Shown: one piece after another, positions 1 through 64,000 of the stretch
How positions within the stretch are numbered: position 1 is the stretch's first letter
Layout: every line of letters starts with the position of its first letter
From: Chitinophagales bacterium
Lineage (GTDB): Bacteria; Bacteroidota; Bacteroidia; Chitinophagales; LD1
Length of the DNA: 64,000 bases
Direction of reading: 5' to 3'
Assembly: GCA_046329495.1 (NCBI GenBank)
Contig: JAXLUO010000016.1
Span: 21,499 to 85,498 of the forward strand
Made by a program: the position numbers and the translations under genes
The notes under the pieces: model-generated
What the model was told of the DNA's origin: nothing
Databases searched by the model: none
What the model saw: only the letters and a program-made list of their open reading frames with translations

Positions 1-119
1 CTTTATGGCCATTTATTGTACGAAAAATGCTGCAAAATACAAGACGATGTAAACTACCCTAAGCGTTGTGTGCCAAACAATTCCACAAAAAAAATATTTT
101 CAGGCGGCAGCCATTTCCT

Positions 120-1490
120 TTAATGAGCAGCAGATTGCTCTGCCTGGGGATGAAAGCGTTTTAACAAGCGCTCTGCAATTTCGCTCAGGTAAGCGCCATT
201 GCCCGGTCCAAACCAACCCATGGTGCGGGTTTCATACGTATTAAGCTCATACCAGCTATCGCAGGTTATATAACCTATATACCCCCCGTTAAAACTGGTA
301 GGCACAAAATGGGTATTTGTTAAAGTGGCCGTTGCGCTTATTTCAGCTACCAGTTCGCCCGAAAAATCGCACGGCATTCCTACAAAAGTTAAATCTCCCA
401 ACTGCAGATAATTTACAAATACCGGCGCATCGCCGAACAAGCGATGAAATAGCCATGGCCGCACCACCCAATTGCCAATTATGCGCAGGTTGGGTTGCCG
501 TAGGTAAAGTGGTAAATGCACCATGCGCAGGGTGGTGATAGGCACTGTCGGTATCGAATCAAACCCGTCTAACACCAATCGGGCCACATTGCCGGCCATG
601 TAGTTTACCTCCTCGGCCTGATCCTTTGAATAAGGAAAGGGACCTTGGCTGCCTACAGCACCTGCGCTGAAGGAAACAAAGCCTATGCGTCCGTCTTTAT
701 TAATAAGCTGCATCATCTCAGCAGGCCAGTCGCCGCTTAACTCCATCATTTTTTCGTGGTACACCGTTGCATGGGCCGCAAAGGTTACAATAGCCGCCTG
801 TGCCCCACCCTGTTGTTTAATTCTTATTACCCGCAATAGCGAATCAACCTTGCCGCTGTCGCCCACCAGCCTGTTAAACACCAGTTTGGTGGTAGGTATC
901 TCTTTAAAACCCACTTCAGCGGGTTGGCAATTGCCCTCTGCCTGCCTGATAGCTTCGGTAAAGCACGCTGCCAAATGTTTCGGCACCCGTTCGTCGAATT
1001 TTCCGGCGAACTTCTCCCCTACCCACGAGTTTTGCCAGGCACCCAGGCTGCTGTGCGTATGTGTTGCAGTGTAGTATATAATAGCATTACTATACCCCAA
1101 TGGCTTTAATGCCGTATCTAACATACACGAAACTGCAGGCGGAATTATCAGCAGATCGGCCGATACATAGGCCACCTTTTGTTCGCCGCATTTAAATACA
1201 AAAGCGCGTACATAAATAGAATCGTGTATGCCCTGGTAATGTTTTCCCCCACGGTGGGCATCAATAGCTATGGGTGTTGTAAAAGGCGGCTGCAAATTAA
1301 CCCTGCTCCAACCTGCATAAAAAGTATCAGCCCCGGCTTGCACACCCGAAATAGTGTCAATGGTGGCCATTTCATTCTTATAAAAACCGGTTTGGCGATA
1401 TGGTGTTTGATCGAGCCTGGCAAATAATACACCGGCAATTACTATTAGTACAACAAGTAAGGCCGCAAAAATCCGCACCATTTTTTTCAT
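120..1490 (-). CDS. Neutral/alkaline ceramidase-family hydrolase with N-terminal membrane anchor
   Basis: 456-aa ORF with a hydrophobic N-terminus, the ceramidase-type motif YYTATHTHSS, an AAHAT...SGDWP segment and a C-terminal GYIGY...YE motif. Confidence 0.75.
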   Translation of the reverse strand: MKKMVRIFAALLVVLIVIAGVLFARLDQTPYRQTGFYKNEMATIDTISGVQAGADTFYAGWSRVNLQPPFTTPIAIDAHRGGKHYQGIHDSIYVRAFVFKCGEQKVAYVSADLLIIPPAVSCMLDTALKPLGYSNAIIYYTATHTHSSLGAWQNSWVGEKFAGKFDERVPKHLAACFTEAIRQAEGNCQPAEVGFKEIPTTKLVFNRLVGDSGKVDSLLRVIRIKQQGGAQAAIVTFAAHATVYHEKMMELSGDWPAEMMQLINKDGRIGFVSFSAGAVGSQGPFPYSKDQAEEVNYMAGNVARLVLDGFDSIPTVPITTLRMVHLPLYLRQPNLRIIGNWVVRPWLFHRLFGDAPVFVNYLQLGDLTFVGMPCDFSGELVAEISATATLTNTHFVPTSFNGGYIGYITCDSWYELNTYETRTMGWFGPGNGAYLSEIAERLLKRFHPQAEQSAAH

Positions 1491-1523
1491 GGCCTAAATA
1501 TAATTGATGTATTTAGCCGCCAC

Positions 1524-2048
1524 ATGCTTATAAGTATTACAGGCACCGAATCAACAGGCAAAACTACCCTGGCAAACCAACTGGCCCAACATTATGGAGC
1601 CGGTTTAGTGCCCGATATATCCAGAATGGTAATGGAAAGAATAGGCAGTAACTATACCGCAGTTGACGTAGCGAATATTGCTGCAGAAATTATTGAACGC
1701 GAAGATGCACTGCTAAAGCAATCAAAAGAGGCAATTATCATAAGCGACAATTGCTTGTTTAATATACAAATATGGCTTGAATATTACCGATGGGAAACAC
1801 CGGAATGGCTGAAAGATGTTTTGGTGCAACGCAAAAGCGATTTGTATCTGCTTTGTGATATTGATCTTGACTGGGTGCCGGACGACCAAAGAAAGAATCC
1901 TCACGACCGGGAAACACTCTTGGTTAAGTTTATGGAAGAAATGTCTTCCAAAGGCGTTAATTATAAACTTATCAGCGGTAGCGGCCCGGATAGACTGAAG
2001 GCCGCCGTCCAACAAATAGATAATTTCATAAATTATCCGGAAAGTTGA
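1524..2048 (+). CDS. NadR-type ATP-binding protein (AAA_28; ribosylnicotinamide-kinase-like)
   Basis: 174 aa; Walker A GTESTGKT at the N-terminus and a YLLCDIDLDWVPDDQR motif typical of stand-alone NadR kinase domains. Confidence 0.8.
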   Translation: MLISITGTESTGKTTLANQLAQHYGAGLVPDISRMVMERIGSNYTAVDVANIAAEIIEREDALLKQSKEAIIISDNCLFNIQIWLEYYRWETPEWLKDVLVQRKSDLYLLCDIDLDWVPDDQRKNPHDRETLLVKFMEEMSSKGVNYKLISGSGPDRLKAAVQQIDNFINYPES

Positions 2049-2163
2049 TATTTTTAGATACATGACTGATCCGTTCATATGTTAATTATAAGCGGTGTAC
2101 ATCAGTGAGTTTCTGTTTATGAAACTTTTTAACTAACCACCCGTAAGGGTAAGCTGAAATTAA

Positions 2164-3966
2164 ATGGGCGGCCAAACAACATTACTGGAACGTTATGCCA
2201 ACCGGATTGAGGAACTTCTGATTGCTTTTGAGGAACACAAGAAAGCACGCAATAAGGAGTCTGCCCACCTGGGATTGGAAGCGTATGACCTTGCCAAGGA
2301 ATGCGGCGATGCACAGCTTATCATAAAAGCCGGCACTTCCTTATCCCATTTCTATACCGACATTACCAGCGAATTCCACAAGGCCATCAGGGTAATAACT
2401 GAGGTTATCGAACTGATCAACGAACAGGAACATAGATCCATTGTTTCGGAGTTTTACCGGCGCTTAGGATTAAACTATGATTATACCGGCGAACTGGTAA
2501 AATCAAAGGAGGCCTATGATAAATCTATTGTGCTGCTCGAAGACCGCACGGATCTTGATCAGGCTGCTATACTTACCCTGGCCCGCTCACTTTTTAATGT
2601 TTCTATTATCTACGGCAACCTGGGGTTAGAAAACCTGTCGGAAACTAACCTGAAAAAAGCCTATCAGCTTTTTCTGCAGGCCGACTATAAAGCAGGTATT
2701 TGCCGTTGCCTTATATCATTTGGTGTAGCGCTTTACGAAAAGCAGGGCGACACCACCGAAGTACTCAATTATTACCGTGAGGCTGCCAACATTGCCCGCG
2801 ATATCCATGATGATCCGCCGTTTTGTGTGGCCATGGGTAACATTGGCATTGTATCTGCCGAAAAGGGAGACTTTACCTCCGCCCTTGAAGCAGCCATGAA
2901 AGCGCTGGAAGTTGCGCAGCGCTCCGTTAATAAACACTTTCTTTTCAGCATCCACCGGCAATTAGCCCGCATTTATCAATTAAAGAAAGAATACGAAAAG
3001 GCCAATCAGTGGTATGAGGGTGGCGAACGGTTGTTTATAGAAATGGGCCGCACGCTCGATCAGTTCGAGTTCTACCGCTTTTGGGCTGAAACGCTGCACG
3101 CCATGGGCCGGCACGAAGAAGCCTATGGCAAGCTGTACAATTTTATCAGCAGCAAGGATGAGCTGCACAAAATAAATAAGGAAGCTGCGGTTACCGATGC
3201 CATGTTGCGCTTTCAGTTAGAAGAAGGACGTAAGGAACAGGAACTGCTGAAAAAGAAAAATGCCGAGATAGAAGAATACGCACGTAAGTTGGAGGCGTCG
3301 AACCACGAATTGAACCAGTTTGCGTACGTAGCCTCGCACGATATGAAAGAGCCCCTGCGTATGATCAGCAACTACTCGCAATTGCTGAATCGCTCGTTGG
3401 GCAACCATCTTTCTGATAAAGATGTGCAATACCTGCAGTTTATTAACGAAGGGGCCAAACGGATGATGAACATCATCAACAGCATCCTTCAGTTATCAAA
3501 AATAAATACCATATCACAACCCGGCCCTGTAAATCTGAATAAGGTATTGGAGGAGGTTAAGCAAGGTTTAAGTGTGCAGATAGTAGAGCGCGGCGCACGT
3601 ATACAGGCACCGGCTTTACCAACTGTAAACGTTGACCAATTACAAGTGCTTCAGTTAATGCAGAACTTGATTTCGAATGCCATGAAATACAACCGCAATG
3701 CGGAAGTAAGAGTGGAAATTGGTTACGAAGAAACAGAAACCTGCCACCAGCTAAGCATTGCCGATAATGGCATAGGCATTGCGCCGGATTACCGCGAAAA
3801 GGTTTTTATCATCTTCCAGCGCTTACATGGCCGCGAAGAGTTTGACGGTACAGGCATAGGCCTGGCTATCTGCAAAAAAATAGTCGACAATTTTAAGGGC
3901 AAAATCTGGATTGAAGACTCACCATTGGGAGGCACCAAATTCTGCTTTACCATCCCTAAGCAATAA
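2164..3966 (+). CDS. Soluble TPR-repeat sensor histidine kinase
   Basis: 600 aa; N-terminal ~340 aa of TPR-like helical repeats, H-box SHDMKEPLR, N-box NLISNAMKY, G boxes DNGIGI and GTGIGL; no transmembrane helix seen. Confidence 0.9.
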   Translation: MGGQTTLLERYANRIEELLIAFEEHKKARNKESAHLGLEAYDLAKECGDAQLIIKAGTSLSHFYTDITSEFHKAIRVITEVIELINEQEHRSIVSEFYRRLGLNYDYTGELVKSKEAYDKSIVLLEDRTDLDQAAILTLARSLFNVSIIYGNLGLENLSETNLKKAYQLFLQADYKAGICRCLISFGVALYEKQGDTTEVLNYYREAANIARDIHDDPPFCVAMGNIGIVSAEKGDFTSALEAAMKALEVAQRSVNKHFLFSIHRQLARIYQLKKEYEKANQWYEGGERLFIEMGRTLDQFEFYRFWAETLHAMGRHEEAYGKLYNFISSKDELHKINKEAAVTDAMLRFQLEEGRKEQELLKKKNAEIEEYARKLEASNHELNQFAYVASHDMKEPLRMISNYSQLLNRSLGNHLSDKDVQYLQFINEGAKRMMNIINSILQLSKINTISQPGPVNLNKVLEEVKQGLSVQIVERGARIQAPALPTVNVDQLQVLQLMQNLISNAMKYNRNAEVRVEIGYEETETCHQLSIADNGIGIAPDYREKVFIIFQRLHGREEFDGTGIGLAICKKIVDNFKGKIWIEDSPLGGTKFCFTIPKQ

Positions 3967-3971
3967 ACACA

Positions 3972-4004
3972 TTTGCTTATCCCGCTTTTAGTTTTATACA
4001 TTTG
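3972..4004 (+). promoter_or_regulatory. Bacteroidota sigma70-type promoter for the TPP riboswitch/TBDR transcript
   Basis: TTTG at 3972-3975 and TACATTTG (TAnnTTTG) at 3997-4004, 21 nt apart, directly upstream of the riboswitch. Confidence 0.7.
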
Positions 4005-4011
4005 CAGCAGC

Positions 4012-4106
4012 TTTCTGGGGGCGTTCCCGGTATTGCAATTGCAATAACCGGGATCTGAGAAGAACCCTTCGAACCTGATTACGGTAATTCGTGCGCAGGG
4101 ATAGGA
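4012..4106 (+). ncRNA. TPP (thiamine pyrophosphate) riboswitch
   Basis: GGGG...CTGAGA...ACCC-TTC-GAACCTGAT-..-GGTAAT-C-..-GCGCAGGGA matches the THI-box consensus; lies upstream of a TonB-dependent receptor. Confidence 0.9.
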
Positions 4107-4185
4107 AGACAGGCCCGGCCTGCTCTCTCTCGAAATTTCTTTTCCACTCTTAGAAAGAATAATTCTTAACCCGCAAAAAACTGCG

Positions 4186-6531
4186 ATGAAAAAGACATTA
4201 TTCTTTCTGTTGTTGGTCAATACGGCTTTGGCCCAAACAGATTCCCTGCCCAACCGGCAGAAGAACCGCATGGATACTGCAAGTGCTGTAAGCGGTGTGG
4301 TAAGTTCCTACAGCTTACAGGAAGTAAGCATTACCACCATCCGCGCTACCACTAACACGCCCATGGCTTCGCAACTGATAAGCAAGCAGGAGTTAGAGAA
4401 AAATAATCTGGGGCAAGACCTTCCTTACCTGCTTGATAATACGGCCAGCGTAGTAACCACCAGCGATGCCGGTGCAGGGGTAGGCTATACAGGTATTCGC
4501 ATCCGCGGCAGCGATAATACCCGCGTGAACGTAACCATGAACGGTATACCCGTTAACGATGCCGAAAGCCAGGGCACGTATTGGGTGGATATACCCGATG
4601 TAGTTAGCAGCGCGCAAAACGTGCAGATACAACGCGGTGTAGGCACCAGCACCAACGGCCCCGGCGCTTTTGGCGGCACGGTAAGTGTACAAACCCAAAC
4701 CCCGGCGCAAAAAGCGTATGGTGCGGCAGGTATTTCATTAGGCTCCTTTAGCACCTTTAAGTATTCGGCACGCGGCAGTAGCGGCATGTTATGGAATCAT
4801 GTGTTTGTGGAAGGCGCTGCCAGTTGGATCACCAGCAAAGGTTACATTGACCGCGCAGCCAGTAACCTGCAATCGTATTTTGCTCAGGTTGGGTTCATGA
4901 GCGCCAATACGCTTATAAAGTTTGTGTACTTCGGTGGCCGCGAGAAAACCTACCAGGCCTGGAATGGTGTGCCGCAGGATTCGTTGGCTACCAACCGCAC
5001 CTTTAATGATTTAGGTACTGACTACGGACAACATTTACCGGCATATAAAAACCAAACCGATAATTACCGGCAACATTATATGCAGTTGTTGTATTCGCAA
5101 AACCTGGGCTACGGGTTGTTTTTAAACCTGGGAGGCTTTGCTACGCTCGGCAAAGGTTATTACGAAGAGTTTAAAGCCGGCACCGATATCACCAATTATT
5201 TTCCCGACCTCAATTCCGTAACTACCGACCTGGCACGACAAAAGTGGCTGGATAATATCTTTTACGGCGGCACCTACTCCCTGAATTACAAGCGTGGTAA
5301 TTGGGATGTTGCCCTCGGCGGCTTAATAGGCCAATACCGGGGCAAACACTATGGCAAAGTGGTATGGGCACAGGAAATTAAAGACCTGGATAAAAACCGC
5401 CATTACTACGATGGCCGTTCCATAAAAAACGATTTTAACGTATATGCCAAAGCCAGCTACGAACTGCTAAATAAGGTTGTATTTTTTGCGGATATGCAAT
5501 ACCGCTATGTAAGCCACACCACTTCGGGCATGGATAACAGCTTAACGCCTTACAACATTTCGCGTACCTGGCATTTCTTTAATCCTAAAGCAGGTGTTAC
5601 CTACAAAATAAATTACCTGAATCAGGTTTACGCCTCCTTTGCCCTGGGTAACCGCGAACCAAACCGCGACGACCTGATGGCCGCCACAACCACCCTGCCT
5701 GTTAAACCCGAAACCCTGCGCGATGTAGAAGCCGGTTACAAAGGCATAATTAATGTGGGTAACCACAACATTCAGTTGCAGCCTAATTTCTTTTTTATGC
5801 ACTACAAAAATCAGTTAGTGCTCACGGGTAGATTGAATGACGTAGGCAACCCTATTAAAGCCAACGTACCTGTTAGCTACCGCACGGGTATTGAGCTATG
5901 TGGAAGCTTTAACTTTTTCGCCCGGCAGAAAGGAACTAAAGCGGAAGATCTGAGAGATGTAATTACAGCCAACAGCACCCAAACGCTTGTGGTTACCGCT
6001 CAAAAAGTATTCGCGATAAACTTTGCCTTTACCTGGAGCATGAACAAGATCAAATCCTTCGACGAATACATTTATACCTACGATGAAAACTACAGTCCGG
6101 TTGATTCACTAACCATGGTTATTAACCACAAAAATACCGACATTTCCTTCTCTCCTTCTTACATCGCCTCGCTGGAACTGGTTGCTTACCCGGTTAAAGG
6201 TTTATCCATTAGTTTGATGAACAAAGCGGTAAGCAAGCAATACCTGGATAACACCAGCAATGAGGACCGTAAACTGAAAACATTCTATTACACCAACCTC
6301 AACATCAGTTACAGCCTACCCATCGGCCGCAACGACCGCGAGATCACCTTTAAGGTTTTGCTGAACAACATTTTTAACCGCTTATACGAAAGCAACGGCT
6401 ACACCTACAGCGAGCGTTACACGTACCCCGACGGCAATGGAGGACAAGTGCTGGATGGCCCCTACACCTATAACTACTATTACCCTCAGGCAGGCTTTAA
6501 CTGGCTTGCCGGCGTAAACATCCGCTTCTAA
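4186..6531 (+). CDS. TonB-dependent receptor, probably thiamine uptake
   Basis: 781 aa; signal peptide, plug motif IRIRG...RVNVTMNGIPVND, barrel ending in C-terminal F (GVNIRF). Substrate inferred from the TPP riboswitch. Confidence 0.9.
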   Translation: MKKTLFFLLLVNTALAQTDSLPNRQKNRMDTASAVSGVVSSYSLQEVSITTIRATTNTPMASQLISKQELEKNNLGQDLPYLLDNTASVVTTSDAGAGVGYTGIRIRGSDNTRVNVTMNGIPVNDAESQGTYWVDIPDVVSSAQNVQIQRGVGTSTNGPGAFGGTVSVQTQTPAQKAYGAAGISLGSFSTFKYSARGSSGMLWNHVFVEGAASWITSKGYIDRAASNLQSYFAQVGFMSANTLIKFVYFGGREKTYQAWNGVPQDSLATNRTFNDLGTDYGQHLPAYKNQTDNYRQHYMQLLYSQNLGYGLFLNLGGFATLGKGYYEEFKAGTDITNYFPDLNSVTTDLARQKWLDNIFYGGTYSLNYKRGNWDVALGGLIGQYRGKHYGKVVWAQEIKDLDKNRHYYDGRSIKNDFNVYAKASYELLNKVVFFADMQYRYVSHTTSGMDNSLTPYNISRTWHFFNPKAGVTYKINYLNQVYASFALGNREPNRDDLMAATTTLPVKPETLRDVEAGYKGIINVGNHNIQLQPNFFFMHYKNQLVLTGRLNDVGNPIKANVPVSYRTGIELCGSFNFFARQKGTKAEDLRDVITANSTQTLVVTAQKVFAINFAFTWSMNKIKSFDEYIYTYDENYSPVDSLTMVINHKNTDISFSPSYIASLELVAYPVKGLSISLMNKAVSKQYLDNTSNEDRKLKTFYYTNLNISYSLPIGRNDREITFKVLLNNIFNRLYESNGYTYSERYTYPDGNGGQVLDGPYTYNYYYPQAGFNWLAGVNIRF

Positions 6532-6557
6532 ATTTTTGTCCCGACCCATTAGTAAAA

Positions 6558-6583
6558 AAGAAGGCCCCGTTTGGGGCCTTCTT
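6558..6583. terminator. Bidirectional intrinsic terminator
   Basis: AAGAAGGCCCC-GTTT-GGGGCCTTCTT hairpin between convergent genes. Confidence 0.8.
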
Positions 6584-6590
6584 CGCTTTA

Positions 6591-8207
6591 TTAATAATTC
6601 ATCTCTGTTACCTGCTTGTTCTTCGGATACTTAAGCGTGTAAGCAAAACGCAGTTTCTTGCTTTCATTCGGTGCCAACGTAAGCTTCCATTCCAGTTTTC
6701 CTATTTCAGAAGTATAAATAGCTCCACTGTTTTCACCCGGATCAACTTTTATATCTTCCTGTTTAGATACCGGCAATTGATCCAGCACTTCTATTTCTAT
6801 AGCTACCGGCTTCATATTTTTGAGCGCTATTTCGTATACATAGCTTTCAATCTTTGTATTCAGCACACACTTCTTGCTGCTCAGGTCGGTTATCTGGGTG
6901 CGCTTTACATTAATACGTTCATCACGCCCAAACGACAACAACAAGGTATCGCTGGTTATTGCAGGATTAATGTACGACTTGCCTACATAAGCCCCTTCCA
7001 GAAAAATACTGGCATTACCCGGCAACAGATTGTACTTGCTCCAGTCAGTAACCTTGGCTAACAAAAAGGCGGCAGCTTCCATCTTAGGGACCGTGTGGTA
7101 AACATAACTGGCCTGCAGTTCTTCTTTATCAAATACAATGGTGTGTGCTTTCCCATCGGCAGGCACATCCTGGCGCAGTGCAAGGTCGTAGCTTACATTC
7201 ACGGTATTATCGGTTTGCTCACTGGCTACAGTACCAGCCCACTCATATTTTCCGCTTTCATCGTCGCCCGATTTATCCTTGCGATCGTAGATAGCCATGT
7301 TCATAGCCGGTGCCGCAACAGTATTTACACTTTTATATACGCGGTACTCCACATAATTTACATACAGCGGATTTAAAATCGGGCGGCTGTTGTTCTGTCC
7401 GGGGTTTCCGGTGCAAATACTAAGTTTTACATTTTCCCAATCCATACCGGTGTTCTGATACACATTGGCTTTTTGTACCAGTGTTACCGGCGAGCCCGGT
7501 CCATCGCTGCGTAAATCATATTCCGCATTCCAACCTGAATTACCGGCCGAATAAGCACATTTAATAGAACCTTGTGTGGCCTGGTTAGCATGCAACATCA
7601 ACAACAACTGACCACGCGGCTGGTTGCGCTTTGCATTCACCTCGTTCAATTGTTGTTGCAGGTTGTTCTTTAGCTCATTGCCTTGTTTTACTTGTTTATC
7701 AATAGCTAAAACCTTTTGCTTTAATTCCAATTCCCTGCGGCGAAACATATTGGCAAGCAATTCTACATCGTTGGCTGTAAATGGCTGTTTCTCGTTCCCC
7801 AGCGATTGATTGCTTTTCAACAAAGCCTGCTCTTCTTCATACACGGTTTTCTCCGCTTTCCATTGGTCCAGTTTATCCTGTAATAATTCAAGGCTATCCT
7901 GCCAGCGTTTTATTTGCCCGTTCTCTTCGGTGCGGGCTAAAAAATCAGTTCCATAGGTAGCGCTTATTAATTCGGCCTTCCCCTTTAAAAACACTTGTAA
8001 ACTATTCGGGTCAATAGCGGTGCTTATATCCTGCACTATTAATTGCGTAGTGCCGGCAGCAATGCTAAAATCAGCTTCGTTTACCAATCGCGATTGCGTT
8101 CGGTAAACGGTTACTTCGGTAAGTTTTGAGTTTACGGGTACGGTATTATCCTTGGCAATGGCAGGCATTACAGCCGCCAACAGCAAGGCAAAAAATAACT
8201 TCTGCAT
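6591..8207 (-). CDS. DUF4139/DUF4140 (MuiA-like) secreted protein
   Basis: Start moved to MQKLFFALL (signal peptide). Motifs VTVY, coiled coil, WNAEYDLR, YQNTGMDWENVKL and C-terminal LEWKLTLAPNESKKLRFAY. Confidence 0.85.
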   Translation of the reverse strand: MQKLFFALLLAAVMPAIAKDNTVPVNSKLTEVTVYRTQSRLVNEADFSIAAGTTQLIVQDISTAIDPNSLQVFLKGKAELISATYGTDFLARTEENGQIKRWQDSLELLQDKLDQWKAEKTVYEEEQALLKSNQSLGNEKQPFTANDVELLANMFRRRELELKQKVLAIDKQVKQGNELKNNLQQQLNEVNAKRNQPRGQLLLMLHANQATQGSIKCAYSAGNSGWNAEYDLRSDGPGSPVTLVQKANVYQNTGMDWENVKLSICTGNPGQNNSRPILNPLYVNYVEYRVYKSVNTVAAPAMNMAIYDRKDKSGDDESGKYEWAGTVASEQTDNTVNVSYDLALRQDVPADGKAHTIVFDKEELQASYVYHTVPKMEAAAFLLAKVTDWSKYNLLPGNASIFLEGAYVGKSYINPAITSDTLLLSFGRDERINVKRTQITDLSSKKCVLNTKIESYVYEIALKNMKPVAIEIEVLDQLPVSKQEDIKVDPGENSGAIYTSEIGKLEWKLTLAPNESKKLRFAYTLKYPKNKQVTEMNY

Positions 8208-8366
8208 ACGGTTTGGTTTGGTGATTACTAAAAACGCCTCTGGCAAAGGCAAAAGCGTGATGCGCCAAAACACAGCATTCCATAAACAACTACTTGTAAA
8301 AAGCTGTTAAGCAATTATTTCCATTTCATTCACCTTGTTCGCGGCACATTACTATGCTTAAAATCA

Positions 8367-8398
8367 TTGCCTGTGGCACCCCCTAAAAGTTATATTTG
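8367..8398 (+). promoter_or_regulatory. Sigma70-type promoter for the OmpA-family gene
   Basis: TTG at 8367-8369 and TATATTTG at 8391-8398, 17 nt upstream of the ATG. Confidence 0.65.
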
Positions 8399-8415
8399 AG
8401 CGTCAATTCATACAT

Positions 8416-10815
8416 ATGAAGAAACTTCTACCCTTGCTGCTTGCGCTGTTGCTAACCCAACTGGCCCATGCACAGTATTTTAAAGGCCTGGAGGCCAGCC
8501 CATACGGTGGTGTTACCACGGTGGGCTATAACCCGGCCATTGCCGATAACCGCTTTATTGCCGATATTAATCTGATAGGCGCCGGCTTTAATCTCAGTAA
8601 CAATTATGTAGGTGTAAGCCGCGATGTGGTATTACATCCTAAATCGGTGGATTGGGATAATTTTCAGGATGAATACTTGAAAGAACGCTTAAACGGTAAG
8701 GATAAATACCTGTACACCGCCACTCAAATTCAGGGGCCTTTGTCCTTTATGTTTAGCTGGGGCAAAAAGAAGAACAACAATGCGCTGGCCTTTACCTATA
8801 ACTTTAACAGCGTAACCAACGTTGATAACATCGACCAAACCTTTACCCGTATTGCTTACTACGGTGTAGGTTATAAAGCCGATTCGTTACTGGGTTTCCG
8901 CGGTGCTAATCTTACCGACGAGAACATGTCCATCAAAACCAATACCTGGATAGATTACGGTATCACCTACTCGCGTGTAGTATGGGAAACCGATAAGCAC
9001 ATGATAAAGGTAGGTGGAACTTTAAAATTCATTCAGGGAATTTCCGGTGGCTACGCCTTTGTAAAAGACCTGAAATACCGCTGGGAAGATTACGACACCC
9101 TCTCCATCTTTAAAACACAAGCCGATTATAAATACTCCAAAGGCTTTCTTACTTCGGATGGCTATGCGCCCGGCGACCTGAACAACTTCTATAACAACCT
9201 CATTTCTTTTAAATACGCAACACCTTCGGCTGCAGTTGATTTGGGCATGGTATATGAATGGCGTCCTAACAAGGAGAAATACAAATACCAAATGGATTGT
9301 GAAGACCGCTGGCGTTTCGATAAAAACCGCTACACTTTAGCAGCCGGTTTTTCATTAATCGACTTTGGTGCTATTAACTATAAGAAAGGCGAATATAGCG
9401 GCAACTTCGAAGCCGATATTACCAATTGGGATGTAAAAGGTGCCAAATTCCCTGATGGTGTGAAAAGTTTGGACGATACCATTCGCTCGCGTTTTGTGGT
9501 TACACCCGATCAGTCCACCACCTTCCGTATGTGGCTGCCTACCCGTTTCAATTTCTTTGTTGATTATAACATTGCCTATGGCTTTGGTATTAACGCCAAC
9601 GCCACATTAGCGGTTGATATGAGCAAGCAGCACACCATGCCGCACCATGTTTCATCGTTTACCATCACCCCTAAATTCGACCATAGCTGGTTTGGCTTAT
9701 ACCTGCCTGTTACCTACGATGTAATGGGTAACTTTAGCTGGGGTGCTACCATGCGCTTAGGACCACTAATTGTGGGCGGTGGCGATGTATTGGGTATGCT
9801 GATAAAGAAACATTCATTCGGCACCAACATTCACGTAGGCCTCAAAATCCCTATTCCTTATCATAAAGTGCGCGATCATGATAAGGACGGCGTATCGAAC
9901 CGTAAGGACCTTTGCAAAAAAGAACAAGGCACCTGCGTAACCCACGGATGTCCTGACAAGGACGGCGATGGCGTAAAAGATTCAGAAGATAAGTGCCCTG
10001 AAATTCCGGGTCCGGTTGAATTGGGTGGTTGCCCTGATACCGATAAGGACGGCATTATTGATATCGAAGATAGCTGCGTTTACGATGCGGGTCTGGCTGA
10101 ATTCCACGGCTGCCCTGACCGTGACAGCGACCGCATTATTGATAAACTGGACGAGTGCCCTGATGCACCGGGCGTATTAGCCTTTAACGGTTGCCCGGAT
10201 ACAGATAATGATAGCGTGCCCGATAAGCGTGACCGTTGTCCTGAAGTGCCCGGCGATATCAACCACTTTGGTTGCCCCGATACTGATGGCGACGGCTTGT
10301 ACGATTACGAAGACAAGTGTATACAGGTAAAAGGCCCGAAAGAAAACAACGGTTGCCCTTGGCCTGATACGGATGGCGATGGTGTTTATGATAAAGATGA
10401 CCAATGCCCTAAGATCTTTGGTGTGGCTGAAAACCATGGTTGTCCTCAACTGGAGAAGAAGGAAATTGAAACCGTGAAATACGCGTTCGAGAACCTGGAA
10501 TTTGAAACCGGTAAGGACATTATCCGCAAATCTTCTTATGCCAGTTTAAATGCCCTGGCCGATCTGTTAGTGAAGAAAGCAGGTTACGGTTTACGCATCG
10601 AAGGCCACACCGATAATGTGGGCAGCGACGAAAACAACCTGATCCTTTCCAACAAACGTGCTGTTGCTGTGAAAAACTACCTGAACAAAAAAGGTGTTGA
10701 CATCAATAAGCTGGAAGCTTACGGTTACGGCGAAAGCCGCCCAATTGCTACCAACGATACACCGGAAGGCCGTCAGAAAAACCGCCGTGTAGAAATGACC
10801 ATCACTTTCCGCTAA
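8416..10815 (+). CDS. DUF5723-type outer-membrane barrel + thrombospondin type-3 repeats + OmpA_C domain
   Basis: 799 aa; signal peptide, ~480-aa beta-rich region, seven DxDxDGxxDxxDxC repeats, OmpA motifs IEGHTD and NRRVE. Confidence 0.85.
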   Translation: MKKLLPLLLALLLTQLAHAQYFKGLEASPYGGVTTVGYNPAIADNRFIADINLIGAGFNLSNNYVGVSRDVVLHPKSVDWDNFQDEYLKERLNGKDKYLYTATQIQGPLSFMFSWGKKKNNNALAFTYNFNSVTNVDNIDQTFTRIAYYGVGYKADSLLGFRGANLTDENMSIKTNTWIDYGITYSRVVWETDKHMIKVGGTLKFIQGISGGYAFVKDLKYRWEDYDTLSIFKTQADYKYSKGFLTSDGYAPGDLNNFYNNLISFKYATPSAAVDLGMVYEWRPNKEKYKYQMDCEDRWRFDKNRYTLAAGFSLIDFGAINYKKGEYSGNFEADITNWDVKGAKFPDGVKSLDDTIRSRFVVTPDQSTTFRMWLPTRFNFFVDYNIAYGFGINANATLAVDMSKQHTMPHHVSSFTITPKFDHSWFGLYLPVTYDVMGNFSWGATMRLGPLIVGGGDVLGMLIKKHSFGTNIHVGLKIPIPYHKVRDHDKDGVSNRKDLCKKEQGTCVTHGCPDKDGDGVKDSEDKCPEIPGPVELGGCPDTDKDGIIDIEDSCVYDAGLAEFHGCPDRDSDRIIDKLDECPDAPGVLAFNGCPDTDNDSVPDKRDRCPEVPGDINHFGCPDTDGDGLYDYEDKCIQVKGPKENNGCPWPDTDGDGVYDKDDQCPKIFGVAENHGCPQLEKKEIETVKYAFENLEFETGKDIIRKSSYASLNALADLLVKKAGYGLRIEGHTDNVGSDENNLILSNKRAVAVKNYLNKKGVDINKLEAYGYGESRPIATNDTPEGRQKNRRVEMTITFR

Positions 10816-10835
10816 ACAGCGGAAACCTATAAAAT

Positions 10836-10865
10836 AAAAACAGCCGGCTTAGCCTGGCTGTTTTT
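10836..10865. terminator. Bidirectional intrinsic terminator
   Basis: AAAAACAGCC...GGCTGTTTTT between the convergent OmpA gene and guaB. Confidence 0.75.
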
Positions 10866-10908
10866 GTTTTATAGAAGTGCAGTTCAACGCACCGTTTCAG
10901 TTCCTTAA

Positions 10909-12390
10909 CTACTTGCGCGAATAGTTTGGTGCTTCCTTAGTGATAGATACATCGTGCGGATGGCTTTCTTGTATACCAGCCGAAGTAATACGCACAAAGC
11001 GCGCCTGCTGTAACAGCTTAATATTTTTAGCACCGCAATAACCCATACCGGCACGCAGGCCGCCAATGTATTGGTAAATAACCTCCTGCACGCTGCCTTT
11101 GTAAGGCACACGGCCTACAATACCTTCGGGCACTAATTTCTTAATATCATCTTCCACATCCTGAAAGTAACGGTCCTTGCTGCCTTCCTGCATCGCTTCC
11201 ACCGAACCCATACCGCGGTAGCTCTTAAACTTACGGCCTTCGTAAATAATGGTCTCTCCCGGGCTTTCGTCGGTACCTGCAAAAATACCACCGGCCATTA
11301 CCGTGTCGGCACCGGCTACAATGGCTTTTACAATATCGCCGGTAAAGCGGATACCGCCATCGGCAATAATAGGCACACCGGCTTTTTTACCGGCCTGGCT
11401 GGCTTCGTAGATGGCCGTTAACTGCGGCACGCCTACACCCGCTACAATACGCGTGGTGCAAATAGAGCCCGGACCTACACCCACCTTCACCGCATCTACA
11501 CCCGCATCAATCAACGCTTTAGCGCCTTCGGCTGTAGCTACGTTGCCACCAACAATCTCCAGATTTTTAAAGGTTTGACGGGCCTTTTTAACCGAAGCTA
11601 AAACACCTTTCGAGTGGCCGTGTGCTGTGTCAATACACACCACATCCACACCAACATGCACCAGTGCTTCAATACGCTCCAGCATATCCTTGGTTACGCC
11701 AACGGCCGCACCACATAACAAACGGCCCAACTTATCTTTCGATGAGTTCGGGTTGTTCTTAACCTTCAAAATATCCTTATAAGTAATCAGACCAACCAGT
11801 ACGCCGTTTTTATCGACTACAGGCAGCTTTTCAATCTTATAGTTCTCCAGTATTTTTTCGGCACTCTTTAAGTCAGCACCTTTAGGGGCAGTAATCAACT
11901 TCTCCTTGGTCATTATCTCGGCCACCTTTCGGCTGCGGTTCTTTTCAAAACGCAAATCGCGGTTGGTAAGGATGCCTACTAACTTTTTGTTGGCTGCAAC
12001 AATAGGAATACCCCCAATGCGAAACTCGTTCATCAGTTTCAGGGCTTCGCCTACGGTAGCATCTTCGTGCAGCGTAACAGGGTCGATGATCATGCCGCTA
12101 TCGGCACGCTTAACACGGCGCACCATCTCGGCCTGCTTTTCAATGCTCATGTTTTTATGCATAATGCCTATGCCGCCTTCGCGGGCAATAGCTATAGCCA
12201 TGGCAGTTTCCGTAACGGTATCCATAGCAGCCGAAACAAGCGGCACATTAATGGTTAAGTTGCGGGTAAAACGGGTGCTGATATCAACTTCGCGGGGCAG
12301 GATTTCCGAGAAGGCCGGAACCAATAAAACATCATCAAACGTGATTCCTTCAAAACCGAATTTATCGGCGGGAGTTTTTCTGATTGCCAT
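10909..12390 (-). CDS. guaB: IMP dehydrogenase
   Basis: [12 protein letters not shown] pair, catalytic loop [17 protein letters not shown] and PEGI. ATG at 12390 preferred over the GTG at 12396. Confidence 0.98.
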
Positions 12391-12506
12391 GTGCAAACCT
12401 ACTCCAAAATCAGAAATTTCAAAACACCATTTCCCGCCTTATATACCAAAACCATCAATTATCTTCGGGTCTGGTGAACAATCCTCCTTCCCACCCGCTT
12501 GCTGCT

Positions 12507-13334
12507 ATGCTCAACTTCCTGCGCCAACACCCCGTGCTGAATACAGTCCTGGTGCTTGGGTATTTTGTGTTCATACTGCTGATGCATAACCCGCTGGTGC
12601 ACCTCTCTATCTGGGTAGAAGCGCACCTAAGTCTGGCGCTTTATAATAAGGTAACTATCATCATCTATTTACTTACCCTGTTCACCATTGCATTTACCCT
12701 GCGCAGCCGGTTGCGTGTGTATCCTCAAAATCTTCCCCGCAAGGTGTTTTACCTCTTTGGCATTGCACTGCTTATTGCCCTGCACGCCAAATTTATGTTC
12801 GAAAAGAACATCGAAATCATCCACTCGCTGGAGTTCACCATCCTGGCTTTCCTGCTATTTCCCTTAGCAGGCACCTTTGGCGGCGCCGTTTTTTTCTGCC
12901 TGCCTTTTTTGCTGATAGATGAATGGTATCAATACATCTATCTGTATCCCGATTGGAACGACTATATGGACCTGAACGATATTGTAATGGACCTGCACGG
13001 TGCCGCCTTAATGATGCTGGCTTTAATGATTGCAGGTATTACAGCCTTTCAAACAGCACAACCATTTTGGAAACGGCGCGAGTTTCTTGGCCTAATCTTA
13101 TTGTTGCTGTTGGTTATCGGAGCACTCTCCACCTGTTACCTTGCTCCCTATGCCGATACCGCCTGCAGCAATACCGTTTTTCTGTTCAACGAACACGCCG
13201 GTCCCGAGCCTTTCTTCCGTATCAGTGCCGGCAGTGGCACAAGCTTTCATGTAATGAAACCCTACGAAGGCATTGTGGTGATTACTGCAGTGGTATTGTT
13301 TTACTTTGGCTTAGATGGCTACTTTTTCAAATAG
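12507..13334 (+). CDS. Multi-pass membrane protein, VanZ-like segment
   Basis: Start moved to MLNFLRQ; several TM helices; IHSLEF..LAFL, IDEWYQY and DLNDIVMDLHG resemble the VanZ H/E-Q/D motifs. Confidence 0.6.
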   Translation: MLNFLRQHPVLNTVLVLGYFVFILLMHNPLVHLSIWVEAHLSLALYNKVTIIIYLLTLFTIAFTLRSRLRVYPQNLPRKVFYLFGIALLIALHAKFMFEKNIEIIHSLEFTILAFLLFPLAGTFGGAVFFCLPFLLIDEWYQYIYLYPDWNDYMDLNDIVMDLHGAALMMLALMIAGITAFQTAQPFWKRREFLGLILLLLLVIGALSTCYLAPYADTACSNTVFLFNEHAGPEPFFRISAGSGTSFHVMKPYEGIVVITAVVLFYFGLDGYFFK

Positions 13335-13603
13335 CTGTTAATGGCTTCCACGTATTGCTCAAAGGCCACTACGCCCTTTTTCGTGATCTTACAGGTAGTA
13401 AGCGGATAATTACCCCTAAACGATTTCTCTATTACAATGTAACCCGCTTCATACAGTTTCTGCAACTGCACACTCAGGTTGCCTGCCGTAGCCCCCGTTT
13501 TTTCTTTCAAAAAACTGAACTCCGCCTCCTTTACACCTACCAGCAGCGATACCACGGCCAGGCGTAATTCAGAATGCAATAAGGGGTCCAGCGGTTTAAA
13601 CAT
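13319..13603 (-). CDS. Winged-helix DNA-binding protein (HTH_34, MarR/ArsR-like)
   Basis: MFKPLDPLLHSELRLAVVSLL...TGATAGNLSVQLQKLYEAGYI...T.KG..AF..Y; start overlaps the upstream stop by 8 nt. Confidence 0.9.
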   Translation of the reverse strand: MFKPLDPLLHSELRLAVVSLLVGVKEAEFSFLKEKTGATAGNLSVQLQKLYEAGYIVIEKSFRGNYPLTTCKITKKGVVAFEQYVEAINSYLKK

Positions 13604-14186
13604 GTTCTTCGGCTTTGGCAGCGCGGCGCAAAATAAGTCCGGGAATGATGTATCCCATAAAAGTAGCCGCAGCATTAATCAACAGTTGGTTCAGCGGCGA
13701 TACAAAATCGGCACCAATAGCCCCCAACCACAATATCATGCCCCCTGCAATCAACGATTTTGCCTTCAGCGCTGTCCCCGATACAAACGTGCCCAAACCT
13801 GCCAGTAACAACACATAAGGAATTGGTGATTGCTCAGCCCGCACGCTGAAAAATATCACCAGAAATAAAGCCACGCCTATGCCGGCCCATAAGTAGCCAA
13901 ATACGATGTCTACATAGGTTTTAACCCGTTCGGCTTTGCTTTTACGCCATTCGTAAAAAAAGGCGGCAGGCATACCCACCAAAGGCATTACCATCCAGGG
14001 CCAAAAATTATTTACCATTTCGTGCAGCGCCATGTAATATTGCCCCAAACTGGCGGCAATTACCAATACGCCCCACAGTAAAAAATGAAAGCCGTCGTCG
14101 CTAATCTTGTTCTTAGCCTGGGCTATCATGCTTTGAATAATCTGCATGCTCTGGGCATGGCTCAAGTTCGTTTCCTGATTTTCCAT
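13596..14186 (-). CDS. Membrane protein coupled to the wHTH regulator
   Basis: 196 aa with about six hydrophobic segments and an N-terminal LS..ESL.II..MI-like motif; translationally coupled to the regulator. Confidence 0.8.
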   Translation of the reverse strand: MENQETNLSHAQSMQIIQSMIAQAKNKISDDGFHFLLWGVLVIAASLGQYYMALHEMVNNFWPWMVMPLVGMPAAFFYEWRKSKAERVKTYVDIVFGYLWAGIGVALFLVIFFSVRAEQSPIPYVLLLAGLGTFVSGTALKAKSLIAGGMILWLGAIGADFVSPLNQLLINAAATFMGYIIPGLILRRAAKAEEHV

Positions 14187-14295
14187 AACTGCTGAGATTG
14201 CTTTGTTTATAAACTTGACGCAAATATAAACTGGTTTATTTTATAAACTGAAATATTTTAACAAAAAATCCTGTAATCAGGCTTTAAAGGCAGCC

Positions 14296-14649
14296 TTACT
14301 TGTAAAGGGTATTCACTACATCCAGGTTGTCATTCAACTCCAGATACCGGTCGCGCGCTATAAGCGTATAGTATAGAACAAAGAAAGGGATAAACAGCTT
14401 GTAAGGCTTATTAAAGGCAAAGCTGTTAAGACTATAAATCAGTTGCTGATCCTCAGCAATGGTAAACTGCACTTCTTTGCTGCTGCACCAATCAATCCGG
14501 GCCTGCAGTGTATGGGTACCAGGCTTTACCATAAAGTTTTGCTTCTCACCGTTCTTTACAACGCCTACTTCTACACCATCTAAAATTATACGGATTCCAC
14601 GCAGGCGGTTCGTCCACTCCCGCGAGCGTTTTACTAAAACTGTAGTCAT
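14296..14649 (-). CDS. Small hypothetical protein (Ig/PEGA-like beta domain + hydrophobic C-terminus)
   Basis: 117 aa; I.LDG..VG.VKNGE...F.VKPGTHTLQARIDW pattern. Confidence 0.7.
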   Translation of the reverse strand: MTTVLVKRSREWTNRLRGIRIILDGVEVGVVKNGEKQNFMVKPGTHTLQARIDWCSSKEVQFTIAEDQQLIYSLNSFAFNKPYKLFIPFFVLYYTLIARDRYLELNDNLDVVNTLYK

Positions 14650-14717
14650 GCCGGGTCTTTGCTCAAAAATAAAAGCAGCGCAGTAATTATAAAGCGTATC
14701 GGTAATTTTCTTTATCC

Positions 14718-15794
14718 CTATTTAGGTGCTTTTTTCAACAGGTAAAAAGCCATACCTGCAAAAATTACATTGGGTATCCATACAGCTACCAGCGGAGGCA
14801 GCGATGCATTAGTGGCAAACGTAATGGAGAACTTCATAATAATCTCGTAAACGGCACTCAGCGCTATGCCCAGCACCAAATGCCAGCCTAAGCCCCCCCG
14901 CATACGCCGTGAGGCCACACTTACACCTATCAATGTAAGAATATAGATGCTGAATGCCGAAGCAGTACGACGGTAACGCTCCACTTCATAAAATTCAATA
15001 TCCGGTTGCCCCGATTGATACATGTATTGGATGTATTCCTTCAACTGCGGCGTGGTCATCTCTTCTTTCAGGTGCTGCGTAAACGAAAAGTCTTCCGGCT
15101 TAAACGGAAAAACCGTATCCAGCGAAGTGCCGGTATGTAGCACATCCTGTGTGCCATGCATTTCGCGCGTATAATAATTGGTAATATGCCAGCGCTTGGT
15201 TCCTTTGTTCCAGTTAATGCGCTCCGAACGAAGTTTAAACACCAGCTTGCCTTTCTCAAACTTGTCTATCGAAAACTTATAGCCGGTGCCATCCGTTGGC
15301 TTGTAATTCTCCAGATAAACAATAGTACCCGGCGCTACGGTGCGATGAAAGTTAAAGCCTATCCCCTCAAACGGTTTGCTTACATACTTATGTTCAAAAA
15401 TGTTGCGCTGTACATTGGCATAGGGCACAAAATAGTTGTTACCTAAAAAAAAGGCAAAGGCAATAACACTGGCGCCAACAAAGTAAGGCCATAGCATACG
15501 GTAAAAGCTGGTACCGCTGTTAAGTATGGCTATTATCTCCGATCGGTTGGCTAACTGCGAGGTAAAAAAGATCACCGAAACTAATACAAAGAAGGGACCG
15601 ATCATCGAAGTAATGAATAGTATAAAGTAGAGGAAGTAATCAAACACTACTACCTTAACGGTGGCGTGGTTCTCTACAAAGCCGTCAATTTTTTCGCTCA
15701 GGTCAATAACAATGGTAATACACAGCAAAAGCGCCATGATGAACACAAAGGTGCCCAGGAACTTTTTAAGTATGTACCAATCCAACTTTTTCAT
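14718..15794 (-). CDS. LptF/LptG family LPS export permease
   Basis: 358 aa; MKKLDWYILKKFLGTF, SEIIAILNSG.S, six-TM layout, C-terminal WIPN; follows tgt as is typical in Bacteroidota. Confidence 0.9.
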   Translation of the reverse strand: MKKLDWYILKKFLGTFVFIMALLLCITIVIDLSEKIDGFVENHATVKVVVFDYFLYFILFITSMIGPFFVLVSVIFFTSQLANRSEIIAILNSGTSFYRMLWPYFVGASVIAFAFFLGNNYFVPYANVQRNIFEHKYVSKPFEGIGFNFHRTVAPGTIVYLENYKPTDGTGYKFSIDKFEKGKLVFKLRSERINWNKGTKRWHITNYYTREMHGTQDVLHTGTSLDTVFPFKPEDFSFTQHLKEEMTTPQLKEYIQYMYQSGQPDIEFYEVERYRRTASAFSIYILTLIGVSVASRRMRGGLGWHLVLGIALSAVYEIIMKFSITFATNASLPPLVAVWIPNVIFAGMAFYLLKKAPK

Positions 15795-15796
15795 GC

Positions 15797-16927
15797 CTAC
15801 AGGCGCGTCATTAATTTTTGCACCATTTCCTTTTTCCAGGTGCTAAACGTTCCTTCCAGTATTTTCTTGCGTGCCTCGCGGCTTAACCACAAATAAAGGC
15901 TCAGGTTATTTACCGAAGCTATCTGGGCTCCCAGCATTTCGCCGGTATGCACCAGGTGGCGCAAAAAGGCCTTGCTGTGGTGGCGCACCAACTCGCAATC
16001 GCTTTCCGCATCAATCGGCGAAAAGTCGTCCTTCCACTTTTCGTTCTTTATATTAATAATGCCATTGCGGGTAAACAGCATGCCGTTGCGTGCATTGCGG
16101 GTAGGCATCACACAGTCAAACATATCTACGCCCAGCGCAATGCCCTCTAATATATTGGCGGGCGTTCCTACGCCCATCAGGTAACGGGGTTTATCGGCCG
16201 GTAAAATACCGCATACCAGTTCCGTCATTTCATACATCTCTTCATCAGGCTCACCAACCGATAGTCCGCCGATGGCATTGCCATCCATACCCTGCTCGGC
16301 AATAAACTCCGCCGATTGTTTGCGCAACTCCCGATATACACTGCCCTGCACAATGGGGAACAAGGTTTGCTCGTAGCCATACAAGCCTTCTGTTTCCTTA
16401 AACCGCTTAATGCAACGTTGCAGCCAGCGGTGGGTTAAGTCCATACTGGTTTTGGCATACTTCATTTCGCAGGGGTACGAGGTGCATTCATCAAAGGCCA
16501 TCATTATATCGGCGCCAATCTTGCGCTGTATATCCATTACTCCCTCGGGCGAAAACAGGTGCTTGCTGCCATCTATATGCGAGCGGAACTCCACTCCTTC
16601 TTCGCGTATCTTACGGATATCGCTTAGCGAATGTACCTGATAGCCGCCGCTATCGGTAAGTATGGGGCGGTCCCAACCATTAAATTTGTGTAAGCCACCT
16701 GCTTTTTCCAGCACGGTTGTGCCGGGGCGCAGATACAGGTGGTAGGTATTGCCTAAAATAATCTGGGCATTCAGGTCGTGCTTCAACTCACTCATATGCA
16801 CGGCCTTAACGGCCCCCAGCGTGCCTACCGGCATAAATACAGGGGTTTCAATTTTACCGTGGGCCGTGGTTATTTCGCCGGCACGTGCGCGGGTTTCCTT
16901 ATCGGTTGCTTGTAACTGGAACTTCAT
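15797..16927 (-). CDS. tgt: tRNA-guanine transglycosylase
   Basis: Start moved to MKFQLQ. TPVFMPVGT, NTYHL, LTDSGGYQ, GGLSVGE, DCVMPTRNARNG and the zinc-site region. Confidence 0.97.
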   Translation of the reverse strand: MKFQLQATDKETRARAGEITTAHGKIETPVFMPVGTLGAVKAVHMSELKHDLNAQIILGNTYHLYLRPGTTVLEKAGGLHKFNGWDRPILTDSGGYQVHSLSDIRKIREEGVEFRSHIDGSKHLFSPEGVMDIQRKIGADIMMAFDECTSYPCEMKYAKTSMDLTHRWLQRCIKRFKETEGLYGYEQTLFPIVQGSVYRELRKQSAEFIAEQGMDGNAIGGLSVGEPDEEMYEMTELVCGILPADKPRYLMGVGTPANILEGIALGVDMFDCVMPTRNARNGMLFTRNGIINIKNEKWKDDFSPIDAESDCELVRHHSKAFLRHLVHTGEMLGAQIASVNNLSLYLWLSREARKKILEGTFSTWKKEMVQKLMTRL

Positions 16928-17152
16928 TGGCGGGCGAAGATAATTAAAGTACCCGCTTAGGGCTAAAAGGCCATTTTTACTGACAGGTACCCGATCTTTC
17001 ACTTCCTTTCCTTATGGCTTTGCATAAAACCATACTCATTCTGCACCTATCCATCCCGCCTTTTATTTTCTTTTCTTCCTTCTTCGCGGCTTTGTGTAAA
17101 ACCTTGTTGCTCTTCAAGGTGCTTCGTCATTTTAACTTCATGGCCGAAAAAT

Positions 17153-17160
17153 TATTTTCG
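17153..17160 (+). promoter_or_regulatory. -7 promoter box for pgk
   Basis: TATTTTCG (variant of TAnnTTTG) 23 nt upstream of the ATG. Confidence 0.5.
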
Positions 17161-17183
17161 CAGCCTTATCCAAAACAAGGAAG

Positions 17184-18401
17184 ATGAAAACGGTTGACAA
17201 CTACAATTTTGCCGGTAAACGCGCGCTTATCCGGGTAGACTTTAACGTGCCATTAGATAAAAAGACTTTTGCCGTTACCGATGATACCCGCATTAAAGCC
17301 GCTGTGCCTACCATCCAAAAGATATTGAAAGATGGGGGCAGTGTGGTGCTGATGAGTCACCTGGGCCGCCCTTTGAAGAAGCTGAAAGAAGATGGCACCG
17401 TTGATTACGAAAAACATTCCCTGAAACATATTGTTGCTCGTACCGCTGAACTGTTGGGCCGCGAAGTAAAGTTTGCAACCGACTGCGTTAGCGACGAAGC
17501 TTTTGCTTTATCTGCTGCTTTAAAACCCGGCGAAGTATTGCTGCTGGAAAACCTGCGTTTTTACAAGGAAGAAGAAAAAGGCGATGCCGGCTTTGCTGAA
17601 AAACTGAGCAAGCACGGCGATGTGTATGTAAACGATGCCTTCGGTACCGCACACCGCGCCCATGCTTCTACTACTATAGTGGCCAACTACTACAGCGCCG
17701 ATAACAAAATGTTCGGCTATGTGATGGCAAACGAAGTGGCCAGCGCCAATAAAGTGCTGAAGGGTGCCGAAAAACCTTTCACCGCCATACTGGGTGGTGC
17801 TAAGGTTAGCGACAAGATCCTCATCATCGAGAATCTTTTAAACGTTGCCGACAATATTTTGATCGGTGGCGGTATGGCCTATACTTTCTTTAAAGCACAG
17901 GGCGGCACCATCGGCAACTCGCTGGTGGAAGAGGATAAACTGGAACTGGCCCTGCAACTTATTGAAAAGGCCGAAGCCAAAGGTGTTAACCTGTTATTAC
18001 CGGTTGATAGTGTACTCGCCGATAAGTTTGATGCAGTCGCCAATACATCGGTAGCCGATAGCAACGCCATCCCCGATGGCTGGATGGGCTTAGATATTGC
18101 CGAAAAAGCCGTAAAAGATTTCAGCAACGTAATATTGAACAGCAAAACCATTTTGTGGAACGGCCCTATGGGTGTGTTCGAAATGGAGAAGTTCCAGAAG
18201 GGAACCGTAGCTATTGCCAACGCAGTAGCCGAAGCAACAGCCAAAGGTGCCTTTAGCCTGGTTGGCGGCGGCGATAGCGTTGCAGCCGTTAACCAATTCG
18301 GACTGGCCGATAAAGTTAGCTATGTAAGCACCGGCGGCGGCGCCATGCTGGAATACTTTGAAGGCAAAGAACTACCTGGCATTAAAGCCATCGAAGGCTG
18401 A
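17184..18401 (+). CDS. pgk: Phosphoglycerate kinase
   Basis: [56 protein letters not shown]. Confidence 0.99.
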
Positions 18402-18430
18402 GCCTCCTGTTTTAGCAGCCTATATATATA

Positions 18431-18469
18431 GAAGGCCTGTTCTGCAAAATTAGCGGAACAGGCCTTTTT
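18431..18469 (+). terminator. Intrinsic terminator of pgk
   Basis: GAAGGCCTGTTCTGC...GCGGAACAGGCCTTTTT. Confidence 0.85.
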
Positions 18470-18620
18470 AACATTTGTAATTTGGAATATTGTTTCTTAT
18501 TTACTTATTTTTGTAGACAATGAGCAGTGTCAGCACAACAACGTCCTTTTACCGGACCGGCACCTTACTGTCGGGTAGAGAAGCTATGCCGGCAATAGCT
18601 CACATCAATATTTTTACAAT

Positions 18621-18775
18621 TTGTGCACTTGAAAATCAACTGCACAAATCTGCACAAATGCAAAAAAGCCTAAAGTATAAACAGGCCATTTTACCCCGTT
18701 TTAACACAAAAAACCATCATATGAAAAATTCTGTTACTTGTGCACAAGCTGAAAAGTGCACAAGCATGCACAAGT
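18621..18775. repeat. TGCACAA repeats: 10-bp-phased dimers plus a palindrome
   Basis: TGCACAA at 18641, 18651, 18741, 18757 and 18767; CTTGTGCACAAG palindrome at 18737-18748. Confidence 0.8.
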
Positions 18776-18853
18776 AGCGGTGGATAACGTACGGAAGAAT
18801 AGGAAGAGGATGACCTGCTTTTGTTGTCCGATCCCTTTAAGGCAGGGTACTGT

Positions 18854-19279
18854 GTGTAAAGAAGTGTAAAGTTCATCTTCGCTTTTATCCTGTAAATCCC
18901 CTTTCATCCAGTAAATCCTGGTTGAAAAGTGTAAAGTAGTGTAAAGTTGTCGCTGCTGTGAACAGTGAACCTTTTTAAGTGTAAAACAGTGTAAAGTTGA
19001 AAGGAGGAGCCACTTCCTATTTAATCAAAACAAAAGAAGGCGTCATCCTGTCCCGAGACCTCGGGATTGTTTCAGGATCTGGCTGTTCGGCTTTATTACT
19101 GCTACTGAGAAATCCTAAAAGATGGAAGTAACAATTGAAAAAGTGTAAAGAAGTGTAAAGTTCATCTTCGTTCTTATCCTGTAAATCCCCTTTCATCCAG
19201 TAAATCCTGGTTGAAAAGTGTAAAGAAGTGTAAAGTTTGAACCTGAGCAAATAGCAAAAGTGTAAAGAAGTGTAAAGTT
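18854..19279. repeat. Interspersed array of six 20-bp GTGTAAAG(A/T)AGTGTAAAGTT units
   Basis: Copies start at 18854, 18929, 18979, 19143, 19218 and 19260; includes a 95-bp duplication (18854-18948 vs 19143-19237, 3 mismatches). Confidence 0.95.
19042..19080. repeat. REP-like nested palindrome
   Basis: GTCATCCTG-[TCCCGAGACCTCGGGA]-TTGTTTCAGGATCT: an inner hairpin inside an ATCCTG/CAGGAT outer hairpin. Confidence 0.6.
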
Positions 19280-19455
19280 AGCTTCCTCTCAACAGGAGCA
19301 TCATTACCAGTGCTATGCACCACAACTGTAACTATGCAATCTTTTGTCTGATTTCTATTCTCTGCCTGCAAAACCGCGTCAATCATAAAAATCATATAAA
19401 ATCAGCGTTCTATAAAAGCACCACTCAAAACTCATCACTCCCAACTCATAACTAT

Positions 19456-21483
19456 TTACTGTTGTTGTGCCTCGCGCAAACGCATCTTAATGCTGTTTGC
19501 CATCGTGGTGTTGCCGGTCATTTCATAAGCAACACTCAGGTAATACAAGGCATTAGGGTTCGATGGATTTAAGGCCACAGAAGCATTCAGTGCTGCAATG
19601 CCCTTCTCCATCCGCGATGGATCTTTTTGCACGGTACTTAAGTAAGCCATGCCCAGGTTCATCCAGGCGGCATCGTTCTTTGAATATTTAACGCAGTAAG
19701 GCTCCAGGTAACCAATGGCCGCTTCAAAGTCCTGCTTCTTCAGGGCTTCCTGCCCCAGGTAATCGCCCTTGTCGGTTTTCTTTATCACACACGATAAAGG
19801 CACACCATCCGCATACACTACGTGTATGGCCTGCTCAGGCGGAAAACAGCCGCTCACCAGCAGGTCGCGATCCACAAACCGCGAGTAAAGTATCTCGTAA
19901 TCGGCCGGCACGTTGCTGCGGTTGCGGTAGCTTACATAACCGGTTAATACATCGGTAGTATCCTTAATAAAATAATGATACGTTGGCGCAATGGCATTGC
20001 TGTAAATAAGCGTTTTGCGTCCCGGTGTTTTCAGGTTCTCATGCTCCTTTAACCAATCGGCACATTGCTTCACCGAGTTCATGTAATAATCGGTTTCGTA
20101 GTTCTGGTAAGCGCCTTTAATACCGCCTACCACTTCGTTAAAGTACACATACTCGTTGGGGTGGTTGGCAAACATAAAGCGCGCAGGTAAGGCCATTAAT
20201 ATCAGTATGCCTGCGGCTACCAAATACTTACCAACCCCGCTAACACGGTTCAGGAAGTAGTTGAAGGCTAAGGCTGCCAGTATCACCAAACTTGGATACA
20301 CAAAAAAGAAGTGGCGCATGGTATCATACAACACCGATTTTTTGTAGATAACATACGCAATCGGGAACAGCAGGGTAAAGTAGATAAAGCCAAGCAGCAA
20401 CAGGTTCTTTTCCTTCATCGCCTTTGGTATCAATACCAGCGAAGCCGCAGCGCCTAACAGCGCAAACAGCGGACTGGATATTAAAAACCATTGTGGTATG
20501 TAATTCCAGGGTATAAGCGATATAAACTTGCCGTCCTCTCCTTGTTGGGCTGTAAAAATGTGCTTGCCGTCGAACAGTATGCGCATCGTAACAGGGAACT
20601 TCTCTGCTACACCTAAGGCTTCAAGCGGGTGACTGATAGGGCTTACCAAACCAAAAGGCCAGAAGATAAGCGCCAGCACATAACCTACACCTGCAGCCAG
20701 CAACACGTATTTAAAGCTCGGCCATATGTTCTCCTTAAAGCGCGAGAAGTTAAAGAGTTCGCTCCACCCTAAGCGGGCCAGCATAGCTAAACCGTAGAAC
20801 AGGAACAGGTAAGGTATCAGCAACAAACCACCGATACGTATACCCATCGCCATACCGATGCTGAGCCCAAGGCAGAGAGCGATCTTCCAGTTAGGCTTAG
20901 GTAACTGTTTAAGGAACTTGATGATGAACACGTACGACAGCAGGTAACCGGCCGCCATGGTAATATCCTTCGGGTTGTTCATGCTCTCGCCAAAAAAGCG
21001 TGGCGAGAAGATCATAAACAGCAAAGCCAGTAAGCCGGCTTGCCAGCCTGCCAGTTCCACAGCCACCAAACCGGCGCAAAGCATGGCGGTAAAACCAAAC
21101 ACCGAGTTCCAGGCGTGGCGTACATTCCATTCGTTGGCCGAGCTAAAGGTTTTGCTAAGTATGGCCGCGGTACCGTCGTAAAAGCCCCCGTAATAGCGCA
21201 TAAGGCTATCCGGACCTTTTTCCATGGTGCAGGTTTTATCGGCACCCAGGCTGGTGTAAAAGTTTACCACTCGGTGGCCGTATTCGCGGTGGAAGTTCTC
21301 ATCGCCCGATATACCGTACTGATGGCTAACCGCCAGCATGGTAATAAACAGCACGGCCGCCAGCCCCCAGAAAATGCGCTTGGCCCAAACTTCGGGGATA
21401 AGCGGTGTAAGGGTGATAACAGGTTTGCTTTCGGGCTTTTTGCTTTCAGGTTTTGCAGAAGGCTTGTTCTGATACTTGGCCAT
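19456..21483 (-). CDS. GT-C fold glycosyltransferase (ArnT/PMT_2-like) with C-terminal TPR
   Basis: 675 aa; acidic GDE motif after TM1, about 11 TM segments, PRFFG..MNNPKD and R.GG motifs, C-terminal TPR helices (AWMNLGMAY...ALYYLSVAY). Confidence 0.8.
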   Translation of the reverse strand: MAKYQNKPSAKPESKKPESKPVITLTPLIPEVWAKRIFWGLAAVLFITMLAVSHQYGISGDENFHREYGHRVVNFYTSLGADKTCTMEKGPDSLMRYYGGFYDGTAAILSKTFSSANEWNVRHAWNSVFGFTAMLCAGLVAVELAGWQAGLLALLFMIFSPRFFGESMNNPKDITMAAGYLLSYVFIIKFLKQLPKPNWKIALCLGLSIGMAMGIRIGGLLLIPYLFLFYGLAMLARLGWSELFNFSRFKENIWPSFKYVLLAAGVGYVLALIFWPFGLVSPISHPLEALGVAEKFPVTMRILFDGKHIFTAQQGEDGKFISLIPWNYIPQWFLISSPLFALLGAAASLVLIPKAMKEKNLLLLGFIYFTLLFPIAYVIYKKSVLYDTMRHFFFVYPSLVILAALAFNYFLNRVSGVGKYLVAAGILILMALPARFMFANHPNEYVYFNEVVGGIKGAYQNYETDYYMNSVKQCADWLKEHENLKTPGRKTLIYSNAIAPTYHYFIKDTTDVLTGYVSYRNRSNVPADYEILYSRFVDRDLLVSGCFPPEQAIHVVYADGVPLSCVIKKTDKGDYLGQEALKKQDFEAAIGYLEPYCVKYSKNDAAWMNLGMAYLSTVQKDPSRMEKGIAALNASVALNPSNPNALYYLSVAYEMTGNTTMANSIKMRLREAQQQ

Positions 21484-21565
21484 GGATACGGGTTTGCGGG
21501 GCTAAATATAATGGGAGTTGGCAGTTGGCACACAGCCACAAAGTGTTTGTAGCTATATTCATGCA

Positions 21566-21826
21566 ATGATGAAGCGGTATTGGTGGCTGGTTTTACTCAT
21601 TGCAGGGCAACTGCTCTTTATAGCATTCTTTGTCATGCTATCGCTGGACAATATGCTTACGCTAAAGTATGAGGTAGAAACAGCCATAAGTAACACAGCA
21701 ACGTTGCGAAAGCTCTATCAGATGTTGGATAACTACACCTGGCTTTTCATAGCATTGATAGCCTTGCTGCTGTTTCAAAACATATGGCTTTTTCGTTTGC
21801 TGAGGAAACAAACTTACAATGCTTAA
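21566..21826 (+). CDS. Small two-TM hypothetical membrane protein
   Basis: Start MMKRYWWLVLL; two hydrophobic helices; no recognised family. Confidence 0.55.
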   Translation: MMKRYWWLVLLIAGQLLFIAFFVMLSLDNMLTLKYEVETAISNTATLRKLYQMLDNYTWLFIALIALLLFQNIWLFRLLRKQTYNA

Positions 21827-22017
21827 ACACAAAGCATTTTTACGTGGAATGGTGGTATTTTAACAGTCTTATTAGCCCGATATTCCATGGCTTATTTCTG
21901 AACGTGGCAATAAACAGCATAAGACACTGATTTTCAGCTATCAATTCTTTCCACAATGCACCGGTAAAACGGGGGATAAAAAGGGTTAAAACCACATGAA
22001 AAAGGGAGCCTTTTTGC

Positions 22018-22025
22018 TATCTTCG
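22018..22025 (+). promoter_or_regulatory. -7 promoter box for gyrB
   Basis: TATCTTCG about 60 nt upstream of the ATG. Confidence 0.45.
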
Positions 22026-22084
22026 CCGGGTTAATTACAGCACGCATTTTTTGCCTGCTTTTTTGTTCTAAAAATCTGATGTAA

Positions 22085-24064
<1,980 letters not shown>

Positions 24065-24090
24065 GTCATTGTAACGCCATTGAACATACC

Positions 24091-24123
24091 GAAGGGTCAC
24101 TTATTTTTAAGTGGCCCTTTTTT
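24091..24123 (+). terminator. Intrinsic terminator of gyrB
   Basis: AAGGGTCACTT-ATTTTT-AAGTGGCCCTTT followed by a T run. Confidence 0.8.
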
Positions 24124-24368
24124 AACCATATAAAGTGCCTGAATGCTCATTTTTAACATGGCTTATTGCTCATGGTTTACTACCAAAATTGAATGCTTAA
24201 TCAGATATAGACCGTTTTAGCCTCATTTTTTGTGCTTTTTGCCGCAATTTGAAGTATTCTGATACTGCTAATGGATTGTAAATTCATAAATCACCCAAAT
24301 ACGGCTTGAGGCGGCTTTTTATAAATTGGCCATTCGCTACCTTTACAGATTAAATACAAAACAGCGTA

Positions 24369-27300
24369 ATGAAACGTTTTTTCCCCTTACAGTTTGCGAT
24401 ACTTTTATTTGCATTACTAAACACAGCATCATTAAACGCACAGCGTAAGTGCGGCTCCTACGATCACCTGCAGGATATGATGCAATCCGATCCTGACTTT
24501 GCGGCAAGCCGTCAGGCCATCGAACAACAAACAACAGCCTTTCTTGCCAATCCTGCTAACCTCAACAACAATCGTGCAGTTATTACAATTCCGGTGGTAG
24601 TACACGTAGTTTACAACACTACGGCACAAAACGTTAGTCAGGCACAGATACAATCACAGATTGACCGCTTAAACCTGGACTATAGAAAACTAAATACCGA
24701 TTGGACCAATACACCTTCTGTATGGCAGAGTTTGGTTACTGATTACCAAATTGAATTCTGTTTAGCCAGCCGCGATCCCAACGGTAACAGCACTACGGGT
24801 ATCATCCGCAAGCAAACATCAACCACCTCGTTTAGCACAAACGATAACGTTAAGCGCGCAGCCAACGGCGGCGATGATGCCTGGCCTGCTGCCAGCTACC
24901 TAAACCTGTGGGTTTGTAACCTTAGCGGTGGCGTGTTAGGCTATGCGCAATTCCCCGGTGGCGCAGCTGCTACCGATGGTGTAGTAATTAACTATACTGC
25001 GTTTGGCAGCACCGGTACAGCAGCAGCCCCTTACAACCTGGGCCGCACAGCAACACACGAAATTGGCCACTGGTTAAATCTGTATCACATTTGGGGCGAT
25101 GACGGCACAGCATGCACCGGTTCAGATAACGTAAACGACACACCTAACCAGGCTGATGAAAATTATGGATGCCCCACCTATCCCTCGGTATCCTGCAGCA
25201 ATGGCCCTAACGGCGATATGTTCATGAACTACATGGATTACACCGATGATGCCTGCATGTATATGTTTACTGCCGGCCAATATGCCCGTAGCTCTGCATT
25301 GTTTGCAAGTGGTGGTTCACGCTATAGTTTAACCCAATCGCTGGGTTGCCAGGCGGTTAGTCCGCTGCCGGTAGCTAACTTTAGCGCCACGCCAACTTCA
25401 TCGTGCACAGGCATTATTCAATTCACCGATCTTTCTACAGGCTCACCAACAACCTGGTTATGGAACTTTGGCGATGGTTCTACTTCAACACAACAAAATC
25501 CATCGCACCTATACGGCCAAAACGGTACTTACACAGTAACCTTAACTGTTACCAACTCGTACGGTAACAACACTAAAACATTAACCTCCTACATTACCAT
25601 CAACAAACCAACTGCACCAACCGCAACCGACGTACAACGTTGTGGTCCTGGTAGTGTAACCTTATCATCAAGCACAACCAACCCGGTTAAATGGTACGAT
25701 TCTACAGGTGCAGTTATTTCAACGGCTAATCCGTTTACTACACCTACTATCAATAACACTACTACCTATTGGTTATCCGACTCTGTGCCATCTACCACGT
25801 ACACGGTAGGTATGTCATATACAGGAAGCAATGGCGCCAACTACAATCAAAACAGCGAGCGTGGTGAAGTATTCAATGTATTAAAGTCAGGCACATTAGT
25901 AAGCGTATATGTGTTCGCATCAGGTGCAGGTAACCGTACCATACGATTACTTAATTCAGGTGGAACGGTATTAAGCACTAAAACCGTTAACGTGCCTGCA
26001 GGTGGTAGCCGTGTTACGCTCAATTTCCCTTTAACCGTAGGCACCGGATATCAGCTTACCGCCACCGGACCTGCAAACTTGTTCCGTAACAATCTGTTAG
26101 CCGTCTATCCGTATAACGATGCCGGAGGTATTGTAAGTATAACCGGTAATACTGCTGCTGCTTCGGGTTACTATTATTTCTTCTATGATTGGTATGTAAA
26201 AGAAGCCGATTGTATATCGCAACAGAAAGCCGTAACAGTAACCATTAAACCTGCAATTGTCGCCACCGCAACAACCACCAATATATCCTGCAATGGCGGA
26301 AGCAATGGTTTAATAAGCCTTAACGTAACCAGTGGCACCCCAACCTATTCCTTCAACTGGAGCAATGGAAGCACCAGTAACTTCGCCAACAACTTAGCTG
26401 TTGGTTCGTATACCGTTACCATTACCGATGCAGCAGGTTGCACTACCACCAAAACGTCAAGCATAACACAACCATCAGCACTTACCGCTACAGCAAGTGG
26501 TGCTGGTGCCAACTGCGGACAGAGCAATGGAAGCGCTACTGTAACTGCTACAGGCGGCACTACGGCTTATTCTTACTTATGGAATAATGGCGCTACTACC
26601 GCTTCTTTAAGTAATATACCTGCGGGCACCTATACTGTTACCGTTACAGACAATAACACTTGTACTGCTACAGCTACCACAACGGTTACAAGCTCAAGTT
26701 CTATTAACATTACCCCGGCCAGCACCGCAGCTAATTGCTATGGTATTGCCAATGGCAGTGCAACAGTTAGCGCAACAGGCGGTACACCTGGCTATACCTA
26801 TAACTGGAGCAATGGGGCAACAGGTGCAACAGTCAACAACCTGCTGGCAGGCACCTATACCGTAACAGTGGCCGATGCTTCGGGTTGTTCAACTACCCAA
26901 AGTATTACTGTAAGCCAGCCATCACAATTATCAGTAAACTCAACCACCACCAATGCTTCGTGCGGACAAAGCAACGGTAGCGCAACAGTAAGCGTTAGCG
27001 GCGGCACCAGTGGATATACTTATCACTGGAATACCGGCAGCACTGCGCAAACTTTAAGTAATGTAACATCAGGTAATTATACCATTACCGTAACCGATGC
27101 ACATAATTGCACTACTACCGCCACCACATTTGTTAGCAACAACGGTTCATTCTCAGTTGCTCCAACAATAACCAACATTTCCTGCTTTGGTAACAATACC
27201 GGCAGCGCCAGCCTTAATATTACAGGCGGTACTTCGCCTTACTCCTACAGTTGGAGCAACGGCAGCAGCAACAGCAGCCTTCTTAATGTTTCAGCAGGCA

Positions 27301-28982
27301 CTTACACTGCCACCATTACCGATGCGGCTTCCTGCAATTCTACCGTTAGCATAACTATTACGCAACCAACCGCGCTTTCAGTCAGCAATGCAGTAACCAA
27401 TGTAGCTTGTTCTTACAGCACTAATGGCAGCGTTGCAGCTACCGTTACCGGTGGTTCTCCCGGCTATACTTATATCTGGAGCAACGGTGCTACAACAGCC
27501 ACAACCAACAACCTAACTGCAGGCACTTATACCTTAACAGTTACCGATGCTAACAACTGTACCGGCACCCAAACAAGCACGGTTACTGCACCTGCGGCTT
27601 TAAGCGCAAGTGCGAGTGGCACCAATGCTTCCTGCGGTCAGGCCACAGGCTCAGCATCTGTAAGCGTTAACGGTGGAACAGCCGGTTACGTTTACCAATG
27701 GAACAACGGTGCTAATACAACTACCATCAACAATCTGGCTTCGGGTATCTATACCATTACTGTTACCGATAACAACAATTGTACGGCAACAGCAAGCACT
27801 ACCATTAGCGGAAGCGGTTCGTTGGTGGCTACACCTGCAGTTACCAATGCACTTTGCCATGGTATAGCTAATGGTTCAGTTACATTGTCAACTACTAATG
27901 GTACCGGGCCATATAACTATAGCTGGAGCACCGGTGCAACAGGTGCTACTGCATCAAATCTGGCAGCCGGTTCGTACACCGCAACAGTTACTGATGCAAA
28001 CAATTGCAACACCACTGTTTCGGTTACCGTTAACGAACCTATTGCCTTAACCATACTAACCAACAACCAAATGCCAACCTGCCATGGCAGCTCTAATGCA
28101 GCCAGCAGCGTTGTAGTAACAGGTGGCACAAGTGCCTATACTTATGCCTGGAGCACAGGTGCCAGCACACAGAGCATAACCGGCTTAACTGCCGGCAGTT
28201 ACTCAGTTACTGTAACCGACGCCCATGGTTGCACCGTAAATTCCAACGTAACTATTCCTGAGCCTTCGGTGATTACAGCTTCTGCTACAGCAACAGATGT
28301 TACCTGCTTCGGTAATCAAAATGGTACTGCATCTGTAACTGCACAAGGTGGCACGCCGGGCTATAGCTACATTTGGAGCAATGGTAATTCGGGCGCTACA
28401 GCAAACAACCTGGTAGCCGGAAGTTATACCGCCACTATTACCGATAGCCATGGCTGTACAACAACTGTAACCACTGCCGTTAACCAACCTACTGAAATAC
28501 AATTTAGCACTTCAAGCACTGATGCTACCACCGGCCTAAACAATGGAACAGCCACCGTAGGTAACATTACCGGAGGCGCATCGCCATACACTGTTTTATG
28601 GAGCAATGGTGAAACAGCATTAACAGCAACCGGACTTGCCGGAGGAAGCTACACCGCAACCATCACCGATAGCCATGGCTGCACCCAAACGTCAACAGTA
28701 ATTGTAAACGAAGTAACCGGGCTGAACGACCTGAGCAATATCTTGAACTTCAGCATTTACCCTAACCCTGCCAAATCGAATTTAACCGTGAAGGCGACCT
28801 TTGAGGAAAATGCAGTTATTACTATGCGTAATGTGTTAGGACAAACTGTTACAGTCGTTAATGCCACTAACGGTAACAATATCGTAACCTTAGATGTATC
28901 ACACCTAAGCGCCGGCGTTTACTTTGTAGAGTTGAAAAACGGCGCAAAGTCGGGCATTAAACAAGTGATAATCACACAGTAA
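24369..28982 (+). CDS. T9SS-secreted M43 (pappalysin/ulilysin-like) zinc metalloprotease with PKD, 11 SprB repeats and type-A CTD
   Basis: Signal peptide, prodomain RKCG cysteine switch, HEIGHWLNLYH zinc motif, NYMDY Met-turn, WNFGDG PKD, 11 W(S/N)(N/T)G repeats, IYPNPA...GVYFV CTD. Confidence 0.92.
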   Translation: MKRFFPLQFAILLFALLNTASLNAQRKCGSYDHLQDMMQSDPDFAASRQAIEQQTTAFLANPANLNNNRAVITIPVVVHVVYNTTAQNVSQAQIQSQIDRLNLDYRKLNTDWTNTPSVWQSLVTDYQIEFCLASRDPNGNSTTGIIRKQTSTTSFSTNDNVKRAANGGDDAWPAASYLNLWVCNLSGGVLGYAQFPGGAAATDGVVINYTAFGSTGTAAAPYNLGRTATHEIGHWLNLYHIWGDDGTACTGSDNVNDTPNQADENYGCPTYPSVSCSNGPNGDMFMNYMDYTDDACMYMFTAGQYARSSALFASGGSRYSLTQSLGCQAVSPLPVANFSATPTSSCTGIIQFTDLSTGSPTTWLWNFGDGSTSTQQNPSHLYGQNGTYTVTLTVTNSYGNNTKTLTSYITINKPTAPTATDVQRCGPGSVTLSSSTTNPVKWYDSTGAVISTANPFTTPTINNTTTYWLSDSVPSTTYTVGMSYTGSNGANYNQNSERGEVFNVLKSGTLVSVYVFASGAGNRTIRLLNSGGTVLSTKTVNVPAGGSRVTLNFPLTVGTGYQLTATGPANLFRNNLLAVYPYNDAGGIVSITGNTAAASGYYYFFYDWYVKEADCISQQKAVTVTIKPAIVATATTTNISCNGGSNGLISLNVTSGTPTYSFNWSNGSTSNFANNLAVGSYTVTITDAAGCTTTKTSSITQPSALTATASGAGANCGQSNGSATVTATGGTTAYSYLWNNGATTASLSNIPAGTYTVTVTDNNTCTATATTTVTSSSSINITPASTAANCYGIANGSATVSATGGTPGYTYNWSNGATGATVNNLLAGTYTVTVADASGCSTTQSITVSQPSQLSVNSTTTNASCGQSNGSATVSVSGGTSGYTYHWNTGSTAQTLSNVTSGNYTITVTDAHNCTTTATTFVSNNGSFSVAPTITNISCFGNNTGSASLNITGGTSPYSYSWSNGSSNSSLLNVSAGTYTATITDAASCNSTVSITITQPTALSVSNAVTNVACSYSTNGSVAATVTGGSPGYTYIWSNGATTATTNNLTAGTYTLTVTDANNCTGTQTSTVTAPAALSASASGTNASCGQATGSASVSVNGGTAGYVYQWNNGANTTTINNLASGIYTITVTDNNNCTATASTTISGSGSLVATPAVTNALCHGIANGSVTLSTTNGTGPYNYSWSTGATGATASNLAAGSYTATVTDANNCNTTVSVTVNEPIALTILTNNQMPTCHGSSNAASSVVVTGGTSAYTYAWSTGASTQSITGLTAGSYSVTVTDAHGCTVNSNVTIPEPSVITASATATDVTCFGNQNGTASVTAQGGTPGYSYIWSNGNSGATANNLVAGSYTATITDSHGCTTTVTTAVNQPTEIQFSTSSTDATTGLNNGTATVGNITGGASPYTVLWSNGETALTATGLAGGSYTATITDSHGCTQTSTVIVNEVTGLNDLSNILNFSIYPNPAKSNLTVKATFEENAVITMRNVLGQTVTVVNATNGNNIVTLDVSHLSAGVYFVELKNGAKSGIKQVIITQ

Positions 28983-29034
28983 TAATCTTTTTGCCTATCG
29001 GCCACAACCGATAAGATTAACGGCACTGATACCG

Positions 29035-29080
29035 GTTAGCCATAGCTTCCGAAAGCGGAAGTTATGGCTAACTTTACTTT
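29035..29080 (+). terminator. 17-bp stem-loop (terminator or stabilising hairpin) between protease genes
   Basis: GTTAGCCATAGCTTCCG-AAAG-CGGAAGTTATGGCTAAC followed by TTTACTTT. Confidence 0.6.
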
Positions 29081-29101
29081 AGCACAAAACCATCTCCTCC
29101 G

Positions 29102-32100
29102 ATGAAGCATTCATTACTCTTCGGCCTCCTGTTTTTATTGGCCGCAAGCAGTTCTGCCCAACGTATTAATACTAATAGAGAGTTAACCGGCGCCGAAGCA
29201 TCGGAACTGGTAGAAGGCGCAGAACATATCTGGTTAAAAGAAGCGAATACTATTCCTGCATTCATACAATTCAGGATAGGTCAGGAACCTTCAGAACCTT
29301 TCTTCTTTTCGTACATCAGGAAGAAGTTTCAATTACCTGCCAATTATGGCTTTCAATTGCAAAGTTCAGAACCGGATGGCCTTGGCTGGCAGCACAAGCG
29401 TTACCAATTAACAATAAATGGTATACCGGTTACAAACGGTCAATTTGTGACGCATCTGCAGGCAGGCCGGGTAGTTAAGTTCAATGGCTATTTGTTCACT
29501 GGCTTGCAGTTCAACACAACACCCGCAATAAATGAAACCGATGCATTGCAGAAGGCCCTGGACAATATTGGGGCAATACGATACAAATGGCAGGAGGCAT
29601 CAGAGGAGGCTTTCATAAAAATGGAAAGCGGTGATGCTAACGCCACATTTTACCCGAAAGGCGAACTGGCCATAGTACAAGTTGGAGATAACAGCAGTAC
29701 CGATTTTCGCCTTACCTGGAAATTTGATGTATATGCGCAGGAGCCAATGAGCCGCTACTACATTTATGTAGACGCAGAATCGGGCACCGTAGTTAAGAAA
29801 GAATCACGCATTTGCAATGCTAACACAAACGGCACTGCAGTAACGGTTTATAGGGGATCAAGAGCTATTGTTGCCGACAGCTACAACGGAGCTTACCGCT
29901 TAAAAGAAACCACCCGCGGGCTTGGCGTGCATACCTACAATCTTCAAAAGTCAACCAACTATGCAGGGGCAGTTGAATTTACGGATGCCGACAATGTGTG
30001 GAACAATGTAAACGCGAATCTTGATCAGTATGCCGGTGATGCACATTGGGGCGCCGAGATGACATACGACTTCTACCAAAGTATGGGCCGCAACTCCATC
30101 GATAATGCCGGTTACGCGCTGAACCTGTATGTGCATTACAGCACCAATTATCTGAATGCATTTTGGGATGGCACACGAATGACCTTTGGAGATGGAAGCT
30201 CAGGATACACTCCGCTTACTTCACTTGATATTACCGGCCACGAAATTTCGCACGGTTTAGATGAAAAGACAGCCAACCTTACCTATCAGGATGAAAGCGG
30301 TGCACTGAATGAATCGTTTAGCGACATTTTCGGAACGGCTGTTGAATGGTATGCGGATAGCACCGTAGGTAACTGGTTAATAGGCGAGGATATTGGCAGC
30401 GCATTTAGAAGTATGAGCAACCCTAACTCAACCGGCGATCCGGATACCTATCACGGAACAAATTGGTATACCGGTACGGCCGATAACGGGGGCGTGCATA
30501 CCAATAGTAATGTACAAAACCATTGGTATTACCGTCTATCTCAGGGGGGTAGCGGCACTAATGATATAGGGAATACCTATAACGTAACCGCTATAGGCCG
30601 CAACAAGGCCACCAAAATAGCCTGGCGGGATATGGTCTACTATCTAACCAGTTCGGCCGACTATGCAGATTCTCGTTTCTATTCTATTCAAGCAGCAAAC
30701 GATCTTTACGGCGCTTGTTCGCAAGAAGCCATAAGTACCACTAATGCATGGTATGCTGTAGGTGTTGGCGGGCCGTTTGTTTTTGGTGTAGATGCGCAAT
30801 TTACTGCATCGCCAACCAGCGGTTGCTCAGTGCCGTTTACGGTTAACTTTGTAAACAGTAGCACCAATGCAGGAAGTTATAGCTGGACCTTTGGCGATGG
30901 CGGTACAAGCACCGCCACAAACCCTACGCACACCTACTCCAGCCTGGGAGTTTATACTGTTAAGCTAATTGCTGATGGCGGAAGTTGCGGTGTTGATAGT
31001 TTGGTTTCAACCAACCTTATTAACCTCAACGCTGCGAACCCGTGCGTAGTAATAATGAAGGACACCGGCACTTATACCACGCAAACTGCATGCAGCGGTA
31101 CAGTATATGACAATGGCGGTCCCTCGGCTAACTATACCGACAATACCAATAGCGTAGTAACTATCGCGCCAACGGGTGCTACAAGTGTAACGCTCCACTT
31201 TACACAGTTTGCAATGGAAAACACCTACGATTTTCTATATGTGTATGATGGACCAAGCACGGCCAGTACGTTGTTAGGCTCCTATACTGGAACTACCATA
31301 CCGGCTAACATTACTTCCAGTGGCGGGTCAATTACCTTACGGCAATCCAGCGATGAAAGTGTAACTGCCGCGGGCTTTGCTGTTACATGGAGTTGTATTG
31401 CTCCTACCCTACCGCCGGTAGCTAACTTTACGGCAGATGTAACCCAAACCTGTACGGGCAGTATTAAGTTTACGGATCTTTCCACCAATACTCCTACCTC
31501 ATGGAACTGGAATTTCGGCGACGGACAAACTTCAACATTAAAAAACCCCACCCACGTATATGCCAACAACGGCACTTACACCGTAGTACTTACAGCTACT
31601 AATGCCTATGGCAACAATACCCTAACCAAAACTGCTTACATAACTGTAAGTAAGCCATCGGGACCAACAATTGCTAACCAGTCTTCCTGTGGTCCATCGG
31701 CCTTCACGCTTTCCATCACCACCACCGACACACTTAGCTGGGCCGATTCAACAGGAACGGTTGTATCCAATGCCAACCCTTTTACAACGCCGGTGCTAAC
31801 GCAAACACGCACCTATTGGGTTTCCAGTTCGGTTACTGCTCCTTCCTATCATGTAGGTCCTACATATCCATCAGGCGCCACAAATTACACTCAGGCTACG
31901 GAACGTGGAGAAGTTTTTAATGTGCTAAAGCCTGGCATTTTGCAAAGTGTTTATGTAAATGCTTCCGGCGCAGGTAACCGCACCATCCGACTACTAAATG
32001 CCGGAGGCACCGTGTTATATAGCACCACCATAAATATTCCTTCGGGCACAAGCCGTGTTACACTTAATTTTCCATTAACCGTAGGTACCGGCTATCAACT

Positions 32101-35100
32101 TACCGCAACCGGACCGGCAAATTTGTTCCGCAATAGTACGGGCGCAACATACCCGTATACCGATGCGGGGGGAATTGTAAGCATCACTAACAATACCGCT
32201 AATGCAGCGGGATATTATTATTTCTTCTATGATTGGATTGTTAAGGAGAACAACTGCATTTCGTTACAAACGCCTGTAACCCTCACCATTAATCCGGCAG
32301 TAACGGTTAATGTCAGTTCTACTAATATTACCTGTAACGGTGGTAGTAACGGAACAGCAACAGTTGCCGTTATAACTGGAACGCCATCCTACGTTTACAA
32401 TTGGAGTAATGGCGCCAGTACAGCTACTATCAACGGCTTGGGCACGGGTAATTATACCGTTACCGTAACCGATAGTAAAAACTGTTCAGCCACTGCCACC
32501 AAATCCATAACCCAACCTGCTGCCATAATTGCGGGTGTTGCTAAAACAAACGTACTATGCAACGGAGCCGGTAATGGAACTGCCACCGCATCAATTACAT
32601 CAGGTGGGGCTGCTCCGTTTAGCTATAGTTGGAACACCGGCGCTACTACTAATACTATTAATAATCTGGTCCCCGGCACCTATACGGTAAGTATTACCGA
32701 TGTAAACAATTGCACTGCTACTGCCAGTGCCAGCATCACTCAGCCTGCAGCTTTTAATGTAACGGGCACTACCACCAACCTAAGTTGTACTGGTGGAAGT
32801 AATGGCGCCATCAACTTGCAGTTCACCGGCGGCACTTCTCCTTATAACGTAACCTGGAGCAATAGCAGCACTGCCACCAGCTTAACCAACCTGTCTACTG
32901 GCACTTATACGGTAACAGCCCGTGATGCAAACAATTGCTCAGGCACGGCATCCTTTACACTAACTCAGCCGGCTGCCATAACTATAACGCCTTCCGCCGG
33001 CAATACAACCTGCGGGCTTAACAATGGAACCGTGACCACTACCGTGAGCGGGGGCACCGGAGGTTACACCTATGTATGGAACAATGGATCTACCAGCTCC
33101 GGCTTAAGCAGTTTAGCTGCAGGAACCTATAATTTAACTGTAACCGATGGTGCAACCTGTACCGCTACGGGCTCTGCGACAATCGCCGGTTCGGTTGGTA
33201 TTACTGCTACCGCTACGGGCACGAATATTACATGTAATGGTGCAGCCAATGGCACGGCCTTAGCCACTGTTTCTTCAGGCGGAACATTGCCTTACAGTTA
33301 TAATTGGAGTAATGCTGCAACTTCTTCCGGCATCAACAATTTATCAGCCGGCCTTTACAGCGTTACAGTCAGTGATGCTTTATTGTGTTCAACTACTGCA
33401 TCGGTAAACGTTACGCAGCCCGCTGCGCTGCAAGTAAGCGCCACTGCTACCAACCCTACATGCAACGCCGGCACCAATGGCAGCCTAAGTTTGCAAATAA
33501 GCGGAGGCACCTCCGCTTATATTGTAACATGGAGCAACAGTAATTCAGGAACTACTATCGGGAATCTTACTGCGGGAACTTATACAGCCACTGTTACCGA
33601 TGCAAATAATTGCACTACAAGTGTTAGCCAGGTGCTTACACAACCATCAGCAATAAGCCTAACTTCAACGGTCATCAACACAAGTTGCGGCTTTGCCAAT
33701 GGCAACATAAGCACTACTGTAAGCGGAGGAACCGGTAACTACTCCTACGCCTGGGGAACAGGTGCAACCACCGCATCATTAAGTAATCTTTCTGCGGGTA
33801 ACTATTCCTTAACCATTACAGATGTAGCCGGTTGTACTGCAACTGCAAACAGTAACGTGGCAAGTTCGGTTGGCATAATAGCCAGCCTGACTAAAACTGA
33901 TATTACGTGCAATGGCGCTTCAAACGGGACCGCTATGGCAAGTATTTCTTCAGGTGGAACTCCGCCATACAGTTATGTATGGAATAACGGTGCCACTGCC
34001 CCTGGCATAAGCAATCTGACTGCAGGCAACTACATCGTAACTATCACCGATGCAGTTTTGTGTTCGGCAACAGGCACGGCAAGCATTACACAACCTGCAG
34101 CATTAAATATTATTGCCACTACTGTAAACCCGAGCTGTTACGCAGGCACTAATGGCAGCGTTAGTTTGCAAGTTAGTGGTGGCACTACAGCATATTCGTT
34201 TAACTGGAGCATTGGCTCAACGGGAATTTCAAACACCAACCTGGCAGCAGGTACGTATACTGCAACGATCACTGACGCCAACAATTGCACAGCTGCAATT
34301 ACCCGTACACTTACACAACCAAGTGCTATCGCCATTTTGCCAACTGTGACTAATACCACCTGTGGATTTGCCAATGGCAGTATAACTACAAATATTACCG
34401 GAGGAACGGGAACGTATAGCTACAATTGGAACAATGGCGCAACCGCGCCAGCTTTAAGCAACTTAGCAGCAGGCACCTATAGCCTTACAGTAACCGATGC
34501 AGCCAACTGTAGCGCTGTTAGTTCATCAGGTATTACAACTTCAAGTAGTTTGATCGCCAGCGCTTCGGGCGTAAATGTTAGTTGCTTTGGATTAAACAAT
34601 GGCAGTGCAACAGTTGCCGTTAGCAATAATACCAACCCTACTTCCTATAACTGGAGTAATGGCAACACTGTTGCAACGGCCGGCAACTTAAGCGCCGGAA
34701 CCTACACCGTAAGTGTAACGGATGCTAATAACTGCTCGGCCACTGCCGTTTATACCGTTACACAACCCGCTGCTATTTCTGCCTCCGTTACAGCTACAGG
34801 CACTAACTGTACAGGTAACAACGGTACCGTTTCCTTGCAGGTATCTGGCGGAACCGGTAGTTATGGATATGCATGGAGTAATGGAGCAAATACTGCTTCA
34901 CTTAACAATGTAGGTGCGGGCAATTACCTTGTTACAATTACAGATGGTAACAACTGTACCGCAACCGCCGGAGGAACAGTAAATAGCCCCGGAGGAATTT
35001 CGGCATCTGCCACTACAAACATGGTAACTTGTAACGGCGGCGCTACCGGCACCATTGCCATAACCGTTACCGCCGGCACAGCACCATACAACTACAACTG

Positions 35101-37276
35101 GAGCAATGGGGCATCCACCTCAACTATTAGTAATCTAACAGCAGGCATATACGTGGTTACCATCACTGATGCAAACAACTGTTCCTTTGTTTCCAGCAAT
35201 AACATCAGTCAACCTGCAGCTTTGTTAATCAGTGTGAGCGCTACCAATGGAACATGCGGCCAAAGCAACGGAAGTTTACAAACATTGGTTACAGGCGGAA
35301 CAGCCGGATACAATTATAGCTGGAGTAATGGTGCTTCCACCTCCGGCATCACGAACTTAATGGCAGGCAATTATACTATAACTGTTAGCGACGCCCACAG
35401 CTGTAGTAGTTCTCAACAAGCAAGCATTACAACCGGACCAGCTTTAGGTTTTCAGGTTTCAGCTACTAATGCGCCTTGTTTTGGGGGTACAGGTACCGCA
35501 ACAGCAAATGTTACTACAGGTACCGCACCCTATACATATGCCTGGAGCAATGGAGCTACACAAAGCAGCCCGGGTAATTTAGTGGCAGGCTTGTATTATG
35601 TTACTGTATCGGATGTTGCAGGTTGCAGCGCCACGTCCTCGGTAAGTGTATCAGCACCTGTGGCACTCACTGTATCAATTACAACCGTAGATGCGGGCTG
35701 TGCAGGCAACAATGGCAGTGCTACTGCAACCACTACAGGCGGAACAGGTGGTTATAATTATGTTTGGAATACCGGCAGTAGCAATGCTGCATTAAGCGGT
35801 ATCTCAGGTGGTAGTTACACTGTAACGGTTACAGATGCAAACAACTGTAGCACCAGCGCAATCGCTAACGTGGCCAGTTCCGGAGGCATAACCTTAAGCA
35901 CAAGTACACATGATATATTGTGCTATGCTCAAAACACAGGGGATGCTACAGTTAATGTGAATGGAGGACTTGCTCCTTTCACCTATAATTGGAGTAACGG
36001 CGGTAATACAACTGCTATAACCAACCTGCCGGCAGGCACCTATACCGTTTCAGCCACCGATGCCAACAACTGTTTTGCATCAGCCACCCTTGTTATAACA
36101 CAACCTGCGGCACTAAGCACTACCTTATCAGGCATTGAACCACTTTGTCATGGTACAAGTAATGGTCAATTATCCATTGCTGTAAATGGAGGTATCGGAA
36201 CCTATACCTATAGCTGGAGCAATGGTGCCACAAATGCAACCAATACTAACCTTACCGCCGGATTATATAGCGTTACCGTAACTGATGCTAACAATTGCAG
36301 TGTAACCGCCGGTAATACATTAAATGAGCCCGCCGTACTTACCATCGGCCAAACCACAACACAACCCTTGTGCAACGGAGATAATTCAGGAAGTATCCAA
36401 TTGAGCATTCAGGGAGGAACCCCGGCTTATACTTTTAGTTGGAATACCGGCGCTACAACGGCCGGGCTTTCTAACCTAACAGGGGGCAACTATAGTGTTA
36501 CAGTTAATGATGCGAATGGCTGCCTTGCTTCGCAAGCAATATCATTAAGCAATCCGCCGGCGTTAACCCCTATGGCAACTGTCGCCGATGTAGCCTGCAG
36601 TGGAGGCAGTAATGGCTCCATCAGTTTAACTGTAACAGGTGGTACGCCAACTTATACCTATAGTTGGAGCACTGGCGCAACAGCTGCTCAGTTATCGCAA
36701 TTAACAATAGGGACCTACAGTGTTACCGTATATGATGCCAATAACTGTTCTGCATCGTTTTCTACAACTATTAGCCAACCTTCTCCAATCGTCTTTACCA
36801 CCGGTTCTCTTGATGCGTCCAATGGTCAGAATAATGGAACTGCCTGGGTAACTGTTGTTAGTGGCGGCACTGCACCCTATAATTTTGCGTGGACAGGTTT
36901 TGATCTGTACAACAACGATACGCTTTACAATCTCGCGGCCGGCACTTATTGGGTTGTGGTAACGGACGACAACGGTTGCTCCAAAACTGATTCGGTGGTA
37001 GTTAATGCTATCAGTGCTATTAACCAGGTTGCGCTAATGAACCTAAAGCTATTCCCAAATCCTGCTACAGATGCTGTTCAACTTACCGGTGAGTTGATTG
37101 AGAATGGCACCTTAAGTATCAAGAATGAATTGGGACAGGAACTTCATACGCAACCTGTAAACTCAGGAACGTTGAATGTTCACCTGCCAATTGGCTTATT
37201 GGCTTCAGGCATTTATTATCTTGAAATAAAGACGTCGGGTAAATCGATAGTAAAACAATTAGTAATTAGCAGGTAA
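29102..37276 (+). CDS. T9SS-secreted M4 (thermolysin-family) metalloprotease with PKD, CUB, PKD, 21 SprB repeats and type-A CTD
   Basis: 2724 aa; FTP/PepSY propeptide, NAFW, HEISH, GALNESFSD, DNGGVHTNS; CUB (YDFLYVYDG), PKD domains; LFPNPA CTD. Confidence 0.93.
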   Translation: MKHSLLFGLLFLLAASSSAQRINTNRELTGAEASELVEGAEHIWLKEANTIPAFIQFRIGQEPSEPFFFSYIRKKFQLPANYGFQLQSSEPDGLGWQHKRYQLTINGIPVTNGQFVTHLQAGRVVKFNGYLFTGLQFNTTPAINETDALQKALDNIGAIRYKWQEASEEAFIKMESGDANATFYPKGELAIVQVGDNSSTDFRLTWKFDVYAQEPMSRYYIYVDAESGTVVKKESRICNANTNGTAVTVYRGSRAIVADSYNGAYRLKETTRGLGVHTYNLQKSTNYAGAVEFTDADNVWNNVNANLDQYAGDAHWGAEMTYDFYQSMGRNSIDNAGYALNLYVHYSTNYLNAFWDGTRMTFGDGSSGYTPLTSLDITGHEISHGLDEKTANLTYQDESGALNESFSDIFGTAVEWYADSTVGNWLIGEDIGSAFRSMSNPNSTGDPDTYHGTNWYTGTADNGGVHTNSNVQNHWYYRLSQGGSGTNDIGNTYNVTAIGRNKATKIAWRDMVYYLTSSADYADSRFYSIQAANDLYGACSQEAISTTNAWYAVGVGGPFVFGVDAQFTASPTSGCSVPFTVNFVNSSTNAGSYSWTFGDGGTSTATNPTHTYSSLGVYTVKLIADGGSCGVDSLVSTNLINLNAANPCVVIMKDTGTYTTQTACSGTVYDNGGPSANYTDNTNSVVTIAPTGATSVTLHFTQFAMENTYDFLYVYDGPSTASTLLGSYTGTTIPANITSSGGSITLRQSSDESVTAAGFAVTWSCIAPTLPPVANFTADVTQTCTGSIKFTDLSTNTPTSWNWNFGDGQTSTLKNPTHVYANNGTYTVVLTATNAYGNNTLTKTAYITVSKPSGPTIANQSSCGPSAFTLSITTTDTLSWADSTGTVVSNANPFTTPVLTQTRTYWVSSSVTAPSYHVGPTYPSGATNYTQATERGEVFNVLKPGILQSVYVNASGAGNRTIRLLNAGGTVLYSTTINIPSGTSRVTLNFPLTVGTGYQLTATGPANLFRNSTGATYPYTDAGGIVSITNNTANAAGYYYFFYDWIVKENNCISLQTPVTLTINPAVTVNVSSTNITCNGGSNGTATVAVITGTPSYVYNWSNGASTATINGLGTGNYTVTVTDSKNCSATATKSITQPAAIIAGVAKTNVLCNGAGNGTATASITSGGAAPFSYSWNTGATTNTINNLVPGTYTVSITDVNNCTATASASITQPAAFNVTGTTTNLSCTGGSNGAINLQFTGGTSPYNVTWSNSSTATSLTNLSTGTYTVTARDANNCSGTASFTLTQPAAITITPSAGNTTCGLNNGTVTTTVSGGTGGYTYVWNNGSTSSGLSSLAAGTYNLTVTDGATCTATGSATIAGSVGITATATGTNITCNGAANGTALATVSSGGTLPYSYNWSNAATSSGINNLSAGLYSVTVSDALLCSTTASVNVTQPAALQVSATATNPTCNAGTNGSLSLQISGGTSAYIVTWSNSNSGTTIGNLTAGTYTATVTDANNCTTSVSQVLTQPSAISLTSTVINTSCGFANGNISTTVSGGTGNYSYAWGTGATTASLSNLSAGNYSLTITDVAGCTATANSNVASSVGIIASLTKTDITCNGASNGTAMASISSGGTPPYSYVWNNGATAPGISNLTAGNYIVTITDAVLCSATGTASITQPAALNIIATTVNPSCYAGTNGSVSLQVSGGTTAYSFNWSIGSTGISNTNLAAGTYTATITDANNCTAAITRTLTQPSAIAILPTVTNTTCGFANGSITTNITGGTGTYSYNWNNGATAPALSNLAAGTYSLTVTDAANCSAVSSSGITTSSSLIASASGVNVSCFGLNNGSATVAVSNNTNPTSYNWSNGNTVATAGNLSAGTYTVSVTDANNCSATAVYTVTQPAAISASVTATGTNCTGNNGTVSLQVSGGTGSYGYAWSNGANTASLNNVGAGNYLVTITDGNNCTATAGGTVNSPGGISASATTNMVTCNGGATGTIAITVTAGTAPYNYNWSNGASTSTISNLTAGIYVVTITDANNCSFVSSNNISQPAALLISVSATNGTCGQSNGSLQTLVTGGTAGYNYSWSNGASTSGITNLMAGNYTITVSDAHSCSSSQQASITTGPALGFQVSATNAPCFGGTGTATANVTTGTAPYTYAWSNGATQSSPGNLVAGLYYVTVSDVAGCSATSSVSVSAPVALTVSITTVDAGCAGNNGSATATTTGGTGGYNYVWNTGSSNAALSGISGGSYTVTVTDANNCSTSAIANVASSGGITLSTSTHDILCYAQNTGDATVNVNGGLAPFTYNWSNGGNTTAITNLPAGTYTVSATDANNCFASATLVITQPAALSTTLSGIEPLCHGTSNGQLSIAVNGGIGTYTYSWSNGATNATNTNLTAGLYSVTVTDANNCSVTAGNTLNEPAVLTIGQTTTQPLCNGDNSGSIQLSIQGGTPAYTFSWNTGATTAGLSNLTGGNYSVTVNDANGCLASQAISLSNPPALTPMATVADVACSGGSNGSISLTVTGGTPTYTYSWSTGATAAQLSQLTIGTYSVTVYDANNCSASFSTTISQPSPIVFTTGSLDASNGQNNGTAWVTVVSGGTAPYNFAWTGFDLYNNDTLYNLAAGTYWVVVTDDNGCSKTDSVVVNAISAINQVALMNLKLFPNPATDAVQLTGELIENGTLSIKNELGQELHTQPVNSGTLNVHLPIGLLASGIYYLEIKTSGKSIVKQLVISR

Positions 37277-37294
37277 AGCGTTACCGGTATTGGT

Positions 37295-37335
37295 AAAAGA
37301 GGCCGAGGCAATATTTGGTACCGGCCTCTTTTATT
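37295..37335 (+). terminator. Intrinsic terminator
   Basis: AAAAGAGGCCG...CGGCCTCTTTT-ATT. Confidence 0.75.
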
Positions 37336-37462
37336 GTACCTTAACTGCAGGTCTCAAACTTATATTGTAGTTATCTTTTTACAATTCGGGAGTACCAGGC
37401 GGCGCATTCCTTTCATAATTAAAATAGACAAATATATTCACCGCCATAAACCACCTCAGCGT

Positions 37463-40400
37463 ATGAAACAACCCTACTTGTGGTGCCTGTTATTACTGGC
37501 ACTAAACCCTATTAGAGCGGCAGCTTTTGAGCAACGTGAATTAAAGGGCAAAACGGCGGAGCAATACTGGCAAGGAGCTTCGCACATTTGGTTAAAGCAG
37601 GAAAATACCATACCTGCTTTCGTAGAATTCAGGGACGGATGCGAACCTGATGAGAACTTCTTTTTTGCCTACATGCAGAAACGTTTTTTGCTACCGGCAA
37701 ATTATAGTGTACAATTAATAACCTGCGAAACCGATGTGCTTGGCATACAACATAAGCGTTACCAATTGCTGGTGGCCGGTGTACCGGTAAATAACGGGGT
37801 GTTTATACTGCACCTGCTAAACGGAAAGGTGAAGAAATTTAATGGTTATCTGTTTAAGCAAATAACCACAGGTACCACTCCAGCCATTAGCGAACAGCAG
37901 GCACTGAATGCCGCATTAAGTGCAATTGGCGCAACCACCTATAAATGGCAAATAGCAGACGAGGAACAGTTTATACGTATGGAAACAGGAGATCCTGATG
38001 CTACCTACAAACCAAAAGGCGAACTGTTTATCGTGCAGAAGGGTGACAATACAAGCACTACATTCAGCCTTGCATGGCGTTTTGATATATACGCGCAACA
38101 ACCTCTTAGCCGCGATTATGTTTTTGTGGATGCGCAGTCGGGTAAAGTAATAAAGAAAAGTCCAAGACTTTATAACGTAGATGCGCCGGGAGCAGCAGTA
38201 ACCGTTTATCGCGGCAACCGCAGTATTGTAGCCGATAGTTATAACGGAGCCTACCGCTTGCAGGAAGCAAGCCGCGGACTGGGTATTCGCACACTTAACA
38301 TGCAAAAAGGAACCAGCCATAATGCAGCTGTTAACTTCATTGATTCAGACAATGTTTGGAATAATGTAAACGCAAATCTCGATCAATATGCAGGTGATGC
38401 ACACTGGGGAGGGGAAATGACCTATGATTTTTACCAAAGCATGGGCCGTAATTCCATCGACGGAAACGGATACCGGCTTACACTTTATGTGCACTACGAC
38501 CAAAGCTATTACAACGCTTTTTGGGATGGCCAAAGCATGAACTTTGGTGATGGGGATGGCACAGTAGAGCCACTTACCTCCCTTGATATAGCCGGTCACG
38601 AGATTTCGCACGGACTGGATGAACGCACAGCTAATCTTGATTACCAGGACGAAAGTGGCGCTTTAAATGAATCCTTCAGCGATATTTTCGGAACAGCGGT
38701 AGAATGGTATGCCGATAGCACCGTGGCTAATTGGTTAATAGGTGAAGATATTGGAAGCGCCCTTCGTAACATGAGCAATCCCAATGCTACCGGCGATCCT
38801 GATACCTATCATGGCACACACTGGTATTCGGGCACGCAGGATAATGGCGGTGTGCATACAAACAGCAACGTGCAAAACCATTGGTATTATCGCTTAGCAC
38901 AAGGTGGTAGTGGCACTAACGATATAGGCAGTGCATATAACGTAACAGGCATTGGTCGCCATAAAGCTACGCAAATTTCCTGGCGCGACATGGTGTATTA
39001 CCTGACAAACTCTGCCGATTATGCTGACTCGCGCTTCTACTCTATCCAGGCGGCTAACGATCTCTTTGGCCCATGTTCACCAGAAGCTACCAGTACTACT
39101 AACGCCTGGTATGCAGTGGGTGTGGGTGGCCCGTTTGTATTTGGAGTAGATGCACAGTTTACTCCTAACCCGGGAAGTGGTTGCACAGTGCCTTTCACCG
39201 TTTCATTTACAAACACAACTTCGAACGGAAGCAGCTATACCTGGGATTTTGGCGATGGGACAACCTCCACTTCTGCTAATCCTTCGCACACCTATACCTC
39301 TTTTGGCAACTATACCGTAAAACTAATAGCAGATGGCGGTGCCTGCGGCGTAGATAGTATTAGCAGCAACCCTATAAGCGTAAACGCAGCTAATCCATGT
39401 GTTGTAATTTTGCCACAAACCGGTACCTACCAAATGCAAACAGCCTGTAGCGGAACGTTGCTTGACAACGGCGGCGCTTCCGGCAATTATTCCGATAACA
39501 GCAATAGCACAGTAACCATCTCTCCTGCCGGTGCCGCAAAGGTTACAGTTAGTTTTACCCAGTTTGGCATGGAATCGAGCTATGACTATGTTTATATCTA
39601 TGATGGACCGAATACATCCAGCCCCTTATTAGCTTCGTATACAGGCACTACATTACCCGCCTCAGTAACCTCTACCGGTCCATCAATTACGGTAAAGCAA
39701 TATTCCGATCAGGCAGTTAACGACGTTGGCTTTACTATGCAATGGACTTGCGTAAATCCCACCACCATACCTACCGCCAATTTTAAAGCTGATGTTACAG
39801 AAAGCTGTTCCGGTTTAATTCACTTTACGGATCTCACAACAGGTGGCGTAAACTCGTGGGATTGGGACTTTGGAGATGGCAACACCAGTTCCGACCAGCA
39901 CCCCGTACATTTGTACACCAGCAGCGGCACTTATACAGTTAGCCTTACTGCTCATAACAGTTTTGGACCCAACACCGTTACTAAAACCAATTATATAGTT
40001 GTTGCTAAACCATCAGGCCCGGCTGCGGCAAGTATAAATGGTTGCCATGCCGATTCATTTGCCCTTACTGCCTCTACAACTAACCCTGTTAACTGGTACG
40101 ATAACAGCGGTACGTTAGCAGGTACAGGCAACCCGTTTATAACACCCTATTTAACCACGGGCACTACTTACTATGCAGAAGAAGTATTACCTCAACCCAT
40201 TTTTAACGCAGGCCCGGCAGACAGCACTATCGGCACCGGAAGTAACTTTAACGCCAGCAATAACCGGGGCTTGCGTTACCGTGTGTTTAAAAACTGCAGA
40301 TTGGTAAGCGTATTTGTTTATGCTACCGGAAGCGGATATCGTATTATACAACAAAAGGATTCGGCGGGCGCTGTAATACAACAACGCACCGTTTTCTGCC

Positions 40401-41149
40401 CTAATGGGGGCAGCCGCATTTTATTGAATTTTGACATGATACCGGGTACTTACCAGTTGGGGTTAAAAGACACTTTAAACCTATACCGCAACAATGCCGG
40501 AGCTACATATCCATACACCGATGCTGACGGTATGGTAAGCATTTACGGCAATAATGCCGGTGGTAATGCAACTAACTATTATTACTTCTTCTACGATTGG
40601 GAATTACAGGAAGCAGATTGTATTTCGCAACGTACTGCGGTGCAAATATCAGTAGGCAACACGGCTATACAATTTACCAGCAGTGCTACTGATGCGGCCG
40701 CTGGCCTGGCAAATGGAACAGCTTCAATAAATAATATAAGCGGCGGTTCGGCACCATACGCGGTACAATGGAGCAACGGGCAATCGGGCAATACGGCTAC
40801 AGGGTTACAACCCGGCACCTATACTGCTACCATTACCGATAACAGCGGCTGCCAGCAAACTGCTAATGTTGTTGTTAATGAATCGGTAGGAATAAATGAA
40901 TTAGGTGAGAGCGGTTATATACAGGTTTACCCCAATCCCGCAAATCAAACTATCATGCTAAACTGCAGTGCCTTTGCCATGCAGCAAATAAAAGTGATAA
41001 ATGCATTAGCACAAGTTGTATTGTTGCAAAACAACGTGCTCAGTAATCAATTACAATTAGATGTTAGCACCCTGGCATCCGGCGTTTATGTGCTCGAAGT
41101 TTTCAACGGCCTGTCGACCATCAAAAAACAAGTGGTGATAACCCGGTGA
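37463..41149 (+). CDS. T9SS-secreted M4 metalloprotease paralog with PKD, CUB, PKD, one SprB repeat and type-A CTD
   Basis: Start moved to MKQPYLWCLLL (signal peptide); HEISH, GALNESFSD and DNGGVH intact; VYPNPA CTD; close paralog of the upstream gene. Confidence 0.93.
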   Translation: MKQPYLWCLLLLALNPIRAAAFEQRELKGKTAEQYWQGASHIWLKQENTIPAFVEFRDGCEPDENFFFAYMQKRFLLPANYSVQLITCETDVLGIQHKRYQLLVAGVPVNNGVFILHLLNGKVKKFNGYLFKQITTGTTPAISEQQALNAALSAIGATTYKWQIADEEQFIRMETGDPDATYKPKGELFIVQKGDNTSTTFSLAWRFDIYAQQPLSRDYVFVDAQSGKVIKKSPRLYNVDAPGAAVTVYRGNRSIVADSYNGAYRLQEASRGLGIRTLNMQKGTSHNAAVNFIDSDNVWNNVNANLDQYAGDAHWGGEMTYDFYQSMGRNSIDGNGYRLTLYVHYDQSYYNAFWDGQSMNFGDGDGTVEPLTSLDIAGHEISHGLDERTANLDYQDESGALNESFSDIFGTAVEWYADSTVANWLIGEDIGSALRNMSNPNATGDPDTYHGTHWYSGTQDNGGVHTNSNVQNHWYYRLAQGGSGTNDIGSAYNVTGIGRHKATQISWRDMVYYLTNSADYADSRFYSIQAANDLFGPCSPEATSTTNAWYAVGVGGPFVFGVDAQFTPNPGSGCTVPFTVSFTNTTSNGSSYTWDFGDGTTSTSANPSHTYTSFGNYTVKLIADGGACGVDSISSNPISVNAANPCVVILPQTGTYQMQTACSGTLLDNGGASGNYSDNSNSTVTISPAGAAKVTVSFTQFGMESSYDYVYIYDGPNTSSPLLASYTGTTLPASVTSTGPSITVKQYSDQAVNDVGFTMQWTCVNPTTIPTANFKADVTESCSGLIHFTDLTTGGVNSWDWDFGDGNTSSDQHPVHLYTSSGTYTVSLTAHNSFGPNTVTKTNYIVVAKPSGPAAASINGCHADSFALTASTTNPVNWYDNSGTLAGTGNPFITPYLTTGTTYYAEEVLPQPIFNAGPADSTIGTGSNFNASNNRGLRYRVFKNCRLVSVFVYATGSGYRIIQQKDSAGAVIQQRTVFCPNGGSRILLNFDMIPGTYQLGLKDTLNLYRNNAGATYPYTDADGMVSIYGNNAGGNATNYYYFFYDWELQEADCISQRTAVQISVGNTAIQFTSSATDAAAGLANGTASINNISGGSAPYAVQWSNGQSGNTATGLQPGTYTATITDNSGCQQTANVVVNESVGINELGESGYIQVYPNPANQTIMLNCSAFAMQQIKVINALAQVVLLQNNVLSNQLQLDVSTLASGVYVLEVFNGLSTIKKQVVITR

Positions 41150-41161
41150 GTTCGCTGAGAT

Positions 41162-41200
41162 AAATAAAAAAGCCGCCCTAAAAAGGCGGCTTTTTTATTT
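41162..41200. terminator. Bidirectional intrinsic terminator
   Basis: Perfect 16-bp arms AAATAAAAAAGCCGCC / GGCGGCTTTTTTATTT between convergent genes. Confidence 0.9.
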
Positions 41201-41214
41201 ATCTCTCGTGTGGC

Positions 41215-41928
41215 TTAAAAGATATTAATAAACCCTAACTGCACTACAAATCCCTTACTATAAATAGAGTAATTCTTGTCGGTAACATTATAAAGCACGT
41301 TATAAGAAACCATTAACGGGAAAAAGAAGTTCTTGCTCTGCAATAAGTTGTATCCTGCACCAATCAATAAGGCAGGAATGGTCTTATCCACTTTGGGAAG
41401 TTCAACATGGTAGGTATTACCAACCTGGGCTAATTGAGGGTTATAGATATCATCCAATCGACGATGTAGTACTTCTAACTTGGTTCTTGCAAAGAAGCCA
41501 CGCCATATATTGTATTGCAGAAAAACGCCTCCCCCAAACGTATGCCAATTGGCATTGGTAGGATAAATGCGGCCCATGTTATCGGTAAACTGGATATTGC
41601 GAAAACCTGTATAGAAATATGTCAGGCCGCCCCCGGCATATAAACCTCCACCTGTGGCGTTCTTTTTGGGTGCCCAAATTTGGTAACCCACATAAGGCGA
41701 CAAGCCAAAGTCGATACGCCCTTGCCCAATGGACAGGTTAAAGTTAGGTTCTATAATAAACTTGGATAGGTCAACTTTCTTTTTGCTTTTAAAACCCTGA
41801 AAATCATCAGGCGGCATATTATTATCCTGCTGACGTGGCTTGCTTGTTGGAGGTGGTAAATCATCATCCTGTGCAAACAGAGGGCTAATGCCGGCTATTA
41901 AACAAAAAAGTATCAGTAGTTTCTTCAC
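41215..41928 (-). CDS. Hypothetical outer-membrane beta-barrel protein
   Basis: GTG start, signal peptide, alternating aromatic beta-strand pattern, terminal F (LGFINIF). Confidence 0.7.
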   Translation of the reverse strand: MKKLLILFCLIAGISPLFAQDDDLPPPTSKPRQQDNNMPPDDFQGFKSKKKVDLSKFIIEPNFNLSIGQGRIDFGLSPYVGYQIWAPKKNATGGGLYAGGGLTYFYTGFRNIQFTDNMGRIYPTNANWHTFGGGVFLQYNIWRGFFARTKLEVLHRRLDDIYNPQLAQVGNTYHVELPKVDKTIPALLIGAGYNLLQSKNFFFPLMVSYNVLYNVTDKNYSIYSKGFVVQLGFINIF

Positions 41929-42069
41929 AAGGTGTAATTATGCTGAAAAACGTTTACGAAGTTAAGGTATTTTATAAGACAGCCGGTTTCTTTACAAAGT
42001 TTAACCCAAGTGTGGCAAATGAGCCATTTTAACAGAAAAACGAATAATTCGACGCATAGGTTGCCCGGT

Positions 42070-43473
42070 TTAGCCAAAAATCTTGCCCGGGTTTAGTATG
42101 TTGTTAGGGTCAAACACTTTCTTGATATCCCGCATCAACTGCAGTTGCATTTCCCTGAACTTGATGTCCATATAAGGTATCTGAATCCAGCCAATGCCAT
42201 GTTCTCCTGAAATAGTCCCTTTTAACTCAACCACCTTTTGGAATATCTCACGAATACCCTTCGGCACCTCTGTTTTCCAGTATTCATCTGATAATTGATC
42301 CTTAAGTATCCGGACATGAACATTCCCGTCGCCGGCATGACCATAACAAACCGATCGGAAATTATACTTCTCTCCTACGGCCTTTATATGCCTCAGCAAC
42401 TCGGGCAAATCAGCACGCGGCACCACGGTATCTTCCTCAACGGTTACATTAGTCTTTTTAACCGCATAGGCAATATTGCGGCGCATACGCCATAAATCTG
42501 CCTTCTGTGCTTCGCTGTCGGCAAACAGTATTTCACCAACTTCAAAATTGCTAAGCACCTCATACACCTTCTCACAATCCCGTTGAATTATTTCCAAATC
42601 ATTACCATCAATCTCTATCAGTAAGGTTGCATGCGTTTCATCGGCCAGGGGCACATTTACATCTCCCAAAAAGTTGCATACATAGGTAATGGCATCGCGT
42701 TCCATAAACTCTATGGAGGAAGGAATGATGCCGGCACGAAACACAGCACTAACAGCAGCACTCGCATCATCCATGCTTCTGAAAGCGGCAAGCATCACAT
42801 TGTTGAACTTTGGATAGGGCAAGAGTTTCAGAACAATTTTGGTTACTATACCAAGGGTCCCTTCGCTACCTACAAACAACTGGGTAAGATTATATCCGGT
42901 TGAGTTTTTCAAGGTATTGGCGCCTGTCCATATAACTTCTCCATTAGGTAGTACTACCTCCAGATTTAGCACAAAATCCTTCACTACTCCATATTTAACT
43001 GCACGGGGGCCGCCACTGTTACAAGCCACATTACCACCTATATAACAGGTGCCGCGGCTACTGGGGTCAACTGGATAAAACAATCCTATTTGCTGCAGGG
43101 TGTTTTGTAAAACTTCGGTTACAACACCGGGCTCAGTAGTTACCTGCAGGTTACGTTCATCAATGTGCAGTATTTTGTTTAACCGGTCGGTAAGCAACAT
43201 AACACCACCAAACAAGCACAAACTGTTAGCACTTAAACCTGTGCCTGCCGCACGTGGCGAAACAGCTATGCGCTGCTCGTTGCAGTACTTCATAATTGCG
43301 CTTATGTCGGCAGTTGAGCCTGGTTTTAAAACCACCTCCGGCGGAAATTGCACACCATCAGTTTCGTCTTTGCTATACTTCTCTAACGTGCCTTCATCGG
43401 TAAATACATAGTCGGCACCTAATGCGGCCTTAAACCAATCAATGTCGGCAACGGTAACTTGCTTGTAACTCAT
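42070..43473 (-). CDS. FAD-binding oxidoreductase (GlcD / D-2-hydroxyacid dehydrogenase family)
   Basis: P.DPSS...IGGNVACNSGG, GSEGTLG, HAGDGNVH, GEHGIG, FDP.NILNPGK. Confidence 0.9.
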   Translation of the reverse strand: MSYKQVTVADIDWFKAALGADYVFTDEGTLEKYSKDETDGVQFPPEVVLKPGSTADISAIMKYCNEQRIAVSPRAAGTGLSANSLCLFGGVMLLTDRLNKILHIDERNLQVTTEPGVVTEVLQNTLQQIGLFYPVDPSSRGTCYIGGNVACNSGGPRAVKYGVVKDFVLNLEVVLPNGEVIWTGANTLKNSTGYNLTQLFVGSEGTLGIVTKIVLKLLPYPKFNNVMLAAFRSMDDASAAVSAVFRAGIIPSSIEFMERDAITYVCNFLGDVNVPLADETHATLLIEIDGNDLEIIQRDCEKVYEVLSNFEVGEILFADSEAQKADLWRMRRNIAYAVKKTNVTVEEDTVVPRADLPELLRHIKAVGEKYNFRSVCYGHAGDGNVHVRILKDQLSDEYWKTEVPKGIREIFQKVVELKGTISGEHGIGWIQIPYMDIKFREMQLQLMRDIKKVFDPNNILNPGKIFG

Positions 43474-43525
43474 GCCACAAACATAACAGGTAAATGCTAA
43501 TCATTTTGCAGCCTATGTGGGTATC

Positions 43526-44431
43526 TTAACGCTGCCAGGTAAGCTTCAATTTCGACCAAATCCGTTGCTCCTGCGCCATAGGGATAAATCCTGTGCTACC
43601 GCCATTATACGATCCGTAACCATTATTATAACCACCGGCAGGAGCGCCAAGTCCGTTGTTCATACCGTTATTACCGTACATGCCATTGTTATTGTACGGG
43701 TTGCCGCTATTCATTACACCACCGCCCATACCGCCATTGTTGCTCCAACCGGTATTCGAATCATTATCATCCGATTTCTCCTTATGCTCACCCATTTCAA
43801 CGGCGCCAACAACCATCCCAAATCCCAACGGTTTAGATGTATCGCCCACCTGCATAGCATGCTGAAGAACACTTCTTACCGGAATTCTATACTCTACGCA
43901 AAGGCTGTTTAAAGAATCCCATGCAAAAGCGGCTTCTACTCCATATTCATTTTTCAAAGCCAGGATTTGATTAGGTATACCATTTAAGCGTATAGATTCC
44001 AACGTCGTTTGTTGCTGGGCTATAAACAACCGCAAGTGTGTAATATCCGGGCGTGGGGTTTCTGCCTGGTTGTCATTTTCGGCTCCTTTCTTTTTGCCCT
44101 CGCCTGCCTTGCGGCTATGTTTAAGCGGAAAACCAATACCACAAGTTTCCGATTTTTTCCCCTTCGGGTCAAACCACATATTAAATCCTCCCCGAAAGAA
44201 CCGGAGTTGAGCTGCCTCTTCATTTAACTTTAAGCATACATAAACGGCACCGGTATCGTTAGCAATTGAAAACTGTATTTGGGTAGCACCGTCGTAATAG
44301 CGAAACTGTGCAGGCCAATCCCAGGCATACCCATCCACCTGAATGCCTTTTTCGGCCCACCAGCTATTCAATTCCTGCGCCCTTAGACCTGTACCTAACG
44401 CAATAAAAAATAAAAATGAAAGTATTCTCAT
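43526..44431 (-). CDS. Secreted hypothetical protein with a Gly/Asn/Tyr low-complexity segment
   Basis: Signal peptide; I.VDG...DW N-terminus; C-terminal G/N/M/Y-rich tract before W.KLKL. Confidence 0.75.
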   Translation of the reverse strand: MRILSFLFFIALGTGLRAQELNSWWAEKGIQVDGYAWDWPAQFRYYDGATQIQFSIANDTGAVYVCLKLNEEAAQLRFFRGGFNMWFDPKGKKSETCGIGFPLKHSRKAGEGKKKGAENDNQAETPRPDITHLRLFIAQQQTTLESIRLNGIPNQILALKNEYGVEAAFAWDSLNSLCVEYRIPVRSVLQHAMQVGDTSKPLGFGMVVGAVEMGEHKEKSDDNDSNTGWSNNGGMGGGVMNSGNPYNNNGMYGNNGMNNGLGAPAGGYNNGYGSYNGGSTGFIPMAQEQRIWSKLKLTWQR

Positions 44432-44566
44432 TACTTAAAATTTCAACTACCGTTACCCAACGGCCGGGTCAAATATCCTATAAAACGGTATTACCGGGCT
44501 GTTAATAATAGTTTGCGCCCAACAACTAAACGTATTAAATTCCGTTCAATAAGTAAAGCTGTTCCT

Positions 44567-45277
44567 ATGGCTCAATTACCCGAAAACTGGTTAACGCAGG
44601 GATGGATTGACTTTGAATACAAAAAATACCTGCTGCTGGCCTACCTGCAGGAGGCCGGTTCAACCTTCCATCAAAAGAAACTCTATCCAAAATTATCGGA
44701 ACTGGTAGAGCACTATCGTAACCTCAACTTATTCCGAAGCCGAAAACTTACGTTCGAAAAGGGTTTTCCAAAGGAAATTTCGAGGATTGATTTCGAGAAG
44801 TTCAGGATCGAGTACAGGGAGATGTTTGAGGATGATGAACTGCTGAAGGAGATCGATTCGATTGTAGAATTCGCTCTACCTGCATTTGAAAAGCACCTTG
44901 GCCTGGGTCGTGAACTATACCAGGAAGTTGAAGAAAAACTGGAAGTGTTTCCGGTGGGCATCATACCTCTTAGGAAAGAAGAGGGGTATATGTTCTTATC
45001 GGATTTTCCGTTGCGCATGGTAAGCGTTTATTATTACAATCTTACCATCTTTGAACAGGTAAACGAAAAATTCCGCGGTTTGCACACGCGGCTTTTGTTT
45101 AATTACACGAGTAGCCTGACGGAGAATTATGAACAGGTAAAATACCGGCTGATAGAAAACAACCGGGATTTACCGGCACCTGCAGTGTATGCCATTGAAT
45201 TTAAGCACAGCTACCCACACAGTGAAACTATGCTGCCCGTTGCAAAACGCAGTTTACTAAGGGTGTTAAGCCTGTAG
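44567..45277 (+). CDS. Conserved-looking cytoplasmic hypothetical protein
   Basis: Start moved to MAQLPENW; W..GWIDFEYKKYLLLAY and HSETMLPVAKR motifs; function not recognised. Confidence 0.75.
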   Translation: MAQLPENWLTQGWIDFEYKKYLLLAYLQEAGSTFHQKKLYPKLSELVEHYRNLNLFRSRKLTFEKGFPKEISRIDFEKFRIEYREMFEDDELLKEIDSIVEFALPAFEKHLGLGRELYQEVEEKLEVFPVGIIPLRKEEGYMFLSDFPLRMVSVYYYNLTIFEQVNEKFRGLHTRLLFNYTSSLTENYEQVKYRLIENNRDLPAPAVYAIEFKHSYPHSETMLPVAKRSLLRVLSL

Positions 45278-45279
45278 CC

Positions 45280-46356
45280 CTAACGTTTAAAGCTTGGGCA
45301 AAATACTTTTCGGCCGCCAAACTGGCGGGTGAAACTACCCACATGTACAATAGAAATTTCGGGACCGCCATTGGCCTTTGATGCATTGATTAGTTTTGAA
45401 AGGGTTACATCATAGCTTAACAATATCCGTGTTTTTTGAAATTGATAGCCTACAACAGGAGCCAGTGCATCTTTAATACGGTAATTCAATCCACCATATA
45501 GGGTATGATCTAATTCTCCCCTCCTTCCTCCAAAAAAACTATAACCAAACAACATGTTCAGCATTATCTCGCTTGCCTTCTTCTCATAACCATAATAAGC
45601 ATTTACTGCCAGTTGAGTTCTTTCATTAAAATAACCGGTCAAGCCAAGGTTAGCCTGATATCGAAATCCTAAACGTTCGGTGGTACCTAAAAAGGTATGC
45701 TTGGGCCGGTTTAAATGCAATAAGGCAAAACCGGCTTCCAGTTTAACCTGCTCGTGCACAAAGGCATTAAAGTTTATACCGGCATTAAGGTCAACAAAGC
45801 CAAAGGTTTCGCGTTGCAGGGGTTCACTGTTATTGGCATTCAAGTCAAACCCAATATCTTCTACCCACTGATTATTAAAATACAGTTTGGCAAAATCAAT
45901 AGAGCGTATTACATAATTGAGGCCTACGCCGGCCGATAGTACATAACGATGATCTTTATCAAATGCCTGATGGTAGGCGGCGCTTAAACCAATTCTACGG
46001 TAAGTAAGGCGGCCATCACCTGCCTGATCGTTTAAAAAATTAGCTCCCAGTCCAAACCAACCCACCTTTATACGCCTTTCCCCAAACGAAAAATCTACAT
46101 ACGGCGATTCGCTATGGTAATTGTAAACAGAGTTACTAATAGCCCAGGGCCATTGTAATTTGGCATTAAAGCCAATCCGGTAATTACCATCGTAAAAACC
46201 GGTTAAACCGGGGTTAAGTCCCAGTGGGTTGGAATAAAATTGCGAATAATGCACATCCTGCGCCTGCAGGTTTTTCCCGCATACAAATACGAGCAGAAGC
46301 ACGACCTTTATAAAAAGACCTGCCAGCCTACTCCTATATGGATTAAAACAAATCAT
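45280..46356 (-). CDS. PorP/SprF family T9SS outer-membrane protein
   Basis: QDVHYSQFY.NPL.LNPGLTG, SYDVT.S.L, GG.EISI; ATGA overlap with the upstream type-B cargo gene. Confidence 0.9.
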   Translation of the reverse strand: MICFNPYRSRLAGLFIKVVLLLVFVCGKNLQAQDVHYSQFYSNPLGLNPGLTGFYDGNYRIGFNAKLQWPWAISNSVYNYHSESPYVDFSFGERRIKVGWFGLGANFLNDQAGDGRLTYRRIGLSAAYHQAFDKDHRYVLSAGVGLNYVIRSIDFAKLYFNNQWVEDIGFDLNANNSEPLQRETFGFVDLNAGINFNAFVHEQVKLEAGFALLHLNRPKHTFLGTTERLGFRYQANLGLTGYFNERTQLAVNAYYGYEKKASEIMLNMLFGYSFFGGRRGELDHTLYGGLNYRIKDALAPVVGYQFQKTRILLSYDVTLSKLINASKANGGPEISIVHVGSFTRQFGGRKVFCPSFKR

Positions 46357-49300
46357 CGCACAAGCGTAATATTTCCTTTTAATGGTACATGCTGTCCGTT
46401 AATTAAGGTAGCTTCCACTGCATAGGTATATACATCCATTTCCTGCAACACACCTTTGTAAATACCATCCCATCCAACGTTCTTATCCGTAGTTTCAAAT
46501 ACCTTTTCACCCCACCGGTTATAAATTCTGAAACTTAACTCCACTATTCCGCGTCCTTCTATTTTTACTACATCGTTTATGCCGTCGCCATTGGGCGAAA
46601 AGGCATTAGGCATACCAATAAGTGCTCTAAAGTCAATAAAAATGTTCTTGCAGATGGTATCTGCACATACATCGTTGTAAGCAACAAGGCACACCGTAAA
46701 CCCATTCACATTCTCGTAAACATGATAAGGATTTTCATCGCTGCTGGTTTCTCCATCACCAAAATCCCAAAGTAACTGATCGTAGAATAAGCTCTGATTA
46801 ATAAATGGTACTTCTTTTTCAAACATGAAAGTATCCGCCGGTGTACTGAAAGCAGCATAAGGTTGAGGATGCACCGTTACGTCATGTGCAATGCTTTTGG
46901 TTTTATCACAGGTATTGGAATCTACCATAGTCAGTTTTACACCATACACTCCCGAAGATCCATAACTATGTAAAGGTGAGTACTGCGTAGATTGTCCATT
47001 ATCGCCAAACTGCCAGGTGAATTGCGCCGTAGCGTTACTCTGATTAAAAAACTGTACGGGCGTGCCCATACATACATCCTGTGCAGTGAAATCAATTATA
47101 AGATTAGGTAACAGTGTAACCGGCCTCACAACAGTATCTATAGGGTGACAACGGGTGCTGTCGGTGGCAACCAGAGTTATATAGTACGTTGCAGGCTGAT
47201 GATACGAATGGTTTTCGTTTATCTGGTTTGACCCGCTACCGTCGCCAAAATACCACTGGTAGCCGGTAGCATTTGTACTTTGGTTTATCAGTTCAACCAC
47301 TAAGTTCGAATCGCAATCGTTCAGGATGTTAAGCTGAAAGGCCGCATTAACGAAATCATCAATCACTGTAATCTGTCCATACGCTGTATCGCCACCAACA
47401 CAGGCATTCGTATCTACCCCCACCATGGTTACCTGAAAAGACCCTAATCCCGTATACGTATGTTGCACCGTATCGCCAATTCCGCTAAACCCATCGCCAA
47501 AAAACCAGGTAAAATCGGTAGTCAGTAAATTGGAGTTGCCAATCAGCGTGGCATTAAAAGGCAAACACCCGCCCGTATCGGGTATGGTTAGCGATACGTT
47601 TAAAGGCAGCAAACTTACTGCAATTTTTTCGGTGTCTACCGGATGGCAGACTTGCTGTACATCGGTTAAATAGTGGGTTATTGTAAACGTACCTGCCGTG
47701 TTGTAAACATGGGAAGCCGAATCGCCTCCTGCCTGAGAGCCATCACCAAAATCCCATAATTCGCTTTCTTCTCCTACATAGGTACTCCATACATTCACTC
47801 TAACCGAATCGCATCCATAAAATATCCGGGTGAAATGAAACGAGGCATCTGCTGCCGAATCGTAAGCAATAATATGCGCATAGGCAGTATCAGCCTTATT
47901 ACATGAATTGGTATCAGATACAACAACCCTAACCGTATAATTACCCGCTGCAAAAGCATGCGATGGACTATTCAAGGCACTACCGGTTCCATCCCCAAAA
48001 TTCCAATTATAAGTTGCGCCAGGTTGTAATGCAAGTTGAAAATTAACTAACAAGGGTGCACAGCCAATCGAATCGGTTGTTTGAAAACCAGCTTTTACTT
48101 TGGCAGGTATAAATATTTGCTGCGCAAAGGTGTCGGCCAGGTTACATTTGGTGGTGTCCGTTAAAATTAAACGCACTGTATAGGAACCCGGCGCCTGGTA
48201 ATAATGTGTTACTGAATCTTCAATAGCAGTTGCGCCATCACCTAAATTCCATAAGTACGAGGTGGTGGCATACGCCTGAGAGGCTAAAAACACTTTATTG
48301 CTATCGCAATCAATATTTAACGATGGCAAAAAATTAGCTGCCAGCGAGTCATCACGCACCCATACGTCAATATAAGCTGTGTCAGAAATATTACAAGAGT
48401 TAGAATCTATACCAACTAACATTACCTGATATGTTCCTGTATCCACATACGTATGTTGTGGATTTTGCTGGTTGCTGGTGTGCCCGTCGCCAAAATACCA
48501 CTGAAAACTTTGCGCATTATTAATGGTACCCTGAAATTGTACCGTTAGTGGTACGCATCCGGTAGCCCGCGGAAAAGCCTGTAAAGCCACACTGGTGCCG
48601 CTTAAGTTGAATGCAAGCTTTAAACCCAGTTCGTTGCAGTTATGACTGCCATTCAGCGGACTCCAAACGCCAGCAGTAGTAGGGGTTAAAGAATTACCTC
48701 CGCATCCTGCACACATGGCTTCATATACCACACCCCGTTTATCAAAGCGGCTGGTTCCGCCATCTACGTGCTCAATTGAACCGTTGCCTCCAAAATACGA
48801 ACCATACAAAATGTTCTGCGCGTTTTTTGACAGCACAAAAAAGTAAAAGTCTGTACCGTCGGTAGTGGTTTGCATGGCATCGGCCGTAAGCGGCATGTTG
48901 AACATATTATTCTGAAATCCGGCAAAGGCTGTACTGTTGGTACCCCAACCTGCCACGTACACATTCTCGCAAGTATCCACCAAAAATGCCGTTGGGCTGA
49001 TATTGGGAACGCCGGTTCCGTTACCGAATACCGTAGAATAAAAAACTGAACTTAAGTTAGGGGTAACCTTACTTATAAACTGCCCGCTATTAGGGTTAGC
49101 ATACACTGCATTTTGTACCGGGTAAGTGCCGGTAGTTTGACCAATGAAATAAACATTACCTGCTCCGTCCAATTTCACAAAATAAACCTGGTCGTTACCG
49201 CCTGTTCCAATATAACTGGAACTCAAAAACTGAGTGCCGGTGGCATTTATCAAACCAACGAAACCATCGTATTGCCCGCCCTGGTAACTACTGTGCAGCG

Positions 49301-50849
49301 TGCCCGCTGTTGTCGGAAAATTATTACTCATCGTGCCACCTGCCACGTATAGGGTGCCATTGGGCCCAATATCAAGTGAGTAGCATGCATCATCATTAAA
49401 ACCACCCATATAGGTGCACCATAATAGCTGCGAACAATCGCTGTTCAACTTAAATGCACAACCATCCTGCGCGCCACCCAGTGCAGACTGTAATGCCCCG
49501 GAGGATGCAGGAAAATCAAATGAACTGGTGCAACTGGCTACATAGATATTCTGCTGCGCATCCACATTTACCTCGCCCCTGTTTTGGTCACCATAATTTC
49601 GCTTTAAGTTGCCGGCTGTAAACTCCTGAGGATCGAAGTTGATGCCGTCATTGAGCGACCCACCGATAAAAGTGGAACCCATCATGGCCGTTCCGGTGGC
49701 ATTAAGTTTGGTTACAACAATATCGCCTGCGCCGTTTTGTGTTTTATCGTATGCATTAGCAGTAACCGGATAATCGGCCGAATAACTAACGCCATAGATT
49801 ACCAGATTACCCTGCGGGTCAACCACCAGCGAATGCGGTGTCTCGTTATCAGTGCCACCTATATAGGTTGAGTATATTAATTGAGTTCCATCAGGTGTAA
49901 ATTTGGTAATACCCATATCGCATGCGTAAGCAATACCATTGCCGGTACCACTGTTACCGCCGGTACCCCCACCCCAAACTGTTTGGAAGGCACCTGTTGT
50001 GGTAGGGTAATAATTCCCGTTCGGCGGCGCCTGGTTCACATACCCACCAACATACATATTGCCCAGATTATCGTAGGTGGCAGTATACCCCCAGTTATCG
50101 GCAGTGGCGCCAGTATAGGTGCTAAAAATTACCGTTGGATCAATTACCAACGGCAGGTTTTTATTATACCCGTTCGGGAACGTAAAACTTACCACTGTAC
50201 CATTTAATTGAAACGAACAGGGAACAGTAACTCTGAAGCCATTCACTTCCTGGTAAGCCCATGGTCGCTCTTCTATAATTTCTCCCACAGAGGTTGCAAC
50301 CCGCAACGATCCATTCTGCAAACTTATGGCATCAGCCCCTGCATACTGCATTTTTATTTCAGTGTCATCTGCTCCGGGGTAAACTATCAAATCATATTTC
50401 AGCTGCCCTTCGGGCTTGGCATACAAGTGAAGATCAATGCCCCTATACAATTGCCGGTACTCAACCTTAGCATAGTTTTTAACTCCAGTTGCCCAATGCG
50501 TGGGGTCATTTCCCAAAAAGTAATTGCAATAGTTGCGCTGAAGGGCTGAACCATACACTTCAGTTTGTGCATTAGCGCCAATAAATTCCTCTCGTAAAAC
50601 ATGCCCATGTACCGTTACCGGCTTACCACCGGGATGGTGTATTTGCCCTATATCGTTCTCTGAATAAAGAAAATAGCAAAAGGCATTTTTTTCCAGCATC
50701 AAATTGCCGTTGGGAACCGGCACTTTAAATTTAAATGCCTGGTGCCACTGCCCTTTATTTTCGGTAAACTGTATACCGGCGGGCGAATGGCAGTATACCA
50801 TACCCGTTATAAACAAAAGTCCTAAAACTAAAAGTAGCTGCTTTTTCAC
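46353..50849 (-). CDS. T9SS type-B cargo: SBBP/beta-propeller region, multiple PKD domains, gliding-motility-associated CTD
   Basis: GTG start; FTENKGQW...NYFLGND N-terminal domain, repeated (S/T)Y.GG..D blades, several WxFGDG PKD motifs, C-terminal PNAFSPNGDG.ND...IYNRWG. Confidence 0.9.
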   Translation of the reverse strand: MKKQLLLVLGLLFITGMVYCHSPAGIQFTENKGQWHQAFKFKVPVPNGNLMLEKNAFCYFLYSENDIGQIHHPGGKPVTVHGHVLREEFIGANAQTEVYGSALQRNYCNYFLGNDPTHWATGVKNYAKVEYRQLYRGIDLHLYAKPEGQLKYDLIVYPGADDTEIKMQYAGADAISLQNGSLRVATSVGEIIEERPWAYQEVNGFRVTVPCSFQLNGTVVSFTFPNGYNKNLPLVIDPTVIFSTYTGATADNWGYTATYDNLGNMYVGGYVNQAPPNGNYYPTTTGAFQTVWGGGTGGNSGTGNGIAYACDMGITKFTPDGTQLIYSTYIGGTDNETPHSLVVDPQGNLVIYGVSYSADYPVTANAYDKTQNGAGDIVVTKLNATGTAMMGSTFIGGSLNDGINFDPQEFTAGNLKRNYGDQNRGEVNVDAQQNIYVASCTSSFDFPASSGALQSALGGAQDGCAFKLNSDCSQLLWCTYMGGFNDDACYSLDIGPNGTLYVAGGTMSNNFPTTAGTLHSSYQGGQYDGFVGLINATGTQFLSSSYIGTGGNDQVYFVKLDGAGNVYFIGQTTGTYPVQNAVYANPNSGQFISKVTPNLSSVFYSTVFGNGTGVPNISPTAFLVDTCENVYVAGWGTNSTAFAGFQNNMFNMPLTADAMQTTTDGTDFYFFVLSKNAQNILYGSYFGGNGSIEHVDGGTSRFDKRGVVYEAMCAGCGGNSLTPTTAGVWSPLNGSHNCNELGLKLAFNLSGTSVALQAFPRATGCVPLTVQFQGTINNAQSFQWYFGDGHTSNQQNPQHTYVDTGTYQVMLVGIDSNSCNISDTAYIDVWVRDDSLAANFLPSLNIDCDSNKVFLASQAYATTSYLWNLGDGATAIEDSVTHYYQAPGSYTVRLILTDTTKCNLADTFAQQIFIPAKVKAGFQTTDSIGCAPLLVNFQLALQPGATYNWNFGDGTGSALNSPSHAFAAGNYTVRVVVSDTNSCNKADTAYAHIIAYDSAADASFHFTRIFYGCDSVRVNVWSTYVGEESELWDFGDGSQAGGDSASHVYNTAGTFTITHYLTDVQQVCHPVDTEKIAVSLLPLNVSLTIPDTGGCLPFNATLIGNSNLLTTDFTWFFGDGFSGIGDTVQHTYTGLGSFQVTMVGVDTNACVGGDTAYGQITVIDDFVNAAFQLNILNDCDSNLVVELINQSTNATGYQWYFGDGSGSNQINENHSYHQPATYYITLVATDSTRCHPIDTVVRPVTLLPNLIIDFTAQDVCMGTPVQFFNQSNATAQFTWQFGDNGQSTQYSPLHSYGSSGVYGVKLTMVDSNTCDKTKSIAHDVTVHPQPYAAFSTPADTFMFEKEVPFINQSLFYDQLLWDFGDGETSSDENPYHVYENVNGFTVCLVAYNDVCADTICKNIFIDFRALIGMPNAFSPNGDGINDVVKIEGRGIVELSFRIYNRWGEKVFETTDKNVGWDGIYKGVLQEMDVYTYAVEATLINGQHVPLKGNITLVR

Positions 50850-50970
50850 GCCGGTTCTTACATCATTAAAGATAGCTAAAAATACAAGGTGGTTACCAGA
50901 TTACCGAAGTACTCCGTTCACCATCTACCGGCAAAAACGTTAAAATTTAGCCTACCGTTGCCAGGTTGGT

Positions 50971-51297
50971 TTATCTACCTTTTGAGCGCAACAGCAATTC
51001 CTCGTAAGCCTCCATTTTGGTCTTCATTTTATTGAAGTCTTCAATTACCTGCGAGTAGGTAATATTGGCAAACTGCTGCATGGTCTCATCATTGATGGGT
51101 ATGTCATAAGCAAGAAGGAAGGAAAGGTCAACCTTCATAACCCGGCAAAACCGCCGTAAAGTACCAATCCTTGCGTTTGAACTCCGGCTTTCAAGCGAGC
51201 TATAAGCCTGCTGGCTTATTTTCATTTCTTCAGCAATTGCACTTTGTTTAAATCCGCGGTACTCCCTGATTTTCTTGATTCGTTTTGCTAATAACAT
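50971..51297 (-). CDS. XRE-family HTH transcriptional regulator (paralog A)
   Basis: RIKKIREYRGFKQ..IAEEMKISQQAYSSLE. Confidence 0.9.
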   Translation of the reverse strand: MLLAKRIKKIREYRGFKQSAIAEEMKISQQAYSSLESRSSNARIGTLRRFCRVMKVDLSFLLAYDIPINDETMQQFANITYSQVIEDFNKMKTKMEAYEELLLRSKGR

Positions 51298-51428
51298 ACT
51301 TGTACATTTAATAGCGCAACGGCCGAGGGGGTAGCAACGGTGTTACACCCGGCTAAAATAACCAGTCTCTGCTCTTGTTTACCATCATCATCCACACACT
51401 AAATGTGAAGTGTAGTGCTTAAAAACGG

Positions 51429-51462
51429 AAAAAGCCGGTGGCAACGATTTGCCCCGGCCTTT
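51429..51462 (-). terminator. Intrinsic terminator after the second PorP/SprF gene
   Basis: Minus strand GCCGGGGCAA...TTGCCACCGGC followed by TTTTT. Confidence 0.65.
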
Positions 51463-51484
51463 AAACTCAAACCCAATGAGTATT

Positions 51485-52540
51485 TTAGAACATAGCAGGG
51501 CAATGGCCCGGATGTGGTTTTTTACGGAAACTACCCTGATACAGAATTGCTACCTCAGGAGCCCCCACGGTTTTTGAAGCCGGCATCAATTTCGAAATGT
51601 TCATATCATAAGCTAAACCTACGCTCAAGCCCTTATAATCTATACGCGTATTGAAGATAACTGCATCAAACAAACCCCGGTACTGCATTCCAAAGTGAAC
51701 TGCTGTTTTGCTTAAGGTTGGATTGCCTACAATTGTTTTAAAATTGCAGCCTACATTAAATTCATAGGCCGGGCCCTGTACCAACACTAAAAAATTGGGC
51801 ATAATAGACAGGCGTTTGCCAACTGGAATTGCAGCACCGCCATGCATGCTTATTTTCATATACATCCGCTCGCGGCCGGCTACATTGCCTTCAAGGCCAT
51901 TCGGATAAAAAGAGACTTTGGGCTGATTAACATGGTTTAAAGCAACACCGAAATACAGATTGGTTTCTTTTTTGGTTATGCCACTAATCAAAATACCGGC
52001 ACCTGCATCGCCATACACAACCTTGTTGCGGCCAAAATATTCCCCATTACGAGTTAAATCAGCCTGCCCGGTATTAAAATCATACTGCTCATCAAAGGTG
52101 GCACGCGAAGGATCAAAGCTCTTATAATTAAACGAACCTTGCAGACCGGCTGATAACTGCAGGGTTCCTTTTCGATTCAACATAAAATGATAGGCAAATG
52201 AAAGATCTACATGGTTAGTGTTCAAACGGACAGCACCGGCTTGATCGGCAAAAAATGAGATACCGAAACCCGCAAAACTATTATGCTTGGTAATTTTGCC
52301 AACAGCCATATCAGCTCCACCCGCAAAGGTACGATAGGTATTCCCTTGCGAAACCGTCATCCACTGCGTACGGAAATTGGCATAAACGCGGTAATCGCCT
52401 GCATTCATACCAGCCAGCGCCGGAGACAATAATAGCGGAGACGAATTGTACTGCGAGAAGTGAATGTCCTGCGCAGTTAAGTTATTCTTAGCAACAGACA
52501 TTATCAGCAACATCAACAAAAGGCGTAAAAACTTTTTCAT
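51485..52540 (-). CDS. PorP/SprF family T9SS outer-membrane protein (second paralog)
   Basis: QDIHFSQY..SPLLLSPALAG, FRTQW, AYD.N.SKL, G.PEVAI. Confidence 0.9.
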   Translation of the reverse strand: MKKFLRLLLMLLIMSVAKNNLTAQDIHFSQYNSSPLLLSPALAGMNAGDYRVYANFRTQWMTVSQGNTYRTFAGGADMAVGKITKHNSFAGFGISFFADQAGAVRLNTNHVDLSFAYHFMLNRKGTLQLSAGLQGSFNYKSFDPSRATFDEQYDFNTGQADLTRNGEYFGRNKVVYGDAGAGILISGITKKETNLYFGVALNHVNQPKVSFYPNGLEGNVAGRERMYMKISMHGGAAIPVGKRLSIMPNFLVLVQGPAYEFNVGCNFKTIVGNPTLSKTAVHFGMQYRGLFDAVIFNTRIDYKGLSVGLAYDMNISKLMPASKTVGAPEVAILYQGSFRKKPHPGHCPAMF

Positions 52541-52680
52541 GGCATAAATTATATGCTTGTTGAAACGGGCTATGCCATCCCTGAGATGCCATTTTAACTA
52601 AGTGAAAAACAACATTTAGCTTGTGAGTTACGCTATAACCTTATTGCCTTAAAAGACGTAGTTAAACCTGCACCAACCGC

Positions 52681-52723
52681 AAAAGCAAAAACCCGGCTAA
52701 TTACTTAGCCGGGTCTTGCTTTT
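52681..52723. terminator. Intrinsic terminator hairpin
   Basis: AAAAGCAA-AA-ACCCGGCTAA-TTAC-TTAGCCGGGT-C-TTGCTTTT. Confidence 0.75.
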
Positions 52724-52969
52724 AAATCCCTATAAAAATTTTTAAGCGGTATAGTAACGCTGTAAAATGCTTAATTTAGTATCATATGGTACCAAATCAT
52801 CTATTTTAGTCAATTGTCTATCAATGTTACTTTGTTAAAAAACCAACATATACGGACGTCAAAAACAATTGATTGGTAATGCTGCTCAGCATTACTTCTA
52901 ATTTTGCGCAACTAATGGCCTTAGTTTCTGCCGCAAAACTCTATCGCTTTATAGCTAACTAACCGGTTA

Positions 52970-53188
52970 TTAATTGCTCATTAAGTCGTCCTTATCAATA
53001 ATAATTATAGCTCCCTTGTCAGTAATGGTTCCGTAGGTAGAAAGCTGCTTTAATTGGTCATCGCTCAGAGTGCGAAGTTGATCGTTGCTTATTGTTATCT
53101 CGCTACCGGCATACTTCTTAAGATCAATCGTGTTTTCGCGCGAAGAGAAAAAGCCTAAAGTGATTAGTAATGAAATTAATAGTTCCAT
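52970..53188 (-). CDS. Small putatively exported peptide (72 aa)
   Basis: ATG preceded by an A-rich Bacteroidota-type leader (CACAAAAAATTAAAAAC); hydrophobic N-terminus; C-terminus GAIIIIDKDDLMSN. Confidence 0.7.
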   Translation of the reverse strand: MELLISLLITLGFFSSRENTIDLKKYAGSEITISNDQLRTLSDDQLKQLSTYGTITDKGAIIIIDKDDLMSN

Positions 53189-53438
53189 GTTTTTAATTTT
53201 TTGTGGGTTTACGAATAGTGCAAACGTCCTGTTATATTTTCAAGGTTTGTTTATAACAAAGCACAACTTGGTAACGACAAAAAACCACATTATCGCATGG
53301 CAATCAATAAGTTAGAGCCCGACGCATGCAGATCTATTTTAGATTTTGCAATATTAGTAACGGGCACTTTTTACTGAAATCGAAAGGGTTATACTTTTAG
53401 CAAAATAGTATATTCGCAGTGTACAATTACCGGGTAAC

Positions 53439-54953
53439 ATGTTTGAACTTCGAGAAATTGCCAAATTAGTAACACAACACCGTCGAAAATTTAGAGGCAG
53501 CCTCCAACAGAAACAACAGGAACGTTCAAACGAACACATGTTGCGCATGTTCAGAGGGCTGGTAAAAGATGAATTCAGTACGGACGAACAGGCAGCGAAA
53601 ACCCTCTATGGTATAGATAAGCCCGACAAGCGATTCAGAATGTTAAAGGGTCGGCTCATTCGGCGGATGATGGATGATCTCTATTTCTTCGATCAAAGCC
53701 AACGGAACTTATCGCCTTACCTGAAAGCAAACTTTCGATGTGCTAAAAACTTTTTTGGTGCCCGGATATTGCTCTTGTATGGCGCCCGTACTGCTGCAAC
53801 TAAGATGTTTAAAACCGTAGCAGCCGATGCTGAAAAGTTTCGATTATATGACATGGTGATGCTTAGCTGCCTGCACTTACGCTCCAACTATAGCTTTGCT
53901 TCCGACCCGCTGCGGTTTAACTACTACAACAAAAAATTTCATGAAGCTCTGAAAGAATTCAGCGCAGAAAGTTATTCTCACGAGTGCGTTGAAACCATAT
54001 ATGCTGCTATGGGAAAAACTTCGGCCCGGAAAACCGACATTGCCGAAAGGTCGGAAAAATACATAGCCGAACTGGAGAAGATGGCTGAACGGCTCCACTC
54101 TTATCACTTACATTTCAATCTATTCAGGTTAAAAATTATCGCGCAGCAACAACGGGGCCGTTATATGAAGGCCATGAATGAATGCGACCTTGCTATGGCC
54201 TATTTGTATAGCAATCGCCCGTTTATGCAGCGCGTACGGTTAGCGGAATTAGCCCTCATTAAAATGGAATGCTGCTTGCTGCTGCGTAACCACGAATTGG
54301 CTGAAGAAAATGAAGTTATTTGCCAAAAATATTTTCCCGCCGGACACTTTAACTGGATGATTTTTCAGGAAATATACCTGTTAACCTGTTTGCACACGGC
54401 CCACTATGAGAAGGCTTACGCTATTTACCAGGCAGTTACTGCCCAACCCAACTTTTCAAAATTAGGAGAGGCTCGGGTGGAAAAATGGAAAATATTTCAT
54501 GCTTACATGCATATCCTGAAAAACAGCGGGCATTTACAGGGTATGAAAAGCGAAGACCGATTCAATCTACCCAGATTTATGAATGAGTTACCCATTTTTT
54601 CGCGCGATAAATTAGGACTCAACCTAAGCATTCTAATCGTCCAATTTAGCTACTTACTACAAAAGGGAGATTTTGAGAAAGTAGCTGAAAAGATGGAAAT
54701 GTTACAATCCTACAGAAGCCGGTATTTGGCTAAAAATAAGGTGCATTTCAGAAGCAATATCTTCCTTAAGATGCTGTTCTTTTATGCCAAATACTACAAC
54801 GACCGTAAAAAGCTAATCTGGCGAACGGATAAATTGCGTCAGGAACTCAAGTTGCACCGCGAATCAGCCTATCTAACTATCGAAACTCACGAAGTTATAC
54901 CCTACGAGGTGCTCTGGGACCTGCTTACTAAACCCTCCAAACAACCCAAATAA
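53439..54953 (+). CDS. Uncharacterised 504-aa alpha-helical protein (putative HTH + TPR-like regulator)
   Basis: Basic N-terminal ~85 aa (TDEQAAKTLYG...RFRMLKGRL) followed by helical repeats; no signal peptide or TM helix; TATATTCG promoter box at 53409-53416. Function is inference. Confidence 0.8.
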   Translation: MFELREIAKLVTQHRRKFRGSLQQKQQERSNEHMLRMFRGLVKDEFSTDEQAAKTLYGIDKPDKRFRMLKGRLIRRMMDDLYFFDQSQRNLSPYLKANFRCAKNFFGARILLLYGARTAATKMFKTVAADAEKFRLYDMVMLSCLHLRSNYSFASDPLRFNYYNKKFHEALKEFSAESYSHECVETIYAAMGKTSARKTDIAERSEKYIAELEKMAERLHSYHLHFNLFRLKIIAQQQRGRYMKAMNECDLAMAYLYSNRPFMQRVRLAELALIKMECCLLLRNHELAEENEVICQKYFPAGHFNWMIFQEIYLLTCLHTAHYEKAYAIYQAVTAQPNFSKLGEARVEKWKIFHAYMHILKNSGHLQGMKSEDRFNLPRFMNELPIFSRDKLGLNLSILIVQFSYLLQKGDFEKVAEKMEMLQSYRSRYLAKNKVHFRSNIFLKMLFFYAKYYNDRKKLIWRTDKLRQELKLHRESAYLTIETHEVIPYEVLWDLLTKPSKQPK

Positions 54954-55107
54954 ACAATCGGCTTAAGTTAACATGTTCTCTTTTTTGATTTTTAACCGCA
55001 ACAAAAATGAACTATAAACTTGATTTTTAAATATTTACAGATTGAAAATTATTTAATAAATGGACTACTTCACCGTTACCCAAATACCCCGATAAACTAT
55101 TTTTTGG

Positions 55108-55437
55108 GTGCTACAACCTGTAATCTTGATTAGTATTTTAATTAAGAGAGTACAACGTAGCATGATGCTTTTGTATGAGACCCTGATAGGTATGGAAGAT
55201 GAAATTGAGAAGGCACCCGAAGCAAACAATCAGGGTAACTTAACCTCGTCGTTTAACGATGCAACCGGTAATTCGGTTTCAAAAAATTTCGCATTCCACC
55301 ATATGTGGCAAAAAGTGTTTAATAAGCTTTCTGTATTCAGCGATAACGAATATCTCAACAATAACAAAACCAATCGTTTTCTTAAAAATGAAATAAAAAT
55401 TAATCCTAATTGGCCTTTGCGCGATGGGGATTTATAG
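55108..55437 (+). CDS. Possible small hypothetical protein
   Basis: 109-aa open frame in AT-rich intergenic DNA; start uncertain (55162 or 55192); no motif recognised. Confidence 0.25.
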   Translation: MLQPVILISILIKRVQRSMMLLYETLIGMEDEIEKAPEANNQGNLTSSFNDATGNSVSKNFAFHHMWQKVFNKLSVFSDNEYLNNNKTNRFLKNEIKINPNWPLRDGDL

Positions 55438-55439
55438 GG

Positions 55440-55634
55440 ACACTGCATTTATGCGCCATAGCAGCTGGGTAGAGCTGGCTATGGCGCTGATGCGGTAATC
55501 CGCCCTTTATATTCAAACGGTAGTATCCCAAGCCCGTCTTAAAGTTCCTCGAGTGCTACCGCTTTCTGTAGATTGAAGTAATTGTTCTCATTCGGGGCTG
55601 AAGGCTAAAGAAGGCGTAAAAATTTCGTGACGGT
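55440..55634 (-). ncRNA. 6S RNA-like (ssrS-like) non-coding RNA
   Basis: Minus strand: CAGCCCCG closing stem, unpaired bubble, GCGGUAG..CUCGAG-GAACUUUAAGAC-..CUUGGG..CUACCGU hairpin, UUGAAUAUAAAGGGCG. Resembles the 6S CCCCUGAG / CGAGAAGCCUUAAAAC / UUGAACCAAGGG motifs. TAGCTTTG promoter box at 55647-55640. Confidence 0.6.
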
Positions 55635-55665
55635 TACAACAAAGCTATTTATGAATTTATTTTCC

Positions 55666-55673
55666 TAAATTTG
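55666..55673 (+). promoter_or_regulatory. -7 promoter box for the two-component cluster
   Basis: TAAATTTG about 100 nt upstream of the first kinase, back-to-back with the 6S-like promoter. Confidence 0.5.
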
Positions 55674-55772
55674 AAGGTGACGGCAGGGCAACCTGACGTA
55701 ACTACGCAGGCATTAACCCACTATTACTTCCCCTTTAATAGCAAATGCTGGCAGTAGCAGTACTTTCCTAAC

Positions 55773-57524
55773 ATGGCGATTAAACATTTTAACACTATGC
55801 GGAACAGCACTTTTAATTCTATCATCATAGTCGGGGGATTGCTAACGCTAATTACTGCTTCCGGTTCAACACTTTATTACCACTATGCTTTGCTGCCCGA
55901 AAGCAGTAAAACTACACCAGCAATAACGCTCCTCGCTGTATTGCTGGGGCTTACATTTACCCTATTTATAGCATTCATAATCTATCACACCAAAGCGCTG
56001 GCTACTTCTTTGGCAAATGAACGCCACCAACGGTATATCCTCAATTCAATCATTGATAATGCCTCTGCAGGTATTTATGTAAAAAACACTGCTGGCAAGT
56101 ATATATTGGTTAATAAGCAGATTGCGGACAACCTTGGCTTAAGCCAGGAATCAATGATGGGTAAAACTTTATTTGATGTGGTACCTATTAACAACGCAAC
56201 AAGAATACAGCTTCATGATGAAGAAATACTAAGGACAGGTACAACGCTGCAAACTGAAGAACACCTTACCATTCATAACCAGTCGCGAACCTTCATTTCA
56301 ACCAAGTTTCCTGTCAAAGATCAATTAGGCAATATAATAGGAGTAGGAGGTATTGATACAGACATCACCGCTCGCAAAGAAGATGAGCAAAAACTGGAGG
56401 AAGCTTTTAACCGCATAAACGACCTTTACAATAATGCCCCCTGTGGTTATTATTCGCTAAATGCCGAAGGAACGTTTATCGAAATTAACGATACGCTTTT
56501 GCATTGGATTGGCTTCTCCCGAAGTCAGTTAGTGGGCAAAAAAAGTTTTATAGACTTTTTAACGGCAGAAAGTAAAAAATTGTTTCTCGAAAACTTTTCG
56601 GCCTTCCTCTCAACTCCGGGAATAATACGTCAGGAATATGAAATGCTGCGAGCAGATGGCTCAGTACTTTGGGTTGAAGTTTCTTCAACAGCAGAATGTG
56701 ATAACCATGGACGGTTTATGTATAGCCGTTCCAACCTGCACGATATTACGGCTTACAAAAAAGCAGAAAAACAAATCCAACAACTTAATAAGCAACTTAC
56801 TTTAAAAATACAATCATTGGAGGAAACCAATAACGAGCTTACAACGTTCACGCACTCGGTTTCACACGATTTACGTGCCCCGCTGCGCGCTATTCATAGT
56901 TTTATAAGCTTAATCGATCAGGAATATAAAGCAGAACTAACTGGCGAATGTCTCACCATGTTTTTAAACGTTCAAAAAAATGCAGATCGCATGTCGAACC
57001 TTATTGACGATCTGCTGGCTTATTCCCGTGTTGGTCGGTCAGGAATAAAACCTGCTGAAATGGATATGGGTGACCATGCGCGGGTAATTATGAATGAATT
57101 ATTAACTACCGGCGTTAAAAACAATATCATCTTCGAGTGTCATAGCACCGGAAAAATAATTTGCGATAAAACTCTAATGCGCCAGGTATTGGTCAATCTG
57201 CTTTCCAACGCTGTTAAGTACAGTTCGCGCAATCCCAGTCCCAAAATAATTTTTGGCAAAAAGGAAACGGATGGTCAGGTTATTTTTTTCGTAAAAGATA
57301 ATGGGGCAGGGTTTGATATGCGCTATGCGGGTAAATTATTCCAAATGTTCCAAAGATTGCACACCTCCCGCGAATTCGATGGTACAGGGGTGGGTCTGGC
57401 AATTGTACAGCGCATAGTTCAAAAACACGGAGGCAAGGTGTGGGCCGAAGGGAAAGTGGATGATGGTGCTACGTTTTATTTTTCTCTACCAGCAAAAACA
57501 GAGGAGCAACATGAACTCAATTGA
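55773..57524 (+). CDS. Membrane-anchored PAS-PAS histidine kinase
   Basis: Two N-terminal TM helices, two PAS/PAC domains, SHDLRAPLR, NLLSNAVKY, DNGAGF, GTGVGL. Alternative start at 55797. Confidence 0.92.
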   Translation: MAIKHFNTMRNSTFNSIIIVGGLLTLITASGSTLYYHYALLPESSKTTPAITLLAVLLGLTFTLFIAFIIYHTKALATSLANERHQRYILNSIIDNASAGIYVKNTAGKYILVNKQIADNLGLSQESMMGKTLFDVVPINNATRIQLHDEEILRTGTTLQTEEHLTIHNQSRTFISTKFPVKDQLGNIIGVGGIDTDITARKEDEQKLEEAFNRINDLYNNAPCGYYSLNAEGTFIEINDTLLHWIGFSRSQLVGKKSFIDFLTAESKKLFLENFSAFLSTPGIIRQEYEMLRADGSVLWVEVSSTAECDNHGRFMYSRSNLHDITAYKKAEKQIQQLNKQLTLKIQSLEETNNELTTFTHSVSHDLRAPLRAIHSFISLIDQEYKAELTGECLTMFLNVQKNADRMSNLIDDLLAYSRVGRSGIKPAEMDMGDHARVIMNELLTTGVKNNIIFECHSTGKIICDKTLMRQVLVNLLSNAVKYSSRNPSPKIIFGKKETDGQVIFFVKDNGAGFDMRYAGKLFQMFQRLHTSREFDGTGVGLAIVQRIVQKHGGKVWAEGKVDDGATFYFSLPAKTEEQHELN

Positions 57525-57933
57525 GGTTTTATTGATTGAAGATAATATTTACGATGCCGAACTGGCTATACGTGAACTGCGCAAGAACAATTTAGCTAAC
57601 GAAATTGTACATATTGAAGATGGTGGCGAAGCCAGGGACTATATTTTCTGCAAGGGCAAATATGAGAACCGTAAAGGCGAAAATCCCAGGCTAATCCTGC
57701 TCGATTTAAACCTGCCTAAAGTAAGTGGCATCGAGTTGTTACGTGAAATTAAAGAAAACCCAGCTACCCGGCATATTCCGGTTATAGTAATGGCTGCTTC
57801 TCGATTGGATCCTGACATAGACACCTGCTATAAACTTGGTGCAAACAGTTATGTTCCAAAACCGGTGGATTTAGAGAACTTTGTAAAATCGGTTTCGCAG
57901 GTAGGCATCTACTGGTTATTGGTAAACAAATAG
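57511..57933 (+). CDS. Single-domain response regulator (Rcp1-like)
   Basis: Start moved to MNSIEVLLIED; LLDLNLPK, GANSY..KP; overlaps the kinase stop. Confidence 0.92.
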   Translation: MNSIEVLLIEDNIYDAELAIRELRKNNLANEIVHIEDGGEARDYIFCKGKYENRKGENPRLILLDLNLPKVSGIELLREIKENPATRHIPVIVMAASRLDPDIDTCYKLGANSYVPKPVDLENFVKSVSQVGIYWLLVNK

Positions 57934-57972
57934 GCGCATCCTTTTAATTTGATTCGAAAATCGCGTAGTGTA

Positions 57973-60612
57973 ATGGAAAAAATGGACAACTATTCAATGG
58001 CAGAAAAAATGGCTACTGACGAACAGTTTTTCCGGGCACTGGTTATGCACTCGTCCGATGGAGTTCATGTACTGAACGAAGAAGGACTAATTACCTTTGT
58101 AAGCCCTGTTTGCGAAAAACTTTTGGGTTATTTGCCGGAAGAAATGATAGGTAGGCATGCGTTGGATTTTTTGCATCCGGAGGATATAGCCGCGACAAAA
58201 AAAATATTAGAGGAAAAGACCAACGGCACCTTTCAATTGCGCATTCGGCATAAAAGCGGTAATTATAGCTGGATGGAGGTTGTTCGGAATTTCAACTTCA
58301 ACCATCCGCTTATTCAGGGAGCCGTTATCAATTATCGAGACATTACAGAGCGCAAACTGGCCGAAGAGAAATTGCAGAAAAGCGAAGCGCTTTTCCGATC
58401 TATGATCGAAAACAGCAATGACCTTATTTTACGGCAAGATCGTCAAGGTAATGTTAAGTATGTAACGCCATCTATAACCTCAATGGCCGGTTATACGCAG
58501 GAAGAATTTTGTGGCCGTTTACCTATTGATTTTTTACACCAACAGGATATTGCCAAAGCTGAAGAAGATTTCCGCTATGCATTGAATAATCCCGGCAAGG
58601 TTGTTACGGGCTTGTACCGTATGCTACATAAAAATGGCAGCAACCTATGGATGGAAAGTAAGGCGGTCAACCTGCTTGATGTTCCGGGGGTAGAATCGGT
58701 GATTGTAAACATAAGAGATGTCACCCAAACACGGGATGGAGATGAAAAACTACGAAGGCAGGAAGCTTTTTACAGGGCATTGATTGAGCATAATGAGGAC
58801 CTTACTATTATGACTGATGCGCACAATAAGTTAATTTATTGCAGCCCGTCCACACTCCGCATTTTAGGATATTCATCAGATGAGTATGCACAAATGCCAC
58901 CCATAGATCATACACACCCTGATGATTTGGAGTTGGTAAATACGGCTATGCAACGCGCAGCACAGTCGCCGGGCTCTGCTATTCAACTTGTGTTACGTCA
59001 AAAAACCAAAGAAGGCCATTATCTGTGGACGGAAGGTACTGTTACCAATCTACTTAATATTCCGGCTGTTTCCGCCATTGTTTTCAACCTGCGTGATGTA
59101 ACCGATCGTATTGCTGCGGAATTAAAAGCCCGTAAAAGTGAAACTATCCTTTCCTCTTTCTTCAGTAGCAGTACGGAGGCTTTCCTACTGGTAGACCGCA
59201 ATTACCGGGTAATGACCTTTAATACTAAGGCCAATCAATACACACTAAATTCTGATAAACGCCCGCTTAAGGTAGGAGAAAATATTCTCGATTCCCTCCC
59301 TCCTTCGCGTCGCGAGGACTACATACAGTTGATAGAAAAAGTATTCAAAAACGAGTCGTTTAATTTCGATTCTCAAGCCACAGATACCGGCCTTTGGTAT
59401 CACATTGTGGTAAATCCGGTTAGAACTGATAGTGGCAATGTTATTGGAGCGTGCTTCATTATATCAGATATAACTCAGCAAAAATTGGCGCAGGAAGCAC
59501 TAAGCAAATCCGAAGCCAACTTACGCACTATTCTAAATAATGCCGATACAGCATATGTACTGTTAAACAACAATTTCGATATACTCTCCTTTAATCAATT
59601 GGCAAACGACTATGCCGTTCTTGATCTCGGCAAATCGCTGGTAGAAGGAGATAATTTCATTCAAACACTTTGGAAAAAATGGCAGCCAACAGCCTTTACC
59701 AATATGAGTAAGGTGTTGGAAGGCGATACTGCTGAATATGAGTCGAGTTATTTACAGGCAAACGGTGAACGCTTATGGTTTCACGTTCGCATAAACCGCA
59801 TTATGGATGAGAAGGAAAAAGTAATAGGCCTGTGCATATCTGCATCCAACATAACCGAACGTAAATTAGCGGAAAATCAAATCCGCGAATTCAGCGTGCA
59901 ACTAGAACAAAAGGTAAAAGAGCGCACCTACGAACTGGAAGTTGCAAATAAGGAATTAGAAAGCTTTAGCTACTCTGTTTCGCACGATTTACGTGCACCA
60001 CTGCGCAGTTTGAACGGCTACAGCCAGGCATTATTGGAGGACTACGGCACCAAACTGGAGGAGCGTGCCCAACACTATCTTAAGCGCATCCAGCTCAATA
60101 GCGAAAGAATGGCCAATCTAATTGACGACCTTCTGAAACTTTCCCGCGTTACCCGCCAGGTTTTGTCAAAGCAGGAAATAAACCTTTCCAAAGTAGCCCG
60201 CGAAATTTTGAAAGAATTAGAAGAAAAGTATTCCATGGAATACATCAATGTGCATATAGATACCGGAATGCTGGCACAGGCCGACCCCCACTTGATTAAA
60301 ATTGCCCTGCACAACCTATTGGATAATGCTATAAAATTTACAACAAAAGCCGAGCAACCGGAAATAATATTTTCTTCATTTGTTGACGAAAATAACCGGA
60401 AAGTTTGGTTCATTAGTGATAATGGAGTAGGTTTCGATATGCAATACGCCGGTAAACTATTTGGTGCCTTTCAAAGGCTACACGACAAAGACGATTATCC
60501 CGGAACAGGCATTGGCCTCTCAATCGTGCAAAGGGTAATTAACAGGCACGGTGGCAAAATTTGGGCCGAAGCCACGGTTAACCAGGGCGCCAAGTTCTTT
60601 TTCACTTTATAA
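57973..60612 (+). CDS. Cytoplasmic multi-PAS (about five) histidine kinase
   Basis: Repeated PAS/PAC units ending in (R/S)(D/N)(I/V)T, then SHDLRAPLR, NLLDNAIKF, GTGIGL. Exact start uncertain (57949-58009). Confidence 0.92.
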   Translation: MEKMDNYSMAEKMATDEQFFRALVMHSSDGVHVLNEEGLITFVSPVCEKLLGYLPEEMIGRHALDFLHPEDIAATKKILEEKTNGTFQLRIRHKSGNYSWMEVVRNFNFNHPLIQGAVINYRDITERKLAEEKLQKSEALFRSMIENSNDLILRQDRQGNVKYVTPSITSMAGYTQEEFCGRLPIDFLHQQDIAKAEEDFRYALNNPGKVVTGLYRMLHKNGSNLWMESKAVNLLDVPGVESVIVNIRDVTQTRDGDEKLRRQEAFYRALIEHNEDLTIMTDAHNKLIYCSPSTLRILGYSSDEYAQMPPIDHTHPDDLELVNTAMQRAAQSPGSAIQLVLRQKTKEGHYLWTEGTVTNLLNIPAVSAIVFNLRDVTDRIAAELKARKSETILSSFFSSSTEAFLLVDRNYRVMTFNTKANQYTLNSDKRPLKVGENILDSLPPSRREDYIQLIEKVFKNESFNFDSQATDTGLWYHIVVNPVRTDSGNVIGACFIISDITQQKLAQEALSKSEANLRTILNNADTAYVLLNNNFDILSFNQLANDYAVLDLGKSLVEGDNFIQTLWKKWQPTAFTNMSKVLEGDTAEYESSYLQANGERLWFHVRINRIMDEKEKVIGLCISASNITERKLAENQIREFSVQLEQKVKERTYELEVANKELESFSYSVSHDLRAPLRSLNGYSQALLEDYGTKLEERAQHYLKRIQLNSERMANLIDDLLKLSRVTRQVLSKQEINLSKVAREILKELEEKYSMEYINVHIDTGMLAQADPHLIKIALHNLLDNAIKFTTKAEQPEIIFSSFVDENNRKVWFISDNGVGFDMQYAGKLFGAFQRLHDKDDYPGTGIGLSIVQRVINRHGGKIWAEATVNQGAKFFFTL

Positions 60613-60624
60613 TTCTCCGCACCA

Positions 60625-61074
60625 ATGGATATAGCTAAAGATAAAATCATTCTTCTTGTTGAAGACAATTCCGATGACGTGGCCCTTACATTAAGGGCCT
60701 TTCGTAAGAGTAATTTAAAAAACGAAATAGTGGTTGCCGAAGATGGTGCCGATGCGCTTGATTATTTATTGGGCGAAGGCAAGTACGCCGGACGTGATAC
60801 TACTATAGCACCAACATTAATCCTGCTTGATCTTAAACTTCCCAAAATACCCGGGCTTGAGGTATTACGCCGCATCCGTGCGGATGAGCGTACCAAACTT
60901 CTGCCTGTAGTAATTTTAACCAGTTCTGTGGAAGAACAAGATCTTATTACCAGTTACAAATTAGGGGCTAATAGCTATCTGCGCAAGCCGGTTGATTTCA
61001 ATAAATTCATTGAAGCCGTTCAACAATTAGGTTTATACTGGTTGGTTTTAAATGAGTCTCCTCCCCGCACCTAA
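60625..61074 (+). CDS. Single-domain response regulator (Rcp1-like)
   Basis: LLVEDN.DD, LLDLKLPK, VVILTSS, GANSY.RKP. Confidence 0.95.
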   Translation: MDIAKDKIILLVEDNSDDVALTLRAFRKSNLKNEIVVAEDGADALDYLLGEGKYAGRDTTIAPTLILLDLKLPKIPGLEVLRRIRADERTKLLPVVILTSSVEEQDLITSYKLGANSYLRKPVDFNKFIEAVQQLGLYWLVLNESPPRT

Positions 61075-61086
61075 ACATTTAACGCT

Positions 61087-62607
61087 ATGGACAAACCCCT
61101 CCGACTACTACTAATTGAGGATAATGAAGATGATGCGCATTTTATTTTGCGCATGTTCGAAACACACGGCCACGAGGTAGATTGCCAAATGGTCAAATCC
61201 GCTGATGGGCTTAAAAAAGCACTTAAAAAGGAATTTGACCTGATTGTTTCTGACTATTCTCTACCCGGCTTTGATGGTGGTAAAGCGCTAAACATCGTAA
61301 AAGAACATGGCCTTGATATACCATTTATCATCGTATCAGGTAAAATTGGTGAAGATGTAGCTGTAAGTTTGGTACAAGCCGGCGCGAGTGACTACATCAT
61401 GAAAGACAATCTCAAGCGTCTGATACCTGCAGTTGAGCGTGGCTTACAAGATGCGGAGATCAAGAAAGTTGCCCGCCGATCTGAAGATCGTCTTCAAACG
61501 CTTTCGCAAATTGTAAAAATGACCAATCACAGCGTTACCATAACAGATGCTGCAGGTCGTATTGAATGGGTAAACGATGGCTTTACTAAACTCACCGGCT
61601 ACAACCTTGACGAAATTGTTGGCAAAAAACCCGGTGACTTTTTAATAGGCCCGGAAACCAGTACAGAAACTGTTAAACGTAATTCGGAGTTGGTTCGCAA
61701 TCGACAACCTATTAACTGCGAAATACTAAACTACGCCAAAAGTGGCAGAAAATACTGGATTGAACTTCAAACTCATCCTATCTTTAATTCCCAGGGAGAA
61801 GTGACTAAGTTCTTCTCTTTTCAAATCGATATAACCGATCGAAAGTTGTTGCATGAGCGTGAACAACGCATTAACGAAGAACTTGAAAAGAAGGTAAAAG
61901 AGCGTACACTGGATTTGGAAAACATAAATCGGGACCTGGAGCGATTTAATTCTACTCTTTCCCACGACTTGCGTAGTCCTTTGCGACAAAACAAAATGCT
62001 GTTGGAGATGATGCAACGCAAGTTGAGTAAGCAACTGCAGGAGGATGAATTGGAAAACATAACCATCATCAAGAATAATATTCTGCGAATGGAGATGCTG
62101 GTTAATGGCCTTCTGGCACTTTCTAAATTAGGTAACAAAACGCTCGAATTAAGGGAAGTTAATGTTCAGGAGATTGCAAACACCGTGGTAAACGAATTGC
62201 AAAGCGAGTACGCATCCAATTTACATGAACTAACCATAGATGAATTACCAGTAATTACAGCCGACCCCATGTTAGTGCAGCAGATACTTCACAACCTGCT
62301 TTCTAACGCCTTTAAATATAGCAGCAAGAAAGAGCACCCTCGTGTTAAACTCGGTTATAAGAATAATGCCGGGGAGCATTTGTTTTTAGTGAGTGATAAT
62401 GGCGCAGGCTTCGATATGAAATATTACGATAGCCTGTTCGGTAATTTCAGTCGCTTACATGCTAATACCGAATTTGAAGGTGTTGGTTTGGGACTAGCCA
62501 ATGCTAAACGTTTTGCAGAAAAGTTAGGTGGCAAAATCTGGGCTGAAAGTAAACCTAACATGGGTAGCACTTTTTACTTTACTATTCCGGCAAATACTGC
62601 AGAGTAA
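61087..62607 (+). CDS. Hybrid receiver-PAS-histidine kinase
   Basis: N-terminal receiver (VSDYSLP), LOV-like PAS, SHDLRSPLR, NLLSNAFKY, GVGLGL. Confidence 0.92.
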   Translation: MDKPLRLLLIEDNEDDAHFILRMFETHGHEVDCQMVKSADGLKKALKKEFDLIVSDYSLPGFDGGKALNIVKEHGLDIPFIIVSGKIGEDVAVSLVQAGASDYIMKDNLKRLIPAVERGLQDAEIKKVARRSEDRLQTLSQIVKMTNHSVTITDAAGRIEWVNDGFTKLTGYNLDEIVGKKPGDFLIGPETSTETVKRNSELVRNRQPINCEILNYAKSGRKYWIELQTHPIFNSQGEVTKFFSFQIDITDRKLLHEREQRINEELEKKVKERTLDLENINRDLERFNSTLSHDLRSPLRQNKMLLEMMQRKLSKQLQEDELENITIIKNNILRMEMLVNGLLALSKLGNKTLELREVNVQEIANTVVNELQSEYASNLHELTIDELPVITADPMLVQQILHNLLSNAFKYSSKKEHPRVKLGYKNNAGEHLFLVSDNGAGFDMKYYDSLFGNFSRLHANTEFEGVGLGLANAKRFAEKLGGKIWAESKPNMGSTFYFTIPANTAE

Positions 62608-62610
62608 TTA

Positions 62611-62640
62611 AAAAGCCCTTGCAACTTATGCTGCAAGGGC
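62611..62640 (-). terminator. Intrinsic terminator
   Basis: GCCCTTGCA-8 nt-TGCAAGGGC followed by TTTT on the minus strand. Confidence 0.75.
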
Positions 62641-62641
62641 C

Positions 62642-62838
62642 CAAGTTCACCGGATATTAAGTTTGAGAGTTCGTTCGCTTTGGTTTACACACTTTCCGGT
62701 GCACTCAAGAAGTTAAACAATTCCGCTGTGGTTGGCCGCTACCGGCCGATACCCCTTCGGCGCTTTTAGTCCAGGTCAATCTACCCGAATACCTGGATTA
62801 AGGAAGTTTTATTAGCCAACCACCCGGAAATTGTTTAA
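62642..62838 (-). ncRNA. Candidate structured RNA of unknown family
   Basis: ~22-bp closing stem enclosing two hairpins, plus a separate 14-bp stem; see findings. Confidence 0.45.
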
Positions 62839-62843
62839 TCAAT

Positions 62844-63209
62844 TCAGGCAGCCTGACGGGCACCCATTTTATCTTTCATCAACAGTTCTTCGTAAACTGA
62901 GAGGCGGTTCAGCAATTTCTTGTATTCGTCAACTACATTGCTTAAGTGATTATTATCGAACATGCGGAGATTTTCGTCGGTTACAGGGATATCCATTGCC
63001 AACAGAAAAGGCATATCCACTTTCATTACATTGCAAAAGCGTTGCAAAGTTTCAATCTTCAGGTTGCCTGATTTGGTTTCAAGGCTGCTATAGGCCTGTT
63101 GTGTAATATTCATTTCCTGGGCTACGGCAGCTTGCTTTAAGCCACGGTATTCGCGAATTTTTCTAAAACGTTCTGAAAGGGTGCTGGTTGTTGTTGAATT
63201 TGTAAACAT
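62844..63209 (-). CDS. XRE-family HTH transcriptional regulator (paralog B)
   Basis: RFRKIREYRGLKQ..VAQEMNITQQAYSSLE; about 55% identical to paralog A by manual alignment. Confidence 0.9.
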   Translation of the reverse strand: MFTNSTTTSTLSERFRKIREYRGLKQAAVAQEMNITQQAYSSLETKSGNLKIETLQRFCNVMKVDMPFLLAMDIPVTDENLRMFDNNHLSNVVDEYKKLLNRLSVYEELLMKDKMGARQAA

Positions 63210-63268
63210 GACGTATGGTTTTTCGGTTAATTAATGGTTATAGTTTTTTATTTAATTGTTTCTCTTTT

Positions 63269-64000
63269 TTAGCGCACTAAGGCAATGTTTTCACTCTTAA
63301 GTAGGTTGCCGCCGTTTTGGCATTGGCCTTTCACTACATATACATACACTGCTAATGGTGCTGGCTCGCCGGCAATTGTGCCGTCCCAGCCTTCTTGAAC
63401 ATTCTTTGTTTCGAACACCAACCGGCCCCACTGATCAAACACATGGAAGTAGTCCAGATTGGTAAGTGAGTTAGAGCGAACAAACATGCGATCGTTAGTG
63501 CCATCGCCATTCGGAGTAAAGGTGTTTGGCAGGTAAACCGAGTTTGGATCGCAGCTTACTACATGAATGTTTATCGAATCGGTAACAGAACAGCCAAATT
63601 GGTTGGTGCCGGTTACGTATACAGTTTGCGATTGTGTTGGGAAAACAGAGGTTCTTCTGCAATCAGCACAGCTTATCGAATCGGCAGCTTGCCAGTTATA
63701 AGTTAAGTTCGAATGAGAAGCAGCATATACTGCAACTTCAGCGCCCGGAGTAGTGGTTACATCTTGTGATACTTCAATATCCGGAGTACCGCTAACCTGA
63801 ATGTTAACCTGAGCGGTGTCGGCAGTGCAACCAGGTGCGCTTGCTATGATGGTGAAGGTTGCCGGTTGATTGTTTAAGGTGGCTACAGGATTGGCTATCG
63901 TGGCATCGTTTAATAAGGTAGCAGGAAACCACATAAATGACACACCTGAATCGGGGCCCTGGGTAATTTGCGATCCCAGTTGAACGGTATCACCTGCACA
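63269..64000 (-). CDS. 3' part of a T9SS type-B cargo protein (gliding-motility-associated CTD), truncated by the window edge
   Basis: Frame is open to position 64000; C-terminal YLPNTFTPNGDGTND...FDQWG...WDG. Confidence 0.88.
   Translation of the reverse strand, partial: CAGDTVQLGSQITQGPDSGVSFMWFPATLLNDATIANPVATLNNQPATFTIIASAPGCTADTAQVNIQVSGTPDIEVSQDVTTTPGAEVAVYAASHSNLTYNWQAADSISCADCRRTSVFPTQSQTVYVTGTNQFGCSVTDSINIHVVSCDPNSVYLPNTFTPNGDGTNDRMFVRSNSLTNLDYFHVFDQWGRLVFETKNVQEGWDGTIAGEPAPLAVYVYVVKGQCQNGGNLLKSENIALVR

Follow-up and report, generated by a model that had tools for sequence, protein, structure and literature searches.

A mosaic intergenic repeat family with helically phased direct-repeat units in two Chitinophagales genomes

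Introduction

Pneumococcal BOX elements are built as boxA-boxB(n)-boxC, and the BIMEs of E. coli combine REP/PU units with L, S, l and r motifs. The iterons and incA-type arrays of plasmids and phages consist of helically phased short direct repeats, to which one protein binds cooperatively. In the NIME arrays of Neisseria, 20-bp dRS3 repeats flank more than 100 families of RS elements of ~50–150 bp, dRS3 being an inverted repeat (ATTCCCN8GGGAAT) and the target of a phage recombinase (PMC1797815). Mosaic intergenic arrays of the NIME type have been said to be unknown outside Neisseria (PMC1797815). Arrays of heptamers are described as well, namely the STRR of cyanobacteria and the TAACTGA repeats of Beggiatoaceae, Cyanobacteria and some Bacteroidetes, and in Gramella and Aequorivita several heptamers occur in one intergenic region (PMC4679880).

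Here we describe a noncoding mosaic repeat family from an uncultured Chitinophagales MAG (G000) and its sister species (G024). The starting point was an array in a 64,000-nt stretch of contig JAXLUO010000016.1 (assembly GCA_046329495.1), hereafter the window. In the reading that we favor, with about even confidence, the constant unit of the arrays (K) and two conserved cores (L and R) are putative protein recognition sites, and the islands that they form are remodelled by unit-by-unit recombination.

The array downstream of pgk

A first-pass annotation of the window had reported six copies of GTGTAAAG-WA-GTGTAAAG-TT in one orientation between positions 18854 and 19279, and a motif search bears this out. 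Six sites match GTGTAAAGWAGTGTAAAGTT, each of them on the + strand (K units 1 to 6 in Table 1, the third with 2 mismatches), while none of 100 dinucleotide-preserving shuffles contained a match (0/100) and the chance expectation is none. The spacers of 55, 30, 144, 55 and 22 nt agree exactly with our recount, and the motifs reported within them are present: ATCCTGTAAATCC...ATCCAGTAAATCC twice, GTGAACAGTGAAC once, and a hairpin at ~19045–19078 (DNA fold of -10.6 kcal/mol, z -2.7). The convergent arrangement of the flanking genes was also correctly described. The annotation also stated that cas, integrase and transposase genes are absent from the window; what stands of this is the part on tyrosine recombinases, none of which is found there.

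Two of the units, together with the cassette that they enclose, form a duplication of 95 nt (18854–18948 versus 19143–19237, 97% identity). Repeated DNA extends beyond the six-unit array and spans ~18600–19455. The noncoding island is limited on the left by the terminator-like hairpin that follows pgk, which is kept in the sister species, and the tail on the right ends at the stop codon of the convergent gene; the TCTGnTn heptad remnant in this tail aligns to a longer heptad tract in the sister species. An 85-aa ORF across L and R (18520–18777) was rejected as coding, being not conserved, with stops in all frames in most copies.

Table 1. Coordinates of the island and of its neighbors in the window.
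Feature	Position	Strand	Basis
Phosphoglycerate kinase (upstream neighbor, outside element)	17184..18401	+	Pfam PGK, E = 5.7e-154
Terminator-like hairpin and T run after pgk	18432..18472	+	Inverted repeat I1, 17-nt arms, 88% complementary, then TTTTT
Bacteroidota-type promoter-like site TTTG-N21-TATTTTTG, facing island	18481..18513	+	Read from sequence
L core ACATCAATATTTTTACA-ATTTGTGCAC-N10-CTGCACAAAT-CTGCACAAAT-G	18601..18660	+	31 copies genome-wide
Middle segment L to R, length constant, sequence variable	18661..18697	+	L-R gap 97–98 nt in 7/8 host MAG copies
R core CGTTTTAACACAAAAA...TCTGTT-ACTTGTGCAC-N10-GTGCACAAGC-ATGCACAAGT-AGCG-GTGGATAAC	18698..18788	+	~45 copies
Linker from R to first K unit, low copy number	18789..18853	+	Coverage profile
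K unit 1 (GTGTAAAGAAGTGTAAAGTT)	18854..18873	+	Motif search
T cassette, 55 nt, ATCCTG/ATCCAG every 9–10 nt	18874..18928	+	~18 such 53–55-nt cassettes genome-wide
K unit 2	18929..18948	+	Motif search
N cassette, 30 nt, short form of GTGAACn heptad module	18949..18978	+	Cassette comparison
K unit 3, degenerate (2 mismatches), only window unit off helical phase	18979..18998	+	
H2 cassette, 144 nt, with hairpin GTCATCCTGTCCCGAGACCTCGGGATTGTTTCAGGATC	18999..19142	+	Two related 136-nt cassettes elsewhere
K unit 4	19143..19162	+	Motif search
T cassette, duplicate of 18874–18928	19163..19217	+	Repeat family D2, 97% over 95 nt including both flanking K units
K unit 5	19218..19237	+	Motif search
Short cassette, 22 nt	19238..19259	+	Nine 21–24-nt spacers genome-wide
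K unit 6	19260..19279	+	Motif search
Tail: low-copy modules (TCTGnTn heptad remnant, AATCAT(A/G) 9-mers, ACTCA repeats)	19280..19455	+	Repeat extent
PMT_2/TPR membrane protein (downstream convergent neighbor, outside element)	19456..21483	-	Sister-species orthologue 97% identical

A genome-wide family of intergenic islands

The K unit is a 25-mer (AAAAAGTGTAAAGGAGTGTAAAGTT) of the form AAAAA-GTGTAAAG-RA-GTGTAAAG-TT that occurs 110 times at 43 loci of the host MAG, in a single orientation within each locus. The motif is neither unique to the pgk site nor invariant, a possibility that the first-pass annotation had left room for, as the arrays also differ from those of the sister species by whole cassettes. 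It is a head-to-tail direct dimer with a 10-nt period and without dyad symmetry, and a search of 60 nt around each host unit found no K-like 8-mer in inverted orientation (0/110). Its edges are sharp, with 1.2–2.0 bits per position from -4 to +19 (0.9 at the variable R) against 0.56 bits at -5 and ~0 to 0.3 further out.

The spacers between K units measure 21–350 nt, and those of 21–225 nt fall into the families T, N, C, H1, H2, V and short. They are, as had been supposed, repeats of other types, in the form of cassettes that recur at many loci and whose building blocks are short motifs in tandem (ATCCTG, and heptads of the forms GTGAACn and TCTGnTn); the N cassette carries three to four copies of GTGAACn and the C cassette five of TCTGnTn. 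Two kinds of array were considered and rejected at this level, a CRISPR array because the spacers vary over this range, are not uniform and recur at other loci, and an integron cassette array because K has no dyad symmetry and neither tyrosine recombinase of the host MAG lies near an array.

The family fills ~50 intergenic islands in the two species and makes up at least 1% of the genome. Modules follow the order (promoter/BoxA-like module) - L core - cassettes - R core - cassettes, and all of them are co-oriented at 54/54 loci. Islands are enriched in convergent intergenic regions (21/51 versus 17.8% genome-wide, p = 1e-4), and in tandem contexts the orientation of the element is independent of that of the flanking genes (11 co-directional, 10 opposed). 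At 26 of the 38 loci with strong skew the top strand of the element lies on the C-rich strand, a weak tendency that is inconsistent along large contigs. Rfam returned no credible family for the island of the window or for four other islands, and a scan for sigma-70 promoters and terminators remained at chance level. Among 301 Chitinophagales genomes and ~185,000 species representatives, the family was found only in the host MAG and its sister species.

Helical phasing of the K units

Distances from one K unit to another cluster at 41–44, 62–63, 73–77, 83–87, 96–99 and 114–117 nt, with a period of 10.5–10.75 bp and a phase of ~0 in both species (Rayleigh R of 0.74–0.77 in the host MAG, n=51, and 0.64–0.66 in the sister species, n=58). 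The window distances of 75, 214, 75 and 42 nt correspond to 7, 20, 7 and 3.9 turns of 10.7 bp. Phasing is also obtained from unique lengths alone (p ~0.003–0.008), the statistic resting on ~6–8 independent cassette length classes. The lengths 42, 63 and 84 are also multiples of 7, so that heptad construction could supply part of the phasing signal.

Spacing in whole helical turns points to docking sites for a DNA-binding protein. The earlier suggestion of iteron-like phased sites for an unknown protein therefore holds as far as the phasing goes, which is real and extends beyond the 10-bp dimer. K arrays are, like iterons, phased direct repeats of one short motif; unlike iterons, they are no local replicon-type set and lie at 43 chromosomal loci without a rep gene. 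A replication origin or partition site of plasmid or phage type at this locus, with true iterons, would fit the multi-copy direct 8-mers at 10-bp phase, the DnaA-box-like 9-mer at the end of R and the position of the phage analogue described below in a replication module. The number of chromosomal loci effectively refutes it, however, and with housekeeping flanks, no adjoining rep or par gene and no homologues of the phage proteins in the genome we regard such an origin as very improbable.

The phage analogue is found on two IMG/VR contigs (L048 and L049), where a stretch of 184 nt in a replication module contains GTGTAAAG in 8 exact and 3 near copies, some direct and others inverted. This cluster shares with the K arrays the 8-mer, the 10-bp dimer and the AAA and TT flanks, whereas the K units of the host lack an inverted partner within 60 nt. 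A K-like unit with an inverted copy was also seen 40 nt upstream of an HTH+rve transposase gene on an unrelated metagenome contig. When the host MAG was searched with the proteins of the phage replication module and with the metagenomic rve transposase, only collagen-like low-complexity matches and an unrelated IS3 were obtained. The resemblance of the phage and IS sequences to the K motif may have arisen by convergence, the word being simple and AT-rich.

The L and R cores

L and R are two conserved paralogous cores of 41 nt in the same (direct) orientation. The L core comprises one inverted and two direct TGCACAAAT sites, is near-invariant among 17 aligned copies from the two species and folds into a hairpin (-11.8 kcal/mol, z -3.4). 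Mean pairwise identity is highest in the cores (L 0.81, R 0.89) and falls to 0.55 in the middle segment and to 0.31–0.37 in the flanks. The R core terminates in a DnaA-box-like 9-mer, conservation ending directly after GATAAC, and 31 of the 50 perfect DnaA boxes of the genome lie at R ends. Among the island modules, hairpins are restricted to L, R and the H cassettes. The base pairs of the L and R hairpins are invariant and show no covariation, and there is therefore no covariation support for an RNA structure.

Such ends could belong to a selfish non-autonomous element, MITE- or PATE-like, in which L...R and the K-bounded cassettes are moved in trans by a transposase or recombinase, and L, R and K are conserved only for that enzyme. 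Its ~50 dispersed copies in a single lineage, the defined ends where homology stops after GATAAC, the resemblance of cores of one inverted and two direct sites to transposase-binding ends and the enrichment in convergent intergenic regions all agree with this, as do the K-like unit upstream of the metagenomic HTH+rve gene and the role of the neisserial dRS3 as a phage recombinase target (PMC1797815). Against it, every L-to-R interval seen is shorter than ~0.7 kb, which leaves no room for a gene, and there is no autonomous copy. A MITE of a DDE transposon in the strict sense was rejected, as L and R are direct 41-mers without terminal inverted repeats, and the aligned copies show no duplicated flank of the kind that a target-site duplication would leave. 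A middle that is scrambled while L and R stay invariant speaks for long-term constraint, not for recent copying.

Neighboring genes and candidate enzymes

A listing of genes enriched beside the arrays had been proposed; no enriched family emerged among the neighbors, and neither a rep nor a par gene was found among the neighboring genes of the loci. A link to RAYT/Y1 transposases was rejected, as Y1_Tnp genes are present in 8/8 genus genomes tested, including repeat-free ones; their flanks carry neither the K-dimer, the TGCACAA core nor any other island structure, only scattered single short-motif matches. A dedicated tyrosine recombinase or integron was rejected as well, since the host MAG has two Phage_integrase genes, neither near an array and one of them common to all relatives. 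A single multi-copy IS was found, an IS3 element of 1291 bp that is unrelated and whose ends are without the motifs.

No link of the selfish element to Y1/RAYT, to IS3 or to the two tyrosine recombinases was found, nor did the islands compared between the two species show a clean insertion difference (see below), and we consider it rather unlikely. The first-pass annotation had offered an accretion hotspot where a trans-acting enzyme deposits cassettes. Recurrent cassettes and whole-cassette differences are indeed what we see; the recombinase or transposase is the part that was not found.

Promoter-like sequences and a possible RNA

The TTTG-N21-TATTTTTG site of the window has the -33/-7 layout of the rRNA promoters of the same genome (TTTG-N21-TATCTTTG) and is kept in the sister species. 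From its sequence it is a putative promoter, and transcription of the island from it is plausible. It faces the island and has no gene to serve, the next gene being convergent. The P module, in which an rRNA-type promoter sequence is combined with a BoxA-like box, occurs in 14 copies, 12 of which lie 130–310 nt upstream of L or K and co-oriented with it; it carries TATCTT(T/C)(G/A) and GTTCCTTGACATAC, close to the rRNA promoters (TATCTTTG) and to the leader boxes (GTTCTTTAAAACAC and GTTCTTTGAAATAC).

These sequences speak for a function at the RNA level, in which an rRNA-type promoter with a BoxA antitermination signal would drive a long noncoding RNA or a multi-sRNA precursor, with K and the cassette motifs as sites for protein binding or processing. 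The strict co-orientation of modules fits such a role equally well, and so does an element orientation independent of flanking genes. The helical phasing of K units would be meaningless for RNA, however, and the Rfam searches, the lack of covarying structure and the K-T-K fold, which is weak (-6.4 kcal/mol) with the K units themselves unpaired and no significant structure, argue in the same direction. Moreover, the P module is absent from most islands, and perfect Bacteroidota -7 boxes upstream of L number 9/31 versus ~6 expected, which is not significant. A CsrB-like sponge was rejected: the reverse strand of the T cassette has CAGGATG three times, but none of 8 genus genomes has a CsrA gene for such motifs. 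An RNA-level function is in our view possible but doubtful.

Comparison with the sister species

Seven orthologous islands of the two species occupy the same site and differ by whole K-bounded cassettes. When 14 islands of the sister species were compared (13 and the pgk locus), at least 8 had an island at the same site in the host MAG, the rest lying at rearrangements or contig breaks, and no clean presence/absence difference was found among them. The array at the pgk locus lies between housekeeping genes whose synteny is preserved in the sister species, and the orthologous flanks align. Synteny at pgk is lost in the next relative (G012), and an exact-protein look-up found no strain-level copies of the locus on record.

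Several copies adjoin contig ends (e.g., C5:14-51 and C18:34), as might be expected if the arrays were an assembly artefact of a repeat-rich MAG. The same units nevertheless appear in the independent assembly of the sister species, where opera_contig names suggest a different pipeline, the orthologous flanks align, and the differences between the arrays of different loci are ordered and interpretable, all of which makes an artefact hardly credible.

Comparison with known arrays and proposed function

The first-pass annotation recognized no named element with this layout, a statement that needs qualifying, the neisserial NIME arrays being a close architectural analogue (PMC1797815). In both, a constant unit of ~20 nt (20–25 nt for K) alternates with many short recurrent cassette families, the arrays are intergenic at syntenic positions with unit numbers that vary between close relatives, and they are confined to one lineage and suspected of being recombination substrates and binding sites for a protein (a recombinase). 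The parts are different. Where dRS3 is an inverted repeat, K is a dimer arranged head to tail and carries an A5 tract. Co-orientation within K arrays is strict, their units keep helical phase, and their cassettes are themselves short tandem repeats; the islands contain L and R cores as well, in some cases together with an rRNA-like promoter. The two families are not similar in sequence, and no phage recombinase has been connected with K arrays. What we describe is a NIME-like architecture in an unrelated phylum, made of different parts and with a direct-repeat unit in whole-turn spacing, which makes the function of NIME-type arrays directly testable.

BOX and BIME elements also have fixed end modules and a variable number of internal modules at dozens of intergenic loci, but their modules are hairpins or palindromes, whereas K-T-K does not fold significantly; a tie to RAYT transposases, which REPs have, was not found for K arrays. 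The N and C cassettes resemble the STRR and TAACTGA repeats in being short intergenic heptad arrays, although only as sub-modules, and as in Gramella and Aequorivita several different heptamers share one intergenic region. Unlike those repeats, which are free-standing beside start codons, the heptads here consist of other motifs and come in cassettes of fixed length that K units enclose.

L, R and K are nearly invariant while the surrounding DNA is scrambled. In the explanation that we favor, K would be a recognition site for a sequence-specific DNA-binding protein that may load along one helix face, as would the L and R cores with their three sites each. Recombination or slippage between K units would let arrays grow, shrink and swap cassettes, with the homologous recombination of the host, not a dedicated recombinase, as the most probable route. 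The family may be purely selfish or may serve the cell, through chromosome architecture, recombination hotspots or factor titration.

A more specific variant, which we think improbable, is a domesticated chromosome-wide system in which ~50 phased docking platforms would load a lineage-specific protein for nucleoid organization, or act as decoys for a phage or plasmid initiator of GTGTAAAG iterons. Decoy titration would have a parallel in the DnaA boxes at R ends, and if true the system would be a previously undescribed chromosomal counterpart of iteron or datA-type titration. Some of the platforms would come with their own rRNA-strength promoter and antiterminator.

Islands and genome rearrangement

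Some islands lie at inversion breakpoints, and the segment at ~C10:55.8-73.2 kb, which is bounded by inverted copies, is inverted relative to the sister species, in keeping with a role of the repeats as recombination substrates. The islands mark inversion breakpoints and are remodelled faster than the surrounding genes. They are therefore of practical use for following genome dynamics at strain level in wastewater Chitinophagales, and they probably cause MAGs to fragment.

A Mosaic Repeat Family in the Window

The pgk locus, between the convergent PGK and PMT_2/TPR genes, carries six plus-strand matches to GTGTAAAGWAGTGTAAAGTT, separated by spacers of 55, 30, 144, 55, and 22 nt in which ATCCTG/ATCCAG motifs, GTGAACAGTGAAC, and one hairpin are found. 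Dinucleotide-preserving shuffles of the window gave no match to this sequence. The six co-oriented copies, the spacer lengths, the other motifs inside the spacers, and the position between convergent genes, all described in the first-pass annotation, are real and far from chance. A 95-nt duplication within the array has edges that are exactly the outer edges of K units (the paired direct-repeat motif). The coordinates of these and other features are collected in the table.

Throughout the 4.23-Mb MAG under study (G000; 36 contigs, the window being C8:21499-85498), a scan allowing up to 3 mismatches found 110 copies of the K 20-mer at 43 loci, most commonly as GTGTAAAGGAGTGTAAAGTT. Counted position by position, the 110 copies define a sharply bounded 25-nt unit, AAAAA-GTGTAAAG-RA-GTGTAAAG-TT, with 1.2-2.0 bits per position from -4 to +19 (0.9 at the variable R), 0.56 bits at -5, and ~0 to 0.3 beyond. 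The spacers also proved to recur, as the DNA between K units consists of a few cassette families, each present at many loci: T cassettes (53-55 or 42-43 nt, ATCCTG every 9-10 nt), N cassettes (3-4 copies of GTGAACn heptads), C cassettes (56-67 nt, 5 copies of TCTGnTn heptads), two hairpin types, TGTAAC/TGTAAAC triplets, AATCCT repeats, and short spacers of 21-24 nt. The whole family amounts to at least 42 kb, ~1% of the genome.

Coordinates of the features discussed
Feature	Location	Strand	Remarks
PGK gene	window 17184-18401	+	array flank
TTTG-N21-TATTTTTG	window 18481-18513
Repeated DNA	window ~18600-19455		from BLAST searches of the genome with each island
L core	window 18601-18660
R core	window 18698-18788		followed by the K array
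R core 3' end, GGTGGATAA	window 18780-18788
K units	window 18854, 18929, 18979, 19143, 19218, 19260	+	18979 with 2 mismatches
95-nt duplication	window 18854-18948 and 19143-19237		97% identity
(G)AGT(G/T)ATGAGT / ACTCA repeats	window 19419-19450		low complexity, just beyond 3' end of PMT_2/TPR gene
PMT_2/TPR membrane protein gene	window 19456-21483	-	array flank, convergent with PGK
Much longer ACTCA-type repeats	L020:2750-2880		3' end of same gene in G012, a relative without the K/L/R family
Inverted segment	~C10:55.8-73.2 kb
GxxExxY-type gene	C1:30305-30685		end of C1 inversion, G000
L-R unit	L027:1900-2080		end of C1 inversion, G024
Conserved ~90-nt segment	C1:45770-45860; L027:1500-1600		G000; G024
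IS3-family element, 1291 bp	C31:61038-62328; C1:488508-489798; C2:62344-63630; C1:212341-213604		3 copies almost identical, a fourth at 90%
Phage GTGTAAAG cluster	L048:10666-10849; L049:about 6030-6215		intergenic
K unit and inverted TGTAAAG copy	L077:120-215		metagenome contig
rRNA promoters/leader boxes	C7:81.8-82.5 kb
The same rRNA promoters (three tandem copies)	C7:81800-82470
Solitary P module	C6:22709

Of 67 genomes of the bacterial family, only G000 (108 copies) and G024 (123 copies) carry the K dimer in abundance, four others having a single one-mismatch match each. G024, a membrane-bioreactor MAG of Chitinophagales, is a close sister species (a flanking gene product is 97% identical) and, among 24 same-genus genomes, the only one sharing the pattern of the R core. 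A common L/R pattern (up to 2 mismatches) searched in 301 Chitinophagales genomes from 129 genera returned these two species and one chance-level match, while an exact scan of ~185,000 species representatives found the K unit only in G024, apart from a lone copy in one Sphingobacteriales MAG. The window locus almost certainly belongs to a mosaic repeat family restricted to this lineage.

Turnover and Gene Context

We compared 14 noncoding islands of G024 with G000 (13 loci and the pgk locus). At least 8 of them occupy the same chromosomal site in both species and ~4 lie at synteny or contig breaks; for one (L035) a single flank matched, adjoining the end of contig C5. Where the site is shared, the two module strings are distinguished by entire K-bounded cassettes. 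The pgk interval, whose comparison across strains had been proposed earlier, reads L R K-T-K-N-K-H2-K-T-K-s-K in G000 and L K-s-K-s-K-C-K in G024, with no R; at C23:60.8k, L R K-T-K-(T+H2)-K-T-K in G000 corresponds to L R K-T-K, and at C34:27.6k only K-C66-K is common to both. No clean filled-versus-empty insertion difference was found among the 14. Same sites and whole-cassette differences imply that the arrays predate the divergence of the two species and that their remodelling took place in situ.

Two of the break loci involve inversions. Two inverted islands bound a segment on C10 in G000 that is inverted relative to G024, and a C1 inversion of ~15 kb has an L-R unit at its junction in G024 only, upstream of a conserved 2.1-kb gene, where G000 has a small GxxExxY-type gene. 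Also on C1, a GC-rich, structured-looking segment of ~90 nt is conserved in the sister species amid otherwise diverged intergenic DNA and may be an unannotated small RNA.

Convergent intergenic regions contain an excess of islands (21/51 versus 17.8% of all gene pairs, p = 1e-4), divergent ones are not depleted of them, and between tandem genes island orientation does not follow gene direction (11 co-directional, 10 opposed). The first-pass annotation had also considered an accretion hotspot served by a trans-acting enzyme, to be sought among genes enriched next to the motif. Recurrent cassettes and whole-cassette differences agree with such a hotspot; no recombinase or transposase could be linked to it, and no neighbouring gene family is enriched beside islands. 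Y1/RAYT genes are present in 8/8 genus genomes tested, where their flanks contain neither the K-dimer nor a TGCACAA core. No CsrA was found, neither of the two tyrosine recombinases of G000 lies within the window, and the sole multi-copy insertion sequence found in G000, an IS3-family element with TGTAAGC... ends and 4-bp target duplications, is unrelated to the mosaic family. A specific recombinase may handle cassette gain, loss, and exchange; the simplest explanation, because no dedicated enzyme is in sight, is that such changes would arise as the 25-nt units slip and undergo RecA-type recombination with one another.

Among known systems the neisserial NIME array comes closest. In it a 20-bp constant repeat flanks more than 100 families of 50-150-bp cassettes; the array occupies syntenic positions, is variable in composition, and is a suspected recombinase target and recombination substrate (PMC1797815). 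Its constant repeat, dRS3, is an inverted repeat by definition, which the K unit is not, so that the family behaves as NIMEs do without belonging to them. BOX and BIME elements share its modularity but are hairpin-based. Heptamer repeats similar to the heptad cassettes are reported from intergenic DNA of Cyanobacteria, Beggiatoaceae, and a few Bacteroidetes (PMC4679880).

Helical Phasing and Possible Docking Sites

Start-to-start distances of successive K units cluster at 41-44, 62-63, 73-77, 83-87, 96-99, and 114-117 nt, that is, at 4, 6, 7, 8, 9, and 11 turns of ~10.6 bp, with half-turn values almost empty. In both species the Rayleigh statistic is highest for a period of 10.5-10.75, at a phase close to zero (R of 0.74-0.77 in G000, n = 51; 0.64-0.66 in G024, n = 58; p ~0.003-0.008 when each distinct distance is counted once), drawing on only ~6-8 independent cassette length classes, of which 42, 63, and 84 are also divisible by 7, the length of a heptad. 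The most frequent class in G000, at 74-75 nt (19 cases), agrees with 10.6 and not with 7. In the window, skipping the degenerate third unit, the distances of 75, 214, 75, and 42 nt equal 7.0, 20.0, 7.0, and 3.9 turns of 10.7 bp.

Helical phasing is relevant to proteins on duplex DNA, not to RNA, and we prefer a DNA-level role mainly because the K units are phased in this way. This role is close to the phased protein-binding sites suggested earlier, with a phasing that extends beyond the 10-bp dimer, and we give an even chance to the K units being docking sites for a protein on DNA.

The exact K 23-mer also occurs in two related IMG/VR phage contigs, where GTGTAAAG is present in both orientations, 8 times exactly and 3 times nearly so, within 184 nt between an Erf recombinase gene and helicase-methylase and primase genes, directly followed by a promoter (TATCTTTG -7 box, then GTTCTTTAAA). 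This cluster looks like an origin or operator built on the word and the 10-bp spacing that characterise the host K unit. In the 1.1-kb metagenome contig Ga0209541_10345989, from an AT-rich organism, a K unit and an inverted TGTAAAG copy, which may be part of an IS end, precede an HTH+rve (IS481/IS3-like) transposase gene by 40 nt. Judged by their context, these cases show the same word and spacing in apparent use as protein sites elsewhere. They may reflect convergence; no homologues of the phage-cluster proteins or of this transposase were found in G000.

L and R Cores and Promoter-Like Features

All modules are co-oriented at 54/54 loci with L, R, or K marks, in the order L - (cassettes) - R - (cassettes). 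The L core (31 copies) reads ATTTGTGCAC-N10-CTGCACAAAT-[C/G]TGCACAAAT and the R core (~45 copies) CGTTTTAACACAAAAA...ACTTGTGCAC-N10-TTGCACAAGC-ATGCACAAG[C/T]-AG(n)TGT[G/T]GATAAC. They are paralogous 41-mers whose main difference is AAAT versus AAGC at every site, with a matching change in the inverted arm (ATTT versus CTT); each core thereby retains its own 9-mer once inverted and twice direct. An alignment of 17 minimal L-R units, drawn from the two species, gives mean pairwise identities of 0.81 for the L block and 0.89 for the R block, compared with 0.55 for the middle and 0.31-0.37 for the flanks. The L-R distance is constant at 97-98 nt (7 of 8 G000 copies). The hairpin pairs of L and R are invariant in these units, the aligned copies gave no consensus structure in the variable middle, and K-T-K shows hardly any folding. 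Together these observations suggest that the primary sequence itself is recognised specifically, and they are at odds with copying of recent date and with conservation of an RNA structure.

Perfect DnaA boxes (TGTGGATAA) lie at the 3' end of R cores in 31/50 cases genome-wide; the 19 others compare with ~32 expected by chance across the whole genome. About one-third of R copies have the weaker TGTTGATAA.

Twelve islands have a co-oriented P module (14 copies in all) 130-310 nt upstream of L or K, of sequence ...AACGTCTTTTATTATATCTT(T/C)(G/A)...GTTCCTTGACATAC..., whose -7 and downstream boxes closely match the organism's own three tandem rRNA promoters and leader boxes (TATCTTTG; GTTCTTTAAAACAC; GTTCTTTGAAATAC). 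The window has no P module; its TTTG-N21-TATTTTTG site is conserved in G024 and points toward the island, where no gene follows. Upstream of L, perfect -7 boxes show no significant enrichment. Transcription of islands would be a plausible further layer.

A solitary P module (rRNA-like promoter and GTTCTTTGACATAC), with no L, K, or R, precedes a C9 run and a 126-aa ORF without Pfam match. Upstream of the single rRNA operon stand three tandem promoter copies, each with TA(T/C)CTTTG then GTTCT(T/C)T(A)AA, and an additional GTTCTTTGAAATAC box lies ~110 nt before the 16S gene.

Follow-up and report, generated by a model that had tools for sequence, protein, structure and literature searches.

Arrangement of the locus

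The window, by which we mean the whole 64,000-nucleotide stretch of Chitinophagales bacterium DNA that was analysed, contains a small and a big gene that are transcribed away from each other. The small open reading frame (ORF) encodes 72 aa, and the big gene, which is single-copy in the window genome, encodes a protein of 504 aa. An earlier note on this DNA had described a 72-aa ORF lying head-to-head with a 504-aa ORF, 250 bp apart, and all of these elements were found where it had placed them, with a spacer of exactly 250 bp between the divergent genes (53189-53438). On its other side, the small ORF is separated from porP by ~430 bp and a strong terminator. The features of the locus, with their strands, are:

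52688..52717, minus: intrinsic-terminator-like hairpin with a 13-bp stem and a T-run, between the small ORF and porP
52970..53188, minus: small ORF, 72 aa (MELLISLLITLGFF...GAIIIIDKDDLMSN), with a hydrophobic N-block, a variable middle and a conserved C-terminal core
52982..53008, minus: codons of the nonapeptide core IIIIDKDDL, followed by three residues (MSN) before the stop
53147..53188, minus: codons of the hydrophobic N-block MELLISLLITLGFF, which is lineage-restricted
53200..53226, no strand assigned: conserved non-coding block TTTGTGGGTTTACGAATAGTGCAAACG, 12-38 nt 5' of the small ORF start
53395..53416, plus: conserved block TTTTAGCAAAATAGTATATTCG, 5' of the big gene
53439..54953, plus: big gene, encoding a TPR-like protein of 504 aa, cytoplasmic and all-helical, from a large family that has no name
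53439..53708, plus: basic N-terminal helical domain, residues 1-90, with the pattern DExAAxxLY...YxxLKxxLKxRL
54132..54485, plus: profile-recognised TPR repeats, about residues 232-349 (kinesin light-chain TPR, TPR_2, TPR_MalT)
54600..54917, plus: C-terminal third with nearly invariant residues (SRDKLGLN, Y425, R428, R438, EVIPYEVLW)

The micro-protein and its conserved core

Thirty distinct versions of the micro-protein were collected, ranging from 20 to 72 aa and sharing the C-terminal core I-[VI]-I-[IV]-D-x-D-E-L; MKKRLHSKIPVEVIVIIDNDEL is an example of a full micro-protein. The core carries a charge of -2 to -4 in the 30 peptides, and in 22 of them the stop codon follows directly after D-E-L, while three residues follow the core in the window's genus. 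Across 29 distinct DNA versions of the core, the entropy at codon positions 1, 2 and 3 was 0.31, 0.00 and 1.34 bits, and comparison of the C-terminal block between the window and L015 revealed nine synonymous and no non-synonymous codon changes. Orthologs of the micro-ORF were found in the same divergent position in at least six lineages. The shared core, the codon-position entropy, the synonymous-only changes and the recurrence in one position indicated that, at the level of sequence, the small ORF is a real coding gene under protein-level selection and not a chance ORF. A word-indexed database search with the 72-aa protein returned only three entries, all from the window's own clade and too few to judge distribution by, indicating that gene callers miss the 20-25-aa micro-protein almost everywhere.

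The N-terminal part of the micro-protein differs between lineages. In 18 of the 30 versions the N-half comprises 7-13 hydrophilic or basic residues with no hydrophobic segment, and most orthologous peptides are 20-22 aa long; their N-half is short, basic or hydrophilic, and contains nothing resembling a signal. A hydrophobic N-block of 12-14 residues, which has no basic n-region, was found only in some lineages (the window's own genus, g26 of family f21, L055, L041, L062 and G131), and the 20-22-aa peptides of the remaining f21 genomes do not have it. The hydrophobic, supposedly exported N-terminus described in the earlier note is therefore present in the window ORF, but it does not hold as a shared feature, being missing from most orthologous peptides. 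The block was also rejected as a defining feature or export signal of the micro-protein: a first two-block HMM recovered only 10 carriers, and a reciprocal search with the core alone showed that most peptides are without the block. For most versions no secretion signal, either Sec-type or of the PptAB type with a hydrophobic precursor, was found.

These observations bear on extracellular signalling of the RRNPP kind (quorum sensing or autocrine), in which the micro-protein would be released, either leaderless or by way of the hydrophobic N-block, possibly trimmed to the IVIIDxDEL core, re-imported and sensed by the TPR receptor. A conserved C-terminal end preceded by a variable N-part fits such a peptide, as do the gene layout and the sizes, which match those of Rgg/SHP and PrgX/PrgQ. 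The lack of a signal peptide or hydrophobic segment in most versions counts against it, and an intracellular or leaderless route is favoured for the same reason.

Linkage and distribution of the pair

The pair occurs in several lineages of uncultured Chitinophagales, always back-to-back; the MAGs come from activated-sludge and bioreactor communities. In family f21, a receptor ortholog was present in 26 of 28 genomes, and the micro-ORF was found in all 24 genomes (24/24) with a full-length receptor gene and assembled upstream DNA. It is divergent in this family, with a start 335-409 bp upstream of the big gene, and the pair is single-copy, nearly universal and core-gene-like. In the window's genus the receptor was present in 4 of 40 genomes and the micro-ORF in 3 of 3 evaluable carriers, the contig of the fourth stopping at the gene start; both genes are missing from the remaining 36 genomes. 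Further carriers of a divergent micro-ORF are L055, L041, L062 and G131.

In the reciprocal test, the DNA pattern of the core gave 16 matches in 401 genomes, compared to one control match, and 14 of the 16 adjoin a member of the big-protein family, counted at E <= 1e-70. The pattern search matches the window's own genome at G000:C8:74481-74506, which are the core codons of the small ORF. Among 28,087 segments in about 80 loci, none besides the carriers scored like the carriers, and on the receptor tree the carriers are clustered to a degree reached in none of 500 label shuffles (0/500). Both genes are inherited, gained and lost together, with strict co-inheritance in more than 27 genomes. The expectation that homologs of the big protein would sit beside ORFs of <100 aa ending in an Ile-rich/acidic motif was strongly confirmed for the window's branch of the family. 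In the wider family such a peptide is missing from most members, and manual and profile scans of the sister Saprospiraceae subclade and of paralog P0006 found no diverged version of it.

A small-plus-large unit that is accessory in the window's genus (4/40 genomes) could also be a toxin/antidote- or bacteriocin/immunity-like pair, in which a harmful peptide is neutralised or escorted by the TPR protein, and the hydrophobic N-block of some versions would suit such a peptide. The block is missing from most versions, however, and nearly every f21 genome carries the pair, in single copy. The PADLOC defence models matched neither the big protein, the small protein nor the downstream 109-aa ORF, and no mobile-element context was found at the carrier loci. 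We regard this explanation as very improbable.

Co-variation between receptor and peptide, which the earlier note had named among its checks, was sought without success. The core hardly varies, and its variable x position changed at least seven times on the f21 receptor tree of 24 taxa. No receptor changes convincingly matched these changes; the one weakly matching column lies in a hypervariable loop. The missing pherotype-like co-variation is a further point against extracellular signalling.

Family and fold of the TPR protein

The AlphaFold2 model of the 504-aa protein is all-helical, with 24 helices (pLDDT 81.8, pTM 0.72), and the protein has no hydrophobic N-terminal, signal or transmembrane segment, in keeping with its earlier description as soluble and all-helical. 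Residues 1-90 have a net charge of +8 (21 K/R and 13 D/E by direct sequence count), so the N-terminal domain is indeed basic. The PDB profile search aligned the TPRs with those of kinesin light chain over positions 235-349 (E = 5.2e-5), and such searches with the big protein returned only kinesin light chain, designed TPRs and SMYD2. Pfam assigned TPR_2 to 11 and TPR_MalT to 3 of 89 family members (best E 2.6e-6), and Foldseek with the AlphaFold2 model returned only generic TPR solenoids among the top 50 PDB matches. The repeats first noted as TPR-like are thus true TPRs by profile (kinesin light chain) and by fold, and the big protein is a cytoplasmic TPR protein.

The family to which it belongs comprises 3,591 clusters at 50% identity. 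Neither Pfam nor NCBIfam has a model that matches the big protein, and the earlier note was right that similar ~500-aa proteins are common and unannotated. Nearly invariant in the family are D390, K391, G393 and N395 (SRDKLGLN), Y425, R428, R438 and E485-W493 (EVIPYEVLW). These residues are common to members with and without a linked peptide. Since they are kept in many peptide-less members, the peptide may not be the primary ligand of the fold.

The earlier note had expected a helix-turn-helix (HTH) domain in the big protein, and four approaches gave negative results. Pfam found no HTH on the window protein and none that recurred across the 89 members; a PDB profile of the N-terminal domain found nothing; the best Foldseek match to the isolated N-terminal domain model had E 4.7; and hhalign against sigma-70 region 4 gave a probability of 1.9%. 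The N-terminal pattern DExAAxxLY...LKxRLKxRL was considered as an HTH of the sigma-70 region 4/LuxR type and rejected, as hhalign aligned exactly that stretch at only 1.9%. As the model of the N-terminal domain has only moderate confidence (pLDDT 70), the domain might still have a novel DNA-binding fold. No output domain of the big protein was identified. The lack of a detectable HTH on the receptor weighs against extracellular RRNPP-like signalling as well.

Control region and gene neighbourhood

In the control region, GTGGGTTTACGAAT is invariant among four loci whose big proteins share only 68% identity, and the block at 53200..53226 is probably the promoter, 5' leader or operator of the small gene. 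The block at 53395..53416 contains TATATTCG, which resembles the Bacteroidota -7 promoter element TAnnTTTG, and the f21 loci have kept a perfect TAnnTTTG box (TATATTTGTGAC and similar) some 90 nt 5' of the big gene. From the known Bacteroidota consensus, we infer that this TAnnTTTG-like box is the promoter of the big gene. The spacer also holds a conserved element, TTWCA-N14-GTGAC, and an imperfect palindrome near the putative promoter of the micro-ORF, while no match to known RNA families was found in it. By its information content, TTWCA-N14-GTGAC should occur about 13 times per genome by chance. The conserved promoter-proximal spacer elements suggest that the pair is co-regulated or feedback-regulated. 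A feedback loop in extracellular signalling would predict a palindrome near the peptide promoter.

The same region invites the explanation that the TPR protein regulates locally, with the micro-ORF as its divergent target gene, whose product would be an effector and not a ligand. Upstream regions of family members are generally long, typically 300-900 bp, 30 of 47 loci have a divergent upstream neighbour, and conserved spacer motifs lie beside the promoter of the micro-ORF, all of which fit local regulation. Against it stand the lack of a detectable DNA-binding domain and the nature of the product, since it is not obvious what a 20-aa peptide ending in an invariant acidic tail would do by itself; that the micro-ORF is strictly co-inherited with a single receptor lineage fits a ligand too. 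The target and ligand readings are also compatible, as the peptide would be both in a feedback loop. We consider an effector-only role unlikely.

Given the terminator before porP, the micro-ORF is, by its arrangement, its own monocistronic transcription unit. In f21 the gene after it is nearly always convergent, and in L017 the micro-ORF stands alone between two plus-strand genes. Neighbours in other clades include ClpX, response regulators and others. The pair had been placed upstream of T9SS PorP/adhesin genes as a module; this neighbourhood is not conserved, and the strong terminator before porP together with the different neighbours in other clades indicates that the T9SS link is incidental. 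The same terminator and the distance of about 430 bp argue against a role in cis as a leader peptide, in which the Ile/Val-rich ORF would attenuate an operon downstream of it (porP and the adhesin gene, for example) or serve as its translational sensor. Such a reading could draw on the run of Ile/Val codons in the core, as in ilv-type leader peptides, and on the position of porP downstream on the same strand in the window. It is already contradicted by gene order, however: f21 has a convergent gene next, L017 has the ORF by itself, and it is the divergent gene, not one downstream, to which the ORF is linked. In addition, conservation of the acidic D-x-D-E-L tail equals that of the Ile/Val run, and we give this explanation next to no credence.

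Conserved operon partners and a two-component link were considered and rejected. Response_reg was the top Pfam family among flanking proteins with only 8 of 149 (49 non-redundant loci), a weak enrichment, and the other neighbours are diverse; response-regulator genes do lie near several carriers (the window, L002-L005 and L017). No transporter or protease gene was linked to the pair, which is another point against extracellular signalling.

Proposed function of the pair

The micro-protein/TPR-protein pair is a previously undescribed two-gene module and, by its layout, a candidate peptide/receptor pair. The explanation to which we give about an even chance is that of a dedicated regulatory module, in which the TPR array of the cognate protein binds the C-terminal tail of the micro-protein. 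The micro-protein, of 20-72 aa, would contribute its one constant part, the tail I-V-I-I-D-x-D-E-L-COOH; its gene and that of the cognate ~500-aa TPR protein diverge from a common control region of 250-410 bp. By analogy with other TPR domains that bind short acidic C-terminal peptides, this hydrophobic-then-acidic tail is probably bound by the TPR array. Occupancy by the ligand would then switch the activity of the receptor, and the output would be protein-protein regulation of a Rap-like kind, which is more likely than direct control of transcription because a DNA-binding domain is not detectable. Equally, the micro-protein may be no ligand but a product under the control of the TPR protein.

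Of the pro-peptide/receptor module proposed in the earlier note, the cytoplasmic TPR protein, the linked small ORF and the conserved C-terminal end stood, and the HTH, the export N-terminus and the co-variation did not. Signalling between cells would also require the peptide to cross two membranes in each direction, and RRNPP systems have been described for Bacillota only (PMC10075063). Leaderless communication peptides do act as signals in Firmicutes (PMC10518010), which speaks for the extracellular route. Cell-to-cell signalling by the pair is possible but unsupported, and we hold it, like release and re-import of the micro-protein in general, to be rather unlikely. We are slightly more doubtful still that the pair represents the first case in Bacteroidota of cell-to-cell signalling by a genetically encoded peptide, with a leaderless 20-25-aa micro-protein or its IVIIDxDEL tail as the signal and with parts unrelated to those of RRNPP. 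Should signalling be the function, the other branches of the TPR family would respond to different ligands that are as yet unrecognised.

In Bacillota and in their phages and plasmids, gene pairs of a peptide and a TPR receptor are central to regulation. The present pair offers a sharply defined, easily synthesised candidate ligand, either the nonapeptide or the 20-25-aa micro-protein, and a single cognate receptor gene. With these, the strict co-inheritance and the conserved control region, whether genetically encoded peptides serve as regulators or signals in Bacteroidota becomes a question directly testable in vitro, without cultivation of the host. The pair also offers a first way into the function of a very large protein family that has no name (3,591 clusters), and it adds a well-supported micro-protein of 20-25 aa that gene callers have mostly missed.

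Comparison with known systems

In ilv-type attenuators the leader ORF lies upstream of the operon that it controls and is co-transcribed with it, an arrangement not found here. SHP peptides have a short precursor and an Ile-rich core next to an acidic residue, as in DIIIIVGG, and the micro-protein is alike in both respects. The RRNPP systems (Rgg/SHP, PrgX/PrgQ, PlcR/PapR, NprR/NprX, AimR/AimP) also place a cytoplasmic TPR-type receptor beside a small ORF, with fewer than 10 residues at the C-terminal end as the conserved, presumably active part of the peptide, and rgg/shp and prgX/prgQ share the divergent layout. The large-scale screens for RRNPP systems covered only Firmicutes, and no peptide/TPR-receptor pair of this kind has been described in Bacteroidota (PMC10075063). 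The pair differs from RRNPP systems in several ways. Its proteins have no sequence or fold match to RRNPP proteins: no Pfam or NCBIfam match linked the receptor to Rap, Rgg, NprR, PlcR, PrgX or AimR, and the top 50 Foldseek PDB matches included no RRNPP chain and no match at E <= 1e-3. All RRNPP members except Rap have an HTH, and none is detectable here; the receptor is about 500 aa, compared to 280-450; most of the peptides have no export signal; the core is strongly conserved and not diversified into pherotypes, with no co-variation; and the host belongs to a diderm phylum.

The leaderless communication peptide of the SIP/RopB system (PMC10518010) resembles the micro-protein in being encoded by a very short leaderless ORF beside a cytoplasmic receptor. 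RopB, however, is a Rgg-type HTH-TPR regulator of Firmicutes, whereas the receptor family described here is unrelated and release of the peptide is putative. The Rap proteins of Bacillus likewise combine a TPR array with a small N-terminal helical domain and no HTH, and the would-be output of the present receptor is also protein-protein regulation, with response-regulator genes near several carriers. In contrast to the micro-ORF, phr lies behind rap in the same orientation, and its product is a pro-peptide exported by Sec; no homology to Rap was detected, and the response-regulator enrichment here is weak (8/149). Among specific bacterial matches the best is domain III of MalT (Pfam TPR_MalT, 3 of 89 members), which is among the Foldseek matches too, but both the NTPase domain and the LuxR-type HTH of MalT are missing from the big-protein family, and the matches, which are weak, extend over part of the solenoid only.

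The TPR carboxylate clamps of Hop, CHIP and PP5 bind the EEVD-COOH tail of Hsp70/Hsp90. These eukaryotic systems are co-chaperones and not dedicated gene pairs, and in the window's genus three residues follow the core. As an analogy, both cases bring together a TPR partner and, as ligand or candidate ligand, a peptide end, here hydrophobic and then acidic at the extreme C-terminus. A clamp would call for conserved Lys, Asn and Arg residues on the concave TPR face; nearly invariant residues of these kinds in the big protein are K391, N395, R428 and R438, which peptide-less members share.

The small ORF is a conserved protein-coding gene

Two ORFs lie head-to-head in the window, 250 bp apart, and a terminator separates the smaller from porP:

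52688-52717, between small ORF and porP: terminator, 13-bp stem, a strong hairpin that is terminator-like on both strands
52970-53188, minus strand: small ORF (micro-ORF), 72 aa, MELLISLLITLGFFSS...DKGAIIIIDKDDLMSN
53439-54953, plus strand: big ORF, 504 aa, the presumed receptor

An earlier note had read these ORFs as a peptide-signalling pair, and the sequence features that it described were all present. Both ORFs and their spacing were seen, residues 1-90 of the big protein carry a net charge of +8 by direct count, and the AlphaFold2 model, built on a 12-sequence alignment, is all-helical and confident (24 helices, pLDDT 81.8, pTM 0.72); the observation is therefore complete in every element. 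The big protein lacks a hydrophobic N-terminal segment.

Around the homologs, small ORFs in divergent orientation and with matching ends were identified:

Two close relatives: 70 aa and 64 aa, ending ...NGIIIIDKDDLMSN and ...KGIIIIDKDELLSN
Beside a receptor only 31% identical: 42 aa, MEIVIAVLINLG...NIIVDDNVVV
Kapaibacterium: 69 aa, ending ...NILIIDFETEY
Saprospiraceae MAG: 44 aa, ending ...NIIIEDHPNF
Another clade: minimal form of 24-25 aa, MERMLYSLLFALGFRNIVIIDMDEL

Judged from these forms, the middle part of the peptide in the window is dispensable. Between the window and homolog locus L015, the C-terminal block differed at 9 codons, all of them synonymous, and the 29 distinct coding sequences of the core had an entropy of 0.31, 0.00 and 1.34 bits at codon positions 1, 2 and 3. 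An Rfam scan of 52500-55900 returned no family at threshold, and on both strands at E <= 1 no 6S match, 55440-55647 included. The small ORF is thus a genuine gene under conservation, and what is constrained is its protein product and not an element in the DNA or RNA.

The logo of 30 peptides reads I(27/30)-V/I-I(28)-I/V-D(28)-x-D(26)-E(24)-L(26), where x is M, N, K, P, L, S, T, D or F; Val is common at position -7, and the stop codon directly follows the core in 22 of the 30. This C-terminal nonapeptide is the selected part of the micro-protein. A hydrophobic N-half of 12-14 residues, which begins Met-Glu and has no basic n-region, occurs in the window's own genus, in genus g26 of the GTDB-coded family f21, in loci L055, L041 and L062, and in genome G131. 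In most of f21 the N-half is short, basic or hydrophilic, and a search with the core only brought in peptides without any hydrophobic block, such as MKMITKTPVSIIVIIDPDEL and MKRELPTKFPVGAIVIIDNDEL. Neither form of the N-half resembles a Sec signal, and the hydrophobic N-terminus from which export had been proposed is absent from most orthologous peptides. The existence of non-hydrophobic versions also weakens a reading of the two genes as a toxin-like pair, as does the behavior of the pair as a core gene in f21.

The micro-ORF and the receptor gene are co-inherited

The core was searched reciprocally as the DNA pattern I-[IV]-I-I-D-x-D-[DE]-L in 401 genomes of the order, which yielded 16 matches in 15 genomes, versus 1 for the reversed control. 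Fourteen of the 16 were small ORFs divergently adjoining a member of the receptor family (E 1e-70 to 1e-129), and the remaining 2 were evidently chance. The receptor ortholog is present, single-copy, in 26/28 f21 genomes. A strict pattern detected the peptide in 10 of these genomes, and the DNA upstream of the other 14 full-length f21 receptor genes contained a micro-ORF of 21-22 aa in 14/14 cases, each ending IV[IV][IV]D-x-DEL-stop and starting 335-409 bp upstream of the receptor gene (385-409 bp in 13/14). Linkage in f21 is therefore 24/24, counted over genomes with a full-length receptor gene and assembled upstream DNA. In the window's genus the receptor occurs in 4/40 genomes, three of which have the peptide, while the fourth contig ends at the receptor gene start; both genes are absent from the other 36. 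The pair is gained and lost as one unit, and the two genes form a co-inherited module.

When the stop-to-stop segments of about 80 loci, 28,087 in all, were scored with a core profile, the 10 carriers reached 13.5 bits or more and the rest 8.6 bits or less, so most family members have no such peptide within 4 kb. The same was found, by profile and by eye, for a 19-member Saprospiraceae sister subclade. On a quick version of the receptor tree, 10 of 11 carriers fell inside one 31-row clade, and 0 of 500 label shuffles were equally clustered. The carriers are all uncultured MAGs.

Peptide-less members of the Saprospiraceae clade instead encode, about 1 kb downstream on the same strand, a conserved protein that is rich in Cys and about 113-123 aa long (MEVVFGTPSQNCIGSGVCMVM...); it may be an alternative partner of this TPR branch. 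It was seen in L025, L028, L031-L033, L036 and L064, and at:

L013, 4117-4488: Cys-rich protein
L023, 6568-6912: Cys-rich protein
L027, 4733-5104: Cys-rich protein
L030, 6452-6823: Cys-rich protein

The micro-ORF is monocistronic

The gene after the micro-ORF is almost always convergent in f21, and in L017 the micro-ORF is solitary, with a plus-strand gene on either side. Together with the terminator before porP, this arrangement indicates that the micro-ORF is monocistronic and is not a leader of T9SS genes; gene order thus contradicts a reading of the small ORF as a leader peptide. On the T9SS side the window encodes PorP (E = 4e-36), an XRE regulator and a large PKD-rich protein. These adjoin the pair only in the window's genus, and with the terminator intervening, the suggested link to T9SS PorP/adhesin genes was not sustained.

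Within the own-genus spacer, two blocks are conserved: GTGGGTTTACGAAT, which immediately precedes the small ORF, and TTTTAnCAAAATnGTATATTCG, which lies upstream of the big gene. In f21, a -7 box that fits the Bacteroidota type perfectly, TAnnTTTG, is located about 90 nt upstream of the big gene, and the micro-ORF has the imperfect palindrome TTWCA-N14-GTGAC at 50-90 nt on its upstream side. These conserved blocks are putative promoters or operators.

Directly downstream of the TPR gene, at 55165-55434 on the plus strand, lies an ORF of about 89 aa (ending ...NPNWPLRDGDL) that has no family match and is 51% identical to the ORFs that occupy this place in L002 and L003. In L015, L016, L002 and L003 it is followed by a gene of 212-245 aa that is missing from the window.

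The presumed receptor belongs to a large unnamed family of TPR proteins

The big protein, single-copy in its own genome, matched no Pfam, NCBIfam or PADLOC model. A word-indexed search returned 12 relatives only, and an exhaustive profile search returned 3,591 clusters at 50% identity (1,924 at E <= 1e-30), nearly all full-length at about 500 aa; this is thus a large unnamed family. The fetched loci are almost all from Chitinophagales sensu lato (Saprospiraceae, Lewinellaceae, Haliscomenobacteraceae and unclassified MAGs), with a single one from a Kapaibacterium MAG.

The TPR part of the first reading stands. Kinesin light-chain TPRs matched positions 235-349 in a 118-sequence profile (E = 5e-5), and Pfam on 89 members identified scattered TPR_2 (11) and TPR_MalT (3, best 2.6e-6) and no other recurrent family. 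Foldseek returned generic TPR solenoids only (LGN, SNAPs, Ctr9, MalT domain III; best E 7e-3), with no RRNPP receptor among the top 50 matches.

The HTH that had been suggested alongside the TPRs was not found. A pattern conserved in the N-terminal domain, DExAAxxLY...YxxLKxxLKxRL, is reminiscent of sigma-70 region 4, but four tests were negative. A PDB profile search with this domain found nothing, the isolated domain modelled from 54 sequences (pLDDT 70) had no structural neighbours (best E 4.7), and the Pfam scan of the 89 members lacked a recurrent HTH. Compared by hhalign with region 4 of eight ECF sigma factors that this genome encodes, the suspected stretch did align, but with a probability of 1.9%.

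Residues 1-25 of the f21 receptors, MKNLIEISK[IV]VTKKR[IV]SKIEIFDK, are near invariant although the proteins are otherwise 63-70% identical. This extreme N-terminus is common to the peptide-less Saprospiraceae sister clade, and its residues 16-29 have low AlphaFold2 confidence. Judged by N-terminal sequence, L004 has a second, tandem paralog directly downstream of the first (6784-7590, plus strand). In L041 the carrier gene is flanked by ORFs of 506 aa (2004-3524, plus strand) and 503 aa (7876-9387, minus strand); neither matches Pfam, and both may be paralogs. P0004, a family member 35% identical, lies on a short contig (L014, 1-6710) beside a relaxase, a DNA methyltransferase, an AlwI-type restriction enzyme and an RNase T-like gene, which may represent a mobile-element context for one family branch.

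Proposed mechanism and comparison with known systems

Short peptides in extended form are the typical ligands of TPR domains, and several of these domains recognise an acidic tail at the C-terminus, for example EEVD in Hsp70 and Hsp90. By analogy, the TPR array would bind the C-terminal tail of the micro-protein, and its binding state would control receptor activity. Because no DNA-binding domain was detectable, an output through protein-protein contacts, as in Rap, is no less likely than control of transcription. Single-domain response regulators lie near several carriers, with weak enrichment over the family (8/149 neighbours). A reading of the TPR protein as a regulator and of the micro-ORF as its divergent target gene fits the data, and in a feedback loop it can coexist with the ligand model.

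On an f21 receptor tree of 24 taxa, residue x underwent at least 7 changes, among them three origins of Leu and two of Pro. A test for receptor-peptide co-variation in f21 returned one receptor column in a hypervariable loop that tracks Leu at x; no column tracks Pro, Met or Asn, and the comparison gave no pherotype signal. Residue x therefore looks weakly constrained and unlike a specificity determinant. Extracellular signalling by the peptide is possible but less likely: leaderless communication peptides are present in Firmicutes (PMC10518010), but here most peptide versions lack an export signal, and there is no linked transporter, HTH or co-variation.

RRNPP systems are described for Bacillota only, and a large screen was limited to Firmicutes genomes (PMC10075063; PMC9765709). 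The layout of the pair is the RRNPP one. However, receptor homology, an HTH, a secretion signal on the peptide and co-diversification were all lacking, and the pair is therefore not an RRNPP member. The pair may nevertheless work like RRNPP or like its Rap/Phr branch, and we place it among peptide/TPR-receptor pairs as a novel form.

Follow-up and report, generated by a model that had tools for sequence, protein, structure and literature searches.

A structured RNA domain, folded as a three-way junction of four helices (P1, P1b, P2 and P3), is present on the minus strand at 62713-62838 of the window, which is the whole stretch of 64,000 nucleotides from a Chitinophagales bacterium that was analysed here, and it lies behind the gene of an XRE regulator, named XRE-B. 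The domain was delimited by its minimum free energy fold, its homologs, their covariation and a covariance model (CM). Judging from the sequence comparisons, it is very likely that the structure has been selected on the XRE sense strand. The best explanation overall, which we consider to have somewhat better than an even chance, is a conserved structured 3'UTR domain of the XRE-B mRNA with G-rich loops that would bind a partner, and the best reading of its class would be an undescribed, clade-restricted structured-RNA family of the general 3'UTR/sRNA kind.

Locus and fold of the element

The element is housed in a 236-nt gap between a hybrid histidine kinase gene and XRE-B, as read from positions 61800-64000 of the window and the list of open reading frames (ORFs). 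The kinase gene (61087-62607, plus strand), which encodes a Response_reg-PAS-HisKA-HATPase_c protein according to Pfam, is the convergent syntenic partner, and XRE-B (62844-63209, minus strand) encodes 121 aa with HTH_3/HTH_31 according to Pfam and the ORF list. The stop codon TGA of XRE-B occupies 62844-62846 and the closing stem of the junction begins 5 nt 3' of it, exactly where an earlier sequence-only reading of the window had placed the start. The sense strand of XRE-B is the minus strand, on which the junction is also read, and the element is regarded as its putative 3'UTR.

A CHU_C adhesin gene located 5' of XRE-B (63269-64000, minus strand) continues beyond the window edge. The contig (C8) is 85792 nt long and the window ends at its position 85498, leaving approximately 300 nt, and the operon start is outside the assembly. 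Directly 5' of the XRE-B start, the segment AAAACCATA(C/A) (63210-63225, minus strand) is kept in all six homolog loci, with equivalents in L002, L010, L011, L055 and L058, while the remaining adhesin-XRE spacer diverges; it could be a translation-initiation or operator element. As well, the XRE family has multiple copies in the genus, reaching seven in a single genome (genus-wide loci L012-L037). Copies of approximately 70% identity sit directly upstream of PorP/SprF genes, and XRE-A of the window (50971-51297, minus strand) precedes the gene of a 1498-aa PKD/CHU_C adhesin and a PorP/SprF gene.

RNAfold of the minus strand gave -86.8 kcal/mol with z = -4.4, a stability that was equalled by none of 200 shuffles, and yielded the three-way junction together with a second stem and a terminator. 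The fold of the plus strand is equally good (z = -5.5), and since both strands fold well, thermodynamics cannot assign the strand, which is instead assigned by comparative data. In helix P1, the 5' strand UUAAACAAUU-U-CCG-G-GUGGUUGGC (62815-62838, minus strand) pairs with 62713-62736, forming a near-perfect helix of 22 bp in the window. Helix P1b, which closes the junction, is formed by the 5' strand CUUCC (62802-62806, minus strand) and GGUAG (62739-62743) and carries one U·U mismatch in the window. The P2 hairpin (62768-62799, minus strand) has a 9-bp stem, in which 62791-62799 pairs with 62768-62776, and an apical region of 14 nt (62777-62790), which includes the invariant GGGUAGA (62780-62786); if two further pairs form here (U-A, C-G/U·G), this apex would be a GGGUA pentaloop on a mini-stem of 2 bp. 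The P3 hairpin, GCCGA-AGGGGUA-UCGGC (62745-62761, minus strand), has an invariant GGGG loop core, and among the versions described below its loop measures 4, 7 or 9 nt, with GGGG in every one and GGGUA as well in the window-type sequences.

Next to the junction, a second hairpin domain (62642-62708, minus strand) folds in the window; it is lineage-specific and is located outside the conserved motif. It is followed by an intrinsic terminator (62613-62642), consisting of a 13-bp stem and then UUUUUAAUU, which was detected by the terminator scan on the minus strand only. The parts that the sequence-only reading had proposed were all recovered in their places, namely both arms of the closing stem, the hairpins GCCGA/TCGGC (62745-62761) and TCCAGGT/ACCTGGA (62770-62797), the second stem between 62642-62654 and 62695-62708, which appears in the minus-strand RNAfold structure, and the terminator hairpin with its T-run on the minus strand.

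The sequence-only reading had not recognised the element as SRP, RNase P, tmRNA, 6S or a riboswitch, and the search of Rfam 15 agrees with this: no family reached its gathering threshold when the whole window was scanned with cmscan, and a relaxed scan (E<=10) of the region 62400-63300 (901 nt, 4227 models) returned three chance-level matches only, with 11-13 bits compared with thresholds of 33-75, none of which spans the junction as a fold. A tRNA or tmRNA was rejected, as ARAGORN predicted no such gene in 62000-63400. A match to a repeat, which had been named as a finding that would speak against a new RNA, was likewise not found, and a MITE or dispersed repeat was rejected, with one BLAST match in the 4.23-Mb assembly, one CM match per genome in the four carriers and no second copy in the window by a full-sensitivity CM scan. 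It is scarcely credible that the element is a mobile-element remnant (MITE, attC-like site or IS end) or a degenerate known RNA (tRNA, tmRNA or ribozyme). The terminal inverted repeats of approximately 22 bp flanking some 80 nt do suit such a remnant; however, the element is single-copy in its own genome and in each relative's, occupies a syntenic site and occurs nowhere else in the window, neither ARAGORN nor Rfam at E<=10, ribozymes included, returned a known RNA, and the sequence of the inverted repeats is not kept in the relatives G012 and G033, whereas the inner fold is.

Homologs, covariation and strand

BLAST among 60 relatives retrieved one homolog, G024, with 82% identity at the same site. 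A covariance model built from the window and G024 only (R1) was too narrow, and over 400 genomes of the order it returned the training pair and a weak match in G205. The 260 nt downstream of every XRE homolog were folded, and the same architecture was found in G012, G033 and L050 (XRE identity 87-88%), L058 (86%) and L055-57 (94%), with stem sequences that largely differ despite the common architecture. The XRE protein search in genome and metagenome contigs contributed L050 as the only extra locus, and the protein-cluster route gave L055-L058 plus population variants. In this way, six distinct versions were identified at one syntenic site, each folding independently into a three-way junction, and the syntenic order is T9SS adhesin (PKD and CHU_C), XRE, RNA, terminator and convergent kinase.

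The XRE-B orthologs of 85-97% identity all have the RNA, and it was found only behind XRE orthologs that are at least 85% identical, the same ones that share the adhesin-XRE-kinase arrangement; the kinase is convergent at all RNA-bearing loci. No such RNA is present behind the XRE paralogs of approximately 70% identity, where the PorP/SprF gene comes directly after, or behind the 77% ortholog L059, where the kinase is replaced by a different downstream gene. P1 begins 3-5 nt past the XRE stop in five of the six versions and approximately 11 nt past it in G012. The motif was detected in 31 of 31 loci from many samples, which comprise 11 distinct sequences. Identical contigs occur in Logan runs that include SRR34831215, SRR34831220 and SRR13823730 and, for the G033 type, SRR10538954 and SRR9827757. 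Variants within a type consist of indels and substitutions in internal loops and two A-to-G changes that make G·U pairs, and population variants mostly fall at unpaired positions or form G·U pairs, while the variant of L079 and L082 disrupts a P1 pair. Concerning the neighbouring gene, the convergent kinase in some Logan contigs of the G033-type organism (L068 and L074, 1102-1557, and also L072 and L075-L077) is called either as two genes, a 71-aa HATPase_c and one of 420 aa, or with another 3' end, which might reflect a frameshift, a difference in assembly or a true polymorphism.

The carriers are uncultured Chitinophagales MAGs. A covariance model of the full motif (R2) detected it in four of 40 genomes of the genus, with one copy each, and in no further genome among 400 of the order (157 genera). 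A model of the 76-nt core (R3) found nothing credible in 400 genomes of the class (200 genera); its matches of 15-23 bits, in which P3 is missing or the stems are broken, are as numerous as expected by chance and were rejected. Also rejected were a CM match in G029, which is within a coding sequence, and a 23-nt match in G016, which is inside a coding sequence and attributable to chance.

The homologs also define the extent of the element. The sequence-only reading had described a unit of approximately 230 nt, of which the junction at 62713-62838 proved to be conserved and the second stem did not. The second hairpin is weak in G024, altered in L055 and absent in L058, G012 and G033, and in the latter three the terminator comes directly after the junction. 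A terminator is found at the equivalent position in every homolog, with a differing sequence; these terminator sequences are not homologous to each other.

Plain MAFFT placed P2 and P3 of the divergent homologs out of register, and an alignment of seven sequences was built by hand under the guidance of the structure, with gaps coded as N and the rows checked against the original sequences. The structure tested on it consists of 42 pairs in the four helices P1, P1b, P2 and P3. In this alignment, which, being hand-made and structure-guided, biases the pair counts towards the structure, 94.1% of the cells are in standard pairs, compared with 77.5 ± 1.7% in shuffles and 20-47% when the partners are slid by 1-3 columns. 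Both sides have changed in 18 of the 42 pairs (shuffles 10.9 ± 1.8) and in 45 cells (shuffles 15.5 ± 3.0), and none of 500 shuffles attained any of the observed measures. RNAalifold, applied to the same alignment, returned the identical four helices with 18 compensatory pairs.

The double changes include seven of nine pairs in the P2 stem and three of five in P3, which is paired in 100% of cells. Moreover, the inner 9 bp of P1 covary (GC, UA, AU and CG types) in L058, G012 and G033, and the outer AU-rich segment of P1 is shorter or missing in G012. P1b reads CUGCC/GGUAG, CUGUU/GGCAG or CUGCU/GGCAG in the homologs, and its changes are only from G-C to G·U. Between the window and G012, which are the two most distant types, 14 of 36 positions in the core stems are identical (39%), compared with 16 of 22 unpaired core positions (73%). 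The invariant positions include GGGUAGA at the P2 apex, which occurs in 11 of 11 distinct sequences, GGGG in the P3 loop, and CU.../GG-Y-AG of the P1b junction. A search for covariation in homologs downstream of XRE-B orthologs had been suggested as a check of the element, and by both the pair counts and RNAalifold the covariation is strong. The support which it lends to the fold is good for so few sequences, given that the independent lineages number only about five, all of them from one sub-clade of one genus.

As to the strand, there are 22 G·U cells compared with two A·C cells, and R2 scores the window at 123.8 bits on the minus strand compared with 20.6 bits on the plus strand; the G·U excess and the score by strand point to a selected structure on the XRE sense strand. 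It might instead be proposed that the region has no RNA function and is an inverted-repeat-rich spacer, such as a bidirectional terminator or a DNA palindrome (e.g., an operator), which is similar among the loci by recent ancestry. Such a spacer would agree with the good folding of both strands and with the narrow clade, and related sequences can beat column shuffles even without structural constraint. However, this explanation is quite improbable, because the stems of the most distant types are only 39% identical and pairing is nonetheless kept in 94% of cells, double changes having occurred in 18 pairs, and because the slid-partner controls keep the relatedness but fall to the 20-47% given above. 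Furthermore, an excess of 22 to 2 of G·U over A·C is unexpected for a double-stranded DNA site, and the second hairpin, the terminators and the adhesin-XRE spacer at these same loci have diverged freely.

Transcription context and possible function

Promoters were assessed by a consensus word only, the Bacteroidota -7 element TAnnTTTG. In five of six loci, the sense strand lacks this word both within XRE-B and ahead of it, and the adhesin-XRE spacers contain it in no locus; its sole sense-strand occurrence is in G024, within the CDS and 120 nt before the stop. A promoter scan also found no sigma-70-like site. Given that the RNA has no promoter word of its own and is followed by a terminator on its 3' side, it is most simply explained as the 3'UTR of the adhesin-XRE or XRE transcript, and the junction is probably the 3'UTR of the XRE-B mRNA. 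Its location, 5 nt after the XRE stop, with the terminator at 62613-62642 and without a promoter word, is the one expected of a 3'UTR-derived sRNA. The earlier suggestion of either a 3'UTR-derived sRNA or an XRE-associated RNA has gained support, as the element is tied to XRE-B orthologs, is on the XRE strand and lacks a promoter word. On the opposite strand, TAAGTTTG (62658-62665, plus strand) forms a -7 word within the second hairpin's loop and is directed antisense to both the junction and XRE; this promoter word is probably due to chance, because it is not accompanied by a -33 TTTG and G024 does not share it.

For the conserved 3'UTR domain, the element would be produced within the adhesin-XRE transcript, where the long P1 may insulate the junction from the coding region. 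In five of six versions, P1 begins so close to the stop (3-5 nt past it) that a ribosome terminating there could partly unwind the helix. The two G-rich apical loops might then present a recognition surface for a partner, which would be an RNA-binding protein or C/U-rich target RNAs, and the presence of two similar G-rich loops on one scaffold suggests that such a protein would be dimeric or bivalent, or that the targets would be C/U-rich RNAs. The RNA could influence, in cis, what becomes of the XRE mRNA, or it could be processed from the 3'UTR and work in trans as a small RNA. We give this specific mechanism, a 3'UTR or sRNA that works by binding a partner, an even chance.

With regard to a protein partner, tblastn on the genome identified two RRM-type proteins, encoded on contig C12, and neither Hfq nor CsrA (E. 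coli CsrA query, E<=1e-3). Bacteroidota have been described as lacking Hfq, ProQ and CsrA and as possessing sRNAs derived from 3'UTRs along with a global RNA-binding protein of the RRM type (PMC11697453). For instance, RbpB, an RRM protein of Bacteroides, is a global sRNA binder whose ligands include a 3'UTR-derived sRNA (PMC11697453). With regard to RNA partners, the GGGUAGA and GGGG loops could serve as seeds for pairing with target mRNAs, and a genome-wide duplex scan for UCUACCC sites, the complement of the P2 loop, gave no outstanding or start-codon-proximal target. The top non-self complement of the P2 loop, CAAUCUACCCGG, which is on another contig (C31, approximately 209737, plus strand), belongs to the 3'UTR of a sigma-70-type gene and immediately precedes the terminator of that gene. 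In the window, the complement MTCTACCC occurs seven times compared with 2.05 expected, a number reached in none of 100 shuffles; the sites include 55467-55474 (minus strand) and 61259-61266 (plus strand), and one of these matches is the antisense strand of the element itself.

The element sits right after the stop codon and ahead of the terminator, each carrier genome has a single copy, invariably in cis to XRE-B, and P1 of the window-type sequences is an almost perfect helix of 22 bp. These features would also suit a purely cis-acting processing or stability element, in which P1, as an RNase III-type site or a block to 3' exonucleases, determines the half-life of the mRNA of XRE-B (and of the adhesin), with no trans activity. 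We hold this to be unlikely. P1 of G012 has only 4+8 bp with internal loops, which would make a poor RNase III substrate, and P1 of G033 is also much shorter than that of the window; since P1 is so reduced in both, a role that requires a long double helix is not general. In addition, a stability element needs neither invariant loops nor a three-way junction, whereas GGGUAGA and GGGG are the best-conserved positions, and the 3' end is already protected by a separate terminator hairpin.

Another function might be that of a ligand- or protein-responsive sensor RNA, which tunes read-through from XRE into the convergent kinase and thereby antisense interference. Riboswitches are commonly built as a three-way junction whose junction and loop nucleotides are conserved, and the RNA strictly co-occurs with the convergent kinase, being absent in L059, where another gene replaces the kinase. 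Nevertheless, no alternative pairing joins P1 and the terminator, which are separated by the non-conserved hairpin in the window and are adjacent and non-overlapping in G012 and G033; no riboswitch family matches, and the conservation is found in the apical loops instead of a junction pocket. A sensor is accordingly rated as very unlikely. A riboswitch or cis-acting leader was rejected as well, as no gene follows the element on its own strand, its neighbour being convergent, and P1 and the terminator do not overlap.

A bolder proposal would be that the junction, as an RNA of a new class that binds a protein or a metabolite, forms a physical link between the T9SS adhesin/XRE operon and the convergent kinase, for instance, as a gate of antisense read-through or as a cofactor or decoy of XRE-B. 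We give it little chance, and if it were true, the coupling of adhesin/XRE and kinase by an RNA would represent a regulatory logic that is undescribed for surface-protein loci of Bacteroidota. For the conserved 3'UTR domain itself, the interest lies in the fact that RNA regulators of Bacteroidota are poorly charted outside gut Bacteroides, and the junction offers a small, concrete test object for RNA-binding partners in environmental Chitinophagales. Moreover, its host gene belongs to an XRE regulator family that is embedded in T9SS adhesin/PorP loci, which raises the question of whether these regulators are themselves controlled post-transcriptionally. The value of the element is limited by its narrow distribution, that is, one sub-clade of an uncultured genus.

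Comparison with known RNAs

The junction shares with the hammerhead ribozyme the three helices that meet at a junction and a comparable size. However, the CUGANGA ... GAAA catalytic core is missing from it, and at E<=10 it is matched by none of the hammerhead models. Hairpins of the boxB type, with GNRNA pentaloops, are bound by the N proteins of lambdoid phages, and the apex of P2 can be drawn as a GGGUA pentaloop closed by C-G or U·G, which would fit GNRNA. Unlike boxB, the junction has no antitermination context, N-like protein or nut-site arrangement, and the pentaloop would depend on the two proposed base pairs.

Similar to CsrB and RsmZ, the junction has a short G-rich motif that recurs in the loops at the tips of different hairpins, an arrangement that would be suitable for a dimeric binder. 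In contrast to these RNAs, it has two loops only, the motif is GGGUA/GGGG and not A(N)GGA, and it is contained within a 3'UTR instead of forming a separate gene. A sponge of the CsrB/RsmZ type was rejected, as tblastn at E<=1e-3 detected no CsrA and the two loops are without multiple GGA.

Pedo-repair, Bacteroidales-1, Flavo-1 and Chlorobi-RRM are candidate structured RNA motifs of Bacteroidota in Rfam that were identified by comparative genomics. As with these motifs, the evidence for the junction consists of fold, covariation and a fixed gene neighbourhood. Unlike them, the junction is located 3' of its associated gene, whereas most of those motifs are 5', and none of the Rfam 15 models matches it.

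Small RNAs derived from 3'UTRs include CpxQ and SroC of enterobacteria. Within Bacteroidota, FopS-14 of Bacteroides thetaiotaomicron is also a 3'UTR-derived small RNA (PMC11697453). The junction differs from RNAs of this kind in having no sequence or covariance-model similarity to any described sRNA and in occurring once per genome in a very narrow clade. Moreover, those RNAs combine a single-stranded seed with a terminator, whereas the junction, as predicted from its sequence, is compact and has a long closing helix. Nevertheless, like FopS-14, CpxQ and SroC, it is located directly behind a coding sequence, has no recognisable promoter of its own and shares the terminator of the mRNA, and, like FopS-14, it belongs to a phylum with documented 3'UTR-derived sRNAs and an RRM-type RNA-binding protein.
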